Of a DNA stretch of 64,000 nucleotides, positions 1 to 64,000 are shown in pieces. Below the pieces are notes generated by a model that was not told the origin of the DNA, ran no database searches, and saw only the letters and a list, made by a program, of their open reading frames with translations. Each line of letters begins with the position of its first letter. Positions within the stretch are counted from its first letter, which is position 1. The DNA is taken from contig JAJZOF010000020.1 of assembly GCA_021811535.1 (NCBI GenBank), forward strand, positions 10,572-74,571. The letters are read 5' to 3'. The translations under genes and the position numbers were made by a program. The stretch comes from Candidatus Micrarchaeota archaeon (GTDB lineage Archaea; Micrarchaeota; Micrarchaeia; Micrarchaeales; CABMGC01).

Positions 1-1050
1 ATGGCCAGCGCGGCCGATACGCTGGATAAGCCTCACCACCTGGCGCGGGGAACCGTACTGCATGACCAGGTCTATTGCGCCTATGTCTATTCCCAGCTCA
101 AGCGAGCTTGTTGCTATTATGCATTTTATCTCGCCTCTCTTGAATGAGTCTTCCACGATTACGCGTTCCTCCCTGTCTATTGAGCTATGATGCACGCCGA
201 CCTTCCCGAAATCATCCTCCCTGCTGAAGTACAGCAGCTTGCTCCCGAGGGATTCGACTACCTGGCGCGTGTTGGCGAACAGTATCGATGCCTTGGATTC
301 CCTGATCAGGGCGCTGATGCGCTCTATCCTCGCGATGGACCTCTGGTCTATTGCAAACATAGCCTTTAGCTTGGCGCCTTTTTCGCCAGGCTGCATGGGC
401 ATCTCCACGCTCACGGAGTATTTCTTTGATGTTCCTGATGATATCTCCCTGTAATCGCCTTTGGGGAAGAGGAATGCGGCAGCTTCATCGCTGTCTGCGA
501 AAGTAGCGCTTATGCCTATTCTCTGGTACTCACCTGATATCTCTTTTATCCGTTCAAGAGTTATGGCGAGCTGGGCTCCGCGCTTGTTGAAGTAAAGCTC
601 GTGCATCTCGTCCACTATCACCGTGCGCAGGTTCTTCAGTTTTGGGCGCAGTCCCGAGAGCAGTATGTTCTGAAGAGTCTCCGGCGTGGTTATAAGGAAT
701 TGGGGGGCTTTCCTGACCTGCTCCCTTCGCTCCTGCGTGCTTGTATCCCCATGCCGCACGCTTATGCTTATCCCGGTCTCTTCTGAGAGCCATCGCAACC
801 TTGAGAGCAGGTCCCTGTTAAGGGCGCGGAGCGGGGTTACGTATATGGCGCATATTCCTTCCGCATTGGCTGATGGACCGGTATCCATTATCTTCTTCAG
901 CGTCGGTATTATTGCGGCTTCTGTCTTGCCGCTGCCCGTAGGCGCAGATATCAGGCAGTCTATGCCTTTCTCTATCGCAGGAAATGCCATCTTCTGTATC
1001 TCTGTCAGGCTGCCAAACTTCTCTTCCAGGAGTGCATATGGATCTTTCAT
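1..1050 (-). CDS. Lhr-like DEAH-box ATP-dependent helicase, N-terminal 350 codons (3' end runs off the window)
   Basis: Not in the ORF track because it is open at the window edge. My manual reverse-strand translation from ATG at 1050 is stop-free down to base 1. It reads MKDPYALLEEKFGSLTEIQKMAFPAIEKGIDCLISAPTGSGKTEAA (Walker A), TVIVDEMHEL (motif II), ATSSLELGIDIG and LIQRIGRAGH (motif VI). Confidence 0.85.
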   Translation of the reverse strand, partial: MKDPYALLEEKFGSLTEIQKMAFPAIEKGIDCLISAPTGSGKTEAAIIPTLKKIMDTGPSANAEGICAIYVTPLRALNRDLLSRLRWLSEETGISISVRHGDTSTQERREQVRKAPQFLITTPETLQNILLSGLRPKLKNLRTVIVDEMHELYFNKRGAQLAITLERIKEISGEYQRIGISATFADSDEAAAFLFPKGDYREISSGTSKKYSVSVEMPMQPGEKGAKLKAMFAIDQRSIARIERISALIRESKASILFANTRQVVESLGSKLLYFSREDDFGKVGVHHSSIDREERVIVEDSFKRGEIKCIIATSSLELGIDIGAIDLVMQYGSPRQVVRLIQRIGRAGH

Positions 1051-1051
1051 C

Positions 1052-2089
1052 TCAGGTGCCTCGGCTATTTCCTGCGGCAATCGGGTTTGATGTGAGTTCG
1101 CTTGAACCGTAGTCTGCTGCGTATATATACTTCCCATCTGGCGAGACTGCTATTCCTATTGGAAGGCTGCCCACGCTTATAGTTTTTAATATGGTATAAT
1201 TTGATGTGGATATCATAGATACCGTGCCGTTAACGTGGCTTGATACGTAGAGATACGAACCTCCCGGGGATAGCGCAAGTCCGACAGGGGCGGGGGCTAC
1301 GCTTATAGTCCTTAAGGTCGAGAGGCTTGAGGAGTTCAGGACGGAAACTGTGTTCCCCAGATTATCGGATATGTAAATCAGCCTGCCATCAGGGGATAGT
1401 ACGATATTCACAGGACCGATCCCTGCAGGGGCAGAGTTTGTGATGGTATAATTCTTAGCGGATATCTCTGCTATTGCATTCTGGTCGTTCTCTGCCACAT
1501 ATATGTAGCTGCCGTTCCTCGAGACAGCTATGCCGCTGGGATCAAGGCCGACGCTTATGTTTGCAACTAAGTCTCTGGAAGCTGCGGATATGACATAGAG
1601 CGAGTTGCCCTGGTTATCTGTGGCATATATGTAGCTGCCGTTCCTCGAGACAGCTATTCCCGCAGGAGTGCGGATTCCGGTTATTGTGCCGGTGACGATC
1701 CCTTTTGATGTAGAGAGTATGGCGATGCTGTTGGATCCGTAATTGGCTACGTAAAGGTATGAGCCGTCTGGAGAGAGGGCTATTCCGTCAGGCCCCAGGC
1801 CTGCAGTTACGGCACTTTCCACTAATCCATTTGAAGGGTATAGCACCGATACAGAACCCGTGCCGAAGTTGCTTAGGTATATCTTGCATCCAGGACCGAA
1901 TAACACGTATGCAGGATACTCCTGAACGCTCGCATTCCAGGCCCTCTCGCTGCACGTGGATGCGCCACCTGAAGCGGAGAGGTATATTAGGAGTGTCGCG
2001 ATTGCGGCAATGAGGACTATTGTGATCGCATTCCTTGCGCCGTGTTTGCCCTTGCTTCTTCTCTTCGGGTGTTTCATTTTATGCCTCAT
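1052..2089 (-). CDS. YVTN-family beta-propeller repeat protein, membrane anchored
   Basis: 345-aa ORF with a basic N-terminus and a TM helix (ITIVLIAAIATLLIYL). It is followed by tandem ~42-aa repeats of the type P.GIAVSPDGSYLYVAN...NSISVI, typical of YVTN beta-propeller repeats. Confidence 0.8.
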   Translation of the reverse strand: MRHKMKHPKRRSKGKHGARNAITIVLIAAIATLLIYLSASGGASTCSERAWNASVQEYPAYVLFGPGCKIYLSNFGTGSVSVLYPSNGLVESAVTAGLGPDGIALSPDGSYLYVANYGSNSIAILSTSKGIVTGTITGIRTPAGIAVSRNGSYIYATDNQGNSLYVISAASRDLVANISVGLDPSGIAVSRNGSYIYVAENDQNAIAEISAKNYTITNSAPAGIGPVNIVLSPDGRLIYISDNLGNTVSVLNSSSLSTLRTISVAPAPVGLALSPGGSYLYVSSHVNGTVSMISTSNYTILKTISVGSLPIGIAVSPDGKYIYAADYGSSELTSNPIAAGNSRGT

Positions 2090-2297
2090 GAAAGACGGAT
2101 CCTGCAGACCTGCAAGTCAGGCACCTGGCCGTATTGCATGCCGTGAGTAGAGATGATTCCACTGCTTATGCGCCTCTTTATATTGCATTTTATGAATATC
2201 CGTTTCAGGTTTATATCGCTTTGTCCACGCGTCCGTGTCTTATTGCCTGCAAGGGCCGCCGTGTAGGTTAGACCTGCGGAGACGCATTCGCATGGCT

Positions 2298-3911
2298 CTA
2301 TACGATATAGGCATTCCCTGATGCGGAATACTGCTTCGTAGAATTTGTCTTGGTATAGTTGAGCTGCAGATCAAGCGTAAGGCCGAGCGGTATGCCCTGA
2401 AGTGGAGTGGAATGATTGTAGCAGGTGATGTTTAGCGGTGCGTTCCCGAGAGGGCGGTAGTCCTCCTTCTCCACTGTAGAATTGCCGTAAAGGGTGCATG
2501 ATGCGGATACGACGGTATAGTTCTGACCCGATGACAAAACTACGGACAGTGTGTTTCCACTGAGCGATGCGTTTGTACAGGTAAACAGGTTACCGAAAGA
2601 GCAGGTATTCGCAAATCCTGAAGAGAATGCTTCTGATTTGCCGGCTATCCCAAGCCCGTTTATGTAGTTTATGTTTTCCGAAGGCTGGGCGAGTATGAGC
2701 GCCTTATTCACCGGCGAGAAGATGCTTATGCTATAGTTGCCTATGTACGCCTGCGTCGCTATCATGGACAGATTCTGCAGGTATGAGTAGTTTTTGCTGC
2801 CGTAAGGCTGCAGGTACGTGCTGCAGTATGAGCGGTTATCTGATGTGCTTATTATTCCGAAACATGTCATATTGGCGCTGCTTGGGGCTTCTCTCTCTAC
2901 CTGATATCCAAGGTATGAACCGTTAATGCCCAGTACGAATGCCGTCCCGTTGGAGAAATTGTAGATTGATTCTATCTCAGAATTGGAAGGGTAGGTAAGC
3001 CGTGGGAAGCTGCGCGCTGGAAGACTCTGCGCGGAGTTTGTAAAGTTAAGTTCGGCTATGCAGTTTCCGCCGACATATACGATCCCCTTTATCCAGCCTC
3101 CGCTGTACCTTGTGCAGAGCGTGGTAGTAGCGTTTATGCGAGAGAAGGAGACGGTGGAGTTATCTATAGTGTAATTCGTGTTGTAGAGCCCCTTGGCCTG
3201 TGATGCTATGCTGAAAACGGAAGGCGAGAGATAACCATCCAGCCAGAAGGACATTATGTAAGAACCGTTTTTATAGCCGGCATATGACGCATCGAGGTTG
3301 GCAACGTAAGGGGATGTCGTGTTGAGCAGAGGGTATATGTAATTGTTAAACGGCTTTATTCCGGATATCGAGAATGCGCTCTGATTATACACCTTTGAGA
3401 GATATATCGATAATATCAATCCAAGGGTGCGGTAGGAGTATGTTGAGTAAGAGCTCAGGTTTGCGGAAGGCAGATCCGAGGAAGGATTCGGCTGAGCAGG
3501 GGCCGATACGCTGAAATTCTCATAGGCCACTGTTGATGTCCTGTTTGGTATGTTGTACAGGTGCCCCGGGTCCGCTATCGCTGAGAAGGAGTATGAGCCG
3601 TATCCCTGGAAGGTATAGTTGAAGAAGAGATCCGCGCTCCTGCCTGGAGGAAGGTTGCTTATGGAATACGTCTTGTAAAGTGTGCCATTTACGAAGAGGC
3701 CTATATCGAAATTGTTTATCGCAGCCGGACCTGTATTCTTAACGGATATTGGCAGCGAGACCTGCTGGTACTGATAAAGGCTGCGGGAGAGATTCTGGTT
3801 AGAGAATACAACGGATATGCCTATCTGCGGGTTTGATGAGAGACTCCTGTAGTATACCGCGGCTGCTGCTACAGCAACTATGAATATTATCCAGAGATAT
3901 CTTTCTTTCAT
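2298..3911 (-). CDS. Membrane-anchored extracellular protein with a CARDB-like N-terminal domain, rich in N-glycosylation sequons
   Basis: 537-aa ORF with an N-terminal TM anchor (LWIIFIVAVAAAAVYY). It has a CARDB-like stretch (LPISVKNTGPAAINNFDIGLFVNGTLYKTYSISNLPPGRSADLFFNYTF). I counted roughly 30 N-x-S/T sequons by eye. The upstream gene overlaps it by ATGA. Confidence 0.6.
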   Translation of the reverse strand: MKERYLWIIFIVAVAAAAVYYRSLSSNPQIGISVVFSNQNLSRSLYQYQQVSLPISVKNTGPAAINNFDIGLFVNGTLYKTYSISNLPPGRSADLFFNYTFQGYGSYSFSAIADPGHLYNIPNRTSTVAYENFSVSAPAQPNPSSDLPSANLSSYSTYSYRTLGLILSIYLSKVYNQSAFSISGIKPFNNYIYPLLNTTSPYVANLDASYAGYKNGSYIMSFWLDGYLSPSVFSIASQAKGLYNTNYTIDNSTVSFSRINATTTLCTRYSGGWIKGIVYVGGNCIAELNFTNSAQSLPARSFPRLTYPSNSEIESIYNFSNGTAFVLGINGSYLGYQVEREAPSSANMTCFGIISTSDNRSYCSTYLQPYGSKNYSYLQNLSMIATQAYIGNYSISIFSPVNKALILAQPSENINYINGLGIAGKSEAFSSGFANTCSFGNLFTCTNASLSGNTLSVVLSSGQNYTVVSASCTLYGNSTVEKEDYRPLGNAPLNITCYNHSTPLQGIPLGLTLDLQLNYTKTNSTKQYSASGNAYIV

Positions 3912-4387
3912 TTTAACTCGCCGATTAATGATTTTTTGTTAAGTTCTTTTATTACTTCGCTTACGTTTACTACTATCTGGGATACGCTTGAATCGAAAAC
4001 AGAGCGGATCCAGTCCTCAGGCTCAAATTTCTCCCCTTTCTGAGGAGGGGAGAAGTAGAATCGGCCCTGCTCGTTCTTGATAAGGCCCATCTTCTTCATG
4101 CGCAGGAGATGATACCTAAGTGTCTTCTCGTTTATCTCCCCGTAGTTGGAATTTATGTAGGCCTCTATCTCCTTTGCAGAGGGATCCCTCTTCTTTGCAA
4201 ACTGGAAATACACAAGCGCATCCAGCACTGATATGACGCCCAGTCTTGATTCTCCGGGGTTTATTATCCCAATGGTCAGCGCCAGCCACCGGATTGCAGA
4301 CCTCCTTGTCTCTAGTACCTCTTTCGTGAGCCTCATGTTTCTTATGGTCATCTCTTTCTCTATGAGCGAGGCCTCGTTTATTTCCAT
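3908..4387 (-). CDS. Winged-helix transcriptional regulator
   Basis: 159-aa ORF with a wHTH-like segment (EIEAYINSNYGEINEKTLRYHLLRMKKMGLIKNEQGRFYF). Its stop overlaps the start of the 2298..3911 gene by 4 nt. Confidence 0.55.
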   Translation of the reverse strand: MEINEASLIEKEMTIRNMRLTKEVLETRRSAIRWLALTIGIINPGESRLGVISVLDALVYFQFAKKRDPSAKEIEAYINSNYGEINEKTLRYHLLRMKKMGLIKNEQGRFYFSPPQKGEKFEPEDWIRSVFDSSVSQIVVNVSEVIKELNKKSLIGELK

Positions 4388-4466
4388 AATATGATGCCTG
4401 CGTAGGATTGCAATAAGCTATCATGCTTCTGTTTTATATTGTTTTCTGAGACAGTTATATTTAACG

Positions 4467-4826
4467 ATGGTCACTATGCCAAATGAAAACGAAGGCAGCA
4501 GGGATGTTGAGAACATGCTTAAGGATTACCAGGTCCTGCAGGAACAGATGAAGGCAGTCGCAATACAGATAGAGCAGCTGCGCGGGCAGAAGCTTGAGGC
4601 GGAGAAGGCGCTGGACGAGCTGGAGAAGGCCGCGGGCAAGGTATACTTCACAGTTGGAGGGGTTATAGTAGAGACCAGCAAGGAAAAAGCGCTTGGCGAC
4701 CTTAAGGACCGGATGGAGCTGAATGCGGTAAGGATGCAATCGGCAAACAAGCAGTATGATGAATTGAAGAGCAAGGAGAAGGAGCTTGGAGACAGGATAA
4801 TGAAGGCTTACAAGCAATCGCAGTAA
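4467..4826 (+). CDS. pfdB: Prefoldin beta subunit
   Basis: 119-aa coiled-coil protein. The sequence QVLQEQMKAVAIQIEQLRGQKLEAEKALDELEK...VYFTVGGVIVETSKEKALGDLKDRMELNAVRMQS matches the prefoldin beta helix, beta-hairpin, helix layout. Confidence 0.8.
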   Translation: MVTMPNENEGSRDVENMLKDYQVLQEQMKAVAIQIEQLRGQKLEAEKALDELEKAAGKVYFTVGGVIVETSKEKALGDLKDRMELNAVRMQSANKQYDELKSKEKELGDRIMKAYKQSQ

Positions 4827-4890
4827 GCTTATCCCATCTCCCGGAAGCTTTTGCTGAAGAGCCGTTTCTGCGCGGAGAGAGGTCGCCTGT

Positions 4891-5409
4891 ATGCATTATC
4901 AATTTGACCTGCTATCATATGCAGAGGATGATTCCAGCCTGATAAGGAGATTGGGGCTTGACCACATTCTTGTGCTTGGCAGGGATGTGCATCTTGCAGA
5001 GGATGTCTCCCTTGACGGTAGGAAAAGATACCTTATAAAGAGCAGCAGCCAGAAGATCCTCTCGAGGGCCGTAAAGAACCCGAGCGTGGCGGGGATAATA
5101 TTTGAGGGCAGGGAGATACCGCTGCGCGCCATACAGGACAGTGCAAGGGAAGGAAAGGTAATACTCTTCCCATGCATGGATATCGTAAGCGCCATGCTCT
5201 CGGGAGACTTCGGAAGGATATATTCCGTGAGGAAGGCTGCGTCAATATGCATGAGGGAAAATGTGCACGCATGCGCAGTGAGCATGGCCCCGTCCAGGGA
5301 TAGCTTATTGTCTGCTGCACAGCTTGCTGCAATGAATGAGTTTATAGGGATAGCAAAATTGTATTATGAGGACTCTGTATCGGCATTTGGTGAGTTGATT
5401 GATAGTTAA
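4891..5409 (+). CDS. rnp3: RNase P protein component 3 (Rpp30-like), short form
   Basis: 172-aa ORF immediately upstream of Pop5 and overlapping it, which is the conserved archaeal Rpp30-Pop5 order. The C-terminal part (VILFPCMDIV...VRKAASICMRENVHACAVSMAPSRDSLLSAAQLAAMNEFIG) resembles Rpp30. It is shorter than typical homologs. Confidence 0.5.
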   Translation: MHYQFDLLSYAEDDSSLIRRLGLDHILVLGRDVHLAEDVSLDGRKRYLIKSSSQKILSRAVKNPSVAGIIFEGREIPLRAIQDSAREGKVILFPCMDIVSAMLSGDFGRIYSVRKAASICMRENVHACAVSMAPSRDSLLSAAQLAAMNEFIGIAKLYYEDSVSAFGELIDS

Positions 5410-5743
5410 GGCTAAGCGGAGGTATGTTGTTGCCGAGTGCTCCGGAGATGTAGATATGTCGTCTCCTGAGATGCAGAAATCGCTGAGGCTCTGCCTTCTG
5501 AAGCTCTTTGGAAGCATTGGGTATTCAAGGCTTGGCTATAAATTCATTGCGAGGATAGAGGGGAATGCATTCATAGTCAGGGTAGCCCGAGGCGAGGAGA
5601 AGGAGTTCATACTTGCGCTCTCCTTCGCCAGGGGCGAGTGGGGAGGTATCTTTAGCATTGCGACCTCAGGGACCATAAAGGCCGCGCTTAGGAACTACAG
5701 GGAAGCGGTGCAGCGTGGGGCGCAGCGGGAAGAAGGTAAATAA
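5399..5743 (+). CDS. rnp2: RNase P protein component 2 (Pop5/Rpp14)
   Basis: 114-aa ORF with a TTG start. KRRYVVAEC at the N-terminus and IATSGTIKAA near the C-terminus are typical Pop5 landmarks. Confidence 0.7.
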   Translation: MIVKAKRRYVVAECSGDVDMSSPEMQKSLRLCLLKLFGSIGYSRLGYKFIARIEGNAFIVRVARGEEKEFILALSFARGEWGGIFSIATSGTIKAALRNYREAVQRGAQREEGK

Positions 5744-5790
5744 GCAATCTATCTCACTGCAAGGATTATGCGTATATGCTGCATTCGGAT

Positions 5791-6465
5791 CTACTCCAGA
5801 AGAAGCCCGTATAGTTTCCTCTCCTTGAGATTCCTGAATATATAACGCGCCCCGGAAGCCTTGAGGATATCCATATCGTTCTGTATCACCGAGAGCCCTA
5901 TTGTGGCCATACCAAGGCTGCTCGCTGCGCTTATGAACTTCGGAATAGAGGTAAGGAGCCAGGTACCTTCAGGCTGCACTCCTGCAGATCCTGCCACCTT
6001 AAGCATTTCTGAGCACATCTCGGAGAAGGTGGCGCTGCCGGTTCCCGAGATGACGCCTGCGAAGACATGCTCCATGCCTGCCCTCCTAAGCTTGTTCTCG
6101 ATTATCTTCTCCGGTTCCCCGGATACTACGTATAGGACAGACGAGTCCTTGGAGAGCTTCGTGACAAGATCCCTGGCCCCGGGATTTAATATGATCCCGT
6201 CGTGACCTGCGGTGTTGTAGTAGGAATACTGGAGGAATTCCATGGCCATGCCTATCTTGGGTTTTATCTCCTCTTCCGGTATGCCCTTTGAAGAGAGCAT
6301 GGCCCTGACGCTTGCCTGGGCCGTATCGCTTATGAAGTTCTGGACGGTTGATGAGGCATCTACCCCATAGACGTCCTTTATTGCCTCGGCTATGTAGTTG
6401 TCCACGTTCTTCTTTTCCGAGATCAGCGTGTTTATGTCTAAGAATATTGCTTTTTTCATCGCCAT
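5791..6465 (-). CDS. HAD-superfamily-like protein with a degenerate catalytic motif
   Basis: 224-aa ORF. The N-terminal AIFLDINTL sits where HAD motif I (DxDGT) is expected. The VVSGEPEKIIENKL and LGMATIGL segments fit the HAD core fold. Confidence 0.45.
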   Translation of the reverse strand: MAMKKAIFLDINTLISEKKNVDNYIAEAIKDVYGVDASSTVQNFISDTAQASVRAMLSSKGIPEEEIKPKIGMAMEFLQYSYYNTAGHDGIILNPGARDLVTKLSKDSSVLYVVSGEPEKIIENKLRRAGMEHVFAGVISGTGSATFSEMCSEMLKVAGSAGVQPEGTWLLTSIPKFISAASSLGMATIGLSVIQNDMDILKASGARYIFRNLKERKLYGLLLE

Positions 6466-6612
6466 ACCGCCTTTATAGATAGACCGTCAAATGAAATTTT
6501 TACGAAAATATTATTATACTATATGTTTTATTGCGTAACCGTTCCGCTAAAACAAAGTTTTTAAATACCAGAGTATCGGTAAGAGAGATGTAGGGAAAGT
6601 TCATATTAAAGG

Positions 6613-6906
6613 GTGGGGGAAATGGATATGAATAAGGATAGCCTAGAGGCTAGTGGCTGGAACGCCACAGTGGAGACAAAGGTGGAGAACAGTTGCATGG
6701 ACTGCGGCAAGGAGTTCGGAAAGGATGAGATACGGGTGATTCCGCCGCGCAGGATGCAGGAGAGGGATCGCTACGTGCAGGCAAAGCTGGTGAAGAGAAG
6801 GATGCTCTGCATGAAGTGCTACAACATAGGCTGCGCGGATTCGTCCATGAAATTGCAGACAGAGAGGATTAACATAGCGAGACTCTTGAGCTCCACGCAC
6901 GGCTGA
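6613..6906 (+). CDS. Small zinc-ribbon protein (hypothetical)
   Basis: 97-aa ORF with two Cys pairs (CMDCG ... CMKCYNIGC). The ATG at 6622 is a likely alternative start. A TATA-like tttttaaata lies about 50 nt upstream. Confidence 0.4.
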   Translation: MGEMDMNKDSLEASGWNATVETKVENSCMDCGKEFGKDEIRVIPPRRMQERDRYVQAKLVKRRMLCMKCYNIGCADSSMKLQTERINIARLLSSTHG

Positions 6907-6966
6907 TTCGCAGGCCTCCTGCTGTGCACTTTATTAATTTTTGTCGCTATCTAAGATTGGATCTGC

Positions 6967-8331
6967 GTGGAGGCGCTTGACGGAGACAGGCTTGATACTG
7001 CAAGGAGAATATTCAGGGCTTATGATATACGAGGCATATCTCCTGACGATATAGACGAATTTGTCGCTTTCAGGGTGGGACTGGCCTTCGGGACAGCTAT
7101 CGGAAAGGGCAGGAGGGTCATCGTGGGAAGGGACGTGCGCGTAAGCAGCCCCAGGCTTGCCAGGGAACTGATAAAGGGGATACTAAAGACCGGAGTCGAT
7201 GTAGTGGATATAGGTGTTGTTCCGACACCTGTCCTGTATTATACGGTTTTTAACTGGAAGGCTGATGGAGGAATTGCCGTTAGCGCAAGCCATAATCCCC
7301 CGGAATGGAATGGCTTCAAGATTGTCGGAAGGGGAGGTGCAGTCTTCGCGAAAGGGATGGGACTTGACAGTATACAGAAGCTTTACGAGAGCGGAAAGTT
7401 TGCGGTTGCTAGCGAGGGGAAGAGGGAGGATGCTTCAGAGAAAGCGATAGAGGATTATAAGGAAGGCATCTCTGAGAGGGTCAGCATATCCGGAAAGCTC
7501 ATGGTAGGAATTGATCCGGGAAATGGCGCGTATGCGGAACTTGCTTCAGGCATGCTGAAGGCGCTCGGGGCAGAGGTTGTTTCCATAAACGATGTCCGTG
7601 ATGGTCGCTTCCCGAGCAGGTCTCCGGAACCAAAGGCGTCTAATATAGAAGAGCTGCGTAAGCTGGTTCTCAGGGATCACCTGGATGTTGGGGTTGCATT
7701 CGACGGCGATGGGGACAGGGCGCTTTTTGTGGATGACAAGGGTGAGGTGCTTGAGGGCGATATAATAATTGCCCTTCTCGCAATGATGACGCTGAAAAAG
7801 GGAGAGAAGGTGGTATATGAGGTGAGCTGCTCAAAATCAATAGAGGATGTAGTAAAAGAGCGCGGCGGAATACCAGTTCTCTCACGCGTGGGGCATTCGT
7901 ATATATTCCAGAAGATGGCTAGCGAGGGAGCCAGGATGGGCGGTGAGATATCAGGGCACCTCTATTTTAGCGAGATGGGGAATTTTGATGACGGATTCTA
8001 CGCTGCGGCGAAGCTTATGGGCGCCCTTTCCTCTTCGGGAAAGAGCCTCTCCGCACTCCTTAGCGGGATACCGAGATATGGCAGGGATGTGATAGAGATC
8101 GAGAGCAGCGACAGAGCCAAATTTGAGGTTGTGGAGAGAGTGAAGGAGAAGTACAATGGATCCGCGGCCAAGGTCATAGACATAGACGGCGTCAAGGTAA
8201 TCAGCAGCGGAGGATGGTTTCTGGTAAGGGCATCCAATACCTCTCCTAAGATAAAGATAGTGGTTGAGGCGGAGAGCAAGGATAGGCTTGAAGCCCTCAG
8301 GAAGGAAGCACTTGACGCAGTGCATGGTTGA
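6967..8331 (+). CDS. Phosphoglucomutase/phosphomannomutase family protein (GlmM/ManB-like)
   Basis: 454-aa ORF with a GTG start. It has the active-site loop SASHNPPEWNGFK, the metal loop GVAFDGDGDR and the sugar-binding GGEISGH. Confidence 0.9.
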   Translation: MEALDGDRLDTARRIFRAYDIRGISPDDIDEFVAFRVGLAFGTAIGKGRRVIVGRDVRVSSPRLARELIKGILKTGVDVVDIGVVPTPVLYYTVFNWKADGGIAVSASHNPPEWNGFKIVGRGGAVFAKGMGLDSIQKLYESGKFAVASEGKREDASEKAIEDYKEGISERVSISGKLMVGIDPGNGAYAELASGMLKALGAEVVSINDVRDGRFPSRSPEPKASNIEELRKLVLRDHLDVGVAFDGDGDRALFVDDKGEVLEGDIIIALLAMMTLKKGEKVVYEVSCSKSIEDVVKERGGIPVLSRVGHSYIFQKMASEGARMGGEISGHLYFSEMGNFDDGFYAAAKLMGALSSSGKSLSALLSGIPRYGRDVIEIESSDRAKFEVVERVKEKYNGSAAKVIDIDGVKVISSGGWFLVRASNTSPKIKIVVEAESKDRLEALRKEALDAVHG

Positions 8332-16987: not shown

Positions 16988-18049
16988 TTAAGTTCGGAGC
17001 AGCCTGTGCGCATCGAGAATCAATTTCTCGGTCTCTTCCCACCCTACGCAAGAATCTGTTACTGAGACGCCGTATTTGAGATCTTTGGGATTTTTTGGAA
17101 TAGGCTGTGATCCCTCGTTGATGTTCGACTCAAGCATTAACCCTTTTATTCCATTGTTGCCTCTGAGTATCTGCCCGATCACATTCCTAAAGACCTTCGA
17201 CTGCATGCGATAATCTTTATTTGAATTTCCATGGGAGCAGTCGACCATTAGCGCGGCGTTCAGCCCGTTTTCTATGAGCATTGCCTGAGCTTTTCTCACA
17301 CTCGCGGTCCTGTAGTTTGGCCCGCGCTCGCTGCCCCTGAGTATTATATGGGTGTCCTGGTTTCCCCTTGTATTTACTGCGGATACAGTCCCGTTCTGGT
17401 CCATTCCGAGGAACCACTGGGCTTTGGATGCGGCAATTACCGCCTGCACCGCTACTGTAATATCCCCCTGTGTGCTGTTCTTGAAACCTACCGGCATTGA
17501 AAGCCCTGATGCCATCTGGCGATGCACAGATGACTGCACGGTTCGCGCCCCTATTGCGGCCCATGAGATCGTGTCACCAAGATATTGCGGAACAAATGGG
17601 TCCAGAAATTCTGTTCCAGAGAAGAGTCCCATCTCTGCATTCCTAACCAGTATTTCCCTGGCCAGCCTTAAGCCTTTATTGATATTTTCTTTTCCGTCAA
17701 GGTTAGGATCATATATCAGGCCTTTCCATCCTATTGTTGTACGCGGTTTTTCAAAATATACGCGTTTTGCAATTATGAAAACGTCTTCGACGGCCTTGCT
17801 TAGGGAGAGCAGCCTCTTGGAGTACTCAGCATCTGATTCGGTATCGTGTATGGAACATTGCCCCACTACAAGGATTATCCTCTTGTCCTTGCCGCGCATA
17901 GATTCCACAATAGCTTGCCTGCCTCGCGCAACAGTCTCCTTGGCGCGGTTTGTGAGAGGCAGTTCCTGCTTCAATATCACAGGGGTTATCAAAGGGCGGT
18001 ATCCGGTTACGTTGCTGTCCTCTATTTTCCTTTTCATTGATTGTGGCAT
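16988..18049 (-). CDS. aroG: 3-deoxy-7-phosphoheptulonate (DAHP) synthase, class I-alpha (AroG/F/H-like)
   Basis: 353-aa ORF that is colinear by eye with E. coli AroG. Shared segments include RIILVVGQCSIHD, VYFEKPRTTIGWKGLIYDP, SWAAIGARTVQS..HRQMASGLSMPVGFKN and SVTDSCVGWEETE. Confidence 0.9.
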   Translation of the reverse strand: MPQSMKRKIEDSNVTGYRPLITPVILKQELPLTNRAKETVARGRQAIVESMRGKDKRIILVVGQCSIHDTESDAEYSKRLLSLSKAVEDVFIIAKRVYFEKPRTTIGWKGLIYDPNLDGKENINKGLRLAREILVRNAEMGLFSGTEFLDPFVPQYLGDTISWAAIGARTVQSSVHRQMASGLSMPVGFKNSTQGDITVAVQAVIAASKAQWFLGMDQNGTVSAVNTRGNQDTHIILRGSERGPNYRTASVRKAQAMLIENGLNAALMVDCSHGNSNKDYRMQSKVFRNVIGQILRGNNGIKGLMLESNINEGSQPIPKNPKDLKYGVSVTDSCVGWEETEKLILDAHRLLRT

Positions 18050-18129
18050 TATGGCACCTCTTTGCTTTTGCCCGCACTAAGCAGGCAGATATGTTAGAAT
18101 TTGTGTAGTTGATATCTTTTTTGTACAAC

Positions 18130-19038
18130 TTATTGCTTTTTCTTTTTCTGGCCCGGCATTCTGCCCTTAGGCTTTGGAATCTTAAGTCCAGGGAACATGT
18201 CCATTAGGGTGTCTGGAGATACCTCAAGATCAAGCTTTATGTTCTGCAGCATCTTCCCGAAAAGGTATACAACTGCGGCACTGCGTGGAGCACCATTTGA
18301 GATGGAGGAATCTATCTGCTTCTTTGTCTCTTCGGTGCACATTATCGAGACTATCTTCTCGATGTTTGCGGCGCTCTTCCTCATCCTATCGGTAGATGCT
18401 GATGCATAAGCGTCAAGTGAATCCGTATCGACTCCGAGCACCTGGGCTATTTTCCTGTCTGCCGCGATGCGTATAGAGGAAAGATGCGCAGCTATCTCCT
18501 CAGGTTTTGTATTCGGTGTTATGGAGAGCTTCTTTACGGCTATCCAGTCCCCGTACTTCGCCATGAAGGATATCCCTTCAGCAGTAAGAGGGTTCTTTAT
18601 CTTCCATGTATTTTTCGGAGCAGCATTTCCAAATACGCCGCTCCTCCTGCCTATGTACCAGCTTATCCCTGCGTTCGTGGCTGCTTCCCTAAGGAGATAT
18701 GCTTTAGCGAAAGGCTTCAGCTCCTCTGCGTTCTTTGATGCAGCATTTATTGCATCCTCTGACTCTTTTGATCCGAGAGCCTTGTATATCTTTGGCAGGG
18801 CTTCGTAGGAACCGCCCTTCAGTGGTGAAGAGAGAGTCTCTGCATATTTCTCAAGCCTGCCTGTATCTATACCGAGTATCTCGAATGCCTTGCGCGAGAC
18901 CTCCTCGCGCACCTCTGCAAGGAAAGATGATATCTCTGCATTAGGCGTAGATGCGCTGCATGTCATGGAACTTGCATCGGACCAGCTCCCGCACTTGGCG
19001 TAGAAATCTATCGAGTCCGAACCTGGTCCAGCAGCCAT
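18130..19038 (-). CDS. Hypothetical protein with an internal two-fold repeat and a Lys-rich C-terminus
   Basis: 302-aa ORF. The segment KCGSWSD..TPNAEISSFLAEVREEVSRKAFEILGIDTGRLEKYAETLSS resembles KYGDWIA..TPNTKPEEIAAHLSSIRIAADRKIAQVLGVDTDSLDAYASAST. The C-terminus reads KPKGRMPGQKKKKQ. I recognise no family. Confidence 0.5.
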   Translation of the reverse strand: MAAGPGSDSIDFYAKCGSWSDASSMTCSASTPNAEISSFLAEVREEVSRKAFEILGIDTGRLEKYAETLSSPLKGGSYEALPKIYKALGSKESEDAINAASKNAEELKPFAKAYLLREAATNAGISWYIGRRSGVFGNAAPKNTWKIKNPLTAEGISFMAKYGDWIAVKKLSITPNTKPEEIAAHLSSIRIAADRKIAQVLGVDTDSLDAYASASTDRMRKSAANIEKIVSIMCTEETKKQIDSSISNGAPRSAAVVYLFGKMLQNIKLDLEVSPDTLMDMFPGLKIPKPKGRMPGQKKKKQ

Positions 19039-19071
19039 TATATGCGCCGTATTTTATGAAGTAGTAGCGCA

Positions 19072-19296
19072 TTATGCGGTAGCTGATACGTAATAGCCTG
19101 AAGCCTTCTCCCTGGCTACGCGCTTCACTACCCCTTTCTGCGACAGGCTTACCAGAGCGTTGTTTATCATGCTCTTCGGTCTGTTGCACTTCTTCGCTAT
19201 GTCATCCGCTGTCTTCTTCTTCTCGTCGCTCGTAGCTCCCAATTCCTTCATTGACTGAAGCACTAGGCTTTCTATTGGTGTAAGGTCTGCCATCAA
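19072..19296 (-). CDS. Small winged-helix DNA-binding protein
   Basis: 74-aa ORF. The sequence LTPIESLVLQSMKELG....TADDIAKKCNRPKSMINNALVSLSQKGVVKRV fits a wHTH fold. It lies between L40e and the 302-aa hypothetical on the same strand. Confidence 0.5.
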   Translation of the reverse strand: MMADLTPIESLVLQSMKELGATSDEKKKTADDIAKKCNRPKSMINNALVSLSQKGVVKRVAREKASGYYVSATA

Positions 19297-19315
19297 ATCA
19301 GCTCAAAAATCATGG

Positions 19316-19429
19316 TTACTTCTTTACTCTCTTCTCCTTCCTCTTGGGCCTCATATACGAAGATCCGCACCTCCTGCATTTAAGCGCATTGACCTTGTTC
19401 CTGGCCTTGCATTTCCTGCATATCTTCAT
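19316..19429 (-). CDS. rpl40e: 50S ribosomal protein L40e
   Basis: Below the 60-aa track cutoff. My manual reverse-strand translation is MKICRKCKARNKVNALKCRRCGSSYMRPKRKEKRVKK* (37 aa). It has the CxxC...CxxC zinc ribbon and the basic tail typical of L40e. Confidence 0.85.
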   Translation of the reverse strand: MKICRKCKARNKVNALKCRRCGSSYMRPKRKEKRVKK

Positions 19430-19628
19430 TGATGATAGTACATGATCAGCTATCGGAAATTTTCCCAAGGGAATCACTCATTTGCTTTCGTCTTTCTTGC
19501 TGTATTGGATTTGCAAGATAAAGCTTTAAAATCTGTAGTATGCGCACTGATACGCGGTACCGAGAGGTTAAAGCATGACGCTAGCAGATATGCATTATAC
19601 ATTAGACTATTTATAATTTTTGCTTCAC

Positions 19629-19636
19629 TATATAAA
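19629..19636 (+). promoter_or_regulatory. TATA box upstream of cdc48
   Basis: The tatataaa box lies 28 nt before the ATG at 19665, which supports that ATG over the track's TTG at 19620. Confidence 0.5.
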
Positions 19637-19664
19637 TCAAATATATCGCCTTTTAGGTGTTTTC

Positions 19665-21815
19665 ATGTCATCCGGCATAGAGCTTACTGTTGCAGACGCT
19701 CTCGTAACTGATTCTGGGAGGAGCATGGCCAGGATCGATGCCAAATCCAGGAAGGCTCTTGAGGTAATGCCCGGAGATATACTTGAGATAAAGGGAAAGA
19801 TAAAGTCGACCGCAGCGGTAGTATGGCAGGCGCACCCGAGCGACGAAGGATTGGGATTCATAAGGATAGACGGTTACCTTAGGCAGAATGTCGGTGCAGG
19901 GATAGGGGACAAGGTCTTTGTCTCCAAGGCGCTTGTGAAAGATGCCGAGAAGATAGTGATAGCCCCTCCGCCAAACCAAAAGCCGCCGCTCTCCCCTGAT
20001 TTTGCAGAGTATGCCAAGAAGAGGGTGGAGAACAGGCCGCTTGCAAAGGGAGATTCCATACCGATACCCATGTTCGGCCTCGTCTTCAACTTCCTTGTGG
20101 TGCAGGTTGTGCCGCATGGGATAGTAAAGGTTACGCAGAATACAAACTTCGTTGTGAAGGAGGAGCCGGTATCCGAATCGCTGGTTAGGGTAGGGGATGT
20201 ACACTATGAGGATATTGGCGGGCTTGACGATGCAAAGCAGAAAGTAAGGGAGATGATAGAGCTTCCAATAAGATATCCTGAGCTCTTTGAACGCCTCGGG
20301 ATAGAGCCGCCAAAGGGTGTGCTGCTCTACGGGCCGCCGGGAACCGGAAAGACGCTCCTTGCGAAGGCGGTTGCCAACGAGAGCGATGCGAACTTCATAT
20401 CCATATCCGGACCTGAGCTGGTGAGCAAGTTCGTGGGGGAGAGCGAGGAGAAGCTTAGGGAGATATTCAAGGAGGCAAACGAGAAGGCGCCTACAATAAT
20501 ATTCATGGATGAGATAGACGCCATTGCACCAAAGCGCGAGGAGGCTACAAACGAAGTTGAGAGGAGAATGGTCTCTCAGCTCCTTACCTTAATGGACGGA
20601 ATGCCGCATAGGGGGCAGGTTATAGTGGTTGCAGCGACGAACAGGCCGGATGCGATAGACCAGGCGCTGCGCAGGCCTGGAAGATTCGACAGGGAGATAG
20701 AGATAGGAGTGCCGAACAGGAATGCAAGGAAGCAGATCCTGCAGATACATACAAGGAACATGCCCCTGGTAAAGGATGTGAGTGTTGACGAGCTTGCTGA
20801 TATAACGCACGGATATACCGGAGCGGATCTTAATGCACTGGTAAGGGAAGCAGCAATGGCGAAGCTGCGCGAGCTCCTGCCCAAGATAATAGACAAGCCT
20901 TCAATCTCAAACGAGGTCCTTCTCGACCTTGCAGTATCACGGTCAAACTTCATGGAGGCGCTGAGGAATGTGCAGCCCAGTGCACTAAGGGAGGTATTCG
21001 TTGAGAGGCCAAACATCCACTGGTCAGATATAGGAGGGTTGGAGAGGGTGAAGAACGACCTCAGGGAAGCGGTTGAGATGCCGCTTAAGAATCCGCAGGC
21101 GTTTGAGAAGATAGGCATACGCCAGATAAAGGGCGTTCTGCTCGTAGGGCCGCCGGGAACCGGAAAGACGCTTATAGCTAAGGCGATAGCTACAGAGAGG
21201 GAATCGAACTTCATATCGATAAAGGGGCCTGAGGTGCTGAGCAAGTTTGTGGGGGAGAGCGAGAAGACAGTAAGGGAACTCTTCAGGAAAGCCAGGCTTG
21301 CGGCCCCATGCATAATATTTATAGATGAGATAGACTCCATAGCGAGGGTGCGCGGAAGCAGCGAGGATACGCGGGTCACGGAGAGGGTTGTCGACACTCT
21401 TCTTATGGAGATGGACGGGTTGAAGGAACTTAAGGATGTCGTTGTGCTTGCCGCAACCAACAGGCCTGATGAGATAGACCCTGCGCTTATAAGGCCTGGA
21501 AGATTCGACAAGATAATAGACATACCCATGCCTGACGCGAAGGCCAGGCTCTCGATATTCCAGGTGCACACCAAACGCATGCCTCTCGAGAATGTCTCGC
21601 TTGAGGAGCTGGCAAACGAGACAGAGAATTATACAGGGGCGGAGATAGAGAACCTCTGCAGGGAAGCGGGGATGAATGCCATAAGGAACGGCAGGGAGGT
21701 CGTGAGGAAGGATGATTTCGCCCATGCGCTCAAGGAGGTTAAGCCTGCGGTGCCGAAGGAGCTCGCCGAGAGGATAAAGAGGTTCAAGGACGAGCCTGAG
21801 AGCATGTATAGATAA
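19665..21815 (+). CDS. cdc48: CDC48/VCP-like AAA+ ATPase (two AAA domains)
   Basis: The N-domain reads [13 protein letters not shown]...GDILEIKG. There are two Walker A sites ([13 protein letters not shown] and [13 protein letters not shown]), two Walker B sites (IIFMDEID and IIFIDEID) and SRH motifs ([17 protein letters not shown]). Confidence 0.95.
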
Positions 21816-21831
21816 TTTTACAGGTTATTTT

Positions 21832-22221
21832 ATGAAAATAGTTTACTCTGACAGGAAGAGCGGGAAGACGGCACAGGCGGAAGTAGCGAAGGAGGGCGAG
21901 AGCCGGCTTATCGGATTGCGGATAGGGGATCAGCTGGAGGGAAGCGCGGTGGGAATAGAGGGCGTCAAGCTCCAGATAACCGGGCTCAGCGACAATACAG
22001 GCGCGCCATCGAGAAAAGAGATAGACGGCAGCGGAAAGGTATGGCCGTTGATATCAAGCGGCGTAGGAATACGCGGCGCGAAGAACGGCTACAGGCACAG
22101 GCGCATGGTAAGGGGAAACGCGATAAGCCCGGATACCGTACAGATAAATACGGTTATACTTGAGCATGGAAGCAGGTCGCTGGAAGAGCTTTTCAAGCCT
22201 AAGGAGAAGAAAGAGCAATGA
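21832..22221 (+). CDS. rps6e: 30S ribosomal protein S6e
   Basis: 129-aa ORF with S6e-like segments KLQITGLSDNTGAPSRKEIDGSG and GYRHRRMVRGNAIS. It immediately precedes aIF2-gamma, which is a conserved archaeal gene order. Confidence 0.85.
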   Translation: MKIVYSDRKSGKTAQAEVAKEGESRLIGLRIGDQLEGSAVGIEGVKLQITGLSDNTGAPSRKEIDGSGKVWPLISSGVGIRGAKNGYRHRRMVRGNAISPDTVQINTVILEHGSRSLEELFKPKEKKEQ

Positions 22222-23439
22222 TTGGATATGATAAAACAGAGCGAGCTGAATATAGGCACACTCGGCCATGTCGACCATGGGAAGACCACGCTGACGTCTG
22301 CCATAACGCATAGCTGGACGGATACGCACAGCGAGAGCATTAAGAGGAGCATGACCATAAAGCTTGGATACGCAGATGCTACGATAAGCAGGTGCGCCGG
22401 AAAGGAAGGCCCTGATGCTTTCACAACAGATGCAGAATGCCCGGAAGGAGGAGAACTCACTCCTCTGCGCAGGATCTCGCTCCTGGATTCTCCTGGGCAC
22501 GAGACCCTTATGGCCACCGCCATAGCAGGCTCAAGTATAATAGACGCGGCATTGTTCGTGATATCCGCGACGGAGCCTTGCCCTATGCCGCAGACTAAGG
22601 AACACGGGATAATAATAAACGCCCTTGGCATAAAGAACGTGATAATCGTACAGACAAAGATAGACGTGGTCGGAAAAGAAGGGACAATGAAGCATTACGC
22701 GCAGATAAAGAATTTCGTGAAGGGCACGACCATGGAGAACGCGCCGATAGTGCCTGTCATGGCAAACAAGAATGTCAATGTGGATGCTGTGCTTGAGCAG
22801 ATAATGGGAATTAAGATACCGGAAAGGGACAATAGCGCAGACCCAATAATGTACATCGCGCGTTCTTTCGATATTAATAAGCCAGGCACAAAGATATCCA
22901 AACTCCTTGGAGGTGTTATAGGAGGCTCCATAATAAGAGGTAAGTTCAAGAGGGGAGACGAGATAGAGATAAGGCCTGGGATAAACATGGCAAAGGACAA
23001 GCAGAAGAAGGAGTCTTATTCACCCATAATTACCACAATAGAGAGCCTCTCCGCAGGAAGCGGGCAGCTTGATGAGGCTGTGGCAGGAGGCCTTGTGGCG
23101 GTAGGCACCAATATAGATCCATCTTACGCAAAAGCCGATGGCCTTGTTGGGCAGATAGTAGGCAAGGTAGGGAAGCTCCCAGAATTGGTAAATGAGGCTG
23201 TGATAAAATACACTATGATTAACAGGAGCGATATACCAAAACAGGCATTTAAGACCAATGAGGCTGTGCTTCTCGGCATAGGCACAGGCACAGTGATAGG
23301 TTATGTCAAAAAGGCCAGGAAGGAGAAGATGGACATCGAGTTCCGGCACCCGGTATGCATAGACAAGGATGCGAAGATCTCTGTTTTGAGGAACTTTGGG
23401 CAGAGGTGGAGGCTCACCGGATATGGAAGCGTTGCCTGA
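22222..23439 (+). CDS. eif2g: Translation initiation factor 2 gamma subunit (aIF2-gamma)
   Basis: GTPase motifs NIGTLGHVDHGKTTL, DSPGHE and QTKID are present, along with the zinc-knuckle region. The start is TTG at 22222 or ATG at 22228. Confidence 0.92.
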   Translation: MDMIKQSELNIGTLGHVDHGKTTLTSAITHSWTDTHSESIKRSMTIKLGYADATISRCAGKEGPDAFTTDAECPEGGELTPLRRISLLDSPGHETLMATAIAGSSIIDAALFVISATEPCPMPQTKEHGIIINALGIKNVIIVQTKIDVVGKEGTMKHYAQIKNFVKGTTMENAPIVPVMANKNVNVDAVLEQIMGIKIPERDNSADPIMYIARSFDINKPGTKISKLLGGVIGGSIIRGKFKRGDEIEIRPGINMAKDKQKKESYSPIITTIESLSAGSGQLDEAVAGGLVAVGTNIDPSYAKADGLVGQIVGKVGKLPELVNEAVIKYTMINRSDIPKQAFKTNEAVLLGIGTGTVIGYVKKARKEKMDIEFRHPVCIDKDAKISVLRNFGQRWRLTGYGSVA

Positions 23440-23473
23440 TCTTCAAGAAACGCGCAATGCATGTTACATAAGA

Positions 23474-23481
23474 TTATATTA
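23474..23481 (+). promoter_or_regulatory. TATA-like box upstream of pilin-like gene 2
   Basis: The ttatatta box lies 27 nt before the ATG at 23509 and is conserved with the element at 14114. Confidence 0.45.
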
Positions 23482-23758
23482 ATTTGCAGCAGTATATCTT
23501 TGGGTTGTATGCAGATAGTAATCCGCGCCCAGTCGGCAATGGAATACCTGATGACTTACGGTTGGGCGATACTTATTATTGCAGTGGTTCTCGGCGCGCT
23601 CTTCGAGCTCGGCGTCTTCAGCGGCACTTTCTTCATGCCGCATGTGCCTCCGGGATCGTGCCACATCTTTCGGCCTTACGGACCTAGGACATTAGGCTCC
23701 ATAAATCTTGAGGGAGAGTGCCAGGGCGCGCTGCCGCAGTATGTGGCGCAATTCAACG
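23475..23758 (+). repeat. Conserved 5' module, partner of 14115..14397
   Basis: See the feature at 14115..14397. Confidence 0.7.
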
Positions 23759-24390
23759 GACAGACCGGCTCAATAGATATGCCCTCACCGATTACAGGAA
23801 CACTCAGCAGCGTTACCATAAGTCTTTGGTTCAGCCCGGCAAGCAGCGCCACCGGACAAGAGTTGCCGTTCACTGATAAATGGTCTCAGCAGATAGCATG
23901 GACAGATGGTTCAGCTGTAGGCAAGGCAGGGTCTGTTATTGGAGGTACAACTAATGGAGGCAATTGGGAATACTCGAACACGCTGCAGCCGGGTGCGTGG
24001 TATTTTGTGGTGCTTACTGGTACCTCTGCAGGGGATAATTTATATATAAATGGGCAGCAGGTTGCAAGCGACTCTGGCGTTGTAACGACAGGAAGCACTG
24101 CAATATGGATAGGCAGCACTGGCGAGGCTAATGGAGGGGCAGGTTGCTGTAACTACGCATTCTTAGGCTCTGTGTCGAATGTCCAGGTTTACAATACTTC
24201 TATTTCCCAGCCGGAAATAACTGCGCTCTACCAAGAAGGCATAGGCGGTGCGCCGATAAACCTGCAGAACCTGGTTGGATGGTGGCCCTTGAATGGAAAT
24301 GCGAACGACTACTCGGGCAATAACAACGGTGGAACGGCGGCAAACGTTATATATACTACAAACTGGGAAAGCGGTTATACGCAACCTTGA
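23509..24390 (+). CDS. Class III signal peptide (pilin-like) protein with a LamG-like domain, paralog 2
   Basis: The start was moved from the track's 23461 to 23509 by homology with paralog 1 (MQIVIRA|QSAMEYLMTYGWAILIIAVVLGALFELGVF). LamG-type landmarks are present (GAWYFVVLTG...LYINGQQVA...NVQVYNTSI). The C-terminus is nearly identical to paralog 1. Confidence 0.75.
   Translation: MQIVIRAQSAMEYLMTYGWAILIIAVVLGALFELGVFSGTFFMPHVPPGSCHIFRPYGPRTLGSINLEGECQGALPQYVAQFNGQTGSIDMPSPITGTLSSVTISLWFSPASSATGQELPFTDKWSQQIAWTDGSAVGKAGSVIGGTTNGGNWEYSNTLQPGAWYFVVLTGTSAGDNLYINGQQVASDSGVVTTGSTAIWIGSTGEANGGAGCCNYAFLGSVSNVQVYNTSISQPEITALYQEGIGGAPINLQNLVGWWPLNGNANDYSGNNNGGTAANVIYTTNWESGYTQP
24178..24390 (+). repeat. 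Conserved 3' module, partner of 14853..15065
   Basis: See the feature at 14853..15065. Confidence 0.7.
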
Positions 24391-24392
24391 CG

Positions 24393-25379
24393 CTATTGGA
24401 ACCTGATGGTTTTTGAGGCTACAGACTCTATCTCTTTTGCCAGCCGCTCCCTGTCTTCCCTCTTCTTCAGGAATCCGTATTTCTGCATGTTTATAGAGAA
24501 GCCACACGCACGTGGGTGCCCATTGCCGCCGAAATGCCTTGCGAGATTCGTGCAGTCGGGACCTATGCTGCGGATGTGCCCCCTGCCGTTCCTGACGTTT
24601 ATGTATATTCCAACTCTCTTTTTGGCATGCGCTATCAGATCCATGCATGCCTTTGTCTTCTGTATATCCTTCTCGAATCCTACGACTATATTTCCGTATT
24701 CGTAGGCGCTTTTTATCATCCTCTTTGAACGCTCGTTATTTATCTTCTCGAATTCCTTGGCCATCCGCTTTGTATCTGCGTCGTACATCTTACCGTTTTT
24801 TATGGTCTCGGTAAGCTTCCTTAGCGCCGAGTTTATCTTTCCGTATGAATTATACGTGTTGATCTTTGCTATGCTTAAGGCGTATATGCCTATTGCCTCA
24901 TAGGTTTTCTGGTCCTTCGGCCTTATGTTGAAGTCGGAGTAGTGGACCATGCGTACAAATTTGTCGACGAATTGGCTGGTGATTCCAAGCTCTCTGGATA
25001 CAATCTCGGTGGCGCAGTGGCTCTTGTTTTCCCCGACTGTTGCAAAGTCGCACTTTGATGCAACATTGTTTATCTGCTCCGCTGTCCACTGGTGATGGTC
25101 GAACCACATGACCCTGCCGTTATGCTTCCGTATTGCGCTTATGAGTCTTATGAAGCCGGGCATTATCGCAGGGCTCATCCCAAGATCAGACACCATTAAG
25201 GTAATGCCCTTCGCAGCTTCGGGGATGAGCGCCTCGGATATCTTCCTTATTGTCTCTGCAGAGTAATCTGCAAAGAATATGTGATCCTTGGGCAGACCGT
25301 ATTTTATACGCATCAGCGAGGCGCTGCCTACACCGTCTATATCGGTAGCATGGGATATGACGAATATCCTTTCGGTCAT
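24393..25379 (-). CDS. DHH/DHHA1-family phosphoesterase (NrnA-like)
   Basis: 328-aa ORF with SHATDIDGVGSA (DHH motifs I/II), MWFDHHQW (DHH motif) and GGNGHPRACGF (DHHA1 GGGH motif). Confidence 0.8.
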   Translation of the reverse strand: MTERIFVISHATDIDGVGSASLMRIKYGLPKDHIFFADYSAETIRKISEALIPEAAKGITLMVSDLGMSPAIMPGFIRLISAIRKHNGRVMWFDHHQWTAEQINNVASKCDFATVGENKSHCATEIVSRELGITSQFVDKFVRMVHYSDFNIRPKDQKTYEAIGIYALSIAKINTYNSYGKINSALRKLTETIKNGKMYDADTKRMAKEFEKINNERSKRMIKSAYEYGNIVVGFEKDIQKTKACMDLIAHAKKRVGIYINVRNGRGHIRSIGPDCTNLARHFGGNGHPRACGFSINMQKYGFLKKREDRERLAKEIESVASKTIRFQ

Positions 25380-25452
25380 TTTATCTCCTTACTGATTCTC
25401 AGGCAAGGTATTTATTCATGATATTTGAAGATAGATTTAGCAGGGTGTTGAA

Positions 25453-26043
25453 TTGGAGAAGCCTATTGTGAGCATAGACCTTGACGGCACAATTGCTGAT
25501 ACCAACTCTTATTTTGCTGATGTTGTCATGGAAAGGCATGGGCGGCACCTGCACAAGTCAGACATGGTTAACTACCAGCTGCACACCCTTTTCGAGGACA
25601 TGAGCAGGGAGGAGGCGGAATATATATTCAAGGGGGCATGGAGCGGGGAGAACTGGAGGCGCGTGGGGCTCGTCGAGGATAATGTTCCTTCGGTTATAGA
25701 GGATATAAGGAGAAAGTATGTTGTTTACGTATGCACCGCCTCAAAGGGCGAAGGTGCAGTGATAGAGAGATGGCTCAAGGAGAAGGGCATAAGATACGAC
25801 AGGTTCATGATCGCAGACGGGCATTCAGGCAAACTCCTTAATGGAGCCGACATATACGTGGATGATTACTCTGATCTGGCGGCAGAGATAGCATCGCGCG
25901 GAAAGAGGGTCGTGCTCCTAAAGCAGCCATGGAATTCCTCTTTTGCTGAGAAGAACAAGGATAGGTTAATATCCGTAGCCGATAATTGGAGCGATATAAG
26001 GAGATTGCTGCTCCATGATGCCATCCAGGCATTGGATAGATGA
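25453..26043 (+). CDS. HAD-family 5'(3')-deoxyribonucleotidase-like phosphatase
   Basis: 196-aa ORF with a TTG start. It has HAD motif I SIDLDGTIADT, VYVCTAS, and YVDDY near the C-terminus. Confidence 0.6.
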   Translation: MEKPIVSIDLDGTIADTNSYFADVVMERHGRHLHKSDMVNYQLHTLFEDMSREEAEYIFKGAWSGENWRRVGLVEDNVPSVIEDIRRKYVVYVCTASKGEGAVIERWLKEKGIRYDRFMIADGHSGKLLNGADIYVDDYSDLAAEIASRGKRVVLLKQPWNSSFAEKNKDRLISVADNWSDIRRLLLHDAIQALDR

Positions 26044-26045
26044 AC

Positions 26046-26342
26046 CTACTTTTTCTCCTTGGGTTTCTGCGGCTTCGGAGCTGATCCGCCGAGTTTTGAC
26101 TCTTCTATCTCCAGAGTCCTTACCAGCTGTTCCTTGTTCTTTGGGTCTATCTTCTCCGAGAGGAATTCTAGATGGTTTATGTTGCAACGCCTCTCCTTCG
26201 GCCTTGAGCTTGTCACGACATTCACAAATGAACCGTCTATGACCTTGGTGACTACTGCCCGGTCTCCAGCATCCCTCCCGTATTTCTTTACACATACCCT
26301 GCCTTCTTCTATCAATGCCATATTCACACCGTTATTAATCAA
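26046..26342 (-). CDS. rpl14e: 50S ribosomal protein L14e
   Basis: 98-aa ORF with a KOW-like segment (GRVCVKKYGRDAGDRAVVTKVID). It sits in the conserved L34e-cmk-L14e order. Confidence 0.8.
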   Translation of the reverse strand: MINNGVNMALIEEGRVCVKKYGRDAGDRAVVTKVIDGSFVNVVTSSRPKERRCNINHLEFLSEKIDPKNKEQLVRTLEIEESKLGGSAPKPQKPKEKK

Positions 26343-26907
26343 CGTTATCTTTCTTAAAGTTCATAACTTTATCTATTATTATTTCTGCAACAGCTTCCGG
26401 GGTCTTGTTGTCTGTGTTTATGATCAGATCGAATGGCGTCTTGTCCTTGCCGAGGTTTATGTTGTACATCTCCTTGTATAGGCTGTAGTTCTCCCTGTCC
26501 CTTATCCTTATCATCGCAGAGCTTTCGTTTATATCGGTCTTGTCCCTTAGCGACATCCTCTTCGCGCGCGTCTCTTCCGATGCCGAGAGCCATACCTTGA
26601 ATCCTGCGCTGGTTATCCATGGGGCTGTCCAGCTTGTAACGACTATGTCGCCTTTCTTTATTTTTTCGACAAGCTTTCTGTCAGCTTCCTTGTCGAATTC
26701 CGGGTTCTTCTGCCTCTCCATGAGAAACTTGACGCCCTCTTCCGTGTCCCACCAGTTCTCCCCGCTTGGGCTATAACCCCTTTCCTGGGCCATCTCTTTC
26801 AGTATGTCTCCCCCACCGATCAGCGGAAGGGAGAGTTTCCTGCTTATTATGCTTGCGACTGTGGTCTTACCTGTGGCAGCCATACCGCATATGACTATGG
26901 ACATCAT
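26335..26907 (-). CDS. cmk: Cytidylate kinase (archaeal type)
   Basis: 190-aa ORF with the P-loop ICGMAATGKTTVA, positioned between L34e and L14e. Confidence 0.8.
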   Translation of the reverse strand: MMSIVICGMAATGKTTVASIISRKLSLPLIGGGDILKEMAQERGYSPSGENWWDTEEGVKFLMERQKNPEFDKEADRKLVEKIKKGDIVVTSWTAPWITSAGFKVWLSASEETRAKRMSLRDKTDINESSAMIRIRDRENYSLYKEMYNINLGKDKTPFDLIINTDNKTPEAVAEIIIDKVMNFKKDNVD

Positions 26908-26923
26908 GAGAACCCGCCGAAAA

Positions 26924-27250
26924 CTAGTGCGAAGTCATCTGGAGTATGTAGTTTCTCTGCCTTATGCTTATATCGTTTAGCTTCATCTCCCCGTTCTCTA
27001 TCCGGCTTGCGAGCTTTACCACCTCTGACGTGCATCTTGAGCAGAGGACTCCGCCGAATATTCTCGCATTTGTTTTCTGGGTCTTTGGCCTGTTCAGCTG
27101 ATCCTTCTTCAGGCCATTCAGCTCTTTGCTGCATATTGAGCATTTAGGAAGGCTGCCGCGCCTCCGCGCATAATGTATTACGTGCTTTCCTTTTGGTGTT
27201 ACGCGGTCTAAGCGCCTAAAACTTCTTGATCTGTGCATAGGTTTTGGCAT
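26924..27250 (-). CDS. rpl34e: 50S ribosomal protein L34e
   Basis: The sequence MPKPMHRSRSFRRLDRVTPKGKHVIHYARRRGSLPKCSICSKELNG is a typical L34e N-terminus with its Cys motif. Confidence 0.85.
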   Translation of the reverse strand: MPKPMHRSRSFRRLDRVTPKGKHVIHYARRRGSLPKCSICSKELNGLKKDQLNRPKTQKTNARIFGGVLCSRCTSEVVKLASRIENGEMKLNDISIRQRNYILQMTSH

Positions 27251-27268
27251 ATGAGCACCGTTATGTCA

Positions 27269-27739
27269 TCATACTTGATTGTTAAGGTTTATATTATCTT
27301 TGTTGATTTTTGCTGCCTTTTTCCTGTCCATTGCAAGTATTATCATTGATGATGGGAAGCCTATGATAAAAGCTACGGCAACAAAGAATGTCTCTGCGGT
27401 AAATTTAAAGGACATTATCGTTATGCTGAAACTGTTTGCTGGTATCAGTGCGGGCAGTACCACGTATATCAGTATAAAGAAAACAGGGAGTATCACCAGT
27501 GTAGGCTTGAGCCTTGCAGTAGTGCTCTCCTTCATTAGCGCGGCGAGCTCCTTGTTCTTCGCCATCATCAGCTCGTGCTCCTCGTTCTTTGCGTGCTCTT
27601 TCAGCTCTGCCATCTTCTTCTTCATTATGGCGTCTATCTCTATGAGTCTCTTCGAGTTCGCGAGTTTCCTCTGCAGAAAAGTGGAGAGTGCCACATAGAC
27701 TATTGCAAGAGCCACCAGTATAATTATTGCGGGATCCAT
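27269..27739 (-). CDS. DUF106/EMC3-type membrane protein (archaeal YidC/Oxa1-like insertase candidate)
   Basis: 156-aa ORF with a TM helix, a coiled-coil segment (KKKMAELKEHAKNEEHELMMAKNKELAALMKE), then two more TM helices. It lies between adk and L34e, as in many archaea. Confidence 0.7.
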   Translation of the reverse strand: MDPAIIILVALAIVYVALSTFLQRKLANSKRLIEIDAIMKKKMAELKEHAKNEEHELMMAKNKELAALMKESTTARLKPTLVILPVFFILIYVVLPALIPANSFSITIMSFKFTAETFFVAVAFIIGFPSSMIILAMDRKKAAKINKDNINLNNQV

Positions 27740-27740
27740 A

Positions 27741-28307
27741 TTATTCGCCGGAGAATAGTTCTGCGACTATTTTGCTTATCTCGTTTACAGTATCTGCAAC
27801 CCTGTCCTCCTTGTTGTCTATTATGTAAATAGGTATGTTGTAATGGAGCGCGAATGCTGATATTATTGCTATGTTGACGCTGCGCTGCTCGTCTATATCC
27901 CCTTCTGTCTCCTGCTCACGCTTCCTCGTGGTGTCATTCTGCCTGCGCCTCAAGACTTCCTTTGAGGTCGCATCTATATAGACCACGGCTTTTATCCGTA
28001 TATTCGTAAGCTCCGTTATCGATAGTCCTGGCACGTATCTGCTGCCCTGTTTTACAGTGGCATGGGTATCTATTATGGTGTCCTCCTTCGCCTCTATTAT
28101 GCCCTTGAGAGCCTCTACCCTTGTCTCTATTATGTCATCGTCGCTCATGTACCTTAGTTTATCCCTGTCCGTGACCCCTTTCCTCTGTGCGACCTTGAGC
28201 ATCTCGCTTCCTAGGTTTACTACCTTGACCCCATTCTTTGCAAGCTCTGCGAGGACAGTACTCTTGCCGGAGCCAGGGGTGCCTGTGAATATTATAAGCT
28301 TGGTCAT
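27741..28307 (-). CDS. adkA: Adenylate kinase (archaeal AdkA type)
   Basis: The P-loop FTGTPGSGKSTV is present in a 188-aa ORF, in the conserved neighbourhood. Confidence 0.85.
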   Translation of the reverse strand: MTKLIIFTGTPGSGKSTVLAELAKNGVKVVNLGSEMLKVAQRKGVTDRDKLRYMSDDDIIETRVEALKGIIEAKEDTIIDTHATVKQGSRYVPGLSITELTNIRIKAVVYIDATSKEVLRRRQNDTTRKREQETEGDIDEQRSVNIAIISAFALHYNIPIYIIDNKEDRVADTVNEISKIVAELFSGE

Positions 28308-28377
28308 TGAAACAGCAGTATAATACGTTTATGCTTTATCCCATATTTATTACTTTGCCAGACAATCCTGAAAAGGC

Positions 28378-28408
28378 AAAAAAATCAAATGAGGGCGTAC
28401 TCGCCCTC
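28378..28408 (-). terminator. Hairpin plus T7 tract downstream of the thermosome gene
   Basis: The plus strand reads aaaaaaa tcaaat GAGGGCG tact CGCCCTC. On the minus strand this gives a perfect 7-bp stem with a 4-nt loop, followed 6 nt later by TTTTTTT, 26 nt after the thermosome stop. Confidence 0.55.
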
Positions 28409-28433
28409 GCTTATCCTTCCGTGCGTAGCTGGA

Positions 28434-30098
28434 TTACTCCTCCATTCCGCCCATTCCGCCCGGGCCTCCAGGCATTCCTCCCTGTCCGCCGCCCATGCCT
28501 CTGGTGCCCTTTGAGCTTATCATGTCATCTATTCTCAGGATAGAGACTGATGCCTCAGTAGCACTCGATATCGCCTGTATCTTTACCTTCAGCGGCTCTA
28601 TTATGCCAAGCTTGTCGGTATCGGATATGGAGTTCTTGAAGACGTCTATGCCGAAGTTCTTCCCGTCCTTTGATTTGTGCTTGTTTCTCAGCTGCACGAG
28701 GGTCTCTATAGGATCCATTCCTGCGCTGTCCGCAAGGGACTTTGGTATTATCTCCAGTGCATCGGCGAATGCCTGTATGGCGAGCTGCTCCCTTCCTCCT
28801 ACGTCAGTTGCTGCATCCCTGAGCCTCATAGATACATCGACTTCTGTGCTTCCTCCTCCGGTTACGCACTTCCCATCCTCTATTGCACTCATCAGCGCAC
28901 CTATTACGTCCACAATGGCCCTCTCGACTTCATCTACAGTCTGCTTTGTGCCTCCGCGGATGAATAATGTTACGCTCTTCGGGTCCTTGCACTTCTCCAC
29001 GAAGACCATCTGCTCTCCGGATATCTTGCGCTCCTCAACCATGCCTGCGAAGCCCAGATCTGCCTGCGTTAGGTCGTCGAGGCTCGTTACCAGGCGTGCG
29101 CCTGTTGCTTTTGAGAGCTTCTCCATGTCGCTCTTCTTCACCCTCCTTACCGCAGCTATCCCGTTCTTCGAGAGATAGTGCTGTGCCACATCGTCTATTC
29201 CCTTCTGTACGAATATCACGTTGGCCTTGCTCTTGACTATCTTCTCGACCATCTCCTTGAGCATCTTCTCCTCCTGTTCGAGGAATGCCTGCATCTGCTC
29301 CGGAGATGTTATCTCTATCTTCGCATCTGTCTCGGTCTTCTCTATCTCAAGGGCTATGTCCAGAAGGGCTATTGAGGCGTTCTTTATCTGTTTTGGCATG
29401 CCAGGATGGGTTATCTCCTTGTCTATGAGGACGCCGTTTATCAACTGCGTGTCCTCTATGCTTCCTCCCTCTTTCTTCTCTATCTTTATGAAATCCCTGT
29501 CCACATGGGACTTGGAGCCTTCTTTGGTCGCTACCTGCTTAACAGCCTGTATGGCGAGCTTTGTCAGGTACTTCTTCGTGGCATCGCTCCCTATGTTCTT
29601 GGAGCCGACAGATACCCTGGCTACCTTGTCAAGCTTATCGTCATCTTCAATGGATATGTCAGTAGCTATCGCTCTGAGGGCGGCTATGGCACGCTCTTTT
29701 GCCATCTCGTACCCTTTTATTATTGATGCAGGAGGAACTCCCTGATCCAGCAGGTTGCCTGCGTTCTTGAGAAGATCGCCAGCTATTATTACTGCAGTAG
29801 TTGTGCCGTCTCCTACTTCCTTGTCCTGCGTCTTTGCCACTTCGGACAGGATCTTTGCTATCGGGTGCTCTACATTCATCTCCTCGAGTATGGTTGCCCC
29901 ATCGTTTGTTATTACGATGTCGCCAAGCTCGCTGACAAGCATCTTGTCCATACCCTTCGGACCTAGAGTTGAGCGGACTATGCTTGCTACCGCATAGCCT
30001 ACTGCTATATTGGTCCTCTGAGCTTCCTTTCCTATTAGCCTGCTTGCACCTTCTGGCAATACCAGATACTGTTGTCCTCCTAATTGATTTTCTGCCAT
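28434..30098 (-). CDS. ths: Thermosome subunit (group II chaperonin)
   Basis: 554-aa ORF with [29 protein letters not shown], the GGGSTE region and a C-terminal [15 protein letters not shown] tail. Confidence 0.95.
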
Positions 30099-30387
30099 AA
30101 ATTCACCTATATTTAAGCATGAGTTTTATCTTTTTGATTTTTGCAAGTTTTTACAGTTGTTTGAAGCGTGATTTTTATGCTCTATGCCGAACCCCTTCAA
30201 CAAGAGCTATTAACTCCTGAGAGACCACCCGCTACAATAGATTTTAGGAGAAATATTGTAATAGCGCCTTATAGCCATATCGTTATAGCAGTAAAGGTAT
30301 AAATACTTTTCTAATGCGCTCTGTTATTTTTGCTGTGTGTTTAAGACGTGTAATCCACAATCCGCTATTTTTGCAAACATTCCTGCG

Positions 30388-30407
30388 TTGTAGAAAAGAT
30401 TTAAATA
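30388..30407 (+). promoter_or_regulatory. BRE/TATA-like 20-mer ttgtagaaaagatttaaata (copy 1)
   Basis: Exact 20-nt identity with 56209..56228. The tttaaata box ends 22 nt before a 32-codon ORF (30430..30528). Confidence 0.4.
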
Positions 30408-30629
30408 GATTGGAACGGGCAAGATATCTATGGCAGAATGGGCATTTGAAGATGCAATCACTTTTCCTGCTTCCGGCATATTTAGCATAGCTGCCATAGT
30501 AATGCGCTTGTTTGCCATATTGGCATAAGCGTCAAGGTAAAATCTTCTTTTTGCTTTGGTGCTTTGTATGATATATAGTATGTTTAATGCCCTTTGCTCC
30601 GCGGATTTCTGGTGGACAGGGAACTGGTA

Positions 30630-32054
30630 ATGTATATGGAACGAATTGCGAGAGGCGGACATCTTTACGAGAAGATGAAGGAAGCTTATAGGAATGGCTT
30701 CGTAGATAATGTAGCGGTGCGCAAGGTAGGACCGGAGATAGAGGGCATATTGGTAAGGGCTTCTGATGGCATGGCACCGAACCTTAAGGAGATAACCGGT
30801 CTCTTTGAGAGCATGAATGCCGGGGACGGGTCCTGGAAGCTGGTCAAGGAAAAACTTATGGTAAATGGCACTGAGAGGGAGATGTGCACAGCGGTAGAGA
30901 AGGAAATAGGAGGTTATAAGGCCACTGTAACCACAGATCTGGGCAAGGGGACTGTAGAGATAACAATACCGCCTGCCGAGACGCTTAGAAAGAGCGAAGA
31001 ATATGTAAGGTCGCTGCTTGGAATGGTATCAGAGGCGGCGGAGGCGAGAGGCTTATACCTTTTAGGCGTAGGGGTACAGCCTTTTACCCCTCCTTCGGTA
31101 AATGTCATGATGCCTAAGGAAAGGTACTCGCACATGCACAGGATAATGGGTGACAACCTCCTTAACATGACACTCACCGCAGCCGCGCAGTGTCATATTG
31201 ACGTAAGCAAGGAGGAGGTAAGCGGCGTGATAAATGCCCTGAATGGCTTTGCGCCTGCGATGATAGCGCTTACGGCGAATTCCACGATAGTCGAGGGCAG
31301 GAAGAGCAGCTATCTGGAGTTCAGGGGTGTCGCATGGGACAATATCGTAGCAGAGGGAAAGCTTGAGAGAGATCGGGTGGGCGTAGCCCCAAGGCTTTCC
31401 GGCGAGGACGCTGCCTTTGAGCTGATTACCAGGTTTGTCCCGTTCCTGACGAAAAGGGAGGGCGAGTATGTCGCATACAACAGACTCAGGAGCATGACCG
31501 AGCACCTCTCGGAAGGTCAGGCAGAGGTATCGCTGATATTTGGGGACAAGGCGTTTGTAGTAGAACTTGACCACGTAGATCTTGCATTCCTTGAGGGAAC
31601 GGTGTGGCACGAAGCCAGGGCCAAGAGTGCATATGGCACTGTAGAGTCGCGTGCCTGCGCGTTCCAGGGCTCCACAGCGGAGATAATGGCAATAGCCGCA
31701 GTTACAAAGGGAATTGCGGAGAACAGGGCGGAGGCTGAGGAGCGTGTAAGCAGGTACACGCTAGAAGAGCTCAGGCGCGGCAGGGATGAGGCGCTCAGGG
31801 ATGGTTTAGGTGCACATGTCGGAAAGGAACCTGTGGAGGAGCTGGCAAGGGACATGCTCAATATCGCAAGGAGCGGACTGGAGAGGTGCGGCGAAGATAC
31901 CTCTTACCTGAAACCTTTATACGACAACCTTAATGCAATGGAAAACCCTGCTGTGAGGACGCGGAAGCTTTACGACGAGCTTGTGAAAGCATCTGGAGGA
32001 GACGATGCGAAGGTCAGGGCTGCATTAGTCGAGAGCATGAGGTTCAAAGGCTGA
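30630..32054 (+). CDS. Glutamate-cysteine ligase family 2 (GCS2 / carboxylate-amine ligase) protein
   Basis: Landmarks match remembered GCS2 blocks: GPEIEGILV, GTVEITIPP, MMPKERYSHM, TAAAQCHIDV, MIALTANSTIVEG and TVWHEARAKS.GTVESRA. The start is set at the ATG at 30630, downstream of atatatag (30571), rather than the track's TTG at 30594. Confidence 0.6.
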   Translation: MYMERIARGGHLYEKMKEAYRNGFVDNVAVRKVGPEIEGILVRASDGMAPNLKEITGLFESMNAGDGSWKLVKEKLMVNGTEREMCTAVEKEIGGYKATVTTDLGKGTVEITIPPAETLRKSEEYVRSLLGMVSEAAEARGLYLLGVGVQPFTPPSVNVMMPKERYSHMHRIMGDNLLNMTLTAAAQCHIDVSKEEVSGVINALNGFAPAMIALTANSTIVEGRKSSYLEFRGVAWDNIVAEGKLERDRVGVAPRLSGEDAAFELITRFVPFLTKREGEYVAYNRLRSMTEHLSEGQAEVSLIFGDKAFVVELDHVDLAFLEGTVWHEARAKSAYGTVESRACAFQGSTAEIMAIAAVTKGIAENRAEAEERVSRYTLEELRRGRDEALRDGLGAHVGKEPVEELARDMLNIARSGLERCGEDTSYLKPLYDNLNAMENPAVRTRKLYDELVKASGGDDAKVRAALVESMRFKG

Positions 32055-32100
32055 CGCATAGACAATTAAATTGATCTGGGAAGATATCAGTGGTAATAGC

Positions 32101-32823
32101 ATGATAGTCGATGTTCATACCCATATAGGTGGGGATATTGATGGCGCGATGCAGAGCAAGGACGAGCTGCTGCTCTCCATGAAGGCTAACAAGGTAGACA
32201 AGGCAGTGGTCTTCCCGTTCAATGAAAAAGGAAACGTCCTTGAGAAGAGCATTGAGCTCCTTGAGAAATGCGGGAAGGATAGGAGATTCGTAAACTTCCT
32301 TAGATTCGACCCTAAGACAATAACCCCGGATGCCCTAGAGGAGAGCCTGCCGCTTTTCAGGGGAGTTAAGCTGCATCCGAGGAGCCAGAACTTCGATCCA
32401 CTGGACAAGAAGTATCGCTGGATATATAAGGCGATTGAGGATTCGCGCAAGCCAGTAATATTCCATACTAGGAAGGAGAACAACCCGAATAGCGACCCAG
32501 ACAGGATAGTCAGGCTTGCGGCGCTATTCCCAAAGATGAATATAATAATAGGGCATTTCGCCGGCGCGTCGAATGTCGCATTCAAGGAGATAGCTGCCCG
32601 GCGCAACCTGTACGTTGAGACCTCCGTGCTCTCAAGCAATTACCTCATCGGCTATGTCACGAAGAAGGTGGTAGGGGCCGATAAAGTGATATTCGGCTCT
32701 GATGCCCCATACTCAGACCAGGAGATAGAGCTGCTTAAGGTAAAGAAAGCTGGTCTTTCCAGGTCTGATGAGAAGAAGGTCCTTGGCGGAAACATATTGA
32801 AGCTCCTGAAGCTTGACAGCTGA
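32101..32823 (+). CDS. Metal-dependent amidohydrolase (TIM-barrel, amidohydrolase_2-like)
   Basis: MIVDVHTHIGGD at the N-terminus is the HxH metal motif. IIGHFAG and FGSDAPY also fit the family. The start is moved to the ATG at 32101. Confidence 0.7.
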   Translation: MIVDVHTHIGGDIDGAMQSKDELLLSMKANKVDKAVVFPFNEKGNVLEKSIELLEKCGKDRRFVNFLRFDPKTITPDALEESLPLFRGVKLHPRSQNFDPLDKKYRWIYKAIEDSRKPVIFHTRKENNPNSDPDRIVRLAALFPKMNIIIGHFAGASNVAFKEIAARRNLYVETSVLSSNYLIGYVTKKVVGADKVIFGSDAPYSDQEIELLKVKKAGLSRSDEKKVLGGNILKLLKLDS

Positions 32824-32830
32824 TTATCCC

Positions 32831-33511
32831 ATGGCGCAACGTTATGCAGGCAGGTTTGGCAGCACTTTTATAGGTATTGAGGACTCCGCCAGATGGGATA
32901 GCACACTTTATTCGCCCCTCAGGGAATTTTACCGCGATAAAAATTTGACTGGTGGCGGTACGCTTGTTGTTGGATGCGGGCATGGACTTGAGCTTCCAGC
33001 CGGGTTTAGTGGTACGTTCATCGATCTTAATACAGAAGCGGTTGCAAATGCAGCGAAGCTCCATACACAGGCAAGGGCGGTCAATGCGAATGCACTTGCT
33101 CTCCCATTCCAGGACATGCAGTTTGATTCAGTGGTACTCTCCCTGATCCTTTCGCAACTGCAGAGAACCGGGATTGGAGGCAGGAAAGGCGATATAGGGG
33201 ATAGCATTGCGGCGTATGATGAGGCATGCAGGGTCATGAAAGAAGACGGAAGACTCTTTGTGATTGATACGGTATCAAGGACCACTACCCTGCTGGTAAA
33301 CGGAAGGGAGCCTTTTACGGAATCGAAGGAGTACTTTGATATTGGCGAGGTAATAGCAGGTTCGTGGAGAAGTGCGGGTGAAGTAGGTGGATTTGTATGG
33401 GTGCAGGATACGCCGCTTGCCTATGTTCCTTCGATAAACGCAGAGATTGCTCCTGCGGGAAGGACTGGTGTAGAATACGGTGTGGCGATCTTCGAGCTGA
33501 AGCGGAACTAA
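32831..33511 (+). CDS. Class I SAM-dependent methyltransferase
   Basis: Motif I LVVGCGHGLE and the post-I/II region FDSVVLSLILSQL are present. The start is either ATG at 32831 or the track's TTG at 32813, which would overlap the previous gene. Confidence 0.6.
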   Translation: MAQRYAGRFGSTFIGIEDSARWDSTLYSPLREFYRDKNLTGGGTLVVGCGHGLELPAGFSGTFIDLNTEAVANAAKLHTQARAVNANALALPFQDMQFDSVVLSLILSQLQRTGIGGRKGDIGDSIAAYDEACRVMKEDGRLFVIDTVSRTTTLLVNGREPFTESKEYFDIGEVIAGSWRSAGEVGGFVWVQDTPLAYVPSINAEIAPAGRTGVEYGVAIFELKRN

Positions 33512-33598
33512 ACGACACTGCCTTCCGCAGCGCTTCCCTGCGCAGGTTTATATAATTTTAGAGCCATAACGTCTAAGGAGCTAATTTTGTGATTTCTT

Positions 33599-34549
33599 AT
33601 GGCTAAGGAAAAAGGCATACACGGCGTTGAGGACCTGCCAGGGATAGGACCGGCTACTGCAGATAAGCTCAAGGAGAAGGGATACGATGACATAGAGAAG
33701 ATAGCTGCAGCTTCGCCATATGAGATCGCAGAGCTTACAGGCATGAGCTCAGAGGCGGCCAAGAAAGCAGTGGAAGCAGCAAGGCAGGCAACAACAGTAG
33801 ATTTTACCACGGGATACGATGCCTACGAGAAGAGGAAGGCCCTTGGGAAGATAAACACGGGGTCCGAGGCTTTGGATGAGCTCCTTGGCGGCGGCGTAGA
33901 GACCAGCGCCATAACAGAAGCTTACGGAAAGTTCGCCTCTGGGAAGACGCAGCTGGGTTTCCAGCTATGCGTCAACGTACAGCTCCCTGTAGGAAAAGGA
34001 GGGCTGGATGGAAGCATCCTCTTCCTTGATACGGAAGGGACTTTCAGGCCGGAGAGGATAGAGTCTATAGCAAAGGCTGCGGGAATGGATCCTAAAGATG
34101 CGCTGAGCAGGATTTATTTCGTAAGGGCACTCACGACCTCGCAACAGATACTTACGATAGAGAGGGCTGACAAGTTGATAAGGGAGAACAACATAAAGCT
34201 CATCGTAGTAGATTCTATGATGGCCCTCTTCAGGTCAGAGTTTATGGGTAGGGGAGCACTGGGAGAGCGGCAGCAGAAACTTAACAGCCATATCCACAAG
34301 CTGCAGATGCTTGCAGACACGTATGGTCTCGCGGTTTATATAACAAACCAAGTAATGGACAATCCGGCAATACTTTTTGGGGATCCTACAACACCAGTAG
34401 GGGGGAATGTGATAGCGCACGCTGCAACGACAAGGCTATATATGCGCAAGAGCAAGGAGGAGAAGAGGATAGTAAGGCTCGTGGACTCGCCGAATATGCC
34501 TGAAGGCGAGGCAGTAATAAAGATCACGGCCAACGGCATAAAGGATTAG
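33599..34549 (+). CDS. radA: DNA repair and recombination protein RadA
   Basis: The N-terminal HhH domain (VEDLPGIGPATADKLKEKGY), Walker A GKFASGKTQL and Walker B LIVVDS are present in a 316-aa ORF. Confidence 0.93.
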   Translation: MAKEKGIHGVEDLPGIGPATADKLKEKGYDDIEKIAAASPYEIAELTGMSSEAAKKAVEAARQATTVDFTTGYDAYEKRKALGKINTGSEALDELLGGGVETSAITEAYGKFASGKTQLGFQLCVNVQLPVGKGGLDGSILFLDTEGTFRPERIESIAKAAGMDPKDALSRIYFVRALTTSQQILTIERADKLIRENNIKLIVVDSMMALFRSEFMGRGALGERQQKLNSHIHKLQMLADTYGLAVYITNQVMDNPAILFGDPTTPVGGNVIAHAATTRLYMRKSKEEKRIVRLVDSPNMPEGEAVIKITANGIKD

Positions 34550-34556
34550 TGTTTAA

Positions 34557-35330
34557 ATGCTCATACTGGCAGGGCTGGGGCTGGAGAAGGGGGATATCTC
34601 GCTGAGGTCCTTAGAGTACCTGAAACGTTGCGATGCCATATATTTCGATTCATATACTTCTTTTGTATCTGGCGAATACCTCTCTTTCTTAAGCGATATG
34701 CTGGGCAAGGTTATAGTGCCAATTGAGAGGAACGCGCTTGAGGACAGAGTGTGGGAGACGATCAAGCCTGCCAAGGACGGGGATATAGGCATTGTCGTAG
34801 GAGGTGACCCGCTTATAGCCACTACACACAAGATAATAATATCGGAAGCGCATAAACATGGGATAAAGACGGTTGTTCTTCATTCTTCATCGGTATTTTC
34901 TGCTGCAATAGGAGAGAGCGGCCTAGATTTCTACAGGTTCGGGCCTACGGTTACCCTACCCTTCTGGTCGGAGAACTACAAGCCGGTATCTTTCCTGAAG
35001 AGCATAGAGAAAAATCTTGGGAATGGGGAGCATACTCTTCTTCTGCTTGACATACGCAAGCCGGGAACTCCCATGACTCTTGCAGAAGCTGCAGAGATAC
35101 TTGCTAAGGCAATCAAGGCATCTGGAGAAAATAAGCTGGGAAATGTGAGATTCTTGATAATGGCAGATGCCGGGAAGGATGGTGCTGTAAAGTTCTCCGC
35201 TACAATAGATGAGATGAGTGCTTACGATGGCAGCAGGCTTGCAGGAAAGGCGCTGTGCATGATTATTCCTGCCCCTTTATCATTCGCTGAAAAGGAAGCG
35301 CTCGCAGCCGCAGGTATAATTGGATTCTGA
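34557..35330 (+). CDS. dph5: Diphthine synthase
   Basis: MLILAGLGLEKGDISLRSLEYLKRCDAIYFDSYTS and GGDPLIATTH are tetrapyrrole-methylase-fold motifs typical of Dph5. Confidence 0.85.
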   Translation: MLILAGLGLEKGDISLRSLEYLKRCDAIYFDSYTSFVSGEYLSFLSDMLGKVIVPIERNALEDRVWETIKPAKDGDIGIVVGGDPLIATTHKIIISEAHKHGIKTVVLHSSSVFSAAIGESGLDFYRFGPTVTLPFWSENYKPVSFLKSIEKNLGNGEHTLLLLDIRKPGTPMTLAEAAEILAKAIKASGENKLGNVRFLIMADAGKDGAVKFSATIDEMSAYDGSRLAGKALCMIIPAPLSFAEKEALAAAGIIGF

Positions 35331-35438
35331 CCTTTCCCAGGAACGGCAGCACGCAATCTATGTTTGCCTTTAGGCCATGTCTTTAAATTAGAAAATAATG
35401 AAAATGGGGTCGCCCCCAAATTCGTACAGTAGAAGGAT

Positions 35439-35726
35439 TTACCTTTCCTCCCTTGCCCGCTGCCTTAATCTAGCTGCGGCTACTGCAACGTGCTGTGCCT
35501 GGACTTCCTGTGCTTCCTCACGTTCCTCAGCAACAGCAACAGCTTCCTCAGCAAGCCTTGCAGCTTCCTCCTCGGTAACTGCGCGCAGTGCGCGTGCGGC
35601 TTCGGGGCTCACTCTCCTTGCTCCTGCTGCCTTAAGAACCTCCTGCAGACGCGCTTCGTCTACGGCTTCCCTTGCATTTCTCCTTGTCTCTCTGCGTCTT
35701 GTTCGTCTTTCCTCTTCTGCCCCCAT
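35439..35726 (-). CDS. Divergent histone-fold (HMf-like) protein with an Arg-rich N-terminal tail
   Basis: 95-aa ORF. The core LQEVLKAAGARRVSPEAARALRAVTEEEAARLAEEAVAVAEEREEAQEVQAQHVAVAAARL aligns by eye with HMfB ([60 protein letters not shown]). The N-terminal tail reads MGAEEERRTRRRETRRNAR. Composition is strongly biased to Ala, Glu and Arg. Confidence 0.5.
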   Translation of the reverse strand: MGAEEERRTRRRETRRNAREAVDEARLQEVLKAAGARRVSPEAARALRAVTEEEAARLAEEAVAVAEEREEAQEVQAQHVAVAAARLRQRAREER

Positions 35727-35792
35727 TTATTCACCGCTTTAGATGTTCCTGGGAAGGGTTAAAAGGGTTTACTCCAAATCAATTTTGGTTTT

Positions 35793-37313
35793 ATGCTTGG
35801 GGGGTTTACAGGAAGATTAGCACCTGCCTTTCCGGATAAGACAAAATTCGTGAACTTCAGCGGAAATCTCTCAATTGACGCTCTGCGCGGCAGGGTAGTG
35901 GTCCTTGATTTCTGGACCTATTGCTGCATAAACTGCATGCATATGGTCCCAGTGTTAAAGAAGGTAGAGGATAAATTCAGGGATAGTGGAGTTGTCTTCA
36001 TAGGCATACACTCTGCAAAGTTCGATGGGGAAAATGATGAGGCAAATGTAGCATATGCAATAGCAAAGTATGGAATCTCGCATCCAGTAGTACTAGACAA
36101 GGATCGCATGATATGGAAGGCATACTCCGTCAACGCATGGCCAACATTGGTTATCGTGGGCACCGATGGTATCATAAGGTACAGGAAGGCCGGCGAACAA
36201 TCGGAAGAAAAAATCGAGCAAGAAATCAGTAGGATAGAAAGAATGGGAAGGAAGCGCCACGTATACGGCAGGGGATCGGGCAGGATAAATTGGGTGATGA
36301 AGAGTGCAAAGAAGGGCGTTGGCTCCTTCCTGAAATTTCCTTCGAAGATCTCTTTCCGCAATGGCTCTGGCGGAATATTTGCATTGAGCGACTCTGGCAA
36401 CGGGCGTATCATCATAGGATGCATAAATGGGGATAACGCAAGGGTATCCGACATTGTAGGAAACGGAAGGTTTAATGGTAAGCCTATGGAAAGTGCATCT
36501 TTTGCCAAGCCGCAGGGGCTATGCTGGCTTCCTGACGGAAGGATTCTTGTCTCTGATACTGATAATCATAATCTAAAGGTCATATCCATAGGAAACAAAA
36601 AAAGCGTCCAGACTGTAGCTGGGACGGGGAAGAAAGGAGGATATGCTGGATTTGGAAGAAGGATGGAGAGCCTTAAAACGGATATAAATTCGCCGTGGGA
36701 CGTTGCATTCAGCGAGAGGGAGGGCTTGGCATTCATAGCCATGGCAGGGCTGCATCAGATATGGACGATGGATCTTGAAAAGGGTTATCTGGAGGTATTT
36801 GCAGGAAACGGCTACGAGAATCTTATCGATGACAAAAGGAGGCGTGCGGAGTTTGCACAGCCAAGCGGAATCTTTGCATGCGGGAAGACGGTATACACGG
36901 CAGATAGCGAGTCTTCATCAATAAGGAGTATCCCGCTTGATCTCGACTTCGTGAGTACTTTAATTGGCAGGGGACTTTTTGTTTATGGGGATGAAGAAGG
37001 CATGCTGCCTGATGCGCTGCTCCAGCATCCCATGGGGATTTGTAAGGAGGGCAGCAAGATTTACGTTGCAGATACATATAATGGTGCAGTAAAAGTTATA
37101 GATGAGTCGAGAAAAGAAGTGATTAGGCTGGTGGGGAAACCGCATGCAAAGTCCGAGTGCAGGTTTGGAGACAGGGAGTGCGATACCCTTGGACTTAATG
37201 AGCCTAACGACGTAAAATTTTATGGTGGTCAGCTATATATAACAGATACAAACAACCATATGCTTAGGGCCTTCGATCTTCGCAGGAAGGTGCTGAAGAC
37301 CGTAATCAAATAG
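35793..37313 (+). CDS. Thioredoxin-like (redoxin) domain fused to an NHL-repeat beta-propeller (NHLRC2-like)
   Basis: The N-terminal redoxin domain has a CxxC site (VVVLDFWTYCCINCMHMVP). It is followed by NHL-type repeats (PQGLCWLPDGRILVSDTDNHNLKVI, PWDVAF, PMGICKEGSKIYVADTYNGAVKVI, PNDVKFYGGQLYITDTNNHMLRAF). Confidence 0.75.
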   Translation: MLGGFTGRLAPAFPDKTKFVNFSGNLSIDALRGRVVVLDFWTYCCINCMHMVPVLKKVEDKFRDSGVVFIGIHSAKFDGENDEANVAYAIAKYGISHPVVLDKDRMIWKAYSVNAWPTLVIVGTDGIIRYRKAGEQSEEKIEQEISRIERMGRKRHVYGRGSGRINWVMKSAKKGVGSFLKFPSKISFRNGSGGIFALSDSGNGRIIIGCINGDNARVSDIVGNGRFNGKPMESASFAKPQGLCWLPDGRILVSDTDNHNLKVISIGNKKSVQTVAGTGKKGGYAGFGRRMESLKTDINSPWDVAFSEREGLAFIAMAGLHQIWTMDLEKGYLEVFAGNGYENLIDDKRRRAEFAQPSGIFACGKTVYTADSESSSIRSIPLDLDFVSTLIGRGLFVYGDEEGMLPDALLQHPMGICKEGSKIYVADTYNGAVKVIDESRKEVIRLVGKPHAKSECRFGDRECDTLGLNEPNDVKFYGGQLYITDTNNHMLRAFDLRRKVLKTVIK

Positions 37314-37321
37314 GTTTTCTT

Positions 37322-38239
37322 ATGGAATTTGCAGAGGAATTGGGTTTTCTTAAGGAGCAGGTGCTTTTCAAGGGGAAGATAGATGCTGGAAGGAGATTCA
37401 GGAATGTCGTTATTGCAGGAATGGGGGGCTCTGGTATAGTTGGGAAGATATTCAGCGAGATATACACGGAGAAGCCCGTAACACTTATAGACGGGTATAG
37501 CGTGCCTGCGCATCTATCCAGGGATACGCTCTTCGTTGCCGTAAGTTATTCTGGCAATACTGAAGAGACTATAAAGGCGGCAGAGCGCGCCATGCAGAAG
37601 GGATGCAGGGTTGTTACCATCTCTTCCGGGGGTGAACTTGGGGATTATGGCGACCAGAATATACATATACCTAGGTCCGATCTGCAGCCGAGATCCGCAA
37701 TAGGCTATATGCTTATGCCTTTCATGGAAGGCTTTGGGCTTGTTGATGCAGCAGATATTAAAGAGGCGCATAAGGTTGTAGAGAGCCTTGACCACAACAA
37801 TCAGGAATGCTTTGCACACGCAAAGAGGATATCCAGGAACAAGAAGATACCAGTGGTATACGGTGCGTACCCTTTCAGCAGCGTTGCGTACAGATGGAAG
37901 ACGCAGTTCAACGAAAACGCAAAGGTCATAGCGTATTGCAGCAGCTTTCCTGAGTTAAATCATAATGATACCATGGCTCTTGCGGAGACTTACAGGAAGG
38001 ATGAATTTTATATCATGGTATTTGACTCGGACAGGAAGGAGATAAAGAAGAGGATAGCTATAACTTCGAGGCTTACGCAGACAAAGTTCAATTTTATAGA
38101 ATTTAAAGGGAAGAGCCTTGCGGCGAGGCTCTTTTATATGATACATTACGGGGATTACTTATCATACCATCTTGGAAAGATGCGCGGGGTCGATCCTACG
38201 GATGTAAGACTTATAGAGGAATTGAAAAAGGCCCTGTAG
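37322..38239 (+). CDS. Bifunctional phosphoglucose/phosphomannose isomerase (SIS domain)
   Basis: VVIAGMGGSGIVGKI and VAVSYSGNTEETI are SIS motifs, and ELNHND fits the archaeal PGI/PMI family. Confidence 0.8.
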   Translation: MEFAEELGFLKEQVLFKGKIDAGRRFRNVVIAGMGGSGIVGKIFSEIYTEKPVTLIDGYSVPAHLSRDTLFVAVSYSGNTEETIKAAERAMQKGCRVVTISSGGELGDYGDQNIHIPRSDLQPRSAIGYMLMPFMEGFGLVDAADIKEAHKVVESLDHNNQECFAHAKRISRNKKIPVVYGAYPFSSVAYRWKTQFNENAKVIAYCSSFPELNHNDTMALAETYRKDEFYIMVFDSDRKEIKKRIAITSRLTQTKFNFIEFKGKSLAARLFYMIHYGDYLSYHLGKMRGVDPTDVRLIEELKKAL

Positions 38240-38319
38240 CAGCACAGGATAGCAGCATGGGATTGATTTTTATATTAATAATGTGTAATATCTATTGCGA
38301 TTGCTGATTGGTGTATTAT

Positions 38320-38634
38320 ATGATGGAATTAAACGAAGGAAATTTTGAAGGCAGCGTAATAAAGTCCAAGCTCCCTGTCGTTGTAGACTTCTGGGCTGAG
38401 TGGTGCGGTCCCTGCAGGATATTCTCCCCTGTCATAGAAAAGGTATCTAAAGCCTACGATGGTAAGGTAAATTTCGGAAAACTGAATGTTGATGAGAACA
38501 ACAAGATAGCACAGGAGTACAACATAATGAGCATACCTACAGTCCTGATTTTCGAAGGCGGAAAGGTTAAGTCAATGTCAGTAGGCGCTCTCCCTGAAGA
38601 TACGTTCAAGAAATGGCTCGACAAGAACCTGTAA
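38320..38634 (+). CDS. trxA: Thioredoxin
   Basis: The active site is VVDFWAEWCGPCRIF, with IPTVLIF downstream. The start is set at the ATG at 38320 rather than the track's TTG at 38308. Confidence 0.92.
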   Translation: MMELNEGNFEGSVIKSKLPVVVDFWAEWCGPCRIFSPVIEKVSKAYDGKVNFGKLNVDENNKIAQEYNIMSIPTVLIFEGGKVKSMSVGALPEDTFKKWLDKNL

Positions 38635-38646
38635 TGCGTTGTTGCG

Positions 38647-39924
38647 ATGCCCTTTGAGCTTGCGCGCGGTATGAGGGACTTCCCACCTAATGCAGCTATA
38701 ATGTCGAAGTCAATTGCGGAGAAGGTAGAGGCAGTATTCAAAAGGTTCGGGTTTTATCCCCTTAAGACACCTGCCTTGGAGAAGAGGGAGACCCTTCTGG
38801 CTAAGACTTATGGTGACGATGCGGAGAAGGAGATCTTCTTTCTTGACAACAGCGACCTCGGTCTCAGATATGACATGACAGTGCCGCTGGCAAGATACGT
38901 CTCCTCGGACAAGAGCCTCCAGATGCCCTTCAAGAGGTACCAGATAGGGGATATATGGAGGAGGGATGAGCCGCAGCATATGCGATACAGGGAATTCACG
39001 CAGGCGGATGTGGATATAGTAGGATGCGGTGCACCTGCGGCTGATGCAGAGGTAATAGCAGCAACGGCATTGGCTCTAGAAGAGGCAGGAGTCGGGGCAT
39101 ACGAGGTAAGGATGAATGACAGGAAGATGCTTGGCGGGCTTCTTGATTACTTCTCTATCCCTGAGAAGGATCATTCCCAGGCAATACGCATTATAGACAA
39201 GAAGGCGAAGATAGGAGGGGCTGCCGTAGCCGATGGAATCGCAGGCCTTGGCGTGGAGCGCGGGAAGGCTGAATCCATTGTGGCGTTTCTAGAAGGAAAT
39301 GGCGAGGGTGGAAGCACGCTGGAGAAGGTATCTGCCATGCTTCCTGGCCTGAAGGATGAGATAAAGACATTTTCAGATATAATGGAGCTGGTTGCAAGCT
39401 ATGGCATCGCAGGCCAGTTGAGATTTGATCCCTCGCTTGCCAGAGGACTTGATTATTATACTGGCGCGGTATGGGAATTTATCGCGATAAAGGACGGGAT
39501 TGCACTCCCAAGCCTTGGAGGGGGAGGGCGGTATGACAAGCTGATAGGAAGCTACTCGGGCAGGGATATTCCGGCAGTCGGATCTTCGATAGGTATAGAC
39601 AGGGTAGTGAGCATGCTCGGACTGGAGGCGCGCGAGAAGACTTATGCCAAGGTCATAGTTATACCTGTGACTAAAGATGAATTCAGGTACGCGCTTGGTA
39701 TTGCAAATAGGCTGAGGGCAGCTGGCATATGCACGGATCTTGCGATAATCGAGAGGAGCATCTCGAAGAATCTCGAGTATGCAAACGGGATGGGAATATC
39801 CAATGGTTTAATAATAGGTAAGAAGGAAATAGAGCTGAATAAGGTAAAGCTCAGGAACATGTCAAGCGGAACCGAGGAGCTCCTTGATCTACAGGACGCT
39901 ATAAGGAAGCTTGGCGGTGGTTAG
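38647..39924 (+). CDS. hisS: Histidine--tRNA ligase
   Basis: ARGMRDFPP, LRYDMTVPLARY, FKRYQIGDIWRRDEPQHMRYREFTQADVDIVG and GGGGRYDKL are present. Confidence 0.92.
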   Translation: MPFELARGMRDFPPNAAIMSKSIAEKVEAVFKRFGFYPLKTPALEKRETLLAKTYGDDAEKEIFFLDNSDLGLRYDMTVPLARYVSSDKSLQMPFKRYQIGDIWRRDEPQHMRYREFTQADVDIVGCGAPAADAEVIAATALALEEAGVGAYEVRMNDRKMLGGLLDYFSIPEKDHSQAIRIIDKKAKIGGAAVADGIAGLGVERGKAESIVAFLEGNGEGGSTLEKVSAMLPGLKDEIKTFSDIMELVASYGIAGQLRFDPSLARGLDYYTGAVWEFIAIKDGIALPSLGGGGRYDKLIGSYSGRDIPAVGSSIGIDRVVSMLGLEAREKTYAKVIVIPVTKDEFRYALGIANRLRAAGICTDLAIIERSISKNLEYANGMGISNGLIIGKKEIELNKVKLRNMSSGTEELLDLQDAIRKLGGG

Positions 39925-40431
39925 ATGGCGAGAAATAGCGAAGTTGATGAGGTAACCGAGAAGACCCTGCGTGCGGGAGGGGTGCTTGCAGTGCTTTATT
40001 TTGACATACACGGCAAGAACAAGGACGAACTTCAGCCGCTAATGGTGGACCTGATAAACAACAGGCTTCTCAAGACAAGGGGCGTTGTCTACTGCCATGG
40101 GAGCATAGAGTCGCCCATAGAGCTTGGTGATGGTTATTCCACTGCTGCAACCGTGGAGATATTGTTCAAGGACATAAAGGCGCTTGTGGAAGTATCGTTC
40201 AATTTCGCGCCTGTAGGGATAAACATACTCAAGCCTGAGAACGAATACGTAATCAAGATGCCTATGATGCAGTCGCTCATGCTTGATCTTGCGCAGATAT
40301 CGATTGAGTATTCAAATTACATACTTAGCAGGGTGCTTAATGAGGAAGAGTATAAGCGCATACAGGATAATATGAAGTCGCGCGAGGAGATAGGCAAGCA
40401 TATACTGGGAAAGACGGAGGGCAGCAGTTAA
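39925..40431 (+). CDS. Hypothetical protein
   Basis: 168-aa ORF that starts immediately after the hisS stop. I recognise no motif. Confidence 0.4.
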   Translation: MARNSEVDEVTEKTLRAGGVLAVLYFDIHGKNKDELQPLMVDLINNRLLKTRGVVYCHGSIESPIELGDGYSTAATVEILFKDIKALVEVSFNFAPVGINILKPENEYVIKMPMMQSLMLDLAQISIEYSNYILSRVLNEEEYKRIQDNMKSREEIGKHILGKTEGSS

Positions 40432-41534
40432 GCTACTATCTTCCTGCGCAGTATAAATCGCTTTATAATTTCTGTGGGCCTATCCATATCACCATAATCT
40501 CCAAGTATCCTGCCCGCGCCTGCTTTATTCAGCATCCTTATGACCATTCCCATCTCCCTCTCGCTGAGGGACCTGTACGCCCTGCTTATCATTGAGTGCA
40601 TCGCAAGATCCATCCTGTTCTTTCTCCTGAACCTGCTTTCGTAAGAGGAGAGCCTTGACCCGTGTATCATATGGTCCGCCACCGCCTCGCCGGCCATGAT
40701 CCCGCCCTGCGAACCGAATACTATGCCACCTCCTGTTGAGGCTTTCGTCTGGCCTGCGGCGTCGCCTGCGAGAAGCACATGATTTTTATCGTCTGCAATC
40801 TTCTGCCTGAGTCCTATGGGTATTATGCTTGCACCCTCCGAGATTATCTTTGCTCCTGATATTATTTCAGTGATTCCGTAATGGCTTATGAACCTGTCGA
40901 ATGCCCTCTTGCTGTTACCGTGCAAGGAGGATACGCCTACGCCGACCTCCAGGACATCTTTTCCGTTAGGACATACCCATGAGAATAACCCGGGGGAGAT
41001 GCTGTTGTCAAGGTATATGTCAACGCTCTCGGTATCCTGCGGCTCTGTATTGTATTCTACCCTGTATGTCAGGACATATCTCTTAACTGCGCCCATGCGG
41101 AATGTAGTTGCGACTTCTGATACAGCGCCGTCAGCGCCTATTATTATATCGTTCTTTGAGATTGCCATAAGTTCTGACGCGGAGAGCTTCCTGCCTGTTA
41201 TTATTGATACGCCTTCGCTTGCTGCCTCATCCATGCATATCTCGTTGAGAATTCCCCTGTCAAGCACCTTTGCTACTGGGGCCTTAGCCTTTACCTCCAA
41301 TACCGAATTACCTGCATGTATACGCGCTCCGGACAACGAGTTGGTGAGCGCCTTGGAGCAGTTAACCCCCAGACGCGAGAGCCCGTTTGCGGATACGATA
41401 CCTGAAGCCCTTATCGGATAGCCTGGCTTCTGCTTCTGGTCGTATATGGTTACATCTATCCCATATCTTGCTATGGTCTTTGCAGCCATTAACCCGGCAT
41501 TTCCGGCTCCTACAACATTGACTTTCCTTTGCAT
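40428..41534 (-). CDS. Geranylgeranyl reductase family protein (digeranylgeranylglycerophospholipid reductase-like)
   Basis: The FAD fold VNVVGAGNAGLMAAKTIARYGIDVTIYD and the family motif LLAGDAAGQTKASTGGGI are present. Confidence 0.85.
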   Translation of the reverse strand: MQRKVNVVGAGNAGLMAAKTIARYGIDVTIYDQKQKPGYPIRASGIVSANGLSRLGVNCSKALTNSLSGARIHAGNSVLEVKAKAPVAKVLDRGILNEICMDEAASEGVSIITGRKLSASELMAISKNDIIIGADGAVSEVATTFRMGAVKRYVLTYRVEYNTEPQDTESVDIYLDNSISPGLFSWVCPNGKDVLEVGVGVSSLHGNSKRAFDRFISHYGITEIISGAKIISEGASIIPIGLRQKIADDKNHVLLAGDAAGQTKASTGGGIVFGSQGGIMAGEAVADHMIHGSRLSSYESRFRRKNRMDLAMHSMISRAYRSLSEREMGMVIRMLNKAGAGRILGDYGDMDRPTEIIKRFILRRKIVA

Positions 41535-41746
41535 TGTAAAGCATCTTAGATAAATCAGTTTGTCTTGTTGCGCTTTATATTTAGAGCTTGTGCAATCATT
41601 AGGTTTTGGGGAGCAGTGCGCACGCTTGCTATATGATCGTAAATCATGTGCGTGCTGTTTTTGTGCGGCAATTTTTCACCACCGTTATATTTAGATAGCT
41701 ATTTAAAAATATATGCTGAAAAAGATATGTTATCAAGGTCTTTATA

Positions 41747-44700
41747 GTGCTATTTTTGGTAATACTATTTGGTATATTGGCTGTCATTGTGCCAGGCTTT
41801 CTCCTATCCTTTGCGCTGCTTGGGAAGACAAGAATGCCAAGGGTGGAGATATACTCGATAGGCGTAATATTCGGGCTCATCTTTCCGCCTACGCTGCAAT
41901 GGCTTGAGGCTTACCTGATACCTTATCTGCATTTCTTTTCGTATTCGATATGGCTGTACAACGCCAACGTAATACTTCTCTCTTTGATAGGTCTTGTGCT
42001 CTGCATTAAGCAGGGGGTGTTTGACCTAAACTCCGGGCTGGGCATGATAAAAGGCAGTGCAGGAGCAGGAGCTCTGCCTGCTGATCTCGACACCTCAAGC
42101 ATACACTCCGTGAGGAAGTGGATACATGAACACGGGGGCGAAGAAGGGGCTACTATGCTTGAGGAGCATAGGAAGAAGGAGAAGGAACTTGAGGATGAGC
42201 ATGCGCGCGAGATGGCTCTTCTCAAGGATTCGAGCGAGGAAGAGAGGAAGCGCGTCTCCGAGTCGCACAGGGAGGAGAAGAGACGCCTTGAGGAGCGTCA
42301 TCTTCACAGGGAGCTATCCTTTGTCAGGGATTCTCATGTAGGCAAGGCACATACTCACCGCAATAAGAAGCCTCTTCTGAGCACCAGCAACATAATAACT
42401 TTCCTTCTTGTGCTTCTTCTGATATTCACTTTTACCAGTCGTATGCTTAGTTTCGGGGTAGCGCCGAAATACTTCGAGTTTGACCCTTATTTTGATATGG
42501 TAAGCGCGCAGTACATACTTACTTATGGCTACCAGATACCATTTGACCATGCTGCATGGCCTTCTGTTGTGCAGGGAGTCAACCACAGGATACAGCCGCT
42601 CGTGCCTTATCTTGAGGTATACTGGTACGACCTTGCAAATACTAATTTCCACTACAAATATCTGAATAATACACTGCTGAGCCAAGTAAGCAGCCTTTAC
42701 CCTCCTCTTGTCGCCGCACTCCTTGTCTTTGTGGTATTCATCTTCATAAAGTATGATTACGGCGAGAAGGCAGCGATATTTGGCGCAACGCTTGTTGCCG
42801 CGATGCCGGTTATCTACCAGCCGTTTATAGCAGGTGAGCAGCTCCTTGAGCCGTGGGGCATATTCGCACTCTTCTTCTTCTTTGCCACTTACATTGTGGC
42901 GATAAGGAACATGAAGGAGAAGCGCTATGCGGTACTTGCAGGGATAGCGTTTGCATCAAACTTCCTTGGTGCACACTATTACTTTGTACCTGCCGCAATC
43001 ATAGGGCTTTACATATTCCTGCAGGGAGTAGTTAATCTCCTGAAGAACAAGGATAATACTGATTTCTACATTATGAACGCTATTGTAATATTGGTAATAA
43101 TAATATCGTACTTGCTTTATGCGCCGTATGGTGCGTCCCTTACAAACAGGACTCCGAGTGTGGCTGGTATACCTATAATAATAGCCATTCCTGTCTTTGC
43201 GCTTGTGGTTATATTCCTTCTGGATTACATACCCAGGACCGATGACCTGCCAAGAAGCGTAAGGAAATACACAGGAAGGCTCGTAAATATCAATGTCGCG
43301 GAGAAGGATCTCTTAATTACAAGGTTGGGGATCCTTGTAGTGATTGTAGTACTAGGCCTGCTCGTCACCTTCTTTACACCATTGGGTAAGCCCGTATTGA
43401 ATTATTTGAGCATAGGAGAGCACTTTACCACACCAAATACGCCGCTTTTCATGACGGTGCAGGAATACGCGCCAACCGGACTTAACTTCAACTTTGACAG
43501 CGCGGGCATGGGTTCTGTAGCGCTTCATCTGCCTGGTAATCTTCTGGTCCTTGGTGTACTGGCAATTTTCCTTGTCATCTCTGCAATGAACGTATTTTAC
43601 AAGAACTCGCAGACAAGCATACTTGCAGTATCCGTAATAGTCGTGCTTGCTTTTGCAGGGTTCAGCGAAGTCAAGTACCTTCCGCATTTTGCAGTAGGAT
43701 ATGCAATAGCGCTATCGGTAATAATTGGGGAGATAATAATCATAGCTGAGAGGGGGCTTAAGGATAAGATTTACGTTTATGCCACATACACTCTGATAGG
43801 TGTACTGGCCATGTCTGTATTCATACCTGTGCTGTATTCTGCATCTGCGGCTGCGCTTAACCCCAACTGCACTACTATACAGAATAGCAACAATCAGATT
43901 GGCGATTTCCTGTATTGCAATACCCTCTCCCCAAGCTGGATAGCTGCAACTGCTTGGATGAGGGCAAACGTCGGGCCCAATGCGCCGAGGATACTCTCGT
44001 GGTGGGATTACGGAGACTGGATCAACTGGTTCGGAAACAGCAACGCAGTGATAAGGGGCGACAATTCCGTGCCTACATATGATTACAAGGTTGCGGCACA
44101 GTATGTTCTTGGTCCTGCAGATGGGTACAACTATACGGAGCTTGCACATTTCATGGATTCGGCGCAGGCCGGATATGTCCTGTTTGACGACCAACTTGTA
44201 CCCAAGTGGGGTGCGCTTGATTTCCTTGCCTGTGTCGGGGTTAATGAGACTACAAGAGCCTTTGCGATAAGCGCAGGGCAGCAATACGGCCAGTCTTATG
44301 TGCTTGGGACTTCCAGATGCGAGCTTTCACATGACCCTTCCTACATAATGATACCTGAATCTGTCTTAACCAGCACAGGGTCCAGCATAGGCGATTATTG
44401 CTCGATCTCGAATAGCACAAACGTATACATAAAAGCCCTGCAGTTCACTGGCAGTTTCCCATTCGGGACCGTAGGAAATACCACCTATTGCATGCCTGAG
44501 TCATTCCTCTCTACTGGAGCGCCTGTACGTCTCTTTTACCAGAACGGCACCGAGACGAATATAGCAGTGTCTGATAGCTTCTTTGAGGGAGCAGTGCCTA
44601 CTAGCAATAACCAGACATTCTTAAGCTTCATGGCAATATACATGCCGAACGGGCCTAATGACACGATCACGGATGCGCCTTCCGAATTCTACCAGTCAAA

Positions 44701-44896
44701 TTACTATAGGGGATTCTTCCTTGGGAAGCTCCCTGGATTCACTTTGGTATATCCTTCGAACGTGACAGGAGTCAACTACGTGAATAACACAGGAAATCAT
44801 ATAATGATATTCAAGCTTGACAACTTCACTGGTACGCTCCCTTACGTAGTGCCGAAGCCGAGCTGGATACATAATAATTATTCCATTCCTGGATAA
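41747..44896 (+). CDS. aglB: Oligosaccharyltransferase AglB (STT3 family) with a long N-terminal extension
   Basis: 1049-aa ORF with a GTG start. It has the catalytic WWDYGDWI motif, an EFDPYFDMV first-loop acidic motif and many TM helices. The first ~215 aa (3 TM helices plus a charged His/Glu/Arg/Lys segment) precede the canonical TM1. Confidence 0.88.
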   Translation: MLFLVILFGILAVIVPGFLLSFALLGKTRMPRVEIYSIGVIFGLIFPPTLQWLEAYLIPYLHFFSYSIWLYNANVILLSLIGLVLCIKQGVFDLNSGLGMIKGSAGAGALPADLDTSSIHSVRKWIHEHGGEEGATMLEEHRKKEKELEDEHAREMALLKDSSEEERKRVSESHREEKRRLEERHLHRELSFVRDSHVGKAHTHRNKKPLLSTSNIITFLLVLLLIFTFTSRMLSFGVAPKYFEFDPYFDMVSAQYILTYGYQIPFDHAAWPSVVQGVNHRIQPLVPYLEVYWYDLANTNFHYKYLNNTLLSQVSSLYPPLVAALLVFVVFIFIKYDYGEKAAIFGATLVAAMPVIYQPFIAGEQLLEPWGIFALFFFFATYIVAIRNMKEKRYAVLAGIAFASNFLGAHYYFVPAAIIGLYIFLQGVVNLLKNKDNTDFYIMNAIVILVIIISYLLYAPYGASLTNRTPSVAGIPIIIAIPVFALVVIFLLDYIPRTDDLPRSVRKYTGRLVNINVAEKDLLITRLGILVVIVVLGLLVTFFTPLGKPVLNYLSIGEHFTTPNTPLFMTVQEYAPTGLNFNFDSAGMGSVALHLPGNLLVLGVLAIFLVISAMNVFYKNSQTSILAVSVIVVLAFAGFSEVKYLPHFAVGYAIALSVIIGEIIIIAERGLKDKIYVYATYTLIGVLAMSVFIPVLYSASAAALNPNCTTIQNSNNQIGDFLYCNTLSPSWIAATAWMRANVGPNAPRILSWWDYGDWINWFGNSNAVIRGDNSVPTYDYKVAAQYVLGPADGYNYTELAHFMDSAQAGYVLFDDQLVPKWGALDFLACVGVNETTRAFAISAGQQYGQSYVLGTSRCELSHDPSYIMIPESVLTSTGSSIGDYCSISNSTNVYIKALQFTGSFPFGTVGNTTYCMPESFLSTGAPVRLFYQNGTETNIAVSDSFFEGAVPTSNNQTFLSFMAIYMPNGPNDTITDAPSEFYQSNYYRGFFLGKLPGFTLVYPSNVTGVNYVNNTGNHIMIFKLDNFTGTLPYVVPKPSWIHNNYSIPG

Positions 44897-44913
44897 AGCG
44901 GGTCAGCGTTGAG

Positions 44914-46077
44914 ATGAAGCTAATTGTACTTCAGCCGTATATCAACCTTAGAGGTGGCGTCGACAGGGTGCTCCTGAAGATAGCAGAGCATTACAAGGCA
45001 CCGATATACACCCTAGAATACGACAAGAGCTCTTCCTTTGAGGACTTTGGGAAGCTTGATATAAGGATGATAGGCAAGGATGTGCCGTTCCAGAGCAGGC
45101 TTCCGTATAGGGCCTCGCAGGGGCTTAAGTACGGATACAATTTTTACAACATAAAGATAGAGGAGGACTATGATGTCCTTAACCCGCATATATCCCCGAG
45201 CGAATGGATACGCCACAAGAACGAGCGTGTCCTCTGGTACTGCCATACACCGCCAAGAGAGGTGTATGACCTTTATTCCACAAGGATGAAGGGCAGGGGT
45301 TACGGGGATAAGATAATATATGCAACTTTTGCCAGGGCATACAAGCTGATAGCAAACAAGGTAGTGAAGGACCTCGAAGGGATAGCGACAAACAGCGAGA
45401 CGACAAGGAGCAGGATACGCAAGTATTACGGACGGGATGCGAGGGTGATAAATCCAGGCGTAGATGTAAAGAAGTATAAGAATGTCTCTTACGAAGACTA
45501 CTTTTTCTATCCCTCGAGAATACTGGTAAATAAGAGGCAGGATTACGTTATAGACGCATTCAAGCGCTTCGAGAAGAAGGACGGGAGGGGGAAGTTCAGG
45601 CTTGTAATAGCCGGCACCCTCTCAAAGGATCCGGAACATCAGGCTTATATGAACCGCATAAAGAAGATGGCCGAAGGTTACAAGATACAGATAATAACGA
45701 ATATTGACGAAGGCAGGCTAATCAAACTTTACAGCGGCGCCATGGCCGTTCTCTTCTCCGCAATAAACGAGGACTTTGGATTTATACCTCTTGAGGCCAT
45801 GGCTTCTTCAAAACCAATAATATCAGTCAATGAGGGAGGCCCGAGGGAAACGGTAAAGGATGGCAAGACAGGTTTCCTTGTCGGCTCGCCGCAGGAGATG
45901 GCGGAGAAGATGCTCCTTCTAGCCAGGGACACTAAAGCTGCAGAGCATATGGGGAAGGAAGGGAGGAAGGAAGTGGAGCGGAACTATACCTGGGAAAGGT
46001 TCTTCTCGCTCTTTGATGGCGAGCTGGAAAGGATTAAAAAGGGGAAGAAAGAAGATAATGCAAATCCCAGGAAATGA
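44914..46077 (+). CDS. Glycosyltransferase family 4 (GT-B, group 1)
   Basis: The sequence EDFGFIPLEAMASSKPIISVNEGGPRETVKDGKTGFLV matches the EX7E region. Confidence 0.88.
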   Translation: MKLIVLQPYINLRGGVDRVLLKIAEHYKAPIYTLEYDKSSSFEDFGKLDIRMIGKDVPFQSRLPYRASQGLKYGYNFYNIKIEEDYDVLNPHISPSEWIRHKNERVLWYCHTPPREVYDLYSTRMKGRGYGDKIIYATFARAYKLIANKVVKDLEGIATNSETTRSRIRKYYGRDARVINPGVDVKKYKNVSYEDYFFYPSRILVNKRQDYVIDAFKRFEKKDGRGKFRLVIAGTLSKDPEHQAYMNRIKKMAEGYKIQIITNIDEGRLIKLYSGAMAVLFSAINEDFGFIPLEAMASSKPIISVNEGGPRETVKDGKTGFLVGSPQEMAEKMLLLARDTKAAEHMGKEGRKEVERNYTWERFFSLFDGELERIKKGKKEDNANPRK

Positions 46078-46081
46078 TTAG

Positions 46082-47236
46082 ATGCTTGAGATAGAGTTTA
46101 AGTCGAGGAAGAGCATATTTGCAAGCGACCAGTCATCCAGGGATGTGCTTAAGAAAGGATTCTTCGGGAAAGAAGCAGGCAGGCGCACGATGCTCATTCC
46201 TGAAGAGGCGCTATATCTGATAGACGTAAGAAACGCAAGATGCACCAGCATGGGAAGAGACATCTCCTTTAATGATATCGCAGCGAGATTCTGGAGCGAC
46301 AAGAAATTCACTGCCAGGTATTTCACATACAAGGACTGGAGGGATAGAGGACTTGTAGTAAGAGGGACGGAATCAGAGTATAAGCCGCCTGACAAGACTC
46401 CGGTGAAATCCTACCCAAAAGCAGAGTTATCCCTTCCTGATTATTCGGTATCAGGAGTCTTCTTCAAGAGCGATCTTATAGCGATAGTAGACGATAATGA
46501 GAAGGGCAAGGAGCTCTACGAGACTCTCTGGTTCGGGCAGTATGGATCGTACAAAGCTGCCGAGAGGGGTCAGCTCAACAAACTTGACGTATATGAGAGC
46601 CTCTTCCTGATGGAGAGGGGCATGCTGAAGCTTAACATAGGCAAGCAGGAGCTGATCCGCCTTGCCAAGGCAAGGAGATCTGATTTCCCAAGCCTGTACG
46701 AGGTCTACAGGGACTGGAGGGAGAAGGGCTATGTGATAAAGACCGGATTCAAGTTCGGCACGCATTTCAGGCTGTATTTTCCAGGCGCCAAGCCGGTCAA
46801 GGAGGGTGCAAGGGACTGGATACACTCAAAGCATGTGATACACGTCTTCCCGCGCGAGTCCAGGCTGCTTATATCAGAATGGGCGAGGGTGATAAGGGTT
46901 GCGCATTCCGTCAGGAAGACCTTCATACTGGCTGTTACAGGAGGCACGGTCGCAAAGAAAGTAGGCATAGACTTTATACTTTATCACAGGAAAGGGGGCG
47001 ATGCGGAGAATCCTGAAGGATCGGCTCCGCGATACTGCATGCTCTCCCTGAGCGAGGAGGAATACATAGGAGGGGCAGAATTTGCAGGGGCGATAAAGGC
47101 TGCCAAGGAGAAGAAGATGGAACTCATAGTTGCTATAGCTGATAGGGAGACTTCGGTTACATACTACAAGGTAAGACAGATAAAGATCTCAGGAAGCAAG
47201 AACGAATACTATGAGATAGACTGGATGCAGCCGTAA
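46082..47236 (+). CDS. endA: tRNA-splicing endonuclease, long multi-unit form
   Basis: 384-aa ORF. The central unit has a complete catalytic signature (YEVYRDWREKGYVIKTGFKFGTHFRLY ... HSKHVIHV ... AHSVRKTFILAV). A partial unit sits N-terminally (YFTYKDWRDRGLVVRG). An extra EndA-like unit sits C-terminally (IDFILYHRKGG ... KEKKMELIVAIAD). Confidence 0.85.
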   Translation: MLEIEFKSRKSIFASDQSSRDVLKKGFFGKEAGRRTMLIPEEALYLIDVRNARCTSMGRDISFNDIAARFWSDKKFTARYFTYKDWRDRGLVVRGTESEYKPPDKTPVKSYPKAELSLPDYSVSGVFFKSDLIAIVDDNEKGKELYETLWFGQYGSYKAAERGQLNKLDVYESLFLMERGMLKLNIGKQELIRLAKARRSDFPSLYEVYRDWREKGYVIKTGFKFGTHFRLYFPGAKPVKEGARDWIHSKHVIHVFPRESRLLISEWARVIRVAHSVRKTFILAVTGGTVAKKVGIDFILYHRKGGDAENPEGSAPRYCMLSLSEEEYIGGAEFAGAIKAAKEKKMELIVAIADRETSVTYYKVRQIKISGSKNEYYEIDWMQP

Positions 47237-47244
47237 AGCGCGTC

Positions 47245-48141
47245 TTATTTCCTTGTCTCTGAGATCAGGTTTTTTATTATGTGGGATGCAGGATTGACTC
47301 CGGTAACTTTCCTGAACCCTGACCATGATATGGTAGGGTTGGCCTCGAGCACATAATATCCGTCTTTTGTATCGGCTATGTCGATGCCTGCATAATCCAG
47401 CTTAAGCGCTTCGGTAGCTTTTATCGCCAGCTCGCTTATCTCTGCGTTTATCCGTGCCTTTCTAGGTTCAGCGCCCTGGGCGACATTGCTCTTCCATCCT
47501 TTCGCTTTCCTGAACTCGGCGCCTATCACCTTGCCACCAACTACCACTACCCTGAAGTCCCCGCTGCCTTTCTTCTCAAGGAATCGCTGTACATATATGG
47601 GCTTGCTCAAGTTGGTGAAATAACTGAATATATGCATTGCTGCGTCAGGGTCATTTATGCGGAAGACGCCTATGCCCTTGCCGCTCCGGAGAGGCTTTAT
47701 CACAGTGTCTGTATATTTCCTGACTGCCGCGTACCCATGAAAGAAGTTCTCGCTTGATGTAGTATCAGGCACAGGGATCCTGTGCCTTGAAAGAATGATA
47801 AGAGTGCCGAGCTTGTCGCTTGCGGATAACCATGAGGAGATCTTGTTTGAGATCCGCATACCGTTGAGTTCCATTGCCTGTGCAAGCCAGAGCCTGTGGC
47901 TGAACTGCTCGTAATCCCTTATTATCCCTATGCTTCGCATCACAGCGGCATCTGCAGATATGCGCTCTGCTTTGCCCCCATCTGTGTGCATGACAGTAGT
48001 CGTGCTGCTCTCTATCCTGACAAAGGACTCGGAGAGATTTATGCTTACGTATCCTGCGCTGCTCTTGGATATAGCCGCCTTAAGGTCCTTGAGCTCCTCG
48101 TTCGAATAGCCTTCTGATGATGATATAACTCCTATTTTCAT
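47245..48141 (-). CDS. rimK: RimK-family ATP-grasp ligase
   Basis: GDFRVVVVGGKVIGAEFRK...WKSNVAQGAEP and DYAGIDIADTKDGYYVLEANPTISW are present. Confidence 0.8.
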   Translation of the reverse strand: MKIGVISSSEGYSNEELKDLKAAISKSSAGYVSINLSESFVRIESSTTTVMHTDGGKAERISADAAVMRSIGIIRDYEQFSHRLWLAQAMELNGMRISNKISSWLSASDKLGTLIILSRHRIPVPDTTSSENFFHGYAAVRKYTDTVIKPLRSGKGIGVFRINDPDAAMHIFSYFTNLSKPIYVQRFLEKKGSGDFRVVVVGGKVIGAEFRKAKGWKSNVAQGAEPRKARINAEISELAIKATEALKLDYAGIDIADTKDGYYVLEANPTISWSGFRKVTGVNPASHIIKNLISETRK

Positions 48142-48237
48142 CCAATCGCGTATACTTATCGGAAGCGGTAATTTATATTAGGGTTGTTTAGAGTAAGTGC
48201 ATCGCAGATATGGAACGGCGCTTTCCCTCTACAAAGG

Positions 48238-48245
48238 TTTAAATA
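48238..48245 (+). promoter_or_regulatory. TATA box (tttaaata) upstream of the PRC-barrel gene
   Basis: The box is preceded by a purine-rich BRE-like acaaagg and ends 33 nt before the ATG at 48279. Confidence 0.5.
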
Positions 48246-48252
48246 CATGCCT

Positions 48253-48269
48253 TATGAATACTATTCATA
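48253..48269. promoter_or_regulatory. Perfect 8-1-8 palindrome TATGAATA-c-TATTCATA between the TATA box and the start codon
   Basis: Read directly from the sequence. It covers the expected transcription start region of the 48279 gene. Confidence 0.4.
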
Positions 48270-48278
48270 GGCGATGGC

Positions 48279-48557
48279 ATGAAGATCTCTGAAATATATA
48301 GCATGGATATATACAGCGATTCTGGTCAGTATCTTGGCGAAGTACAGGATGTTATAGTGGATCTTGAGAAGGGCGAAGTAAGCAGGCTTCTTATGGTACC
48401 GTGGAAGAACATACGCGGAGACGCAAAGGGAGCCCTGAGGCAGAAGAGCATACTCTACAAGAGCGTAAAGAATGTAGGCGATGTAGTCCTTGTATCAGCC
48501 CCTGTCCCTGGATCCCAGGAAGCAAGAAAAGATGAAGTGGAAGACCTGACGAGATAA
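48279..48557 (+). CDS. PRC-barrel domain protein
   Basis: 92-aa ORF. The sequence ISEIYSMDIYSDSGQYLGEVQDVIVDLEKGEVSRLLM is a typical PRC-barrel N-terminus. Confidence 0.7.
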   Translation: MKISEIYSMDIYSDSGQYLGEVQDVIVDLEKGEVSRLLMVPWKNIRGDAKGALRQKSILYKSVKNVGDVVLVSAPVPGSQEARKDEVEDLTR

Positions 48558-48561
48558 ATTC

Positions 48562-49101
48562 TTACTTTCCTATTACTTTGGGGAATTTTATCCCTCTCTG
48601 ATTGAGGTACGTGCCCTTGTAAGGATTGCGTACCCTATTCAGTGTAGTGGCAAATATAACGTGTGCAAACCGTGTGCCAGGCCTTAGAAGTATGCCACTG
48701 CTTGCGGCATTGAACACCTCAAGCGTTATGTTGCCCGCGAAACCTGCATCTATTATTGTGGGTGGCATTATGAGACCGTGCCGTGCCCATGTGCTTCTGA
48801 GTTCAACGAATCCTATAAGATTCTCCGGAAGCTTCACGTTCTCTATGGTGGAGAGAAGGACCTGCGATCCGGATTCTATCACCAGTTCGCGGCTGTTCTT
48901 CTCTGATACGTATTCGTTGTTGACGTGTTTTGGATTAGATGGGTCCAGTATAAATCCTGCGGGGCGCTTTATGTGCTTTGCTATCTCGTTCGAGAGCCGC
49001 AGGTCGAGGCCATTTTCCCTTATAATGTCCTTCTTGAACGGCTTTATCACAAGCCTCTTTTCCTTTATAAGGCTCTCAAGGTCAAAGTCTGAAAGTATCA
49101 T
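48562..49101 (-). CDS. dcd: dCTP deaminase (dUTPase superfamily)
   Basis: MILSDFDLESLIKEKRLVIKPF, NGLDLRL and GFAGNITLE are present. Confidence 0.85.
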   Translation of the reverse strand: MILSDFDLESLIKEKRLVIKPFKKDIIRENGLDLRLSNEIAKHIKRPAGFILDPSNPKHVNNEYVSEKNSRELVIESGSQVLLSTIENVKLPENLIGFVELRSTWARHGLIMPPTIIDAGFAGNITLEVFNAASSGILLRPGTRFAHVIFATTLNRVRNPYKGTYLNQRGIKFPKVIGK

Positions 49102-49166
49102 ACTACCAAGATGCTTGCATAAAATATTAAAACCAGTAACCCAATTAACTCTTGTCCTGTGATATT

Positions 49167-49742
49167 ATGTTCGTAGCCTTAGAGGGCATAGATGGCTCAG
49201 GAAAGAGCACTGTTGCACGCCTTCTCTATGAAAGCCTGAAAGGCAAAGGATTTGTCCTTACCAGGGAGCCAACGGAGAGCAGGATAGGGATATTCATAAA
49301 GGAACTATTAAAGGAGCAGGAGCTCAGCCAGGATACGATACAGCTCCTCTTTACCGCAGACAGGGCATACCACATGGAGACATTCGTTGAGCCGATGCTC
49401 AAAGAAGGGCACGGAGTTATAACAGACAGGTATCTCTTCTCAACCATAGCTTACGGATACGGCGCAGGGCTTGAGGTGGAATGGATAGAGAAGCTTAATT
49501 CAAGGTTCAGGATTCCAGATCTGACATTTCTGATGGATCTGGATCCTGAGACTGCTGTCCAGAGGATAGGAAAACGGAATGAGAAAGGGGAATTCTTTGA
49601 GAAGCTTGACTTTCTGAAGAGAGTTAGGGAGGGATACCTTATGCTCTCGAAGAGATATGATGGTTTTGTCATTATTGACGCCTCTATGGATGAGAGAAGC
49701 ATCAGAGATAGTATTTTATCTGTGATTGAGGATAAAATTTAA
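49167..49742 (+). CDS. tmk: Thymidylate kinase
   Basis: MFVALEGIDGSGKST is the P-loop, and DRYLFSTIAYG also fits. The start is set at the ATG at 49167 rather than the track's TTG at 49152. Confidence 0.88.
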   Translation: MFVALEGIDGSGKSTVARLLYESLKGKGFVLTREPTESRIGIFIKELLKEQELSQDTIQLLFTADRAYHMETFVEPMLKEGHGVITDRYLFSTIAYGYGAGLEVEWIEKLNSRFRIPDLTFLMDLDPETAVQRIGKRNEKGEFFEKLDFLKRVREGYLMLSKRYDGFVIIDASMDERSIRDSILSVIEDKI

Positions 49743-49745
49743 TGC

Positions 49746-49820
49746 GCTCCTATCGTCTAGTCCGGCCAAGGACGTGGGGCTTTCAACCCCGCAACTCGGG
49801 TTCAAATCCCGATGGGAGCA
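49746..49820 (+). tRNA. tRNA-Glu (anticodon UUC)
   Basis: The hand-folded structure is GCTCCTA-TC-GTCT-AGTCCGGCCAA-GGAC-G-TGGGG-CTTTCAA-CCCCG-CAAC-TCGGG-TTCAAAT-CCCGA-TGGGAGC-A. All four stems pair, with G-U pairs in the acceptor, D and anticodon stems. There is no encoded CCA and no intron. Confidence 0.85.
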
Positions 49821-49902
49821 GTATGCAAATAAAAAGCACAAGATAATTTTATCTATGCGCAAGCAAGTAAAGAATATAAATATGAATGGTCATTCATATA
49901 TT

Positions 49903-50409
49903 ATGCGTTCTGCTGCTTTAAATGGAATCCGCATTGCGCTTAGGCCTTGGAGATACCGCGCAGCATTTGCTGCTCTTGCAGTAATTTTCTTCTTTGCCTA
50001 TTCATATCTGCTTGGGGACTCTTCTTTGAATTTAGGTGTGCAGCATATTGCTTTTGGACTTGGGCTCTACGCGATCTCATTTGCTATGCTCATCGGGATT
50101 CTATTGTCCCTTTCGATTGCCATCAATGCTTTCGCATTCTCGAATAGTGTGAAGATGAGCGCTAAATCAGGGCTTGGAGCAGCGATAGCCATTGCAATCC
50201 CGGGAGCCCTCTGCTGCACTTCAGTTATACCTGCACTGCTTGCCACAATAGGCGCATCGACGCCTACGATAATAGGGGTTACGGGGAAGCTGCAGGGGCC
50301 TTTTGCAACTTACGAGATTCCGATTATGCTTGCGTCTGCTGCACTCCTCATTATCAGCATAATAGCCGAGGCTAGGAAAGTAGGCAGATGCTGCGTGGTG
50401 AAAAAATGA
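49903..50409 (+). CDS. Membrane protein with two vicinal Cys pairs (MerT/MerF-like Hg(II) transporter candidate)
   Basis: The protein has about four TM helices, ALCCTSVIPALL inside a TM helix, and a C-terminal GRCCVVKK. The track ORF start (49726) runs through tRNA-Glu and is rejected. I chose ATG at 49903, 22 nt after aatataaata; ATG at 49855 or 49882 is also possible. Confidence 0.55.
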   Translation: MRSAALNGIRIALRPWRYRAAFAALAVIFFFAYSYLLGDSSLNLGVQHIAFGLGLYAISFAMLIGILLSLSIAINAFAFSNSVKMSAKSGLGAAIAIAIPGALCCTSVIPALLATIGASTPTIIGVTGKLQGPFATYEIPIMLASAALLIISIIAEARKVGRCCVVKK

Positions 50410-50966
50410 GACGAAAATATATTGTTCCTGCTGTGCTTATTTTAGTAGTAATTGCTTTGACCATTCTTTACTCTGTTTTCCAAGGGAATGGTCATGGCAG
50501 CCAGGCCATTCAGAATATTACGATAGGGATGAAGGCGCCCAGCTATCCCTTCCTGCTTGAGAATGGATCTGAAGCGAATGTCTCGTCATATAGGGGACAT
50601 GAGGTGCTCCTGTGGTTTGTTGCAACATGGTGCCCGACATGTGCACAGGGGAACTCAGCACTGAATGGGAACTATAGCTTTTTCAGGAAGCGCGGCGTGA
50701 AGATTGTGGAGCTTGAACTATACAAGGACCTTGGTTATGCCGGTCCTCCTATAGGGGAGTTTGTCGGCTCGTATGCGCCTGATGCATATGCAAATGGCAC
50801 AATAACGCCAGGGGTAGCTGGTTATAATATTACTGCTGCTTATGATCCGGAAGGGTACCTGGATATATATTATCTAATCTCTGCAAACGGCACAGTATTA
50901 TACATAAATGGTTCGCCCTCGGTCACCTTGCCGCAGCTTAAGAATGCGATAAATGCTTCTATATAG
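50406..50966 (+). CDS. Membrane-anchored thioredoxin-like protein (TlpA/ResA-like)
   Basis: An N-terminal TM helix (IVPAVLILVVIALTILY) and a CxxC site in VLLWFVATWCPTCAQG are present. There is an ATGA overlap with the preceding gene. Confidence 0.75.
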   Translation: MRRKYIVPAVLILVVIALTILYSVFQGNGHGSQAIQNITIGMKAPSYPFLLENGSEANVSSYRGHEVLLWFVATWCPTCAQGNSALNGNYSFFRKRGVKIVELELYKDLGYAGPPIGEFVGSYAPDAYANGTITPGVAGYNITAAYDPEGYLDIYYLISANGTVLYINGSPSVTLPQLKNAINASI

Positions 50967-51306
50967 GGATTTTATGGATAAGATAGCTGTTAAGACATTC
51001 TTCTTCGCGATAAGCGATTACAGCAGGTTCAGCATACTTGTGACTTTGCTTGAAAAGGATCTCAGGGTTAGCGACATAGTCTCATCTACGGGTATAGAGC
51101 AGAGCAACGTCTCGCACCATATGAGCTGCCTTCTTAACTGCGGATTCGTAAGCGCAAGGAAAGATGGCAAAGAGAGGATCTACGGGCTGAATGGGGAAGT
51201 GAAGCCCATAATCAGTGACATAATAAGACACATAGAGAGGTATAAGAAAGAGATAATTTCGTGCAACATAGCAAATAAAGATTATATTTCCAGGGCGATT
51301 GAATAG
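50953..51306 (+). CDS. ArsR/SmtB-family metalloregulator
   Basis: The sequence FFFAISDYSRFSILVTLLEKDLRVSDIVSSTGIEQSNVSHHMSCLLNCGFVSARKDGKERIY is a typical ArsR wHTH with Cys residues near the recognition helix. ATG at 50974 is an alternative start. Confidence 0.85.
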   Translation: MLLYRDFMDKIAVKTFFFAISDYSRFSILVTLLEKDLRVSDIVSSTGIEQSNVSHHMSCLLNCGFVSARKDGKERIYGLNGEVKPIISDIIRHIERYKKEIISCNIANKDYISRAIE

Positions 51307-52718
51307 AGAAATTTGATTATGCCATAATAGGCCAGGGTTCAGCTGCATTCTCAGCGGCTATAAAGGCAAATAGCTTGGGAGTGCGCACAGTTATGATAGG
51401 TAGGAACGCGACTAAAGGCACAGTTCTCGGTGGAACATGCATAAATGTAGGATGCGTTCCGAGCAAGAGGCTACTTACCGTAAGTACATTCTTCAGGGAG
51501 CTTGGCGAGAGGAGATTCCGCGGGGTTGATTATCGTGTTGGCGGAATTGACTATGAAAAGGTTTTCCAGGAGAAGAAGCGGCTCGTGGAGAAGCTGAGGA
51601 ATGAGAAGTATGGTACTGTCCTGGAATCGCTTGAGAATGTGACGTATATCAATTCCTTTGGGTCTTTTATAGATGAAAATACAATAAAGGCAGGCAAAGC
51701 GGAGATCGCAGCGAAGAATACGCTTGTAGCCACAGGAGCGCGTGCCATGATCCCTGAGATTGAGGGTTTGCAAAAAGTGGATTATCTGACAAACGAGGAT
51801 GCGCTGTCCTTGAGGAAGCTGCCGGATTCTATTTTAATAGTCGGCGGGAGAGCGATAGGGCTCGAATTTGCACAGATGTTCTCGGATTTTGGGGTTAAGG
51901 TTACGCTGCTACAGAGGAGCAGCAGGATAATACCTAACTGGGAGCCTGAGATAAGCGAGTATCTTAAAGGCTATCTGGAGAAGGGAGGGGTTAAGATAGT
52001 CACAAATGCCGAATTGGTTGGCATAGATAAAAACAGGGGAAAGAAGACTCTGAAAGCAAGGATAGGTGAAGAGACATTTTATTACGAAGCGGATGAGGTC
52101 TTGTTTGCGACTGGAAGGGTTGCTAATACGGAGAAGCTCAATGCAACCGCAGCAGGGGTCAGGCTCGACGGGAAGAAGTTCGTAGTTGTAGACAAGGAAC
52201 TCAGGACATCATCGAAGGCCATATATGCAGCTGGTGACGTAACTGGACAGCCTATGCTTGAGACGCTAGCCGCGAAGGAGGGAAATGTGGCAACGTCAAA
52301 TATCTTCCAGCACACTAAGAAAAGAATAAACTTGAACGAGATACCCAATGCCATATTTACATATCCAGAGGCAGCGATGGTAGGGAGGACAGAAGAGCAG
52401 GTGGTGAAAGACGGAATAAGGTGCGCCTGCAGCCCGTTGGACTTTGCCCTCGTTCCTAAGGCAAAGATTGTAGGAGATGATAGAGGAGTGGTCAAGATAG
52501 TAATTGATCACAAGACCAAGAAGATACTAGGGGTGCACATGCTTGCACCTCATGCAGCAGATATGATACATGAAGGTGTATTGGCTGTGAAATTCGGCCT
52601 GAGTATAGATGACATAATAGATACGGTGCATGTCTTTCCTACACTCAGCGAGAGCTTCAAACTTGCTGCCCAGTCTTTTTATGAGGATGTGTCAAGGTTA
52701 AGCTGCTGCACAGCGTAA
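51303..52718 (+). CDS. merA: Mercuric reductase-like pyridine nucleotide-disulfide oxidoreductase (core MerA, no NmerA domain); start codon unresolved
   Basis: The redox site GGTCINVGCVPSK and a C-terminal vicinal Cys pair (LSCCTA) are present. The FAD Rossmann motif KFDYAIIGQGSAAFSAAIKA is encoded in frame at 51309..51368. That is upstream of the first canonical start (TTG 51375) and directly after an in-frame TGA (51300..51302) and ATA (51303). Confidence 0.75.
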   Translation: MEKFDYAIIGQGSAAFSAAIKANSLGVRTVMIGRNATKGTVLGGTCINVGCVPSKRLLTVSTFFRELGERRFRGVDYRVGGIDYEKVFQEKKRLVEKLRNEKYGTVLESLENVTYINSFGSFIDENTIKAGKAEIAAKNTLVATGARAMIPEIEGLQKVDYLTNEDALSLRKLPDSILIVGGRAIGLEFAQMFSDFGVKVTLLQRSSRIIPNWEPEISEYLKGYLEKGGVKIVTNAELVGIDKNRGKKTLKARIGEETFYYEADEVLFATGRVANTEKLNATAAGVRLDGKKFVVVDKELRTSSKAIYAAGDVTGQPMLETLAAKEGNVATSNIFQHTKKRINLNEIPNAIFTYPEAAMVGRTEEQVVKDGIRCACSPLDFALVPKAKIVGDDRGVVKIVIDHKTKKILGVHMLAPHAADMIHEGVLAVKFGLSIDDIIDTVHVFPTLSESFKLAAQSFYEDVSRLSCCTA

Positions 52719-52743
52719 TTAGAATAGGCGAACATTGGCAAGC

Positions 52744-52751
52744 ATTTAAAT
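52744..52751 (+). promoter_or_regulatory. TATA-like box (atttaaat) upstream of pilin-like gene 3
   Basis: The box ends 16 nt before the ATG at 52767 and 22 nt before the ATG at 52773, giving leaderless geometry. Confidence 0.45.
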
Positions 52752-52766
52752 TTAGCATTGATATAG

Positions 52767-53657
52767 ATGATTATGCGTCAGTCCAGAAACCAGTCGGCAA
52801 TGGAGTATCTTACTACATATGGATGGGCCATACTCATAATTGCCATAGTCTTAGGGGCGTTGTTTGAGCTCGGAGTCTTCAGCGGCTCTGCTTTTGTGCC
52901 TACAGTTAACTCTGGATCGTGCATAGTGCAGCGGCCCTATGGCCCCGGAACTACAGAGCAGATAAGTCTGCAGGGCGCATGTAATAATGGGCTTCCAAAA
53001 TATGTCTCGATGATAACGAATGGCTATGTGGTGATCAATTCTGAATCTAGAAGCAGCATGCTTAACCTGACTACAAACAATATAACGATAACCGCATGGG
53101 TTTATGTGAATGGCTCGCTGAGCACATCCCAATCGCAGGATGTCATAGATAGGGAAAATAGCTACGGACTGGAGCTTCACTGCAACCCTTCATCAGGCAA
53201 GTGCGGCCTTGAAGCATCTTTGGGAAGCAATTTCAATCAGTATGGAAGCTTCCCTATGCATAAGTGGGTCTTTGTTGCGATCTCTTCACAGAACAACCAT
53301 ATTTACGCGTATGTAAATGGTACACAGGTTGGAACAGAGAATGTCTCTGATCCCATAATAACCCCGACTTTTTATGATACTTATATAGGATGCGACATGG
53401 GTAGTGGCGGATGCCCTAACGACGGGATAGACGGATATATATCGAATGTGCAGATATATAACACAATGTTGTCTGCAAATGGGATATCCGCACTCTATGC
53501 TGAAGGAATAGGTGGCGACCCAATAGACCTGCACAGTTTGCTTGCATGGTGGCCTCTGAATGGGAACGGGAATGACTATAGCGGAAATGGCAATAACGGC
53601 AATGCCACAAATATGGTATATATAACCGACTGGGAGCCTAATTATCAACAGCCATGA
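52767..53657 (+). CDS. Class III signal peptide (pilin-like) protein with a LamG-like domain, paralog 3
   Basis: The N-terminus MIMRQSRN|QSAMEYLTTYGWAILIIAIVLGALFELGVF, the LamG landmarks (HKWVFVAISS...IYAYVNGTQVG...NVQIYNTML) and the C-terminal ALYAEGIGGDPIDLHSLLAWWPLNGNGNDYSGNGNNGNATNMVYITDWEPNYQQP match paralogs 1 and 2. The start may be the ATG at 52773. Confidence 0.75.
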   Translation: MIMRQSRNQSAMEYLTTYGWAILIIAIVLGALFELGVFSGSAFVPTVNSGSCIVQRPYGPGTTEQISLQGACNNGLPKYVSMITNGYVVINSESRSSMLNLTTNNITITAWVYVNGSLSTSQSQDVIDRENSYGLELHCNPSSGKCGLEASLGSNFNQYGSFPMHKWVFVAISSQNNHIYAYVNGTQVGTENVSDPIITPTFYDTYIGCDMGSGGCPNDGIDGYISNVQIYNTMLSANGISALYAEGIGGDPIDLHSLLAWWPLNGNGNDYSGNGNNGNATNMVYITDWEPNYQQP

Positions 53658-53699
53658 TATGCACCAGATGACCTCAAATGCCTGTCTGGTTTATATTAC

Positions 53700-54368
53700 T
53701 CAGACGCTTATGTTGAGTTCTGATACACTTCCTGGTCCACCTGTCTCTATTGTGTAGTTCATTTGTATAAGCGATATGAACATTGGGCATATCTCTCCGC
53801 GGTAGCAGTATGGACGCGAATATCCGCTTACGGTAACGTTATAGTATGAGTATTCCTTGAGATTTGCAAAAATCAGCGAATATCTCGTAGGATAGAAGTA
53901 GGGTATTATCGCAGGGTAGGCCCCTGCAGTTGCACTGCCATTCCCAGAAATCTGCGTTTGAGAAGAATTAATTGCTATCGTAGAATTATATGTGCTGTTC
54001 TGCCCCGATATGTTTGCTGCAAGATATGGATACATACCCGTATAGTTTATGGGCATCGAGAAAGAAAGGCCAGGACCTGAGACATTGATGTGAAGGTTTT
54101 GTACTGTGCGCAGTGGGGATGCGTACAGATTTATCTGAAGCATAGCTGCAGATGTCGTGCTTTTATGCATTGTTGCATTTATTGCAGCTGATGCATTCTG
54201 CGCACTCGCCCCTGAAGATAGCATGGTCGATGAGACGAGCTCTGCCCTAAGCGAGGATAGCGCTGCATCCTGCACTGCAAGTAGTATCGCTATCAGTATC
54301 AGGAGCGCTGCTATCAGATAGGTGATACCTTTCTGTGTATTTTTATCTGGCAATGAATCATCTGACAC
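53700..54368 (-). CDS. Membrane-anchored Ser/Asn-rich extracellular protein (hypothetical)
   Basis: 222-aa ORF with an N-terminal TM anchor (ITYLIAALLILIAILLAV). I counted about a dozen N-x-S/T sequons by eye. Confidence 0.45.
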   Translation of the reverse strand: MSDDSLPDKNTQKGITYLIAALLILIAILLAVQDAALSSLRAELVSSTMLSSGASAQNASAAINATMHKSTTSAAMLQINLYASPLRTVQNLHINVSGPGLSFSMPINYTGMYPYLAANISGQNSTYNSTIAINSSQTQISGNGSATAGAYPAIIPYFYPTRYSLIFANLKEYSYYNVTVSGYSRPYCYRGEICPMFISLIQMNYTIETGGPGSVSELNISV

Positions 54369-54414
54369 ACATGTGTGCTTCTTTCTTTATAAATTTTTCT
54401 TTTAAAGTAGGTTT

Positions 54415-55158
54415 ATGCCTGATTACAATGACTCGTTTTCTGATGAGTATCTCCAGACAAAGTATGCGGAAGTCCATTACAGGCTTCATGCAGGCACGGG
54501 AAAGAAGATAATATTCCTGCATGGCTTGTCTGGCAGCACCAGGGTGTGGGCGAGGCTGGTTGCTGATCTTGAGGATGACATCGAGATATATTTATTTGAC
54601 CTGATTGGCCATGGGAAAACTTCAGCCATTGAAGGGGGCTACAATATAGATATGCAGGTATTGATGCTTGAAGAAGCAATAAGAAAGCTTGACATGGGCG
54701 CCCCATTCGTGTTCGGGCATTCTTATGGCGGGTGGGTTGCTGCGCTATATGCGGTAAGGAATAATTGGTACTCCGGCCTTATACTTGAGGATTCTGCAGG
54801 GCTTGATGAGTATATGACAGAGATTGCATCAGGGAGAGATCCTGCGGTAAACAAGGAGGAATTGGTAAGGGCTTCTAGGATACTGGGATCCGACAAGGCA
54901 GTTGTGGATAGCTTCCTGGAGTCTTTGACATCTGCAGAAACTTTAGATTCGAGATCCCTTGCAATGATAAAGAAGCCGACTGCAATAATATGGGGATCTG
55001 AAGACAGGAGGATACCATTGGAATATGGGAGACTTTTCAGTGAAAGGATACCTGAAAGCAGGCTTTATGTTATAAATGGAGCAGGGCATAGCCCACACTA
55101 CACAAATCATAAGGAAGTTGCAGAGGTACTTGCAGAATTTCTATCCGGAGTTGGTTAG
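54415..55158 (+). CDS. Alpha/beta hydrolase
   Basis: The oxyanion region IIFLHGL, the nucleophile elbow GHSYGG and a C-terminal GAGHSPH (catalytic His region) are present. Confidence 0.85.
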   Translation: MPDYNDSFSDEYLQTKYAEVHYRLHAGTGKKIIFLHGLSGSTRVWARLVADLEDDIEIYLFDLIGHGKTSAIEGGYNIDMQVLMLEEAIRKLDMGAPFVFGHSYGGWVAALYAVRNNWYSGLILEDSAGLDEYMTEIASGRDPAVNKEELVRASRILGSDKAVVDSFLESLTSAETLDSRSLAMIKKPTAIIWGSEDRRIPLEYGRLFSERIPESRLYVINGAGHSPHYTNHKEVAEVLAEFLSGVG

Positions 55159-55178
55159 CTGCAGGATACGTGCATACA

Positions 55179-56039
55179 TCATATTACCAGCAAGATGAGA
55201 TTGCCAAGGAGCAGAGAGACGATTACGCCTATAAGTATGAAGAGTGAGAGAGGCGCGGCGTTTTTGTAGACTGGGATCTTCCTCTTCTCATATCTCATGC
55301 TTTTTATAAGGCTTCTTGTAGCCAGCCTGCCGAATTTCGGGTATTTTTTCTCGAAGTATGCCCTCTCTTTGCTGCTCATCATATTGGTTGCTATCATATC
55401 TTCCTCTTGGAGTTTGGATGTACTTACCAACGATACCATTCCCGCATATATCTTATCCTCCATCATTATCATCGAAGAGGATGATACGGCTATCAGGAGG
55501 AGGAGTACTGCGCCCAATAGCGTCAGGCTTGAATATGTATATATTATTGCGGCAAACGCCAGGTATGCGGCGAATAGCACTACCCCTATGGCTTTCCTGT
55601 GTACCTGCATGGCTCTTACCTTCAACCCGGCTGTTTTTTTACCGGACAGAAGGACATAGTATATTGGTATGCCTATGCTTGCCGCATATCCCGTGCCTAC
55701 GAATACAGAGAGTATGAACGGAAGCCCAAGCTGCGGCACGTGAAGCATTACGGGGCCCTGAAGTGGCAGTATGAGACTTATCGTGGCAAATTCCATGACA
55801 TCGCCGGCGCCGAGTATGCCGCTTCTGTATAGCAGGTAGCCCAGGGAGAGTATGATGAATGCTATCAGTATGCTGTTTATTGCAATCTGGTAAGGATATG
55901 TGAGGGTTATTATGAAGGCGGCGGCAAAACAGACATATACGAAGATATTTGGTATGTTGCGGTTGTTGAAGACATCGAATACTGCGTATATGACTGATAT
56001 TGCAAGAAGAAACGAGAGCGGTATGAATTCGGGTAACAT
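55179..56039 (-). CDS. Archaeal prepilin/preflagellin peptidase-like (A24 family) membrane protein
   Basis: The polytopic membrane protein carries two Asp motifs: AVFDVFNNRNIPN in TM1 and GILGAGDVMEF later (the GxGD-type region). The start is set at the ATG at 56039 (MLPEFIPLSF). The track ORF extends to 56129 with a Cys/His-containing N-terminus. Confidence 0.65.
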   Translation of the reverse strand: MLPEFIPLSFLLAISVIYAVFDVFNNRNIPNIFVYVCFAAAFIITLTYPYQIAINSILIAFIILSLGYLLYRSGILGAGDVMEFATISLILPLQGPVMLHVPQLGLPFILSVFVGTGYAASIGIPIYYVLLSGKKTAGLKVRAMQVHRKAIGVVLFAAYLAFAAIIYTYSSLTLLGAVLLLLIAVSSSSMIMMEDKIYAGMVSLVSTSKLQEEDMIATNMMSSKERAYFEKKYPKFGRLATRSLIKSMRYEKRKIPVYKNAAPLSLFILIGVIVSLLLGNLILLVI

Positions 56040-56208
56040 ATGGTAATTCACATTTTTATGTTTGCGCGCATGCGATGCTGAAGATTGCCCGGTTGCCCAA
56101 GCGCCGCATTTGCATTTTATGGTATGCACGTCAAATCTTTATATTCTTTCTATGTGTCTCGGATCCATGTATGCTTATCCTGCGATGGCACTATGATTAG
56201 AGCCGCAT

Positions 56209-56228
56209 TTGTAGAAAAGATTTAAATA
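56209..56228 (+). promoter_or_regulatory. BRE/TATA-like 20-mer ttgtagaaaagatttaaata (copy 2)
   Basis: Exact copy of 30388..30407. It is followed 35 nt later by a 46-codon ORF (56264..56404). Confidence 0.4.
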
Positions 56229-56388
56229 CCTGACTATTCACAATAGAGATTACTGTGTTTAGTATGCAGGCTAGTAGTGCGGTTTGGGTTGGGCTTGACG
56301 CCAATACAATGCCGGTAGTACTAGCTGGAGCAGTAAATACAGTAATGGACTGCTTCTTCTTGATAGGCAAGTCAATATATTATCCGCT

Positions 56389-56434
56389 GCATAAGAGCGA
56401 ATAAAAAAATAAAGTTTTTTTGGTGCTCTTATGC
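56389..56434. promoter_or_regulatory. Compound inverted repeat (10-bp outer arms plus A7/T7 inner arms) spanning the ATG of the 56431 gene
   Basis: GCATAAGAGC (56389..56398) is the exact reverse complement of GCTCTTATGC (56425..56434). Inside it, AAAAAAA (56403..56409) faces TTTTTTT (56415..56421). Confidence 0.45.
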
Positions 56435-56757
56435 AACTATTATATAGAGATAGTAATGTTTATACAATTCCTCACCTCAGCATGAAGGAGTTGGCGATCC
56501 TCTCAGAGATCGGGCTGGGTGAGATGCCTACGGCTACGGAGTTCGTAGAGCTTGTCGCTGAAAAATACGAGGTTTCGGTGAGTGGGGTTTGGTATACTCT
56601 GAAGAAACTGAAGCGCGAGGGCCATCTGGATTTCACTGAGAAAGGCGAGGAGGAAAGGCCTCTGCACCTTACGGAAAGTGGAATCCGGGTTCTTCGCGCC
56701 AACATGAAGCGCATGACAGGAGGAGCAGAGGAAGGGGTAGTGTACCAGATGGGGTAG
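56431..56757 (+). CDS. Winged-helix transcriptional regulator (hypothetical)
   Basis: 108-aa ORF. The sequence LAILSEIGLGEMPTATEFVELVAEKYEVSVSGVWYTLKKLKREGHLDF fits a wHTH fold. Confidence 0.5.
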   Translation: MQLLYRDSNVYTIPHLSMKELAILSEIGLGEMPTATEFVELVAEKYEVSVSGVWYTLKKLKREGHLDFTEKGEEERPLHLTESGIRVLRANMKRMTGGAEEGVVYQMG

Positions 56758-56776
56758 GTCCACTGCCCTGATGCTC

Positions 56777-57361
56777 TCAGCGCCGTTTTTGTTTTTCCAT
56801 TCTTTTTATCAGGGATATTACATCCCTGTTCAGTTCTGCTATTGTGCCTTCGTTTAATATTATGAAATCTGCCATGGCTATTGCGCCGCCAAGACCCCAG
56901 CTTAGCTCCACCCTGTCCCTCCATTCAAAGCTCTTATAATCAGTCATGTCCCATGCAAGGCCGCGCTTCGAGAGTCTCTCGAACCTGGTCTTTGGGCTCG
57001 CATATACTGATAGTAGTATGAATTTTGATTTCAGGCCCTTTCTGAATGTGTCTGCTTCGTCTAGGGATTTTATCGAATTTATTATGACGAAATCGGTATC
57101 AAGGAGCATCTTCTTGACCTTCTTCACGGCCCTCTTGGCTATAACATCCTGGCCGTATTTCTCTCTGAGCTTTGTAGCACATATACGAAGGTTCTCGTTG
57201 TTAATCTCCTTTCCTTCGAGTTTGAGCTGGTCTTCAACTATCGTTCTCAGCTGGATCTCGGATATCTTCCTTATCTTTGAAATCTCTTTTATGGCAGTGT
57301 CTTTCCCTGCACCGCCTAGGCCGCATATCCCTATCACAGTTTTTTGGTTAGTCTTCGGCAT
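56777..57361 (-). CDS. P-loop nucleotide kinase-like protein (UPF0200 / dephospho-CoA-kinase-like)
   Basis: The P-loop ICGLGGAGKDTA and a LID-like RFERLSKRG are present in a 194-aa ORF. Confidence 0.5.
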   Translation of the reverse strand: MPKTNQKTVIGICGLGGAGKDTAIKEISKIRKISEIQLRTIVEDQLKLEGKEINNENLRICATKLREKYGQDVIAKRAVKKVKKMLLDTDFVIINSIKSLDEADTFRKGLKSKFILLSVYASPKTRFERLSKRGLAWDMTDYKSFEWRDRVELSWGLGGAIAMADFIILNEGTIAELNRDVISLIKRMEKQKRR

Positions 57362-57372
57362 GATAAACCTCT

Positions 57373-57702
57373 TTATCTTATTTTGCCCCCTTCCTTTATC
57401 TCTTTATCCGTAGTGAGCAGAGAAACTGCAGATTCGTCTTCCGCAGCGAGGAGCATTGCTTCCGAGATTATCCCTGCGATGCTTTTTGGCTCCAGATTTA
57501 CTATTGCTATTACCTTCTTTCCTATAAGCTCTTCTCCATTGTAATAATCCTTGATTCCTGCTATTATCGTCCTCCTTCCCACCTCTGCTCCGAAATCAAC
57601 GGAGAGCTTGTACATGGGCTTTCTCGCTGTGGGATGGTCTTCAACTTCTATTATGCGGCCAACTCTTATGTCCATTTCTGAGAATTGTGCTATGGTGGCC
57701 AT
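57373..57702 (-). CDS. csaA: tRNA-binding domain protein (CsaA/Trbp111-like)
   Basis: The sequence MDIRVGRIIEVEDHPTARKPMYKLSVDFG......IAGIKDYY..EELIGKKVIAIVNLEPKSIAGIISEAMLLAA is the OB-fold tRNA-binding signature. Confidence 0.85.
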   Translation of the reverse strand: MATIAQFSEMDIRVGRIIEVEDHPTARKPMYKLSVDFGAEVGRRTIIAGIKDYYNGEELIGKKVIAIVNLEPKSIAGIISEAMLLAAEDESAVSLLTTDKEIKEGGKIR

Positions 57703-57743
57703 CTAAACACCAGTATTTAATTGTTTAATATTTATAAGGTTTT

Positions 57744-58295
57744 ATGAGGATTTTCCTTGCGATAGATCTTCCGGTGGAGCTTAGGGCCAGGCTGAGCAGG
57801 ATTGCTGAGGAGTTTGATGTTGAGGGCTTCGCCGCTGTGAAAGAAGAGAACATACACATAACGGTGCAGTTTATAGGAGACATCGGCCATAAAGGCCTGA
57901 AGCCTGTCGAGAAGTATAGACCTACCGGATCGCTGCGAAAAAGTTTTGGAGTCGGTGTATCAGGCATCTCTTATTTTGGGACGCGGATGCCCAGAGTTAT
58001 ATACGCAAATGTGGATGATTCCGGAGGAAACATAAGAAGGATAAACGAGGACTTCAGCAGCTATCTGGAATCATATGGGATAACGGTTAAGCATGAGGAT
58101 ACGTTCGTACCGCATGTGACCCTTGGCAGGGTAAAGAGTCCCCGGGGTCTGGATAAGATATACGCACTTTTATCTACATATAAGGATACTGAATTCGGAA
58201 ACTTTACGGTGGACAGGCTTTATATCAAGAAGAGTGAGCTTCATGGCGAAGGTCCAGTTTACAGCAACGTCTTCTGCTTTAAGCTTTATTTGTAG
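57744..58295 (+). CDS. thpR: RNA 2',3'-cyclic phosphodiesterase (2H family, ThpR/LigT)
   Basis: MRIFLAIDLP is at the N-terminus, and two HxT motifs are present (HITVQFIG and PHVTLGRV). Confidence 0.88.
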   Translation: MRIFLAIDLPVELRARLSRIAEEFDVEGFAAVKEENIHITVQFIGDIGHKGLKPVEKYRPTGSLRKSFGVGVSGISYFGTRMPRVIYANVDDSGGNIRRINEDFSSYLESYGITVKHEDTFVPHVTLGRVKSPRGLDKIYALLSTYKDTEFGNFTVDRLYIKKSELHGEGPVYSNVFCFKLYL

Positions 58296-58917
58296 GCGGA
58301 GCCTGAACTTTGCCATCCTGTTGCCTCGGGGGATTCGTAGGCTGGGACTTTGGCTGGGCTGCTGGCTGGGGTTTAGGTGCTATTGTGGATAGCTCACCTG
58401 GGCGGTACAGCCTATTTAGCAGAAGGAGATTGTAAGGCTTGCCCACTTTGGTATCTATAACTATATGCCTCCGATCCGTCCCGAATAGGTCAAACTCTAC
58501 AGAATGGCCGATGTTAAGCCTCTTTATGGAATCTATGTGCTGTGTAAGGCGCTTTGCCCCGTTCTGCAGGCCTATAAACCTCAGCTCCACATTTGGGTCC
58601 CTTAGCTCTTTTCTGAATTTATTTATCTCACGGATTATCTTATGCGGAGACTCCTCGGTTATCCTTGCTGCAAAGCAGTAAAATGAATTTACGTCATACG
58701 CTGCTACCAGCAGATCTTCAAGTATATCTTTGGCGGTGATGTATCTTGCCTGCTCCGTATACTTAAGTTTTATTGTTGCGTTTGATTCGAGAATCATCGC
58801 TTTAGGCGCTACCCGATTTAATGATGCATTCCACATCTCTCCGCTGGACAGTAGAATGCGGCTTGTGCCAAAATCAGTAGATAGGCGCCTCTTCTCGTAA
58901 CTCTGCCACATGTCCAT
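58279..58917 (-). CDS. Hypothetical protein with a Pro/Gln-rich C-terminal tail
   Basis: 212-aa ORF with the tail PKPQPAAQPKSQPTNPPRQQDGKVQAPPTNKA. I recognise no confident family. Confidence 0.4.
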   Translation of the reverse strand: MDMWQSYEKRRLSTDFGTSRILLSSGEMWNASLNRVAPKAMILESNATIKLKYTEQARYITAKDILEDLLVAAYDVNSFYCFAARITEESPHKIIREINKFRKELRDPNVELRFIGLQNGAKRLTQHIDSIKRLNIGHSVEFDLFGTDRRHIVIDTKVGKPYNLLLLNRLYRPGELSTIAPKPQPAAQPKSQPTNPPRQQDGKVQAPPTNKA

Positions 58918-59041
58918 GAAATTTAATAGTACAGAAACATATTAATTCGTGTTTATGCTTTTATGAGCGTGCGTCTGCGCCACTTAGAAAGGTTTTTGAA
59001 GAGCACATTTAACCCATAAGGATTAGGGATGGTATAAATAT

Positions 59042-59566
59042 GTGAAAAGAGATGCTATATTGGATGGTTTTATCCAACAGTCTTCTTATATGAAATCCCC
59101 TCCGAAGGAGGATTTTAATAAGTTGAAGGACACCGCGTCTTCGGCTGATGCGCCGGAGCTGCTTAAGTTGATAGGGACATTGTCAAGAATCGGAGGTTTT
59201 GATCAGAAGTCCGTAAGGCTACGGGAAGAGACCTTTGACATTGCTTTGGAAAGAGTACAAGAGCTCACCGAAGCTGGAAGAATCTCACCAATATATGCGA
59301 TAGCGTTTTTTCAACAGATGGAAATAGAAAAGGGCAACTATGGCTCTGCAGTTTCATCTATTTTGCAGAAGACAGAGATTGGCCTTATGAAGGTCATAGT
59401 GCAGGGTGCCTCTGATAAGTCCATGTTCAACATGGGTACCTACGAGCGCGCTCATTTCGCATCATTCGCTGTTGACTTAATAGGCTTCTCCTCGGGAAAC
59501 AGGGAATTGGATGAGGCGGCAGGCGGACTGAAGGCAAAGCTAAATATAATGTTGGCCAGGAAATAA
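59042..59566 (+). CDS. Hypothetical protein (helical)
   Basis: 174-aa ORF with a GTG start and no recognised motif. Confidence 0.35.
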   Translation: MKRDAILDGFIQQSSYMKSPPKEDFNKLKDTASSADAPELLKLIGTLSRIGGFDQKSVRLREETFDIALERVQELTEAGRISPIYAIAFFQQMEIEKGNYGSAVSSILQKTEIGLMKVIVQGASDKSMFNMGTYERAHFASFAVDLIGFSSGNRELDEAAGGLKAKLNIMLARK

Positions 59567-59588
59567 GGAATCATCTTAGGATGGTTCT

Positions 59589-60617
59589 TTGGCCATTGTG
59601 CAGGCTCCAGGAGTGATTAAGCTGTTTGGTGAGCATGCAGTAGTTTATGGCAGGCTCTCTGCTGCGATAGCCGTGAGCTTGTATTCAAGCGTCTCAGTCG
59701 ATGAAGCGGGAGGGGAAGGGAAGGTGTGCATATCCCTTCCGGATTTCTCATTGGAAGCAGAGTTTTCGGATGCAGAGCTCTTGGATATTGCATCGGAATA
59801 CTCTACACGGGGCTCGATAAGCGCATATCTCGATAATTTTAAACAGAGAGTGGATTCAAGGCTCCTGCCATACGCCACTATCATAGGCAGGTACCGCGCT
59901 GACGGTGGCAGAATGAGCGCGAAGAGATTCGAGATACGTTCGATGATACCGGTGCAGAAGGGGCTGGCCAGCAGTGCGGCGTGCTCTGTTGCTCTCTCTG
60001 TTGCTGCCGCAAATCTTTATCATGGTTCTTACACTGAAGAGGACGTGATAGAGCGTGCGCTTGACGGCGACAGGATAATACACAGAAACGAGAATGCCGG
60101 GAAGATAGACGTGCCTACCTCATTCTATGGCGGATGCATAAGCTACAACAAGGAAGGTGGAGTACGGAGGGAGGAGCTTGGCGCGAGTATGGAGATTGCT
60201 ATTGTTGATACCGGGCCTAAAAAGAGCACGGCGGAGACGGTAGGAATAGTCTCAAAGCTTCATGAGAAAAATGCACCTTATGCAGAGAGGCTTTTTGATA
60301 GTATAGACTTATGCGCAAGAAGAGGCATAGAGGCGATTAGGGGAGGCAACCTTGAGGCTGTAGGCAAGGAGATGTATTCCAATCATGATGCGCTTGCGAT
60401 GCTTGGAGTCTCGAGCGATGGACTGGACAGGTTAGTCTCTTGCGCGAAGGCCTGCGGGGCGTACGGAGCCAAGCTCAGCGGAGGAGGAGGAGGCGGAATG
60501 GCAATAGTGCTGTGCGATAAGGAAACTTGCGGATGCATTAGGAAGAATGGATTCGAATGCACACCAGTAAGCGTCTCGATAGACGGAGGAGTAACTTTCC
60601 TGAAAGGGCGCAGATGA
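59589..60617 (+). CDS. mvk: Mevalonate kinase (GHMP family)
   Basis: APGVIKLFGEHAVVYG, the GHMP motif II PVQKGLASSAACSVA and KLSGGGGGG are present. The start is TTG at 59589 or GTG at 59598. Confidence 0.88.
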   Translation: MAIVQAPGVIKLFGEHAVVYGRLSAAIAVSLYSSVSVDEAGGEGKVCISLPDFSLEAEFSDAELLDIASEYSTRGSISAYLDNFKQRVDSRLLPYATIIGRYRADGGRMSAKRFEIRSMIPVQKGLASSAACSVALSVAAANLYHGSYTEEDVIERALDGDRIIHRNENAGKIDVPTSFYGGCISYNKEGGVRREELGASMEIAIVDTGPKKSTAETVGIVSKLHEKNAPYAERLFDSIDLCARRGIEAIRGGNLEAVGKEMYSNHDALAMLGVSSDGLDRLVSCAKACGAYGAKLSGGGGGGMAIVLCDKETCGCIRKNGFECTPVSVSIDGGVTFLKGRR

Positions 60618-60755
60618 TTTATCTGCAGTTTCTCTGCAACGTTATATGACGATGCACGTGCCCTTAATTAAATATGGGATTTGGACATATATCTGATGCT
60701 GTCCGAGTACGCATTGGCAGCGGATATGTTTGATTTCGCAGTAGGGTGAAGGCTG

Positions 60756-61826
60756 GTGAATATAAAGGAGACTGATGCAAAAGCGATTTTTAAGAAAGAG
60801 GGAATACGCGTACCTCTCAGCTTTGAGGTATTCTCGGCTGCAGACGCAATCCGCGGATTTAATGCTTTGGGAAGTAATGCGGTGATAAAGCCTATTGGGA
60901 TAAAGGGTAGGGGCAAGCGGGGGCTTGTCTCTTTTGTCTCTTCCGGGGATGAAGCTGCAGAAGCCTCGATGCAGATGCTTGGTTTGAATGTGGATGGGCA
61001 TGTTATCGAGAGCCTCATAATAGAGGAGCGCGTGGATCCTTCTAGGGAATATTACTTTGCATTCTCGCTTGATTTTGCAAGTGCTAAGGCAGTTGCAATA
61101 GCAGGCAATGGAGGCATCAACGTTGAGGATGGCAAGGCATCTTTGGAAAAGTATTATTTTGATCTTGGCGGGGGATTTGGGGTTGATGAGGCAAATAGGC
61201 TTATAGAGGCAGCAGGCATTGCAGAGAAGGAAGAGGCGAGTAGACTTATCATGGGAATTTACAAGATATTCTGCGCTTACGGTGCGGAGACGGTAGAGAT
61301 AAACCCGGCAGGGGTAGACCGCAACGGGAAACTGATAGCCCTTGATGCGGTTATATCACTCGATAATGCCCAGATAGGCCATGATGAGGTAAGGGATGGC
61401 ATAGGAGCAAGGATGCGAAATAGGGGATGGTCTTATGTTGATATTGGAGGGGATATAGGATTAGTATGCAGCGGGGCAGGGCTTGCGATGGCCACACTGG
61501 ATATGATAAGCATGGCTGGCGGAAAGCCTGCAAACTTTTTAGACCTGGCGCAGGTTGACGGAGACGGCTTGTATGAAGCATGTTGCATTCTCAGCGAACG
61601 CGGATCTATGAAGGCAATCCTGGTGAACCTCTTTGCAGGACTGAACAGGTGCGATGAGATGGCGGAAGGAGTGCGCAGGTTTGTAGAGGATAAAAAGCCT
61701 GGATTAAAGATTGTCGTAAGAATGGCAGGGAACAGGGTTAGTGAAGCGGAAGAAGTTCTGTTAGGATGCGGAATACGCAATTTTGCAGACCTGGAGAGTG
61801 CAGTGAAGGCTGCGGTTGATGCTTGA
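60756..61826 (+). CDS. sucC: Succinyl-CoA-synthetase-like ADP-forming CoA ligase, beta (ATP-grasp) subunit
   Basis: GTG start. MNIKETDAKAIFKKEGIRVP is at the N-terminus. GKPANFLDL and AILVNLFAGLNRCDEMAEGV are colinear by eye with E. coli SucC. At 356 aa it is slightly short. Confidence 0.8.
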   Translation: MNIKETDAKAIFKKEGIRVPLSFEVFSAADAIRGFNALGSNAVIKPIGIKGRGKRGLVSFVSSGDEAAEASMQMLGLNVDGHVIESLIIEERVDPSREYYFAFSLDFASAKAVAIAGNGGINVEDGKASLEKYYFDLGGGFGVDEANRLIEAAGIAEKEEASRLIMGIYKIFCAYGAETVEINPAGVDRNGKLIALDAVISLDNAQIGHDEVRDGIGARMRNRGWSYVDIGGDIGLVCSGAGLAMATLDMISMAGGKPANFLDLAQVDGDGLYEACCILSERGSMKAILVNLFAGLNRCDEMAEGVRRFVEDKKPGLKIVVRMAGNRVSEAEEVLLGCGIRNFADLESAVKAAVDA

Positions 61827-62698
61827 TGGGAATAATACTAAACAAGGATACTAAGGTCCTAGTGCAGGGCATAACTGGCAGGGCTGGTAGTAGGCATGCA
61901 ATATCTATGCTTGAGTATGGTACGCGGGTAGTAGGTGGGGTCAGGCCTGGAGCTGGCGGCGGAAGTGTCCATGGAGTACCTGTATTCGATACGGTATCCG
62001 AAGCTGTCAAGGCTACTGGCGCAAACTCTTCTGTTCTTTTCGTCCCACCTGCTGCGGCGCTTGAGGCAGCTCTAGAGGCCATTGATGCCGGGATAAAGCT
62101 TGTTGTAGCCCCTCCGGAAAATATACAATTGCACAGCGAGGTACGGATGGTCGCTGCAGCGAGAGGGGCAGGGGCTATTCTTATAGGACCAAATACTGCA
62201 GGGATAATAGACCCTGCGTTGAAGGTTAAGATAGGCTTTGTGCCTGAAGCTGTTTTTTCCCCAGGAAAGATAGGGATAGCTTCCAGGAGCGGCACTTTGA
62301 TGTATGAGATGGCTTCGAGGATATCTGAGGTAGGGCTTGGAGAATCCACATGTGTTGGAGTGGGAGGAGACCCAGTCCAGGGTCTAAGGTTCTCTGATGT
62401 ATGTAAGCTCTTTGAGAAAGACAGGGAGACTAAAACAATATTGCTCATAGGCGAGATAGGCGGGTCGCAGGAAGAAGAAGTCGCATCGATGGTATTGGAC
62501 GGATCGATAAAAAAGCCGGTTGTGGCTTATATGGCAGGTAGGTATGCACCCAGAGGCAGGAAAATGGGTCATGCTGGCGCAATAGTATCTGGAATCGGTG
62601 GAAGTATAGGGGAGAAGGTCGCGGCATTCAGGGAGGCGGGAATATCAGTTGGATCCACGCCTGGAGAGACTGTGAGGCTTATAGAAGAGGGAATGTGA
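61823..62698 (+). CDS. sucD: Succinyl-CoA-synthetase-like CoA ligase, alpha subunit
   Basis: KVLVQGITGRAGSRH, SRSGTLMYE, STCVGVGGDP and the phosphohistidine loop MGHAGAIV are present. There is an ATGA overlap with sucC. Confidence 0.9.
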   Translation: MMGIILNKDTKVLVQGITGRAGSRHAISMLEYGTRVVGGVRPGAGGGSVHGVPVFDTVSEAVKATGANSSVLFVPPAAALEAALEAIDAGIKLVVAPPENIQLHSEVRMVAAARGAGAILIGPNTAGIIDPALKVKIGFVPEAVFSPGKIGIASRSGTLMYEMASRISEVGLGESTCVGVGGDPVQGLRFSDVCKLFEKDRETKTILLIGEIGGSQEEEVASMVLDGSIKKPVVAYMAGRYAPRGRKMGHAGAIVSGIGGSIGEKVAAFREAGISVGSTPGETVRLIEEGM

Positions 62699-62702
62699 TT
62701 TG

Positions 62703-64000
62703 ATGGCTTACGAGATAGAGAGAAGATACCCAGCGCAGAGAAAGAAGTTTGATAGTATCCTTGACACTCTCGCTGAAGGAGTTTTCAGGGGGCGAGTGCC
62801 GCTCCACAGGGTTCCGCAGGAGATTGAGAAGAGGTTTGAGCAGGGCAAGGTAAGGGCATATACTTCTGCGTTCACGGAGAAAGAAATTGCCTCTTTTTAT
62901 CAGTACTTTGCAGGAGAGGTGCTTAGAAGGGGCGTGGAGAAGCATATGGAAGCATCCGGAAACGGTGTAAGGCTTGAATACCTGAGGGATTCTGCCCACT
63001 GGGATCTTGCCTCAGAGTCAGGGAAACCGGAATATGTACAGTATATAGGCGGGGACAGGGTAACAATTGCAGGGCCGGTAAGCATCGAGGTCGAGGTAAA
63101 TGAAAACGGGCGCAAGGTGTCCGGCTTCGGCGCTTCTGAATTTATACCGATGTGCAATTTCAGGGGCGGAGTTACTGAGGGAGTGAGCTTTGGAATAAGG
63201 ATGATTAAAAAGCTTGTGGATTATGGTTCAAGCGGAACAGTGAAGATCTATGCGGAAAGGGATTCTGTAGCGACCAGATCGCCGACTTTCAGGTTCGAAA
63301 ATTTTGAGGATGCGGATGCAGCGCGGAGAGCGATAACATCAGCGGAATTCCTATCGGACATATACGATGCTGCTAACAGGATCCTCTCGCAGAAAGGCGG
63401 GGTGCTTGGTGATATGACATGCTCTTATGCGAAGAATGGAGAAGGACATGAACTCTCGGTGAATTTCATATACAGGATGGGCGGGGATTTTTACGGGCAC
63501 GAGATAGCCACGTATGCTACTGGCATACTCTTGAGGAACTTCCTTACTGCGAGACTTGATGCGAAAAAGATTCCTTATAGGAGCCTCTGGCTTGCCGGAG
63601 GAGAGGATGGGGACATGGCAGTCTCTGATAAGAGCATCCGCGGCAGGAAGGTGAAGGCTGCGGTCTTCCTTCCAGAATCATACATATTGCACGAAGTCTC
63701 CGGAAAAGGAGGATATGGAGGGGCTGAAGACATGCACATCATGAGCTACTCTAAGAACCATCTCTGGAGGGAAAGATTAGGGGCTGGGGCACATATGTGC
63801 GGAATGGAGCCTGAGATAATAGCCGGGGTGATGGCGGCAGTCGCAGGCTCTCCGCCCGTATTATCTTCATCATGCGTTACCGATGCCGAGCCTTATAAGA
63901 TGAAAGGCACGGAAGGCATAATGTACTCTGTGACGCTTACCAATTTCGAATGGGGGAGTGAAGGGCTGGACTCTCCGACAAGAAAGGAATGCGAAGCGAT
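62703..64000 (+). CDS. HMG-CoA-reductase-fold protein with substituted catalytic motifs (5' part; runs off the window)
   Basis: Not in the ORF track because it is open at the window edge. My manual translation from ATG at 62703 is stop-free to 64000. It begins MAYEIERRYPAQRKKFDSILDTLAEG. Later segments include YIGGDRVTIAGPVSIEV, EFIPMCNFRGGVTEGVSFGIRMI, RMGGDFYGHEIATYATG, VSDKSIRGRKVKAAVFLPE, IIAGVMAAVAGSPPV and IMYSVTLTNFEWGSEGLDSPTRKECEA. Confidence 0.6.
   Translation, partial: MAYEIERRYPAQRKKFDSILDTLAEGVFRGRVPLHRVPQEIEKRFEQGKVRAYTSAFTEKEIASFYQYFAGEVLRRGVEKHMEASGNGVRLEYLRDSAHWDLASESGKPEYVQYIGGDRVTIAGPVSIEVEVNENGRKVSGFGASEFIPMCNFRGGVTEGVSFGIRMIKKLVDYGSSGTVKIYAERDSVATRSPTFRFENFEDADAARRAITSAEFLSDIYDAANRILSQKGGVLGDMTCSYAKNGEGHELSVNFIYRMGGDFYGHEIATYATGILLRNFLTARLDAKKIPYRSLWLAGGEDGDMAVSDKSIRGRKVKAAVFLPESYILHEVSGKGGYGGAEDMHIMSYSKNHLWRERLGAGAHMCGMEPEIIAGVMAAVAGSPPVLSSSCVTDAEPYKMKGTEGIMYSVTLTNFEWGSEGLDSPTRKECEA

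What the first reader, a model, noticed from the sequence alone, without database searches (positions are those of the whole stretch)
60756..64000. SucC/SucD-type CoA ligase tightly coupled to an HMG-CoA-reductase-fold protein whose catalytic motifs appear substituted
An edge-truncated ORF starts 4 nt after sucD (ATG 62703) and is open to 64000. By eye it aligns with class I HMG-CoA reductase catalytic domains as I remember them. EYVQYIGGDRVTIAGPVSI matches EN.IG..(I/V)P.G.AGPL. FIPMCNFRGGVTEGVSFGIRMI matches (V/I)PMATTEG.LVAS.NRG...I. VSDKSIRGRKVKAAVFLP matches DKKP...N.I.GRGKSV.AE..(I/L)P. IMYSVTLTNFEWGSEGLDSPTRKECEA matches L(Y/F).SVT(L/M)P....GTVGGGT....Q.ECL. However, positions I remember as catalytic or substrate-binding differ. 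The TTEG glutamate position reads Arg (NFRG). The GDAMGMN block reads GGDFYGH. The GQD(A/E)A aspartate region reads AGSPPV. Only the DK lysine position looks retained. The fold therefore seems kept while the canonical chemistry is probably lost or changed. The gene is packed behind an apparently intact SucC/SucD pair (ATGA overlap at 61823..61826, 4-nt gap at 62699..62702). It also lies 140 nt downstream of mevalonate kinase. One hypothesis is that a CoA-ligase plus HMGR-fold module acts on a non-canonical acid/acyl-CoA pair. Another is a pseudoenzyme partner. I am not aware of this arrangement as a described system.
Basis: partly seen in the sequence, partly recalled or inferred. Interest (0 to 1): 0.7.

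Follow-up and report, generated by a model that had tools for sequence, protein, structure and literature searches.

The report
Dead HMG-CoA reductase copy with ligase
A small symbiotic-type archaeon (Micrarchaeota) carries a conserved operon: an unusual succinyl-CoA-synthetase-like ligase, a rare HMG-CoA reductase copy that has lost its catalytic residues, and a normal reductase. This points to an undescribed ATP-driven way of feeding free hydroxymethylglutarate into lipid-precursor synthesis.

Summary
The core observation holds. Window 62703-64000 starts a 481-aa protein (L) that is a true but very remote class I HMG-CoA reductase homologue (profile-profile E 2e-33; AF2 model matches human and archaeal HMGR at E 1e-19).

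- **Catalytic residues:** Glu, Lys, Asp, His and both NADPH motifs are replaced.
- **Retained residues:** the HMG-carboxylate ligands (R590, K735, D690 equivalents) are kept.
- **Canonical HMGR:** an intact one lies 9 nt downstream, just outside the window.
- **Rarity:** L has 14 representatives among 1.84 billion proteins. All genome hits are DPANN archaea. It is under strong purifying selection (dN/dS 0.08).
- **Synteny:** the order SucC-SucD-L-(HMGR) is conserved at 30% identity.
- **The ligase:** SucC is not canonical. It belongs to a sharply delimited clade (SGAGL / FLDxAQ / FAGLNRCD). In bacteria this clade sits in regulator-ligase-carboxylate transporter-HMG-CoA lyase operons. It also sits once beside a degradative class II HMGR, and in some archaea directly beside HMGR without L.

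The shared metabolite is HMG-CoA. The best reading is an ADP-forming HMG:CoA ligase feeding HMGR, with L as a non-reductase HMG-binding accessory. No step is biochemically tested. I found no description in the literature.

The parts
59589..60617 (+). Mevalonate kinase, 342 aa, 138 nt upstream of the module
   Evidence: TIGR00549 mevalonate kinase 183.9 bits (cut-off 163); GHMP_kinases_N and _C. A mevalonate kinase homologue lies next to the module in L007, L009, L012, L013/L017 and L036 as well.
60756..61826 (+). SucC-like beta subunit (SucC*), 356 aa, of the 'FAGLN' clade. Candidate carboxylate-specificity subunit of an ADP-forming HMG:CoA ligase.
   Evidence: ATP-grasp_2 plus Ligase_CoA domains. 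The best PDB match is Thermus SCS beta at E 1e-51, against citryl-CoA synthetase at E 4e-19. NCBIfam SucC gives 216 bits against a cut-off of 370. The hallmark motifs are changed to CSGAGLAM, FLDLAQVD and NLFAGLNRCD. These changes are invariant in 7 module copies and in all 43 top database clusters; everything scoring lower is canonical.
61826..62698 (+). SucD-like alpha subunit (SucD*), 290 aa from ATG 61826 (alternative TTG 61823), overlapping the sucC stop
   Evidence: NF004230 SucD 348 bits (cut-off 336). CoA_binding plus Ligase_CoA domains. The phosphohistidine motif MGHAGA and SRSGTLMYE are present. Clade-specific KIGFVPE replaces the canonical KxGIMPG.
62703..64000 (+). HMG-CoA-reductase-fold paralogue 'L'. 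The first 432 of 481 codons lie in the window; the gene would end at about 64148. The reductase catalytic residues and NADPH motifs are replaced. The HMG-carboxylate ligands are kept.
   Evidence: Full length P0001, 481 aa. hhalign against canonical HMGR: 99.9%, E 2e-33. AF2 pLDDT 82.7 and Foldseek to 1hw8 and 6hr8 at E about 1e-19. 39 invariant residues across 10 family members at 28-37% identity. dN/dS 0.083.

Best explanation
The window ends inside a conserved DPANN-archaeal operon: (MVK)-SucC*-SucD*-L-H. H is an ordinary class I HMG-CoA reductase lying just past the window.

Proposed mechanism:
1. SucC*D* is not the TCA-cycle enzyme. It is an ADP-forming ligase that makes HMG-CoA from free 3-hydroxy-3-methylglutarate: HMG + ATP + CoA -> HMG-CoA + ADP + Pi. 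It would use the usual phosphohistidine / acyl-phosphate route.
2. H reduces HMG-CoA to mevalonate, and the adjacent kinase phosphorylates it. The module is therefore an ATP-driven salvage or side entry into the mevalonate pathway.
3. L is a duplicate of HMGR that can no longer bind NADPH or carry out hydride chemistry, but it keeps the pocket residues that hold the HMG carboxylate. An invariant Arg now sits where the catalytic Glu faced the thioester carbon. This suits a free dicarboxylate rather than a CoA ester.
4. L most likely acts as an HMG (or HMG-derivative) binding accessory or regulatory subunit. It would couple the ligase to the reductase, probably as an L2 dimer docking on SucC*D* and/or on H2.

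Shown: homology, residue replacements, purifying selection, synteny, the clade boundary and the clade's gene contexts.

Inferred: the ligase substrate, the direction of flux, any physical complex, and what L binds.
For: 1. L is an HMGR homologue with a remodelled site (hhalign; PDB profile alignment).
   - Replaced: E559->R154 (invariant), K691->M305, D767->A381, H866->K477, DAMGMN->GDFYGHE (H266 invariant), GTVGGGT->WGSEGLD (E416, G418, E420 invariant).
   - Retained: R590=R192, D690=D304, R702=R313, K735=K351.
2. A canonical HMGR with TTEG, GAAMGMN, DKKP, GQD, GGGT and the C-terminal His lies 9 nt downstream.
3. L is under purifying selection like its neighbours: dN/dS is L 0.083, H 0.067, SucC* 0.135, SucD* 0.098.
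4. The order SucC*-SucD*-L is conserved in at least 8 independent lineages at 29-37% L identity. H follows in most of them, and further mevalonate-pathway genes often follow.
5. SucC* belongs to a clean clade. All 43 best database clusters have SGAGL / FLDxAQ / FAGLNRCD, and all lower-scoring ones have the canonical NGAGL / GGGA / FGGI.
6. The same clade occurs in bacteria as regulator-SucC*-SucD*-transporter-HMG-CoA lyase.
   - The transporter is one of four different types: TAXI-TRAP, TctCBA, Liv-type ABC or DctPQM.
   - The lyase is present in 15 loci. Of the 9 tested against NF004283 (cut-off 246), 6 pass at 365-424 bits and 3 divergent ones score 141-193.
7. One bacterial locus has a degradative class II HMGR (TIGR00532, 490 bits) directly upstream of SucC*D* and a TAXI binding protein.
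8. Archaeal loci L026-28 have SucC*-SucD*-class I HMGR with no L. The only metabolite common to the lyase and both reductase classes is HMG-CoA.
Against: - No enzyme activity has been measured.
- A large FAGLN subclade (L022, L023, L029, L044, L052 and others) has no HMG-related neighbours. It could be those bacteria's housekeeping succinyl-CoA synthetase, so the motif set alone does not prove a new substrate.
- The DPANN loci carry no adjacent transporter, and I know of no source of free HMG for these cells.
- At least one module-bearing lineage also encodes an HMG-CoA synthase in the same cluster (L017). Salvage is therefore not obligatory there.
- The bacterial ligases work without L, so L is not needed for ligation and its role is the weakest link.
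- The reading of SucC motif changes as substrate-pocket changes rests on my memory of the pig GTP-SCS-succinate structure. I could not check it here.
Confidence: 0.45

Rival explanations
1. L is a prozyme-type dead paralogue whose only job is to modulate the canonical HMGR, by hetero-oligomerising with H as an activator, inhibitor or stabiliser. The ligase is functionally unrelated to L and is co-located only because it also serves the pathway.
For: The catalytic residues are lost, yet dN/dS is 0.083. L is immediately upstream of H in most loci. L clearly arose from a class I HMGR.
Against: - L stays with SucC*D* when H is not adjacent (L011).
- H stays with SucC*D* when L is absent (L026-28). 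L therefore tracks the ligase at least as tightly as it tracks H.
- In class I HMGR the NADPH domain and the catalytic His of each site come from the partner monomer (established structure knowledge). An L:H catalytic dimer would therefore disable H's site.
- L carries a new set of invariant charged residues (R154, H266, E371, E416, E420; E267 is an Asp in one member) in the old pocket. This suggests ligand binding of its own.
Confidence: 0.2
2. SucC*D* is a genuine, if divergent, succinyl-CoA synthetase. L is a neofunctionalised enzyme that uses succinyl-CoA, for example a succinyl-CoA:HMG CoA-transferase, to make HMG-CoA for H.
For: The closest solved structures are succinyl-CoA synthetases. 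SucD* passes the SucD equivalog cut-off. FAGLN subclade (ii) looks housekeeping. L keeps HMG-carboxylate ligands and has gained an Arg and several invariant acidic residues.
Against: - Bacterial operons have SucC*D* + transporter + HMG-CoA lyase with no L and no CoA-transferase, which makes no sense if the product is succinyl-CoA.
- L026-28 link SucC*D* directly to HMGR without L.
- The CoA-contacting Arg (human R568) is not kept in L.
- SucC* misses the SucC cut-off by about 150 bits.
Confidence: 0.12
3. SucC*D* plus L replace the thiolase step. They would supply acetoacetyl-CoA for HMG-CoA synthase, either by ATP-dependent activation of acetoacetate or by an ATP-driven condensation.
For: The L017 supercluster holds the prenyl synthase, HMG-CoA synthase, HMGR, three GHMP kinases, the decarboxylase and isomerase candidates, but no thiolase. 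SucC*D*-L sits in the middle.
Against: - Thiolases are often encoded elsewhere, and a survey of Micrarchaeota MAGs reports acetyl-CoA C-acetyltransferase as ancestral (PMC12892359).
- The bacterial lyase operons and the class II HMGR locus are not explained by an acetoacetate ligase.
- L keeps residues that bind the HMG carboxylate, not an obvious acetoacetyl site.
Confidence: 0.07
4. L is still an oxidoreductase or another catalyst acting on an activated HMG species with a different cofactor or mechanism. One example is reduction of the ligase's acyl-phosphate intermediate. Another is hydration/dehydration between 3-methylglutaconate and HMG.
For: 39 invariant residues include a new His with an adjacent acidic residue (Glu, Asp in one member) in place of GMN, and Arg in place of the catalytic Glu. 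Selection is as strong as on H. An AcnX hydratase-family gene accompanies the ligase in two bacterial loci.
Against: Both NADPH motifs and the 2'-phosphate ligands are gone. There is no precedent for such chemistry on this fold, and nothing here tests it.
Confidence: 0.1
5. The arrangement is a chance adjacency, or L is a decaying duplicate.
For: The Pfam score of L is below the gathering threshold.
Against: The synteny is conserved at 30% identity across two DPANN phyla. dN/dS is 0.083. The ORFs are intact and full-length in all lineages.
Confidence: 0.01

Closest known systems
Class I HMG-CoA reductase (EC 1.1.1.34; human catalytic domain 1DQA/1HW8, Methanothermococcus thermolithotrophicus 6HR7/6HR8)
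   Same: Same three-domain fold over about 400 residues (Foldseek E about 1e-19, TM 0.59/0.69; hhalign E 2e-33). The ENxIG-like strand, MTR-type Arg (R590), cis-loop Asp (D690), GRG Arg (R702) and K735 are kept.
   Different: Catalytic Glu, Lys, Asp and His are replaced (R154, M305, A381, K477). DAMGMN and GTVGGGT are replaced. The cis-loop is 3 residues shorter. The protein is about 65 residues longer, mostly at the N terminus. It fails the Pfam gathering score. It is always accompanied by a SucCD-type ligase.
Succinyl-CoA synthetase SucCD (EC 6.2.1.5; Thermus 3UFX, E. coli 1CQI/2SCU, M. jannaschii alpha 2YV1)
   Same: Same two-subunit architecture, ATP-grasp beta subunit, CoA-binding alpha subunit with GHAGA phosphohistidine, and translationally coupled genes.
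   Different: The beta subunit carries SGAGL / FLDxAQ / FAGLNRCD instead of NGAGL / FLDxGGGA / FGGI(V/T)RCD. The alpha subunit carries KxGFVP(S/N/E) instead of KxGIMPG. The gene contexts are HMG-CoA lyase or HMG-CoA reductases and carboxylate importers, not TCA genes.
Citryl-CoA synthetase + citryl-CoA lyase / ATP-citrate lyase (6HXQ, 6HXJ)
   Same: A SucCD-type module activates a 3-hydroxy-3-substituted glutarate skeleton (citrate is the 3-carboxy analogue of HMG). It hands the CoA ester to a dedicated second module encoded next to it. This is a useful working analogy for SucC*D* + L/H.
   Different: Sequence similarity is much weaker than to SCS (72 against 179 bits for beta; 151 against 295 bits for alpha). 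The downstream partner here has an HMGR fold, not a citrate-synthase fold.
Succinate-hydroxymethylglutarate CoA-transferase (SUGCT, EC 2.8.3.13), from my own knowledge
   Same: The only described enzyme class I know that converts free HMG to HMG-CoA.
   Different: It is a type III CoA-transferase using succinyl-CoA, not an ATP-dependent ligase, and it is unrelated in sequence.
Pseudomonas mevalonii mvaAB (class II degradative HMGR + HMG-CoA lyase), from my own knowledge
   Same: The bacterial FAGLN operons end in the same HMG-CoA lyase step. One of them (L041) carries the degradative class II reductase.
   Different: mvaAB needs no ligase because HMG-CoA arises by oxidation of mevalonate. The operons here add an importer and a SucCD-type ligase.
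Catalytically dead paralogue partners ('prozymes', e.g. trypanosomatid AdoMetDC prozyme), from my own knowledge
   Same: A duplicated enzyme that has lost its catalytic residues, is kept under selection and is encoded beside the active copy.
   Different: No evidence yet of a heteromer. L tracks the ligase at least as closely as it tracks the active paralogue.

Membership tests
Class I HMG-CoA reductase | HMGR fold (N, L and S domains) | tested here: met
   AF2 model pLDDT 82.7, pTM 0.85. The top 50 Foldseek PDB hits are all HMGR, best 1hw8_A at E 7.4e-20. hhalign 99.9%, 398 columns.
Class I HMG-CoA reductase | Pfam PF00368 gathering score | tested here: not met
   21.1 bits against a cut-off of 27 for the 432-aa window fragment, with only residues 125-260 matched. 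There is no NCBIfam hit.
Class I HMG-CoA reductase | Catalytic Glu (human E559, TTEG) | tested here: not met
   Aligned to R154, which is invariant in 10 family members.
Class I HMG-CoA reductase | Catalytic Lys of the cis-loop (human K691, DKKP) | tested here: not met
D304 aligns to D690 and M305 to K691 (Leu or Met in the family). This holds in both hhalign and the hmmsearch-PDB alignment.
Class I HMG-CoA reductase | Catalytic Asp (human D767, GQD) | tested here: not met
   Aligned to A381 in the window protein. The family has a Pro-rich PPSPP motif there.
Class I HMG-CoA reductase | Catalytic His of the C-terminal helix (human H866) | tested here: inconclusive
   hhalign places K477 opposite the His. 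The C terminus of the model has pLDDT of 39-53, and the family has an unrelated conserved NQH motif at 463-465.
Class I HMG-CoA reductase | NADPH-binding motifs DAMGXN and G(T/S)VGGGT | tested here: not met
   They read GDFYGHE and WGSEGLD.
Class I HMG-CoA reductase | NADPH-dependent reduction of HMG-CoA | not testable with these tools
   Needs an enzyme assay.
Succinyl-CoA synthetase beta subunit (SucC) | ATP-grasp_2 + Ligase_CoA architecture | tested here: met
   PF08442 98 bits, PF00549 44 bits.
Succinyl-CoA synthetase beta subunit (SucC) | NCBIfam equivalog/subfamily cut-offs | tested here: not met
   NF001913 215.8 against 370; TIGR01016 200.7 against 375.55.
Succinyl-CoA synthetase beta subunit (SucC) | Hallmark C-terminal-domain motifs NGAGLAM, FLDxGGGA, NIFGGI(V/T)RCD | tested here: not met
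   They read CSGAGLAM, FLDLAQVD and NLFAGLNRCD. The clade boundary falls exactly between 379 and 373 bits in the database ranking.
Succinyl-CoA synthetase alpha subunit (SucD) | Equivalog score, phosphohistidine GHAGA, SRSGTL motif | tested here: met
   NF004230 348 against 336. TIGR01019 falls just short at 341.5 against 353.2. MGHAGA and SRSGTLMYE are present.
Succinyl-CoA synthetase (function) | Succinate as the preferred acid; TCA-cycle role | not testable with these tools
   Gene context argues against it.
Citryl-CoA synthetase / ATP-citrate lyase | Closest sequence similarity to CcsAB/ACL subunits | tested here: not met
   Beta: 72 bits to 6hxq_B against 179 bits to SCS. Alpha: 151 bits to 6hxq_A against 295 bits to SCS.
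Proposed ADP-forming HMG:CoA ligase (FAGLN clade) | Clade motifs plus adjacency to an HMG-CoA-consuming enzyme | tested here: met
   The motifs are present. A class I HMGR lies two genes downstream. Clade members lie beside HMG-CoA lyase (15 loci), a class II HMGR (1 locus) and class I HMGR.
Proposed ADP-forming HMG:CoA ligase (FAGLN clade) | HMG-dependent ADP/Pi release and HMG-CoA formation | not testable with these tools
   Needs an enzyme assay.
Dead-paralogue (pseudoenzyme) partner | Loss of catalytic residues, purifying selection, co-encoding with the active paralogue | tested here: met
Dead-paralogue (pseudoenzyme) partner | Physical complex with, and effect on, the active enzyme | not testable with these tools
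   No multimer prediction or experiment was available.

The most novel reading that the evidence does not exclude
DPANN archaea run a previously unrecognised ATP-dependent entry into the mevalonate pathway from free 3-hydroxy-3-methylglutarate. Three parts would act as one assembly:
- a new SucCD-type HMG:CoA ligase;
- a dedicated HMG-binding subunit (L) derived from HMG-CoA reductase;
- the reductase itself.

This would channel the substrate in the way that ATP-citrate lyase couples citryl-CoA synthetase to its lyase module. The same ligase clade would define an undescribed bacterial pathway for growth on HMG: import, ligation, then HMG-CoA lyase.
Probability: 0.3. Interest if true: 0.8.

Novelty: new variant of a known kind. 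Interest (0 to 1): 0.72.

Why it matters
If the reading is right, four things follow.

1. It adds a new enzyme activity (ADP-forming HMG:CoA ligase) to the well-studied SucCD family. Dozens of genes now auto-annotated as "succinate--CoA ligase" would need re-annotation.
2. It reveals an unrecognised bacterial catabolic operon for HMG or a close analogue.
3. It changes how lipid-precursor autonomy is scored in DPANN genomes. "SucCD" is currently counted towards the TCA cycle, and a second "HMGR" hit may be miscounted.
4. L would be the first example I know of an HMG-CoA reductase fold recruited to a non-reductase role. It would be a clean natural experiment on what the HMG pocket does once the hydride chemistry is removed.

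The system is directly testable with four small soluble proteins.

Tried and rejected
- **Single-sequence searches of L are nearly blind.** phmmer against PDB gave E 0.05 and Pfam scored below threshold. Only family profiles gave significance.
- **Literature.** Six full-text searches found no description of an HMGR-like paralogue next to SucCD, of an ATP-dependent HMG:CoA ligase, or of the ligase-transporter-lyase operon. The paper on succinate binding in pig SCS is not in the library, so the pocket interpretation of the SucC motifs stays a recollection.
- **Supplements of the Micrarchaeota survey** (PMC12892359) do not list these MAGs or per-genome HMGCS calls.
- **Whole-genome questions could not be answered.** These are a second SucCD, a thiolase and HMGCS in GCA_041825655.1.
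- **P0014/L104**, the most divergent L-like sequence, lies on a 2-kb contig and is split into two ORFs. It gives no context.
- **L036 upstream genes** were checked as possible thiolase/HMGCS. They are HTH-FIST, AMP-binding-like and LuxC-like instead.
- **The MVK row of the dN/dS table** used misregistered coordinates and is discarded.
- **Sigma-70 promoter/terminator scans** were not run, because the organism is an archaeon.
- **An L:H catalytic heterodimer** was considered and set aside. In class I HMGR the partner monomer supplies the NADPH domain and the catalytic His, and L lacks both.

Full report
**What is in the window**

Three + strand ORFs are packed head to tail (junctions read).
- A SucC-like gene runs from 60756 to 61826 (GTG start).
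- A SucD-like gene starts at ATG 61826, sharing one base with the sucC stop (TGATG). A TTG at 61823 is an alternative start.
- After a 4-nt gap (TTTG, 62699-62702), an ORF starts at ATG 62703 and is still open at 64000.
- Mevalonate kinase (TIGR00549, 184 bits against a cut-off of 163) ends 138 nt upstream of sucC.

**The third ORF is a real but very remote HMG-CoA reductase homologue**

The 432-aa fragment scores only 21.1 bits on Pfam HMG-CoA_red, below the cut-off of 27, and it has no NCBIfam hit. The full protein (P0001, 481 aa) was recovered from identical contigs.
- Alone, it reaches only E 0.05 against PDB sequences.
- A profile of ten family members (A1) hits Arabidopsis HMGR1 at E 1e-17.
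- The same profile aligns to a profile of canonical class I reductases (A2) with 99.9% probability, E 2e-33, over 398 columns.
- An AlphaFold2 model built on A1 (pLDDT 82.7, pTM 0.85) finds only HMG-CoA reductases in PDB. The best hits are human 1hw8 at E 7e-20 and the archaeal 6hr8 at E 4e-19.

I call this protein L.

**Catalytic positions**

Human numbering below comes from established knowledge of the Istvan-Deisenhofer structures. The alignments come, and conservation.

| Human HMGR | L (window protein) | Note |
|---|---|---|
| E559 (TTEG) | R154 | invariant in L |
| K691 (DKKP) | M305 | Leu or Met in the family |
| D767 (GQD) | A381 | the family has a PPSPP motif here |
| H866 | K477 | low-confidence C terminus |
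| DAMGMN | GDFYGHE | H266 invariant, E267 nearly so |
| GTVGGGT | WGSEGLD | E416, G418, E420 invariant |
| R590 | R192 (TRSP) | retained |
| D690 | D304 | retained |
| R702 | R313 | retained |
| K735 | K351 | retained |

It lies five residues after the cis-loop Asp-Lys position, and neither residue is invariant in the family.

L has therefore lost the hydride-transfer machinery and the NADPH motifs. It keeps the side chains that hold the free carboxylate end of HMG. It also places an invariant Arg where the Glu faced the thioester carbon. The CoA-contacting Arg (human R568) is not kept either. This pattern suits a free dicarboxylate better than a CoA ester. That last step is inference.

**Just beyond the window**

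On the full contig (GCA_041825655.1, JBBELT010000032) a 416-aa gene starts 9 nt after L. Its translation has every class I hallmark: ATTEG, GAAMGMN, SDKKP, GQDMAQ, GTYGGGT and the C-terminal SSSH. I call it H. L is therefore not the organism's reductase. The flanks (MCM, archaeal RNA polymerase subunits, ribosomal proteins) show that the organism is an archaeon.

**Rarity, taxonomy and selection**

- An exhaustive phmmer of L against 1.84 billion cluster representatives returned 14 proteins at E <= 1e-3. Two of them are ordinary HMGRs at E about 4e-4.
- A scan of one genome for each of 185,579 species found five loci. All are DPANN archaea: three Micrarchaeota, one of them 90% identical to the window, and two Aenigmatarchaeota.
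- Ten family members at 28-37% identity share 39 invariant residues.
- Between this genome and the 90% relative, dN/dS is 0.083 for L, 0.067 for H, 0.135 for SucC and 0.098 for SucD.

L is a maintained gene, not a decaying copy.

**Synteny**

SucC-SucD-L occurs in the same order and orientation, with tiny or negative spacers, in every lineage where the flank is available: L001/L010, L007, L009, L011, L012, L013/L017, L019 and L036.
- H follows L in all of these except L011, where L is followed by unrelated genes.
- Further mevalonate-pathway genes often follow: mevalonate kinase, decarboxylase and other GHMP kinases.
- In L017 the module sits inside a cluster with a prenyl synthase, a long-type HMG-CoA synthase, isomerase candidates and a glycerol-phosphate dehydrogenase. 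There is no thiolase.
- Three archaeal loci (L026-28) have SucC-SucD-H with no L.

**The ligase is not a standard SucCD**

SucD looks canonical. It scores 348 bits against a cut-off of 336, has GHAGA and SRSGTL, and its best PDB matches are archaeal SCS alpha subunits.

SucC scores 216 bits against a cut-off of 370. In all seven module copies it carries SGAGLxM, FLDxAQ and FAGLNRCD. Solved SCS beta subunits have NGAGLxM, FLDxGGGA and FGGI(T/M)R(A/C)D at these positions.

A profile search of 5.8 billion proteins gave a clean break. The 43 best clusters (379 bits or more) all have the variant motifs, and every cluster below (373 bits or less) has the canonical ones. The partner alpha subunits share a clade-specific KxGFVP(S/N) in place of KxGIMPG. 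I call this the FAGLN clade and its subunits SucC*D*.

**What the clade sits next to elsewhere**

A pattern scan of metagenomes (FAGLNRCD plus ANFLDxAQ) returned 80 loci. I clustered their ORFs and labelled the recurrent families. A neighbour-joining tree splits the clade into three groups.

1. **An archaeal group.** Its neighbours are L and/or class I HMGR.
2. **A bacterial group with a recurrent operon:** XRE-cupin or IclR regulator, SucC*, SucD*, a carboxylate importer, then an HMG-CoA-lyase-family gene.
   - The importer is of four interchangeable kinds: TAXI-TRAP, TctCBA, Liv-type ABC or DctPQM.
   - The lyase gene is present in 15 loci.
   - Of the 9 lyases tested against NF004283 "hydroxymethylglutaryl-CoA lyase" (cut-off 246), 6 pass at 365-424 bits and 3 divergent ones score 141-193.
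   - One locus of this group (L041) has a degradative class II HMG-CoA reductase (TIGR00532, 490 bits) immediately upstream of SucC*D* and a TAXI binding protein.
3. **A bacterial group with uninformative neighbours,** such as riboflavin genes and pyruvate kinase.

**Inference**

An importer plus a CoA ligase plus a CoA-ester lyase reads as a catabolic route: take up an acid, activate it, cleave it. The lyase, the class II reductase and the class I reductase share one substrate, HMG-CoA.

The most economical reading is that SucC*D* forms HMG-CoA from free 3-hydroxy-3-methylglutarate with ATP and CoA. Bacteria would feed it to the lyase. The DPANN archaea would feed it to HMGR and on to mevalonate kinase. 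L is present only in the archaeal group and is absent from working-looking bacterial operons. It is therefore not needed for ligation. Its conserved HMG-type pocket and its tight linkage to SucC*D* suggest an HMG-binding accessory or regulatory subunit that couples the ligase and the reductase.

I put 0.45 on this package. The ligase assignment is the stronger half and the role of L the weaker half.

**Caveats and rivals**

- Group 3 could be the ordinary succinyl-CoA synthetase of its hosts. In that case the motifs alone do not define a new substrate.
- The DPANN loci show no importer, and I know of no source of free HMG for these cells.
- L017 also encodes HMG-CoA synthase, so the module is an additional input there, not a replacement.
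- Some cultivated Micrarchaeota are reported to lack both succinyl-CoA synthetase and HMGR (PMC8975820). A MAG survey reports complete mevalonate pathways, including thiolase and HMGCS, in several orders (PMC12892359). Neither paper mentions this module.

The rivals are listed with their tests in the rival-explanations section of this report:
- L as a pure HMGR "prozyme";
- a true SCS plus L as a CoA-transferase;
- a thiolase bypass;
- L as a catalyst with new chemistry.

Chance adjacency or pseudogene decay is excluded.

**Comparison with known systems and verdict**

L works on the HMGR scaffold, but it fails four of the family's defining catalytic features and both cofactor motifs, so it should not be filed as an HMG-CoA reductase. 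SucD* is a member of the SucD family. SucC* has the SucC architecture but fails the equivalog scores and hallmark motifs.

The closest functional analogy is citryl-CoA synthetase handing its product to an adjacent module, because citrate is the 3-carboxy analogue of HMG. The only described free-HMG-to-HMG-CoA enzyme I know is the unrelated CoA-transferase SUGCT.

I found no prior description in six full-text searches. I rate the finding as a new variant of known kinds: a SucCD-type ligase with a probable new acid, and a reductase-dead HMGR paralogue. It has clear, cheap biochemical tests. Interest 0.72.

Noticed in passing
window 10075-10893 (-): A 272-aa amino-acid-kinase-family protein (PF00696, 120 bits). 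It is a candidate isopentenyl phosphate kinase, which would indicate an archaeal-type lower mevalonate pathway in the same genome.
   Followed up: partly
window 40428-41534 (-) and 41747-44896 (+): A geranylgeranyl reductase (GGR_cat) lies next to a 1049-aa ORF with no Pfam hit at all.
   Followed up: no
window 10907-13923 (-): Adjacent FAD-linked oxidase (FAD_binding_4 / FAD-oxidase_C, 501 aa) and DAO/DAO_C glycerol-3-phosphate-dehydrogenase-like (about 520 aa) genes. The two ORFs overlap by about 80 nt as listed.
   Followed up: no
L017 3816-5228 and 17465-18394: The Aenigmatarchaeota-type isoprenoid supercluster has a long (N+C domain) HMG-CoA synthase and a bacterial-type NAD-dependent glycerol-3-phosphate dehydrogenase rather than G1P dehydrogenase. 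It also has both NUDIX and FMN-type isomerase candidates and no thiolase.
   Followed up: partly
L037 and L039, 11003-12211: An aconitase-X family gene (PF04412, 477 bits) follows FAGLN SucCD-IclR, with a DctPQM importer and no lyase. This may be a variant route via a hydratase.
   Followed up: partly
L041 606-1871: A degradative class II HMG-CoA reductase (TIGR00532, 490 bits) lies directly upstream of FAGLN SucCD and a TAXI binding protein in a bacterial contig.
   Followed up: yes
L026, L027, L028 (for example L026 2624-6004): Archaeal contigs (diphthamide synthase, L10e, FtsZ nearby) with FAGLN SucC-SucD followed by a canonical class I HMGR and no L gene.
   Followed up: yes
L022, L023, L029, L034, L044, L045, L052, L056, L058, L060, L066, L069: A FAGLN subclade whose neighbours (riboflavin operon, pyruvate kinase, a conserved 225-aa protein that I have not characterised) have nothing to do with HMG. 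It may be a housekeeping enzyme in those bacteria.
   Followed up: partly
L104 10-1357: The most divergent L-like gene is split into 377-aa and 82-aa ORFs on a 2-kb contig. This is either a frameshift or an assembly error.
   Followed up: no
L019 2571-2822: An 83-aa winged-helix protein is inserted between SucD* and L in one lineage.
   Followed up: partly
L036 692-4768: Upstream of one archaeal module lie an HTH-FIST sensor, an AMP-binding-like protein and a LuxC-like acyl-CoA reductase / aldehyde dehydrogenase.
   Followed up: partly
L014 881-1364: A Micrarchaeaceae genome holds only a 160-residue stretch similar to the middle of L, on a 4.7-kb contig. It may be a remnant or a fragmented assembly.
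   Followed up: no
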